Shown here: one piece after another, positions 1 through 29,234 of the stretch
Position numbering within the stretch: the stretch's first letter is position 1
Layout: each line of letters starts with the position of its first letter
Assembly (NCBI GenBank): GCA_965203315.1
Contig: CBDBCE010000002.1
Span: 1-29,234 of the forward strand
Length of the DNA stretch: 29,234 bases
Direction: 5' to 3'
Source of the DNA: Nitrosopumilus sp.
GTDB taxonomy: Archaea; Thermoproteota; Nitrososphaeria; Nitrososphaerales; Nitrosopumilaceae
Made by a program: the position numbers and the translations under genes
The notes under the pieces: generated by a model
Databases searched by the model: none
Seen by the model: only the letters and a program-made list of their open reading frames with translations
What the model was told of the DNA's origin: nothing

Positions 1-2509
1 GTGAGTTGATATTTGACGTACTTTTGATTTTCAATGCGGCTTTTTCTGCTCTGGCCCTCTGATGTTCTTGTTTCTCTCTGTCCTTTTTTTCTTGATTTCT
101 CTTTTTGTCTTGAAGTTTCTGAAGATTTTCTCGGCTTGTTAGAACTGATCCAGCAGATGGTGTCTTTTTTGAATTCACTTTGTTCGTTGAAGGTCTTTTC
201 AAAAACTTACTAATTGATGTACTATGTCGCTGAGGAACTGGTGGATGATTATAGGTGGAATTGGGAGAAATCAAGTCCAGCTCAGGTTTTAAAGAGGGTC
301 GTGGGCTGACAAATGAATCAGTGACACTGTCTTGATTGTTGCTAAGTGTGATGCCACTACACTTGGTTGTAGAAAGAGCCTGCTTGGATGGACAGGCTGG
401 GCTGTAGTGTGGAGTGTAATTTATCCACCAATCATCTGTGCCTGTGGTGTTTATAGGGGTTGGACTGAGATGTACCATGGTGCTGTTTGATCCTGTTGGA
501 AAAGTATATATAGTGTAATATGCATTATACGTATTATAATAACATCATACACACATGTACACGCTTTACAGCAGCTGTGGACTATAATAATATTATGCAC
601 CTTCATCATATACTGCATTGACTGTGTCTTACCATTATCCTTCTTTCTTGATTTCACCTTAGATGGCACTTTTCTTCTACTTCTGTCTACCTTCAGTGTT
701 TCAGCTAGGAGCATATACAAATTAACCCTATGTACATGGCCATGTTAGATTTTGAAGACTTAAGAACTAATGCTTACCTTGGGCTGCTTCTTCTTGGTTC
801 ATACTCAATTTCGATTGGTGATAATTTTCTGAATCAATGGATTTTCCTTTCTTTGACTCCAGCTTAGCTTGTTGCTTCTCCATTCTAGCCTTTTGCCTTT
901 TCATTTTTTCCCTTTCCTTTGCAACCTTCATCTCTTCCTTCTTTTGAAGCATTTTCAAATTCTCATGGCTTGTAAGTACCTTTCCCGCACACTTTGAACT
1001 TTTCATCAATAATTGTTGATCATTGCTGGCAAGATTTGGTGTAGGCCCCAAAATCTCGCTGATTGTGGTCCTGTAGCGATAACTAACAGTAGACGTAGGA
1101 TTTAGGGCCTGGCTTTCTTCCTCTGCATGGTGAAAGCTGTGAGCATCTTCATTTTCCACAGCAGGCCAAACTTCTTCATGCTGTATCTTGGTTGTTGCTT
1201 TGGGAGGATCCCCTTGGTCTCTGCAAGCTGGTGGTGAAGAAAACAAAGGAATGTAGGACAATCCTGTTCTCTCTGCTAGAGATGACGAATCATGCAAACG
1301 TGAATCTTTCAGGAGGATGCTAGGATCTAGAGGGTAGATGCCCGTGACCTTGAATCCGGCAATGATGTTTTCCATTTTCATGGCCTTGTACCATGCCTGC
1401 GAAAATACGCTGGAGAATTCAAGGCGGTTCACTACTTTCCCTGGATTCCTTGTAAGAAAGTGATGGCATTCTTCCTTCCAAGCTGTTTTCAGTGGTGCAA
1501 AGCAGGCCCTGTCTAAAGGTTGAGTCAGGTGCGTTGTATTTGGTGGTAAAGCAAATAAGATGACCTTATTCTTTGCAGCTAGACGTATGGTCTCAGGACA
1601 ATAGTGAGACGCATGACCATCCAGTAGTAGGATAATTGGGCGCTTTGGTGGAATGTACTGGAGGAAATGATTGGAAAACCAGGATTGAAAAAGCTCCTGA
1701 TTCATCCAACCATTTGCAGACAATCCATAGAGTGTACCCGGAACTTCTCCTTGTGTACATGCTGGATTTAGGGACTTACGATCCATCAAAACAAATGGTG
1801 GTAGAGCTATACCTGTAGCGCATGTGCAAGCTAGAACTGATATTTGGGATTTATCACCACCAGTTATGTGGGAAGCATGTTTTGTACCTTTGCCCATAAT
1901 CACCTTTTGAATTGGTGGATTCAGGGGTAACCCTGTTTCGTCACAGTTGTAGAATTGATCTGGTCCCTCAATACCATTCTCTTTCAAACAGGTCTCCAGC
2001 ATCGTGAAATATCTTCTTATGGTATCTGGGTCTGATGCCATTGCTCTTGTACGCGAGAGTTGAACAGCATTCCTCAGTGTAAGCTGTGGGTAACGCTTCT
2101 GAAATCTATCCATCCATCCATTGCTGACAATTATTGTACTTCCCTTGCTGTCGAGGATGTTCTGCACAATTGCTAGAACATCTTTCCTTGTTTTAGGGAA
2201 CCCAAGTGAAGCACATTTTAGAATAAAGGCAACCAATTCATGTTCCTCCTCCACGGTTAGATAGGCACCCCCAGATCTCCCAGATCCTACCTTCAATTTG
2301 CCAGCAGTGTAATCGGAAAGGGTAGAGCGAGGCACATTATACATGATGGCTGTTGCCCGGATGGATTCACCTTTTCCCACAGCTTCAATTGCTTTCTTCA
2401 TGCTGTCTTCATTCCACTGTTTATATGTTTCTCTAATATTGCTGACACACCTTAGTGGTTCCCTTCTTGAAGACACTATTCGTTGCTTCAGTGGTGCATG
2501 ATGGTACAT
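1..2509 (-). CDS. pogo-family transposase: HTH_psq + CENP-B-type HTH + DDE_1 (DD35D), with spliced C-terminal extension running off the window
   Basis: ORF 767-2509: QWNEDSMKKAIEAV...IRATAIMYNVPRSTLSDY (psq HTH); LTVEEEHELVAFI...SNGWMDRFQKRYP (CENP-B HTH); YNCDETG, LLLDGHASH and QPLDRACF, with 35 residues between the 2nd and 3rd D. GT-AG phase-1 introns join exons 2509-779, 704-633 and 492-1 in an open frame. Confidence 0.93.
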
Positions 2510-3358
2510 CTGTATTATAAGTAAAAATTATAATTGGGTGATTTACATTTATCTTCTCCTTTTATTAGGTTCAAAGTGCGGAAAAGGTTCAAGAAAAGAG
2601 CAATATGGCAATAATATTATCTATTAATTAGAGTCTGTCTGATTGGTTTTATTTTGATTTAAGAATCACCTACCTTTTATCCAATGGATGTACCTTGAAA
2701 ATCTTGCCTTGAAGAATAAATCGACGTCCTGTGCCCTTAGAATACGTAGTCAATAAGACGATTGCTTTGCGATTTTCGAATCAAGCAATTATGCCGCTTC
2801 ACTTCACGTGACACGTATTAGCTAGCACGTGCGTGCACTGAAGAAACCGCTCATGCGGGGAGAAATAAACTAAGTCATGGTTGATTCTGTGTGGCAGTTG
2901 ACTGATCACACGAACGTACGTCCAAACGGCCGAGTCGCTGCAGTTTGTCCGAATTTTGATAACTTAGTGCGTGTCCGAATTTTGATGTTCTTCAAGAGAC
3001 AGGAAACACGCGATGTGTTCTCAGCGCATGAAGAGCGCTTTTGCACGAATCTTTGGTATGTCAGAACTGAAGTATGTACCTAATATCTAAACGTATCCTA
3101 GCTAGTTTCCTTGGCAAACCAAAAAATTGCGAACAAATGTCCGAATTTTGATGAAAGTGACCGAATTATTGAGAATTCGGACACCGTCTAAAATCGGTGA
3201 TAGCTCTGTGGTACTTTGACGGACGCAGGTCGTGTCACGTCAGCAAACAAAGCTTTTGAAGAGCTATCATTTGGTATCAACTTTATTGATGTGCACCAGG
3301 CGGTTGTCGAGAAATGCGTGTCCGAATTCTGATGTGTCCGAATTATGATGTTTTACTC
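1..3358 (-). mobile_element. pogo/Fot1-like (Tc1/mariner superfamily) DNA transposon; only its 5' end is in the window
   Basis: Contains a DDE_1 transposase. Subterminal repeats GTCCGAATT(T/C/A)TGAT at ~2947, 2973, 3139, 3320 and 3335, plus an inverted copy at ~3174. Ends ...GATGTTTTACTC|TA at 3358/3359-3360, where the TA is the TA of the minisatellite unit (cttTAcaaag). The other end lies left of the window, so the TIR pair cannot be confirmed. Confidence 0.75.
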
Positions 3359-3360
3359 TA

Positions 3361-4332
3361 CAAAGTTGCATGCGCTTACAAAGTCGCATAGGCTTATAAA
3401 GTTGCCTGCGCTTACAAAGTTGCCTACGCTTACAAAGTTGCCTACGTTTACAAAGTTGCATACGCTTACAAAGTTGCATACGCTTACAAAGTTGCATAGG
3501 CTTGCAAAGTTGCCTGCGCTTACAAAGTTGCCTAGGCTTACAAAGTTACATATGCTTACAAAGTTGCCTAGGCTTACAAAGTTGCATGCGCTTACAAAGT
3601 TGCATAGGCTTACCAAGTTACCTACGCTTACAAAGTTGCCTGCGCTTACAAAGTCGCATACGCTTTCAAAGTTACCTACGCTTACAAAGTTGCCTACGCT
3701 TACAAAGTTGCATACGCTTACAAAGTTGCATAGGTTTACCAAGTTACCTACGCTTACAAAGTTGCCTGCGCTTACAAAGTCGCATACGCTTTCAAAGTTA
3801 CCTACGCTTACAAAGTTGCATACGCTTACAAAGTTGCATAGGCTTACCAAGTTACCTACGCTTACAAAGTTGCCTACGCTTACAAAGTTGCCTACGTTTA
3901 CAAAGTTGCATACGCTTTAAGTTGCATACGCTTACAAAGTTGCATAGGCTTGCAAAGTTGCCTGCGCTTACAAAGTCGCATACGCTTACAAAGTTACCTA
4001 CGCTTACAAAGTTGCATGTGCTTACAAAGTTGCATACGCTTACAAAGTTGCCTACGCTTAAAAAGTTACCTACGCTTACAAAGTTGCATACGCTTACAAA
4101 GTTGCATGCGCTTACAAAGTTACCTACGCTTACAAAGTTGCATACGCTTACAAAGTTGCATAAGCTTACGAAGTTACCTACGCTTACAAAGTTGCCTACG
4201 CTTACAAAGTTGCCTGCGCTTACAAAGTTACCTGCACTTTCAAAGTTACCTACGCTTACAAAGTTGCCTAGGCTAACAAAGTTGCATAGGCTTATAAAGT
4301 TGCCTGCGCTTACAAAGTTGCCTACGCTTACA
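3361..4332 (+). repeat. 18-bp minisatellite, ~54 units, consensus GCTTACAAAGTTGCATAC
   Basis: Directly visible. Variation is mostly confined to a few positions of the unit. It accounts for all the LTKLHT/LQSCIR/VSVCNF ORFs. Confidence 0.98.
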
Positions 4333-7300
4333 GCAATAACCAATGTGCTTCCGGAATAATTTTCTTGCTCTTGACGGATCTTCTGTCCTGTAATGTCCCT
4401 AGTATAGGCATAGGTCTCAAATTGATTAATATCAGATATGCTCAATGATTCTGTTGTATTGTGTTGGCATACATCGATCAGAGGAGCATTGTAGTAGTGG
4501 TTTGAGATGCCAGACATTCAGGGCAATAGAATATTATAATAATAACATGCAAAACATACCTGAACGAACCAAACATCACGGTGGTGGAAGTACTAGGCAC
4601 ATTTACTCCATCAATTGCTGATTGGCAGTATGCAATGAATGATGACGGAAGGCTAGTGCCATCAAACTTTAACTTTAAGAACTCTCGTAATCTATTTTCC
4701 TGTGTGTGGATTGGAAATGTGTGGGTAGCTTCTTCCCATGATTCACATTTTACTGTTCTCATGAAAGCCCTTTTGGTCTTTTCTAAGGCTCGATAGTCTT
4801 CTGCAGCAGTTTTAACTTCATTGACCCTGTGGCTACCTGAAATGTGTCAACATGCAGGTATTGGTAGATGTTGGATTTAATTTTCTGTAGCTTATATGTA
4901 CAATGTGTGTCTTACCATCAAGAACAGATTGGAGCACCTCAAGTTGAAACCCGCTGGGTAGATTGCAGAGAGGGGCAAACATATGGGCTTTGACCTCTGG
5001 TCTCTTGCCTTCCTTCAGTTTGGCTGTGCTAATCTTTGGCCCTATAATGAAAATCCATTTCAGTTTTAATAGATTTAAGTAATAGTTGTGATTTAATTGA
5101 AAAAATACATACGTACGTACAATTGTGGAGAGATGATACACTAAGTAAATATAAATTGAAAAATAATTATTATTGCCTATTTTAATTTTCAAACGAACCA
5201 CGTAAATTGATTTGGCTAATCACTACAAGCTGATCATACAGTCACAAATTAGAACTCTTCAAATTACTTTTAACCTCTAAGGTATGATATGTATTAGACG
5301 TCATATCCTGTTGTACAGCAGCACTTAACTTGGGAATGAATAGGAGTATAATATCCAAATGTACTAACAAATATTGTGAGTACATTTTGAAAATGGTATG
5401 GTATGTTGTATACATTGAAACCTAATCGTTTAAACAAGGCATATTTCCAGCAAGGTGTATTCTGAGTAATCACTACTGTTACAGTAGTGCAATATGTAAA
5501 ATATTATTGTATCATATTAGGTGCAAATGTATTAATAACATCACCTTTGTAAGTCCTTCTCCATATGCCTCCATCACTTCTCTTGTCAATCTCCACACTT
5601 CTGTAGGCATGCTAGCCACATTCAATATGTTTCATTTGTTTGTAGATGACATAGTCAAGCAAGCAAATTAGGATAATATTAATGGTGTTTACATATGTAC
5701 GACATTGTGTAATTTTGACTTGTTAGTTTTTGATATTGTCATTTACTTTAGGAAGGATGTATTCCCCGCATTCATCTCGCCACTGTGTTGTTCCTTGAGG
5801 GGTTTTATGTGTGGATTCCAAGTCACCCATTTTGTTTGCAACTCTGAACAACTGAATCCGACAAGCATGGATCTATGGCAATAGATTTCAAGAGGAGTGA
5901 TCTGACTGAACAGTACTAATGCTAAGTGAGTATATTCTACTACAAGCAGTATGTGTACTTACATAGTCCCTGTGAGTGACCTCATGTGACAGATGACTAT
6001 TGATGTTATGTCGTTTTGCCAGATGTAAAGCTTCATCATCTGTCAGGCCAGCATAAACACTTGCTTTCACATTTGCGAAGGTGTGATTTACACTCGTCAG
6101 CTGTTGTCTTGCTGTTACAGAGTGTAAACCACCAATGACTTCATATTTGTACTGGTCCTTGAATCTCTCCTGTAGTATGTAATTTAGTAAAGTTCAGTTA
6201 TTACTATTGCAGCTGATACATACATAACTTCCTATTTTGATTAGTAATTTACCGACCAAACCTTTGTGCACACCTCCACTGCTAAGTGCATTAATATATA
6301 GTATCTTAGTAGAGGTCATTGTAAACATACATATTTATGTACCCAATATTGTGTGTGACATCTACTGGGTTAGTATAATTTATAGAACCCTGATTATGAT
6401 ACGTACTTCAGAGGTACGTATGACATGCACATTTGAGCGGTAACAAAAATGGCAGCCGAGATTGAAATGAATTTCTAACCCAACTTCAAGTGAAACAATA
6501 GAAACTGTCTTTTACATGCTTTATTTGATATCAAGATGATCTTTTTGTATATTATTTTTTAAAATTTTGCAGGATAAATTTGTTGTTCACCTCCACCTAT
6601 AAAAAGTTTACTATAACATTGAAAGGCTGATTTTAGATGTAGGTTAAAAGTGTACGAAGGAAATTGGTCACTACAGAAATCAGATCCCTCAGTACAGGTC
6701 ACATCAATGTCACTAGAAAGATATATTACAGTTTTATGTAAAATGTATTATCACCAGCAGACGTCATACATCAAAGAGACCACTCTGGGGAGTAAAAATC
6801 CTTTAGGTAGTGAGTTGGCTAAGCGCCCAGTTTATAATAACAAATCCTTTTAAGGGAGAGTTTATAATAACCATCCCATTTTAAGGTAGAGTTTATAATA
6901 ACAATCCCCTTTTAAGGAGGAGTAATCAATAATTTATGAACATAACAATGAATAACTTAAGAGCAAGAGCGATATTCCTAGACATCTTAGAAATCAGAAT
7001 CTTCGTAAATGTTATACACAGTGACAGTAAATGTTATACACCCGTACCAATGCCTGTAGGCGCATTCGTTTTCTAACCATAGGTTTTTAGAAAAATGTCC
7101 ATACTTGCAGCCATATGTTTCTTGCAAAACACCTGTACTTGTAGCCATACGTTTCTAGGGAAAACCCCATACTTACAACCCTACAAGTACATACGCAAGA
7201 CAGTAACTGTCGAAACTGATCACTTTAAGCAAGAAGAGAACGTGAATTTAAAAGTCAAATGCTTACATTATAGCTACATGTGCAAATCCTTAGAAGAAAA

Positions 7301-9325
7301 CAGCAGATTCGAATGTTGAATAAGACCTGTACATTGTCTATAAACTATGCCTGTCTATAATCTATGCCTATTTCTATAGCTGTACATTTCCACGAAAACC
7401 CATGTATTCGTATTTGTATGTTATCATAAAAAGTCCTGTATCTGTATTGGTACGTTTTTACAAGAACGCCTGTATCTGTATCCGTATTCGATCCATACGT
7501 AGAACTGTAGGACGCCTGTAAAACGTCCACCTTTTTGCACCATATGCCGTATAATGTTCTGACTTAATACCAACTTACTGTATATTACGATAAATGATGG
7601 AAGAAAGTGAATGTTAGTATGTGTGTTCTGCAGCTATATTTACTGATCAAATGCACATACAGATATGTGTTTTTGTAGCAACATCTAGAAAAAAACAGAC
7701 ATACGTATTTCAGGGAAGGTACATAATTCCAAATTTGCTATAGCATGTGCTTATTAGGCTCACTGTTTTGTCATATTATATTTAATATAATATGATGTAC
7801 ATACCCACATACGTATGTCTGGTGTAATACATTTAATACCTCAAAATCTTCGGTACTTCTGACGTCTGCACACAGTAGAGCTACAGATGGTATACCAGGT
7901 CCGTAAGGATCAGCTTTCATATTTTTCTTCAGAATTTCTAAAAATATCTCATCTATTCCTTGAAACAGCCGCTCTTTTGGAGGTTCCAAACACTGGTTTA
8001 CTGGCACTGTCATATCACCTGAAAATAAACAACAATTCTTGACAGATTACTTTGTTAATCTTGTGGTTTATCTACCAACCAATTTTTTTTCGGTCAATTC
8101 GGCTATCCAAATCCGTGGATAACTGCTTTGATGATGATTGTTTGCTTTTCTTAGATGGATTCCCAGAGTGATTCATTGAAGCACTTCGCTTACCTATACT
8201 GACAAGCAGTTCACCTGAGCTGGTACTTATTGGAAGACTATCATCATCTAAAGTTGAGTTGATACATATATATTTCTGTTATTACAAATTGTGTTATGTA
8301 AATTTCGGTTGAACTAAAGCTTTAATATTATGTCATGACTAGTGGATATTAGCACATGCTCACCACTGTCCCCATCAGAATCACTAAGTTCATTGCTTCG
8401 AAAGTCAGTCACTGTGGTCATTGTCTTCACAAAATCTCGTCCTGTTACACATTTTTGGAATTGCTTGGAAAAAGGATTTCTGTTGTGGACGAAATAGTCC
8501 ACACTTAGAAGTTTACGTCCTTCATCACAGACAAACTACAGGGAAATATTGAATGTACGTTTAGTAATATTCTTAAGTTCTATATTTGTTTATTTCGTCA
8601 ATGAGATTATTAATATGATCCACTAATTCACAATGCACATAATACAGTCTGGTACTAGATGTTTGTGTTTAATTTTCATAGTAAATGCAGAATGTTACAT
8701 ATCAGTGTGTAATTGTGTTTTTTCCAGATTGGGAGGATCAAACATTTCAATAGAGTGATGTAACTATGAATGCTAGGGAATGACACTACCGAACATTTTG
8801 ACACTTTACTCTCTTACACTAATAGCACTTTTCATAATTATTATTATTATTATTATTACAATGAAGTTTATTTTATTATTACTTTAAAATTACCAATTGT
8901 ATCCTTATTATTATTATTATTGTATCACTCAAAATCATTGTGTGACTTTACCTACATGGACTATGTATAATTAAAGGCCCTCAATATCAACTCGTACAAT
9001 GGGATATGTACATTGCATTATAAATAAAATGCAATATTATATATACGCTCTAAACAATATGTAACCGGATATATATTACTTACTATAATAATATTACGTA
9101 TACTAAGTCTTTAATTACCTCCAGAACAGTCTCCTTTGCTACTTTGAACTTCCGAAGTTTCTGCTGTACTACGTCGTCGGAACTAATTACCGCTAATTTG
9201 ATATCGCTGACATATCCAAGGTCGCCGCCGTCTTGCCTCTTCATCATTTGGCCTTCTACGTCATCCATCAAAGCAATTCTGCCAATATTGCGGTCGTTAA
9301 AAAGGTACCATCGTTTTGAAGGCAT
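4333..9325 (-). pseudogene. multi-exon gene for a ParB/Srx-like N-terminal-domain protein; damaged and apparently 3'-truncated at the minisatellite
   Basis: In-phase GT-AG exons 9325-9119, 8535-8364, ~8247-8080, 8018-7840, 6169-5963, ~5872-5747, ~5655-5545, ~5040-4916, ~4836-4560 and ~4452-4333. Core reads LEILKKNMKADPYGPGIPSVALLC...YKYEVIGGLHSVTARQQL...VKASVYAGLTDDEALHLAKRHNI, matching the ParB pattern Y-x-I-I-x-G-x-x-x-x-x-A...V...L-x-D-x-E-A-x-x-L-A-x-x-x-N. In-frame TGA at 5632-5634 and phase mismatches in the 3' exons. Confidence 0.65.
6829..6922 (+). repeat. 3 copies of a ~30-31-bp tandem unit (AGTTTATAATAACAAATCCTTTTAAGGGAG-like), intronic
   Basis: Seen directly. Confidence 0.8.
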
Positions 9326-9472
9326 ATTTCCCCTCCTCTGCTATTTCAGTCTGCTTTAAACGCGCGCACAATAAACGGCCGGCGCCGTTGGCGAGCTAAC
9401 TCAGCTGGTAGTATTTCGTCCAATGATATACGTACGTACGTACTTCATCGTGAGCAACTACAAATTCTTAGG
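9326..9472. promoter_or_regulatory. putative bidirectional promoter
   Basis: 147 bp between divergent ATGs (9325 minus, 9473 plus), with a CpG-rich core CGCGCGCAC...GGCCGGCGCCG in AT-rich surroundings. Confidence 0.5.
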
Positions 9473-10868
9473 ATGGCTTTGCAGTTAGACATTGATATTT
9501 CGTTCGAAAGCGATAGCGAGTTCGAATATGTAGTTGATTCGTCACCTCCTGCGAAGAAGAGGAAAGAGGCCATATTATTGCCGGAAGCAGGTATGTATTA
9601 TATGCATCCGTATTGCATGCGATACGAAACTGTCAAGTTTTGAACCATAACATTATTACTTTGAGTATAAAAAGTCTTACAATGTAAAATAATAACACAG
9701 TAGTTGTTATAAAAGAAATTATACCTTTCTTGTTCGTATAAATGTTAATTTTATTAAATAATGGAGTTCAAAAATGTCCAGAAATTTGCCTTAATTCACG
9801 AACCCTGTACATGTGCTACAAAATTAGAAAGAAAAAAGTATAATAATTTAGGTAGAAGAGAATATAACCACACACATGTCCATGGTGTACTGTGAAATGT
9901 CACTTAGTCGAGTGAACATGCTTGTACATGGAATTTCAAAGAACACATCAGTCCTTAGTAACTGCATAAGAACACACACACATCCCAGCTCCCTAAACAT
10001 GCATACATACATAACATACACATACAAACACCTCCTCCCACTTACATTTGTACATAAGTACATAGGAAGCCATTATATGCACCTCGAAGCGACAAGACAT
10101 GAATCCTGTGTTCTTATATTATCATATAACTAGATAGTATACAACTACCGGTGTACATGTAAAATGTGTACATGTAAAATTACATTATGAAGAATATATA
10201 CAGCATTACAGTATTATATCCCAAACTGCCTACTGGGTAATTCAGAAGATGAAGAAGATCAACGTGCAGTAATGCCTGCGAAAAGGTCTGTACACCAGCA
10301 CCAACAATTCCTACTGAACATATTGGTATCATCACAGCCAGATAACCATGGACACAATCCAAACAAGTGTTTACGTATGTATATGTGGACACATTTGCGC
10401 AAACTGTAAACCTACATAATTATACATAATTAAAGACAGTACAATTACAATACAGTGGTAGTAGATATAATTTGCAATGTGTTAGACAAAAAAATTAATG
10501 CAGTTTAGAGTTGAAGATGCATGTGTCTTCCACCGGTGGATTTCTTTATTACTCGTGAACCTGCAGAAAGAGGAGGGGTGTTGAAGAACTGACAATAATA
10601 ATATGAATAAGCATAAAATTTAATATCTACATTCAGTTCCGTCCAGTATTATATTTTTGTACTTTTAGGCCATTGCTGCACTAATAACTGTCTGGCAAAG
10701 TTTACAGAAGAGGAGAAATCAACGTGCTGGGATATACACAGGAGTAAGACAGTACAGCAACAAAGACAGTTCATACTGGACCTTTTGGTAGCCTCAGGGC
10801 CACATGATGCTCGAAACCTTGAGGCTAGTACACAGTGTGCTAGTGTGCTAGACAAAGTGTACTTACGT

Positions 10869-11125
<257 letters not shown>

Positions 11126-13411
11126 GACTACATAACATCACTAAAATAGTGCACAATACTTTTTACAGACAATAGTCCAAGGAAAACACTTGTGTGATTC
11201 TGGTATGGCTGCAATATTACATACTACACGTCGCCGCATCAAACGCATAAGAGACCTATACAAAGCTGGAGTGACTACCATTACTACAATAAAGCCAACT
11301 GGTAGAAAGACATCAGAGAGGTACAGATGTATGTATGCATTCGAATAGGGATTTTGGACTGCGAGTATGTATGCATGCATTCATTCTTATGAACATGTAC
11401 TTACATATCCATCCATAGAGTTGAAATGGCAATAGCTTGGATGAGAAAGTGGTTTGAGCTCTATGGAGACAAAATGCCCGATAACAAAATGATACATCTT
11501 CCTCATTTCTTGTCTCGGGAGGCTGTGCATAAAGAGCTTGTGGAAGACTACAGAAGCAAGGGACTGGAATCACATGACATCATTTCGCTGTCTAGATTTT
11601 ACATGGTGTGGACTAAAAATTTTCCCCATGTTACCATTCCTCGTGTAAGTATGCATCCACAGATATATATTCCATACCATGATGCAACTAGGGAGCATAT
11701 TTAATGGATAGTGCATACGTAACATGAATATAATTAGGCACATGAATGGATATGGCAGCCTAACACAATAGCAGTCTGGCACACCCATGAGCATAGCTCT
11801 TAAACATTCACATGCACTTCGGTATGCTTTTCAGGGTCAGTAGTCACTCTTTTAATTGTTAAAAATGCTAACCAAACAATACTAACATACTGTACAGCAG
11901 TTAAAGTTTGCACTTATTTTTAGCCTATCTGGCCTACTAATGTAGCTGGTCCTGATGAATATCATACATGTACATTGCTTACTAGGCTGAACAAATATAC
12001 TTGATGTACTTGCTGCATGTCCTACTATCTACCAGACTAACAGGTTTGCCAAGTGTGACACGTGTGTGCTGTACAAAAATGAAAAACAAAAACTGAGTGG
12101 AAACAAAGAAAGACTTGCACGTTTGGATCAAACTTACAAGAACCATTTGGAAGCAATTAGGTATATGTCTTCATACATGTACATGTACCTGGGCTACTAC
12201 ATGTATTGAGGCTGTAGAAAAGTACGTAGTTGCCGAAATTTAGAGAAAACATGCACAGGAAGCTGGTACATCAAAAGTGACCCACCTCCAAAGAAAGCAA
12301 ATCTACAAATAAAACCTTGCACATTTACATCATAGACACAGTAAATTACATGGAATTAAACATTACCGTACCAGAGATGCTATACTGTTTTATGTTTATG
12401 TATGTGCATGCACAAGTATTATTGTCCCTCAATTCCAAATGGGGGCAAGATTATGTTGGAAGAGGGAGGGGCAAGCTCCTTCCCCCCAAATGAGGCACTG
12501 CATATTTTAGATTTTCATTGATACACAACACACTAATGGCACATGGTGTGTATATCCTTTTACTCAACTATTTTTTTTCACTGGAAGGATTGAAAGAACA
12601 GTGTACCACAAACACATTCAAAAGTCAAGATCCAATTCTGAGAAGTACGTAACTATAGCAATTGATGGAATGGATCAGCAGAAGACTTCTGTGCCGTTTC
12701 TTCCACAAGAGAGCAAGTCTGCACAAGTAAGATGTGGAAATGTGAAGTAACAAACTCATCTAGGCATTGATTATCCTTTTTGATATTTCAGGGGTTATGG
12801 AGATTGAGGACACATATAACCGGTGTTATTGTCCACACTGGAGATTGTTATGGAAAAAAGGTGTATGCATTTGTGGACACGCTGCAGTGGCCCCATGATT
12901 CGAACTTAACCATTAATGTGTTGGAGGAGGTAATTGCCAAGCTTCATACCAAGAGCGGAATTCTCCCGGAAGTTCTCTACATGCAAATGGACAACTGTTA
13001 TAGAAAAAAACAAGAACAGGTACATCTTGGCGTACTGCGCCTTACTGGTAGAATTGAAAATCTTCAGAAAAGTAAGGACGCATTGTGTTTTCCGCATGCC
13101 TTATTTTTAAGTTATTTACATATGTTCCCAACATATGCAGATCAGAATTAACTTCTTGCAAGTAGGGCACACCCATGCCGATTGCGACCAGCTGTTCAGC
13201 AAAATCTCTCAACATATTCACAAACATGGTGTTGAAAGTTTGCAAGGTAGGTAGAAACTTTTTGTCCTTGAATCTCCAATACAGTGTTACATCTTGACAA
13301 CATACATACCTCTTAACAATCGAATCAGAAATATTAATATTTAAGAGCTAAACAATACAATAATATTAAATGACCTCTGCTATGAAGTACCTAATGCTCA
13401 TTGTAGCCATA

Positions 13412-13617
13412 CCATAGAGCGGAAAAAAATCGTGGCATAAAATTTCACGATTTCACGCTCGAACAAACATTTTCGTGGTATTAATTTTGCAATTTGCGTG
13501 CTGGTATTATGCATTCGTATTGCAATATTAACAAATTCGCGGGATAAACTTTTGCGAATTCGGTCAAATTGCAAAGAACGCGAAATATAAACCTTATGAA
13601 AATTTTCCGCTCTACGA
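13412..13617. mobile_element. ~206-bp Tc1/mariner-type MITE
   Basis: TA|CCATAGAGCGGAAAA ... TTTTCCGCTCTACGA|TA: 15-bp TIR with 2 mismatches and TA flanks, internal (T)TTCGCG/CGCGAA motifs. Confidence 0.75.
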
Positions 13618-13903
13618 TACACCTAGGAAAGACATAAATTACATACATACGTACTAACATCATCACTCAAAAAGTCTGTCTATATACATTTAAGAATCAA
13701 TAAAGTCTCCATCACCCCAAGAATAAACAAGTTTAGTTTCTGTACTGATAATTGTAACAATGGATAAGAGACCTCTCTTGCATAAAACACTGATTACCAT
13801 GAACCAGAAATAATTGGGACTATTAAGATGAGATTCCTGAATGCCTCATCCCTTAGATTTTGTCTCCTCTTCAATAAATTTCTAAAAGCAACACTAATGC
13901 AGG

Positions 13904-13986
<83 letters not shown>

Positions 13987-15505
13987 GAACATTTAACTAA
14001 AAAGAGCCTGGAAATATTTTATTACATAGCGCATACATGCACATTAATATGTAGTGTTGTGTTGTGGAGTACTTGTGTATTATAAATTCAATTTAAAGCA
14101 GTTTCTACCACCATCACTCACAGTCTTATTTCCTTCACATTAATATGAATGTACGTAGATTTATCAAACAAAATTCAAGGTGCATACACACCTACACCGG
14201 AGGTCATCCAACTGGACACCATCTTCAATTACAAAGATTATTTAGAACCCCATGCAACCACCATCAGTGGCCATTCGAAGCCCCTGTGCTTTAAGTTCCA
14301 GCTTGATGAAAAGGGCAAAGCATTGCTGGATTACAGGGATACCAATAGAGGCACATGGAAGAGAATACCAAACCCGTTACTTCAGGTATAACTATTATGT
14401 AGTAGCATATTACACTATTCATGTTTCATGTTCAAACACATTTTAAGACAAACATGTGACATTGATTCAGGAACCGAAGTAATCAACCATTGATATGCTA
14501 CACTTATAGTACCTCATGATCATGTTCATTCTTCACTGCATGCTGGTGCTGTGGGTTGCATACATAGTTGCCAGCCATATAATGCTGTAATTGAAAAGTA
14601 TAGTACAATTATCACAAATTTAAAACACCACAGTTAGTCTGTCATAGCAGACCCTTTATCCACTATCAAAGAAATAGTCATGTAAATCTCATAATTTTGA
14701 GGTGAGAATTTTGCTGCTGTATACAGTTAGGGGGAAGATAAAGTTTACAATAAGTAGTAAACTTCCTGAATTATGAATTTGCTATCTCCAGAGTACAAAG
14801 TGTGATTCATATGCATTATAAGTGGGGTAACATGTACGTAAATGTAAAGTGTGCCCAGAAAATGAATAATAATTATTATTATGCACAGGTTTGTATCTAC
14901 CATACAGTCACTTCCAGTAGTAAGGACACAGCCGGCCACTGTTGATCCATCCATGGATAAAATGGATTTACCATACCTTCAGCGAGACATCCCCAAGTGG
15001 GGCAGGTGGCTACAGGAAGACTCAGTGGAAGAATGGGACATGTTCCTGAAGGAGCCATTGCCACCCCCCTCGAGACATTGGATGCTACCCATACTTTTGG
15101 CCAATAGCCATGCTACCGTCACTAAAGAGCCCAGGGCAGAGACTATCCTACCCATGATCACTCCTACATCCTCAGTGAGCAGTGTGAATTTACAAATTAA
15201 AACTCACCATGAATGCACTGTCATACCACATCATCATCCCTTAGACACTTTAAACCATGTCCCTAGTTTAGAGTGTCTAAGGGATACTGAGGTAACTAAA
15301 ATAAAGCTCAGCTAAAGGTTGGGATACTAAAGGCATATTCATACCGAGACGTTATGCAATCGCAACAATGGCACAACGAATTCGCAATGCAAGTAGATGC
15401 AACAGTTGAGCTAAGCTCTATGGTGGCCAAGAGGTACCAACAAATTGAGAACTCTGAACTCCAAATCCTAAATTTCAACCAACATGCATATTATGTTACT
15501 TTATC

Positions 15506-15836
<331 letters not shown>

Positions 15837-17642
15837 TTGACACTAACAAGGTAATATTGTAGTAGCTATGGTGGCCGCGAAGTTGGAATTCGGAAATTCT
15901 TCGGTATACCTCGGCCAGCTCAACTCCAGCACCTCCTTCCATTGCGTTCGGCGTTTGTCAGCGTTTCTGTTCATACCAAAGCTAGGGGTAACAATGAAAA
16001 AATCGAAGGTGGCCAATTTCGTTCAAACTTGGATCGAAGATGTCATTTAACTAGCTCTACCTAACGGTACATTTTGGTTTCAATTCCGTTACATTTACGT
16101 CGAGTTATGACTCAAAAACTGCCATTTTCGCCGTTAATTTTGGGTTATTGGCCTAGCACAGATTGGCGACGAAAGAGACTCCTCTCGAAACTTGTCCACT
16201 ATGAGAATACTTTGATATCTACTAAATCGTGATAGAAATAGCCCGAAAGAAAACGATCTGTTGGAGTAACCGTTCACTTTCTGCACCTTTGTAGCCAACA
16301 GTCCATATATCAAACGTCGCTGCAACCGATCGCGAGCGCCGATGAAAATGCTCCTAACACCGGGAGATGTCTCACATATCAAGCTAGCCATGAGCCTTAT
16401 ACGAGAAGCTGGAAGCATTTTAAACCATTTGAACAGCAGGCATATATTTATGAGATAATACGCAAAATCGGATTCGACCTATAACAAAGAGAGCTATCAT
16501 TTTAAATCACTCTGTAGGGTAGTAGAGACACGTGCATTATGATATTGCAGATCAAGAAATACTTAAACAAGAAGGAATCACAATCGTATCGCTCATTGAC
16601 AACCGAAGTTCAATTCTAAAATACTATTAGGTATTAATGATCATAAAAATTGAACCCTGCCTACGTACGTAGATCTGTTCTCCAATTTCGCACTATCCAA
16701 ATACTTGCACCATAGACTCTATACCCTCTGGACTGGAAACAATTTATATTACATATAAATTCAATAGATTATCACACGTTCTTTTGTATAAATTATTTCG
16801 ACCGCAAAAGCGGAAGTGTACCCATGCTCGTGCCTTTCCGCGCAGAGTAGAAAATAGGAAAATCGCAAGAAACTTTCGATAGCTAGTCGGCGAAGGAGAT
16901 TTAAGCCTCTGAATAGGTCCCTTACAAGGCAATTGAACCTTTATCACCTAAAAACCTGCAGGAGTAAGTAAGCATAAGATTTCGTTCGCCGTCAAGTTAG
17001 CTTGCCCTTGGTTGCGAATTTGTGTGCAAATTTTCGGGACGAACATAAGGTTTCGCCAGGACTAAACAGCTATCGAAGGATAGACTAAGCTTGGTTCTAT
17101 TCCACTGGGAAGGTAGTTATTGCTCAAACTGTACACTAGAAAAGTTATTGATCAAAGTGTGAAACCTCGCGTGTTAGTACGTACCCTGCACTGTTTACAA
17201 ATTTTTACGGCTCCTACCGGGTAGAGCAAGGCAAGTGACATTTCAAATGACGTGTTACGTGCCATTCTACCAAATAGGGGTGGTCACGAGCTTTCATAGT
17301 CCCTATAACAACTAAAAAGCACAGCTTTTATAACGGCTTGTCCATGTGATCCTCAACGGGCGAGCTCAAAAAAATTACGGGTAAGAAAGGTAGAGGGTGC
17401 AAAAATGCAATTGATTGTTTACATAGCAGCAGCCATACAAGGATGTAGTTACATCTACTGATAATGCACCAGCTGCCTTTGTTCAACAAAAGTAACAGAA
17501 GACAACAATGAAACTAGTTACAATCATCCTGATCAGGCCCCTGCTGCCTTTGTTCAGTACCAGTACTTGACAATGAACTTCCTGTAAGAATAAAAAGGAA
17601 CAGTTCAGTGAAGTTAGTTAGCTCTAACAAGTCTTAGTGAGC

Positions 17643-20600
17643 ATGTCCTCAACAAAAATGTACAAGAAGAGGGGGCCGAGAAGTAGCAAGCGGTTGGCAC
17701 CAGTCCCCAAAAAGAGAAAACAGGTGAGCTCCTACAATGTAGAAATTAGTTGTAGTACCTTACTATTAATTTATACTTGTGCAGGCACCACAGTGCACAA
17801 TATCTGATGTGTATGCTGTTCTCCAAGAATCACCTGGCTACAACAAAGTAAGTGCACAACACTGCGGATTCTATAGGTTACTTCAGCTGCATGTGCATTA
17901 GAAACTTCAGCAACAGCAATGAGTTCTGTTATTTTTCGTACATGGCACAGTGGACTGATGTGACTGTGGATGCTAGCACTGGAATCCAGTTGATACAACT
18001 TGAAATTAAGGATGACCTGCCTAGTACAGTTGACCCAATTTCTAAAACCATGACATTGACAGTCAACGTAGGTCGGGAATGGCATCTGTATGTGCTTGGG
18101 AAGTATGTGACACAGGGAACCTGCCCAGCACTGAATGCACTACAACCACAGTTGGATTGCGATTCTGCCAAGACTTTCTTGGAAGAAATTGGTGCCCTAA
18201 CGATATGTCCAGGAAATACCAAGCCTACATACATAGATCTTGTCAAAAGGAAACATGGCATGCTAGTAAACCCCTTGGGAGAAAAGACAGTGGAGATTGA
18301 TTCAAAGAGCCATATGCAGACTGTCAGACACACAAATTGCCATATGCTCATAAAAGCTAATGAAGCCCAATGTCTACAGTGTAGACTTAGTAAAAAGATG
18401 ATGCAGATGAGAGTTGCCAGAGCAAAAGGTCAGCCCATGCTAACATACTTGCTGCTTAGCTTATGTATTTACATATGTACTTACATTACTGTAGCGAGAA
18501 TTGCGAGACAGTTTGGGGAGACAACCAATTGGAAACACTTGACCACCCCACAGAAACGTCTGCAACATGAACGAAAGGTAAAGGCAGCCCGAAAATGGAA
18601 AAGAAAGGCTACTAACTTGGAGAAAAGGGTGACTGCGATTATGATGGAAAGGGAGGTTATCGTTGATAACGAACTCGATGCAAGTCTCAGTCCTGCCCTT
18701 CAAGATTACCACAATGCCATGCAGAAGTTGCCAACAACAGATATTAAGAGGATATTTTGGGAACAGTGAGTTCACAAAACAAAATGATGCATTTGTGTAA
18801 ATAGACCAAAAAGATATTTAGACCTAAACTTGTCTCTGCATAGACAAATGAAAGCTGTGTCCACAAAGGGACCACAGGGCATGCGGTGGAATCCCATTAT
18901 GCTGAGAATGTGCTTACAACTGAGGCATTACTCTCCCACTGGCTACGAAATGCTTCGCAAGGTAGTTAAACTTCCATCAACACGGACCTTGAGGGACTAC
19001 ACACACTGGTTCAAGAGTACCCCAGGTCTGCCTATAGCTATTATTATTTAAAATGATGATACAATTGTCATATTGATTCTAAATTATTATGCATGAAACA
19101 GGTATCCAGAAGGAAACCTTGCAGCAACTGAAGGAGGTATCTGGGATTGAAGATGGACCACACAGGAACCGCTTGATAGCATTGGTGATGGACGAGATGA
19201 AAATAAAAGAGGACGTTGTGTACAACCACAATTCCGGACAAATTGTTGGTTTCACGAATATAGGCGAGGCCAACAATGAGATCATGGGCATCACTCGTGC
19301 TATGGCCACCACATCCAGCAGCCCTAGGTCTGCTGTTACAACAATTGCCACACATGTAATGGCATTCATGGTTCAGGGTATTTGCAGTTCCCTGAAGTTT
19401 CCCCTCGCCCATTACCCAACCAAGGACCTAACTGGAGATCAACTCTATGGTATGGTGTGGGAAGTTGTAGAAGCCCTAGAAGTGGCAGGTTTCAAGGTGA
19501 GTAATTACAAATAATAACATCACCCAAAATACATAGAATCTACCGAGCCAGTACATATACGTACGTACGTACTCTATACAGGTTATGTGCATTACTGGAG
19601 ATGGTGCGTCAACAAATCGGCAATTTTTCCGCATACATGTCAGTGAGGAGGGGACCAAATTTGGTGTGACATACAGGACAAGAAACAAGTTTGCTCCTGA
19701 CCGCTTTATCTATTTCATTTCGGATGTGCCACATCTGATCAAAACAGTTCGCAACTGTTGGCACCAGTCAGGATGGGACAAACATCGCATTCTCCTGGTG
19801 AGCTGATACAATGTACAATGTTTCATGTCTCAGCGTTTGTGCATAAAAATATACGTATATATATATCACACAAAAGCATCCACCATTATGTTATATAAAA
19901 TCTCCACTATAGAACAACGGATTTTACATTATGTGGAGCCATCTTGTCAAAGTCTATGAAGAAACCAGAACTGCCTCAGGACTTTTCACAACAAAACTGA
20001 AACATGAACACATACACCTAACCTCCTTCTCAAAGATGAGGGTTAACCTAGCAGCACAGGTACGTATGGTAAATACATGTGAATTATCACACTATATACT
20101 ATGAAAAATTTCCTAGGCACTCAGCTCATCGGTTGCACATGCCATGAAGTCCATCGACAGCAGAAGTGGATCGACATATAACAACATGACTGCCACCATT
20201 GAATTCTGCCAAATGTTCGATCGCTTTTTTGACTGCCTCAACTCGAGATCATTAGATGAGGCCCAAAGAAGGAGGAAGCCAGACATTGATGCGTACAAAT
20301 CTGTACAGGATTCACGGTTTCAGGTACTAATGCATATGCATACATACATACAAGGACATTAATATGCATTACTATGACAGTTACATTACATTTTATCATC
20401 AAAATAGTGGTTGGAGGAAACATTTATCAAATATCTATTGGACTGGGAGGACAACGTTAAGGCACTACCAGGTTACACAAATGCACAAAAGGAGAGAATG
20501 CTTTTGAGCAGGGAGACAAGGGAAGGTCTCAAGATCACAAGTATGTAGATATAAAATACTATAGTTGAAGGTCGACTGTTTAATGATCCTGATAATTTTT

Positions 20601-20910
20601 GTATACAGCAATGTCATTTGTGGAGCTTGGGAAACTAATACTGCAGGAAGAAGGGGTTCAATACTTCTTTAGCTGTCGGCTCAACCAAGATGGCTTGGAA
20701 ACCTTCTTCGGCCACCAAAGATCGCGTGGACGGTACAATGACAACCCAACAGTTGCTCAATATCTTGACAACTGCAACAGCCTTAGGTTGATGGTTGCAT
20801 TATCATTGGAGGGGAAACGTATCAACACACAGCTACAGGACTCTGACAAGACAATGGCAACAGTGCCACTGAGACGAAGACGACAAAGGAGACACAGGAA
20901 CAGTTTGTAA
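17643..20910 (+). CDS. P-element/THAP9-family transposase core, 11 exons, ~824 aa, intact; no THAP domain and no C-terminal domain
   Basis: Exons 17643-17723, 17785-17847, 17951-18428, 18495-18765, 18844-19025, 19102-19496, 19582-19797, 19913-20059, 20117-20323, 20408-20540 and 20609-20910 total 2475 nt, all GT-AG and in phase. Motifs: MRWNP...SPTGYEMLR..LPSTRTL (HTH), LVMDEMKI (D1), ITGDGASTN (D2), DVPHLIKTVRN, KMRVNLAAQ and FDCLNS (GTP-binding insertion), RLNQDGLETFFGHQRSRG..NDNPT (E). Confidence 0.92.
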
Positions 20911-21920
20911 TACGTACATGAAGAACTACAATAATATGACTCACTTAATTTGAGTTGCTTCCGTATTCCTTTTGCTCCTTTTGTGTTCTTTGCCTTTTGG
21001 CGCTTGTACAGTTCAACAATCATACTAGTTATTGCATGGCCTCGCATTTTAATCCAAAGGTCTACCATCTCCTTTAGTAGAGCTTGACTATCCCTTTCAG
21101 TGGTTATGTCAAGAGAGATTGTGGCCCATAGAAACTGCAAATGTTCATTACTACAAACTGCAGCAGCAATGACTGTATTGTCTTTAGGCTGATCACCTTC
21201 TAGTATTGGCTGTAAGTGCATGTATGTGACGCTCTCGATGCACTTAAACAAGGTAAAAGCGCTGGGGTTCACAAGTGATAGTCCTCCTCTGTCAACGTCT
21301 TGAAACCATTCTTCCAAGAAATCTTCAAAGCGACTGTCGTCATCCTCATACTTCCCACCGCTCAGGAGGTTGATCAGCGTCTCTGTAACTTCGGCTGCTG
21401 AAGGTGTGTCGATCTTCACGTACTTACGCTGCAATCTTCTCACTACGAAACCGCTCGCATACATAATAGCCTTCTCTTCCTCTGGAGTGAAAATACGTTC
21501 GCTTATCTCTCCACTGTCGTGGGTGCTCCTGGTGATCCGAGACAACAGCATTTCCACCCATTGTCGAGACACAGCTTGGTACGTAAGCGGGTCGATCGGT
21601 GTCTCGATAGAAGCCCGGACTTTTTCCCACAAAGTCGGAAGCTCGGTCGTACTAGCAACGTGAAACTTAGCCCAAAATGTCTTGTACTTGGTGGGTGCGC
21701 AGTCCTGTACAACCTTTTCCAAGACCTCACGAATGTTCATCAAATGTCTCGATACCCTCTGGCGAGAAACAACGTTCTTCAAATGTCCCTTCAGAACAGA
21801 GATTTGCTGGAGAACCATTGCTTGCTGAGATGATACCACCAAATAGCAATCTTTCGCTTGGAGACGTTCCAAAACAGTCAAAAATTCAACGCAGATGCTC
21901 TCCATTCTCGAGGCTCGCAA
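20757..21920 (-). CDS. second P-element gene: stand-alone protein resembling the P transposase C-terminal domain
   Basis: 387-aa ORF inside the TIRs, with motifs EEKAIMYASGFVVRRL, WFQDVDRGGLSLVNPSAFTLFKCIE and VDLWIKMRGHA and a basic tail KRQKAKNTKGAKGIRKQLK. A GTGAGT donor at 20944 (minus) suggests the real 3' end may be spliced rather than read through to 20757. Confidence 0.8.
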   Translation of the reverse strand: MRASRMESICVEFLTVLERLQAKDCYLVVSSQQAMVLQQISVLKGHLKNVVSRQRVSRHLMNIREVLEKVVQDCAPTKYKTFWAKFHVASTTELPTLWEKVRASIETPIDPLTYQAVSRQWVEMLLSRITRSTHDSGEISERIFTPEEEKAIMYASGFVVRRLQRKYVKIDTPSAAEVTETLINLLSGGKYEDDDSRFEDFLEEWFQDVDRGGLSLVNPSAFTLFKCIESVTYMHLQPILEGDQPKDNTVIAAAVCSNEHLQFLWATISLDITTERDSQALLKEMVDLWIKMRGHAITSMIVELYKRQKAKNTKGAKGIRKQLKLSESYYCSSSCTYYKLFLCLLCRLRLSGTVAIVLSESCSCVLIRFPSNDNATINLRLLQLSRY

Positions 21921-22905
21921 CTTCAGGGTTTATCCTTTCACACTTGTTAAAGGTGGATATGAATATCGTTGGTGTCAAATTTTTGCGGGTAAGTGGGCGG
22001 TTACGTGCAAAGTAAACCGGAAGCGAGTCACGAGCATAGGAACAGGGCACGTATATCAGTTTCCAGTCCAGAGGGTATAGAGTCTATGCTTGCACGTGCA
22101 CCGTTTTATTGCGCAATCTGTTAAAATGTCGGTTGAGCGATACGATTGTGATTCCTTCTTGTTTAAGCATTTCTTGATCTGCAATATCATAATGCACGTG
22201 TCTCTACTACCCTACAGAGTGATTTAAAATGATAGCTCTCTTTGTTATAGGTCGAATCCGATTTTGCGTATTATCTCATAAATATATGCCTGCTGTTCAA
22301 ATGGTTTAAAATGCTTCCAGCTTCTCGTATAAGGCTCATGGCTAGCTTGATATGTGAGACATCTCCCGGTGTTAGGAGCATTTTCATCGGCGCTCGCGAT
22401 CGGTTGCAGCGACGTTTGATATATGGACTGTTGGCTACAAAGGTGCAGAAAGTGAACGGTTACTCCAACAGATCGTTTTCTTTCGGGCTATTTCTATCAC
22501 GATTTAGTAGATATCAAAGTATTCTCATAGTGGACAAGTTTCGAGAGGAGTCTCTTTCGTCGCCAATCTGTGCTAGGCCAATAACCCAAAATTAACGGCG
22601 AAAATGGCAGTTTTTGAGCCATAACTCGGCGTAAATGTAACGGAATTGAAACCAAAATGTACCGTTAGGTAGAGCTAGTTAAATGACATCTTCGATCCAA
22701 GTTTGAACGAAATTGGCCACCTTCGATTTTTTCATTGTTACCTCTACCAAAGCGTAATAATTCTTCAAATTGTCATCACTGCACAGAATACTTACGTAAA
22801 CAAATAATATCCGTCACGATCCTGTACCTAATGGACATCTTCCACTCGAGATAGGTCCTCTTCTTCGATCGTCTATGATCGAGTCTTTGTGATCAGTTGA
22901 ACAGC

Positions 22906-23021
22906 TAGTCTCGTACCCAGACCCACCTCCGCCGTTCGGCCATTTATAATTAGAAAGAGGGGGCCCCCTCTTTCTAATTATAAATGGCCGAACGGCGGAG
23001 GTGGGTCTGGGTACGAGACTA
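22906..23021. mobile_element. 116-bp perfectly palindromic MITE with 9-bp TSD (AcademH-like termini)
   Basis: TAGTCTCGTACCCAGACCC...GAGGGGG|CCCCCTC...GGGTCTGGGTACGAGACTA with no loop; TTGAACAGC at 22897-22905 and 23022-23030. TAG..CTA ends with a 9-bp TSD fit AcademH non-autonomous elements (family assignment from recall). Confidence 0.88.
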
Positions 23022-23305
23022 TTGAACAGCTGCAGCCGGCCTTGATAATCGTGTATGATGTTTTCAATATTATATGAAATATATATGTATAGTATACACA
23101 TTATTTCAGTATGGAACAACAACGTAGACACGCATGTATTATACCTATAAAAATTAATGAATATATATTCACACCGTTTAATTCTACGTACTACTTAATT
23201 TATCTGTTTATCCACTTAATTCTCCTGAAAAATGAGTTTCTTTCAAGTCCTGCACATTACATTCTTTAGTGATTCTGAACATTATATATCCACTGTGTAG
23301 AGTCT

Positions 23306-23458
23306 TCAGAACACAAATTTGTGCACCGTGTTTGAGATCTCAGAACACAAATTTGTGCACCGTGTTTGAAATCTCAGAACACAAATTTGTGCACTGTGTT
23401 TGAAATCTCAGAACACAAATTTGTGAACCGTGTTTGAAATCTCAGAACACAAATTTGT
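23306..23458 (+). repeat. 34-bp tandem repeat, ~4.5 copies (TCAGAACACAAATTTGTGCACCGTGTTTGA(G/A)ATC)
   Basis: Seen directly; each unit contains the palindrome CACAAATTTGTG. Confidence 0.95.
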
Positions 23459-24122
23459 TTCCATATTCCCATTGTTCAACATATTAATAATTACACATAG
23501 CTAATATCATCTAACATAATAATAATTCTTAAATTTTGCTGTAGGTGTCCATAGGTAAAAAAGACATCGTGGGAGTTGAGGACACGACTTCTCTTGAAGT
23601 TGAATCCCTAGTGGCTGTACACGTGGCAGATTGTCCTCCACCATCTATAGGAAGGGTGAAAGAGATTAAAGGTAGTCAAATCGAAGTTGCATGGCTCAAA
23701 GGTGCCTACAACAAAGCTTGGCAGCCATGGATGATGGAGGACCCTCAAGATAAAAGGAAAAAAAAGTGCCATGGACTGACTGGGTGTCCAGAAACTCTAT
23801 TTTACTTTTTGATTTTCATTTAACAAAAACACAACATTTAAAGAAAGAGACTGTTACTTGTCTAAAAACTATGTATGACAATCTTAACATGTAATATTCC
23901 TACCTGTACACATATCTTATCAGTAAATGTATGATTGTAAGCTGATTTTTGAAATGGTAATTTACAAAATTATCCAACAATATTCATTTTATATTATTCT
24001 TCTAAAAGTTTCATTTAGCGATCTGGGAATGTTTGCAAAAATTTGCAAAAAAGCAAGCAAAGCCTCGCAATATTTGTGAAACACTCATTCCAAGAATTGG
24101 ACAGTCATTCCAATAAGCTGTT

Positions 24123-24597
24123 CTAGGCTTACAAAGTTGCATACGCTTACAAAGTTGCCTGCGCTTACAAAGTTGCATGCGCTTACAAAGTTGCATGCGC
24201 TTACAAAGTTACCAACGCTTACAAAGTTGCCTGCGCTTACAAAGTTGCATGCGCTTACAAAGTCGCATACGCTTTCAAAGTTACCAACGCTTACAAAGTT
24301 GCATACGCTTACAAAGTTGCCTAGGCTTACAAAGTTGCATACGCTTTCAAAGTTGCAAAGTTGCATACGCTTACAAAGTTGCCTGCGCTTACAAAGTTAC
24401 CTACGCTTACAAAGTTGCATACACTTACAATTTGAAAGTTGCATACGCTTACAAAGTTGCCTGCGCTTACAAAGTTGCATGCGCTTACAAAGTTGCATGC
24501 GCTTACAAAGTTACCTACGCTTACAAAGTTGCATACGCTTACAAAGTTGCCTAGGCTTACAAAGTTGCATAGGCTTACAAAGTTGCATGCGCTTACA
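24123..24597 (+). repeat. second array of the 18-bp minisatellite, ~26 units, same orientation as 3361-4332
   Basis: Same unit and the same variant classes. Confidence 0.98.
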
Positions 24598-25415
24598 GAA
24601 AAAGGTTATTTCTTCATATACCAAGTCACGAAATATAATAATATTCATTGTCACAGCGAAAATGGATAACAAATACGGTGCAACACGGATCCCGTGACAC
24701 AATCATAATACGGATTATGCATGGCTTCCCGTATTGCTCGGGAAGTAACGGGTTCGGTGATATCGTAGCCAACGGGTTGTTTACATAATTATCTCATAGT
24801 TGAGGCGTTTTATCCAATATTGTCAAGTCAAAAGGATGAAATCATACTGGTCTGTGGCTGTTTTTGGCGGGATTTGAAGTATCGGCAACCTCGAAGAAGA
24901 ACTCACGCTCCTCAAGAAAGGATATTTTGAACGCTAGTTCCGCTCTCAACATTCGAAATCAATCTTGTCTCAGTGCGCCTCCGACTCCAGTACTATTCTT
25001 CGACTGGGATCCGAGTTCTTTAGTCCAATGGACAGCTCCATCAGGAAATCTACAGATTTCTGCTAATTGCGTTGACCAAAAGGCAGGTTTAGATGATTTT
25101 ATGCAACTATTATTTTTAACTGGTGTGTATACTGTATTGTTCATGCATCTAGGCATCAATTGTGTGAAGCCTTACAAACTCTACTGCTGAACATCGGTTC
25201 GAAGCTTCCTTGAGGTAATTTTTCCATCAAATATTATAGTTATCTTTCACTTGTCTCTAAGATGTGTTTGTGTGCTATAGACATTTGCTTCTTCGTCCCA
25301 AATTCAAATGAAGGCTTTTCAAAAGACTGATCTCAAACCACAACGTGGAGCAGTATCTGCTAAGATGTGAGTTTACACACTCTTTATGTCACTAGGTAAT
25401 GCTGAGTTAAAAGTC

Positions 25416-26362
<947 letters not shown>

Positions 26363-27008
26363 AAGTTTGTGCACAAGTAAATTTAATATGGATTCAACTT
26401 AATTATAATTAGCTGTCTTAGTGTTTGAACTGTAACTGTTAAACTTGTTCTTAAATTTTTAGGTGCTGAATCAACACCGACACTAGTAGAACGCTTGCCA
26501 CCACCATTTGAAGAGACAGACAGAACAAGGGATGAACTTCAAGACCAATAAGAAGAACGAACGGCAGTTTATAAACATTATGTAACAACTTTACGGGACA
26601 ATTCAAATGTTTCGGCATGCTAAGTATAATTTTTATTTGATTTGAACCACGTACATACCTGTTTCTTCTGATATCGCCAATACACTCGTACGAAACAATG
26701 AAGTATCAATTCGAATGCGCTAGAAGAGCATCCATCCCACGATTCTGGTCGGTCTTTGTCATCTGTATTCACGGACAAGGAGACTACCGTGTATATCGAG
26801 CGAACGGTTTATTTCCGAGTCAATCGACGGCCATATTCACGGTACATACCGTGACATAATATGCAAATACGATAATACACGGACCCGTGAATACACCGTA
26901 CGGAAACCCGTGTAATTCTCGTCCTATACGTGTTTACGGGAACGGTTTCGACGTGTAAACGGGACCGTGCACAACGCACGTTTTCCCTGTGTGTCTTGTA
27001 TGTATATG

Positions 27009-27825
<817 letters not shown>

Positions 27826-28113
27826 CTAGAGCTCAGCCATGTTTGTGAAGGGGCAAATCCTCACATTATGGATCAATTTCCTGTGTCTGTACCCTGAGCA
27901 CATCTTGTGGCAGGCAGTGTGTGGATCAGTTTTCTCCTTTACTTCGACCAAGCAGTCTTGTTTATACTTGTATTCCAGTAAAGTAAGAGTGTTCCAAGAC
28001 ATGTGGATAATTATCTTCATTGTGATTGCTATATAGACCACTTGTGCTTCCACTGGGAAGCATAAGCTCTCAGAATTAAGAAGTAAAATCTTATCTTCAA
28101 GAAGTGGAAGCAG

Positions 28114-29234
<1,121 letters not shown>

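Follow-up and report, generated by a model that had tools for sequence, protein, structure and literature searches.

Convergent gene pair in a sponge P-superfamily transposon: probable separation of the transposase core from its C-terminal domain

Introduction

P elements are a textbook transposon; the structure of their transposase has been solved, and the role of its C-terminal domain (CTD) is the part that has been least explored. Members of the P superfamily use GTP as a cofactor, cleave with a stagger of 17 nt and produce target site duplications (TSDs) of 7–8 bp. Division of labour between two genes is familiar from other transposons. In PIF/Harbinger, a transposase and a Myb-like DNA-binding protein are encoded by two genes that are needed, or carried, inside the terminal inverted repeats (TIRs); the Myb-like protein is a DNA-binding factor in its own right and not a detached transposase domain, and both the superfamily and the catalytic domain are different. 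MuDR of maize, from the Mutator superfamily, carries mudrA and mudrB, which are transcribed toward each other, one from either end, and mudrB, which has a different role, is not known to be a piece of the MURA transposase. The TnsA/TnsB proteins of bacterial Tn7 form a heteromeric transposase made of two different nucleases, in a prokaryotic system unrelated to the P type in sequence and fold.

For the Drosophila P transposase (DmTNP), an excerpt of PMC10824691 places the CTD at residues 566–751 of the same polypeptide as the catalytic core, and an excerpt of PMC7776569 describes this domain as all-alpha, connected through a disordered linker and having basic terminal residues directed toward the target DNA.

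The stretch of DNA analysed here (the window; 29,234 nt) contains, at 16711–22088, a complete transposon of the P superfamily, the host of which is a sponge. We consider it likely that this is an intact and recently mobile member of a widespread P clade, in which the transposase is encoded as two pieces by convergent genes lying within the TIRs. Like Drosophila P (87 kDa transposase; PDB 6P5A/6PE2) and vertebrate THAP9, it has a short TSD, TIRs of roughly 30 bp, non-autonomous derivatives that arose by internal deletion and an all-alpha CTD, the same fold being predicted for the product of its second gene (ORF2). It differs from both in that the CTD, which there is part of one polypeptide, would here be encoded by a separate convergent gene and preceded by a 133-aa N-terminal bundle, in having no detectable THAP domain, and in a transposase gene of 11 exons; the TSD is 7 bp, compared with the 8 bp given for Drosophila P in the excerpt of PMC7776569. 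With PIF/Harbinger it shares the presence of two genes within the TIRs of a eukaryotic cut-and-paste element, with MuDR the convergent transcription of two genes from the element ends, and with Tn7 TnsA/TnsB a transposase function divided over two element-encoded polypeptides. No description of a two-gene P arrangement was found in the literature searched.

Results

The element is complete and has been mobile

A first-pass annotation of the window had proposed perfect 30-bp TIRs, and the two ends were indeed 100% complementary over 30 nt, each adjoining one copy of the direct repeat CTTGCAC (Table 1). Contigs from four public runs start or stop precisely at the element boundaries: contigs of four runs begin at exactly 16711, and one from run X6 terminates at exactly 22088. 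The empty site, recognised as a joint of 16703 to 22089 with 7 letters shared, was present in runs X4 and X5, and a joint produced by internal deletion (17378 to 21926) was found in runs X1, X4 and X5. The deletion derivative, which is abundant and non-autonomous, is about 831 bp long and retains 668 bp of the left end and 163 bp of the right end; in run X1 the depth at the element end (794.6) was close to that of the full-length form (420.2) plus that of the deletion joint (373.1). The TIRs, TSD, empty site, contig breaks and deletion derivative together establish the anatomy of the element and its mobility. A subterminal inverted repeat (19 nt, 84% complementary), whose two copies lie at unequal distances from their respective ends, is a candidate binding site for the transposase, judged from sequence.

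Table 1. Positions of the features of the element in the window.
Feature	Position	Strand	Basis or remark
TSD, left copy (CTTGCAC, 7 bp)	16704–16710		sequence reading and empty-site joint
Left TIR (CATAGA...TGGAAAC)	16711–16740	+	30 nt, 100% complementary to 22059–22088
Candidate transposase-binding subterminal inverted repeat, core ATGCTCGTG / CACGAGCAT	16817–16835		partner 22026–22044
Segment lost in the internally deleted non-autonomous derivative	17379–21925		joint 17378 to 21926
Transposase exon 1: start codon; basic, NLS-like	17643–17723	+	gene model
Transposase exon 2	17785–17847	+	gene model, AG/GT borders
Transposase exon 3: N-terminal domain, conserved W and Cys residues; non-THAP per Pfam	17951–18428	+	
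Transposase exon 4: coiled-coil region	18495–18765	+	gene model
Transposase exon 5: P-element HTH domain	18844–19025	+	PF12017
Transposase exon 6: RNase H, N-terminal part	19102–19496	+	PF21787
Transposase exon 7: ITGDGAS, second catalytic D region (D inferred by position)	19582–19797	+	
Transposase exon 8: GTP-binding insertion domain, part	19913–20059	+	PF21788, 1.2e-5
Transposase exon 9: GTP-binding insertion domain, part	20117–20323	+	PF21788, 2.7e-11
Transposase exon 10	20408–20540	+	gene model; border at residue 724 kept in other loci
Transposase exon 11: RNase H, C-terminal part, E755, short basic tail	20609–20910	+	PF21789
ORF2, unconserved read-through tail, aa 324–382	20760–20936	-	antisense to exon 11
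ORF2, conserved part, aa 1–323	20937–21905	-	family alignment and AF2 model
Right TIR	22059–22088	-	complementarity to left TIR and terminus of run X6 contig
TSD, right copy, 7 bp	22089–22095		sequence reading and empty-site joint

Gene 1 encodes a P core that lacks the C-terminal domain

All introns of the 11-exon plus-strand gene (gene 1) are of the GT..AG type, and its open frame of 824 codons gives a protein of 824 aa. A Pfam search run on the exon ORFs placed the Tnp_P_element HTH domain (PF12017; 5e-5, 24.1 bits against a cut-off of 23) upstream of the catalytic domain, which was matched by TNP-like_RNaseH_N (PF21787; 1.1e-23, or 3.4e-22 in a six-frame genome search), TNP-like_GBD (PF21788, in two exons) and TNP-like_RNaseH_C (PF21789; 3.6e-10). 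The last three families all exceeded their cut-offs and describe an RNase H-like DDE domain split by a GTP-binding insertion; in addition, phmmer matched the catalytic-E region in exon 11 to residues 509–553 of 6p5a_A at 1.1e-5. A THAP domain (PF05485) was sought in the whole contig in six frames and gave no match at E≤1, exon 3 matched no Pfam family, and the best match to an AF2 model of residues 49–207 (pLDDT 84.4) had a Z of 5.3, with no THAP chain among the matches listed. By Pfam, the N-terminal domain of gene 1 is non-THAP.

The catalytic E lies at residue 755 in the stretch NQDGLE; the frame closes 69 residues later at a TAA codon (20908–20910), a short tail as previously noted but slightly longer than the ~65 aa that had been counted. 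No CTD is present on this polypeptide, PF12596 (Tnp_P_element_C) had zero matches in a six-frame search of the contig, and none of the plus-strand ORFs 3′ of exon 11 matched Pfam. The core also stops 14–89 aa past the catalytic E in 15 related loci. These results speak against a hidden plus-strand exon encoding the CTD, which would have undermined the idea of a split. The product of gene 1 is a P core devoid of a CTD, and its end corresponds to the start of the disordered linker that leads to the CTD in the Drosophila P transposase.

Gene 2 encodes a predicted homologue of the P C-terminal domain

ORF2 is an uninterrupted minus-strand ORF inside the TIRs, as had been reported, although its length is not the 387 aa given earlier: it spans 390 codons from stop to stop (20757–21929), or 382 aa from an ATG at 21905. 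The three CTD-type motifs claimed for it were all located in the expected order (MYASGFVVRRL, residues 148–158; DRGGLSLVNPS, 205–215; WIKMRGH, 284–290), and they are preceded by additional helical sequence of about 136 aa, rather than ~145 aa. The protein is laid out as a helical bundle (residues 1–133), a CTD-like domain (137–303) and a basic tail (304–323). Conservation among relatives is confined to residues 1 to ~323; residues 324–382 are missing from the family (top-residue frequency 0.02), have a pLDDT below 50 in the AF2 model and are frame-shifted in other copies by a 4-nt indel at 20911. The family consists of unannotated stand-alone proteins of about 320 aa in at least 3418 sequence clusters. 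Residues 300–323 carried a net positive charge in 99/99 members (mean +0.30 per residue), which, as far as charge only is concerned, gives the family a basic C-terminal extension like that of the P CTD.

The AF2 model of ORF2 (mean pLDDT 82.3, all-alpha) was compared with 48,161 PDB chains using VIA-align, and Foldseek was also run. The first-ranked chain was 6p5a_B, the separately deposited CTD chain of the Drosophila P transposase (Z 11.1, rmsd 2.6 Å, 118/118 residues), with DmTNP 617–734 aligned onto model residues 137–303 at 14% sequence identity. This was the sole chain with Z≥8, the second-ranked having a Z of 6.9 and the fiftieth 4.5, and the result was unchanged when the structural comparison was repeated. 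Foldseek gave the same chain a probability of 0.66 (TMt 0.54, E-value 0.99), and all remaining rows listed had probabilities of 0.33 or less.

ORF2 of the window itself had no Pfam match at E≤1, but PF12596 was matched at E<0.1 by 12 of 104 ORF2 relatives (lowest E-value 3.4e-4), and the family in second place was matched by 3. None of the relatives reached the gathering threshold of this family (22.6 bits), the best scoring 20.6–20.9 bits. These matches place the ORF2-family motif E.NALRYxAGYV.RK at profile positions 61–96, and a search of four genomes (48.6 Mb) gave 4 PF12596 matches at E≤0.1, every one of them within an ORF2-family gene. The likeness to the P CTD that had been read from the motifs is borne out by this outstanding structural match together with the sub-threshold profile matches, and the predicted structure indicates that residues 137–303 of gene 2 are a stand-alone homologue of that domain.

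The two genes are linked and have diverged together

Conserved convergent linkage had also been suggested. Searching metagenomes with ORF2 gave 23 informative loci, each extending 500 bp or more past the end of ORF2, and 19 of these had a CTD-less P core on the opposite strand in convergent orientation; in none was it on the same strand. In the reverse direction, using the last exon of the core as query, a convergent ORF2 was found at 3 of 4 loci. A P core was absent from the other 4 of the 23 loci, one of which (L004) had a convergent hAT transposase instead. The distance from the core stop to the end of ORF2 was 68–481 nt in the 15 related loci, and the exon border at residue 724 was conserved in other loci. 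One locus, L005, is a complete element: its TIRs, 32 bp long, are of the same type, and its TSD measures 7 bp. The TIR motif was found upstream of ORF2 in 8 loci. ORF2 had no internal stop at 17 of the 23 loci. Among 13 elements, core identity and ORF2 identity were correlated in a Mantel test (r = 0.52; 0 of 5000 permutations as high). The linkage is conserved, and core and ORF2 have co-diverged. Of 17 RNaseH_N loci in the four genomes, 8 had no ORF2 nearby, and all 8 were short or stop-ridden fragments.

Discussion

The match of ORF2 to the CTD, the conserved linkage and the lack of a hidden exon support the reading, made originally from the window alone, that catalytic core and CTD are encoded by separate convergent genes. 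We infer that the two proteins assemble in trans into a transpososome. Gene 1 would supply the non-THAP N-terminal domain, the HTH, the RNase H domain interrupted by the GTP-binding insertion, and a short basic tail, and gene 2 the CTD homologue and conserved basic tail, preceded by the 133-aa helical bundle. The ORF2 CTD would occupy the place that the fused CTD takes up in the strand-transfer complex of Drosophila, where it would lie between one subunit's RNase H domain and the other subunit's GTP-binding domain and would contact transposon and target DNA, and the N-terminal bundle could act as a docking module in place of the covalent link. The near-abutting 3′ ends of the genes would also permit overlapping antisense transcripts.

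A different role for ORF2, which we regard as unlikely but as the most probable of the alternatives, is that of a CTD-derived regulator that is not a required subunit, for example one that titrates transposon ends or the core, or sets dosage through the antisense 3′ ends. An excerpt of PMC7776569 reports repression by truncated P products in Drosophila. ORF2 carries an extra 133-aa domain, and the coding ends of gene 1 (20910) and ORF2 (20937) are convergent and only 27 nt apart, so that their transcripts should overlap. However, the core lacks a CTD of its own both in the window and in the 15 related loci, and, in the same excerpt, the DmTNP CTD contacts transposon and target DNA at many points. 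Nor would a pure inhibitor be expected to co-diverge with the core, or to stay intact while ORF2 identity among the compared elements falls to 25–56%.

It is considerably less probable that ORF2 has no relationship to the P CTD and is a helical accessory protein, such as a DNA-binding or import factor of the PIF/Harbinger kind, whose likeness to the CTD arose by convergence. Neither ORF2 of the window nor three family profiles matched a P transposase chain in the PDB by sequence, and all the Pfam matches are sub-threshold. Helical folds readily give middling Z scores, and helical models may reach a Z of ~13 through a common arrangement, so a Z of 11.1 is no proof on its own. Against this, the chain that came first of 48,161 was the predicted one, aligned over its whole length and 4.2 Z units above the next, whereas the N-terminal domain of the transposase, modelled from the same element as a control (pLDDT 84), got no higher than a Z of 5.3; PF12596 provides an independent sequence signal that indicates the same family, and the domain missing from the core is exactly the CTD.

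A local accident (inversion of a 3′ exon, nested insertion, captured host gene or mis-assembly) or joining of the two products at the RNA level, to which the repeat-rich contig mis-binned into a prokaryotic MAG and a donor-like GTGAGT in the conserved end of ORF2 (20939–20944, after codon 320 plus one base) might point, is largely refuted and scarcely credible, as the convergent layout is seen again on over 20 independent contigs at the same 25–56% ORF2 identity, lies within homologous TIRs in L005 and L015 (which share the CATAGA..GGAAAC ends) and is reproduced over the junction region by contigs of four public runs, and as genes on opposite strands cannot be joined by ordinary cis-splicing.

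Returning to the split transposase, we lean, with some reserve, toward a broader proposal: that there is a large unannotated clade of animal P elements with an obligate two-subunit transposase, in which the CTD subunit docks through its N-terminal bundle and the convergent 3′ ends serve as antisense dosage control. The two-gene layout could be ancestral to the fused P/THAP9 transposase, or could have arisen by a fission that owed its success to lying in a naturally disordered linker; as no fused relative was retrieved for comparison, fission and fusion are both compatible with the data.

A natural version of the P transposase with a separate CTD would allow the role of this domain to be tested directly, by comparing the core alone with the core plus ORF2. 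It also offers a likely function for the at least 3418 clusters of ~320-aa ‘hypothetical’ proteins that lie outside all Pfam models, and it is a caution for annotation, as P-type elements may have two genes and no THAP domain. The P superfamily would become one of the few cut-and-paste superfamilies of eukaryotes that include two-gene members. Tool builders may be interested in a split system this compact, whose ends measure 30 bp and which has a natural non-autonomous partner of 831 bp.

The element is complete and has moved recently

The element ends in perfect 30-bp terminal inverted repeats (TIRs; CATAGACTC...TGGAAAC), as the first-pass annotation had claimed, and a 7-bp direct repeat, CTTGCAC, lies outside both ends as a target site duplication (TSD). 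When contigs from four public sequencing runs (X1, X4, X5 and X6) were aligned to the region, contig edges fell precisely at 16711 (start) or 22088 (end), and an empty-site joint (16703 to 22089, with 7 letters in common) was present in runs X4 and X5. The description of a complete P element was thus confirmed and extended by the TSD and the empty-site joint. Because the flanks of the element are part of a repeat, the empty site could be a paralogous one and not an allelic one, but in either case the element is a real, recently mobile insertion.

An internal deletion joining 17378 to 21926 was found in X1, X4 and X5. The depth at the element ends in X1 (794.6) is close to the depth of the full-length interior (420.2) plus that of the deletion joint (373.1), so an 831-bp non-autonomous derivative, composed of 16711-17378 and 21926-22088, makes up about half of the element copies in this run; the 2.47-Mb assembly containing the window holds a single copy of the element. 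Copies also differ by a 26-nt deletion at window position 20430, in transposase exon 10 (one copy of run X6), and by a 4-nt deletion at 20911, right behind the transposase stop (copies in all four runs). The few best-supported SNPs between copies, too few to use, comprised 4 synonymous and 2 non-synonymous changes in ORF2, the convergent minus-strand gene within the TIRs, and 7 and 6, respectively, in the transposase core, gene 1.

The element is itself bracketed by a 613-nt inverted repeat that is 99% complementary and that, without the P insertion, would form a foldback-like repeat some 1.39 kb long; the insertion point lies in its 160-bp centre, and contigs of all four runs break at its outer borders (15981-15983). 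The window contig carries spliced GT-AG genes, several transposons and microsatellites, and is eukaryotic; it was found in sponge metagenome runs and sits in a 7-contig prokaryotic assembly scored 99.98% complete, and so probably stems from the host and was mis-binned into the MAG of a symbiont. P-type elements with introns were also seen on another genome contig (G068:C4) and on the large 'MAG: ... bacterium' contigs behind three loci found with the last exon of the core (L034-L036). The ORF fragments elsewhere in the window probably derive from other mobile elements, and its (TG)n and (AC)n tracts make up an inverted pair with 4.5 kb between them.

Features of the window and of L004, a metagenome locus found with ORF2
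Feature	Location	Strand	Remarks
P-type element	window 16711-22088		
Inverted repeat around the element	window 15983-16595, 22134-22746		
Gene 1, N-terminal domain (residues 49-207)	window 17951-18428	+	
Tnp_P_element HTH	gene 1 exon ORF	+	Pfam 5e-5
TNP-like_RNaseH_N	gene 1 exon ORF	+	Pfam 1.1e-23
TNP-like_GBD	gene 1 exon ORFs	+	Pfam 1.2e-5 and 2.7e-11
TNP-like_RNaseH_C	gene 1 exon ORF	+	Pfam 3.6e-10
ORF2 start (ATG)	window 21905	-	
pogo/Tigger-type transposase, 586-codon open frame	window 767-2527	-	DDE_1 6e-23, HTH_Tnp_Tc5 6e-7, HTH_psq 2e-5
ORF fragments	window 12771-13151, 28435-28854	+	DUF7869 7e-24; DUF6729 weak, 1.7e-4, below cut-off
Tandem arrays	window 3359-4332, 24127-24597, 25482-26363, 27009-27818, 10870-11126 / 15586-15836		Units 18-nt x54; related 18-nt x25; 128-nt x6.9; 9-nt x90
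Intact ORF2-family gene	L004:94-1059	+	
hAT transposase	L004:1412-3634	-	DUF4371 1e-25, Dimer_Tnp_hAT 3e-9

Gene 1 encodes a catalytic core that ends before the C-terminal domain

Gene 1 has 11 exons, with GT..AG introns, and an open frame of 824 codons, in which the Pfam domains of a P-type transposase were recognised (see table); its last exon carries the catalytic-E region and matches residues 509-553 of the Drosophila P transposase (DmTNP; PDB chain 6p5a_A) at 1.1e-5. The frame runs for 69 residues beyond E755 and then stops. In the Drosophila protein, according to PMC10824691, E531 is followed by 35 residues before the RNase H domain ends at 566, and the C-terminal domain (CTD) covers 566-751; by this comparison gene 1 stops close to the start of the CTD linker. 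The earlier description of an intact 11-exon transposase that lacks the CTD therefore stands, with the distance from the catalytic E to the stop corrected from about 65 to 69 residues. The Pfam model of the P-element CTD (PF12596, Tnp_P_element_C) had no match in six frames of the contig, and none of the four plus-strand ORFs beyond exon 11 had a Pfam match; judged by these profiles, the plus strand contains no further CTD. In related loci tblastn segments broke at core residues 491, 550-565, 612, 680 and 724-727, which coincide with the exon borders of gene 1 (residues 490, 562, 611, 680 and 724), and thus these introns are conserved in position.

No THAP domain (PF05485) was detectable in gene 1. 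A conserved domain occupies the THAP position, with one tryptophan and three cysteines (C..., CxxC) invariant in 7 sequences, and its AlphaFold2 (AF2) model is confident (pLDDT 84.4) and mixed beta/alpha. No PDB chain stood out as a structural relative of this model: the best Z was 5.3, to RWD-like kinetochore domains aligned to model residues 1-83, a match that was not accepted. The domain may be an undescribed DNA-binding module.

ORF2 encodes a stand-alone protein with a predicted CTD fold

Conservation among ORF2 relatives is limited to residues 1 to about 323. The last 59 residues of the minus-strand frame are antisense read-through of exon 11, modelled with pLDDT <50 and altered in frame in copies with the 4-nt indel, and the conserved coding ends of gene 1 and ORF2 are 27 nt apart (20910 vs 20937), with a GTGAGT site at 20939-20944. 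When 1.84 billion representatives were searched with a profile built from five close sequences, 3418 proteins matched at E<=1e-3, of which 1430 reached E<=1e-10 and 205 reached E<=1e-30. Nearly all of the 150 matches listed are 190-370 aa long and match end to end, and therefore the relatives of ORF2 are stand-alone proteins; none of 10 members checked carries a name. A search for fused or longer forms found none, which is weak evidence for their absence, and the look-alikes of the whole protein and of its CTD part in the ESM Atlas were only generic helical families (0.79-0.85).

The first-pass annotation had proposed, from three short motifs, that the minus-strand ORF resembles the P CTD, a proposal that profile comparison supports weakly and structural comparison strongly. 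The ORF2 protein of the window has no Pfam match, but PF12596 matches 12 of 104 relatives, at best with 3.4e-4, and the next commonest family matches 3. Ten members were selected for a motif of the YVAGY or YIAGY type; in five of them E.NALRYxAGYV.RK sits on positions 61-96 of the 107 in PF12596. All four six-frame matches to PF12596 in four genomes (48.6 Mb) lie inside ORF2-family genes. Every one of these PF12596 scores is below the gathering threshold. PDB sequence searches with ORF2 and three family profiles (A1, A2 and A4) found no P transposase chain; the best rows, PARP1 and RGS10, were at chance level. Sequence comparison thus points weakly but consistently to ORF2 as the CTD.

The AF2 model of ORF2, built from 104 sequences, is all-alpha (pLDDT 82.3, pTM 0.63). 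When it was aligned to 48,161 PDB representatives without a prefilter, the top match was 6p5a_B, the chain under which the CTD in the Drosophila P strand-transfer complex was deposited separately (Z 11.1, rmsd 2.6 Å, 118 of 118 residues), in which DmTNP residues 617-734 align to model residues 137-303. No other chain reached Z 8 (rank 2, Z 6.9; rank 50, Z 4.5), and a repeat alignment on the top 1000 Foldseek chains agreed; Foldseek itself gave 6p5a_B an E value of 0.99, yet no other chain in its listing equalled it in probability (0.66) or TM-score (0.54 by target). Helical models can reach such Z values through a common arrangement, but chance is disfavoured here because the target had been named in advance, is fully covered and lies 4 Z units above the background of the model. 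The modelled structure thus argues strongly for ORF2 as the CTD. Within the same model the N-terminal bundle (residues 1-133) gave a best Z of only 6.2-6.5, to unrelated chains.

The stretch that follows the aligned part (residues 304-323) is basic in 99 of 99 relatives, which fits the description of the DmTNP CTD in the review PMC7776569 as having a basic, unmodelled C-terminus directed at the target DNA. The same review has this CTD attached by a flexible, disordered linker, and such a linker is the natural place for a split.

Convergent linkage of core and ORF2 is conserved

A metagenome scan with profile A1 returned no loci, whereas the sub-alignment A3 returned 31 ORF2 loci on contigs with at least seven accession prefixes, and 23 of these were informative in having at least 500 bp downstream of ORF2. 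In 19 of these informative loci ORF2 faced a convergent P core on the other strand, and in none did a core share its strand. The four exceptions were L004, where a hAT transposase converges on ORF2; L017, with an intact ORF2 and no recognisable feature within 1 kb downstream; and L031 and L033, in which ORF2 is decayed. The hAT gene of L004 is possibly a nested insertion, because a hAT-like end (TAGGG...) lies about 45 bp after ORF2; the contig stops short.

The catalytic-E exon was found in 15 loci, with a stop 14-89 aa past the E (65-77 in most) and 68-481 nt from core stop to ORF2 end. The element in locus L005 is complete, bounded by perfect 32-bp TIRs of the same CATAGA..TGGAAAC type and by a 7-bp TSD; L015 resembles it but is older, and the TIR motif was present upstream of ORF2 in 8 loci. 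ORF2 was free of internal stops in 17 of the 23 loci. From the core side, the last exon picked out four loci on prokaryote-labelled genome contigs, three with a convergent ORF2 and one with a retroelement integrase downstream and no ORF2. The four genomes with such contigs have 17 RNaseH_N loci, of which 9 had a convergent ORF2 within 5 kb and the remaining 8 were short or stop-containing fragments. Pairwise identities of core and ORF2 were correlated across 13 elements (Mantel r = 0.52, reached in 0 of 5000 permutations), as expected if both genes travelled together.

Some loci have other arrangements. L019 and L027 retain only core residues 172-336, 134 nt after ORF2, and look like products of internal deletion in which the catalytic part is gone and ORF2 is kept. 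L035 (G402:C9:334684-338988) has two ORF2-family copies in opposite orientation around a fragment of core residues 611-812, and is a rearranged or nested element pair.

Proposed assembly and relation to other elements

The interpretation of the element as a split transposase is supported: a mobile P-type element encodes a core without a CTD and a second gene with the CTD fold, and the two are linked across loci. We infer that the two proteins assemble in trans. Residues 137-303 of ORF2 would then stand in for the CTD, placed where the RNase H domain of one core subunit faces the GTP-binding domain of its partner, and the basic tail would extend to the target DNA. The 133-aa N-terminal bundle, with neither a counterpart in the solved structure nor a clear fold match, would act as a docking module, and convergent transcripts with overlapping 3' ends could tune dosage. 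Alternatively, ORF2 could be a regulator derived from the CTD or an unrelated accessory protein. That the two-gene layout is a local accident is excluded in practice, as it recurs across loci.

A split or two-gene P element was not described in any paper met in a search of the full-text literature; Repbase or Dfam may already contain such consensus sequences. PIF/Harbinger and MuDR are two-gene cut-and-paste elements, but their second protein is not a detached transposase domain. The present element has the catalytic region, HTH, TIRs and TSD of the P superfamily, whereas it lacks a detectable N-terminal THAP domain and a CTD in cis. It belongs to the P superfamily and probably works like a P element, but represents a distinct two-gene clade.
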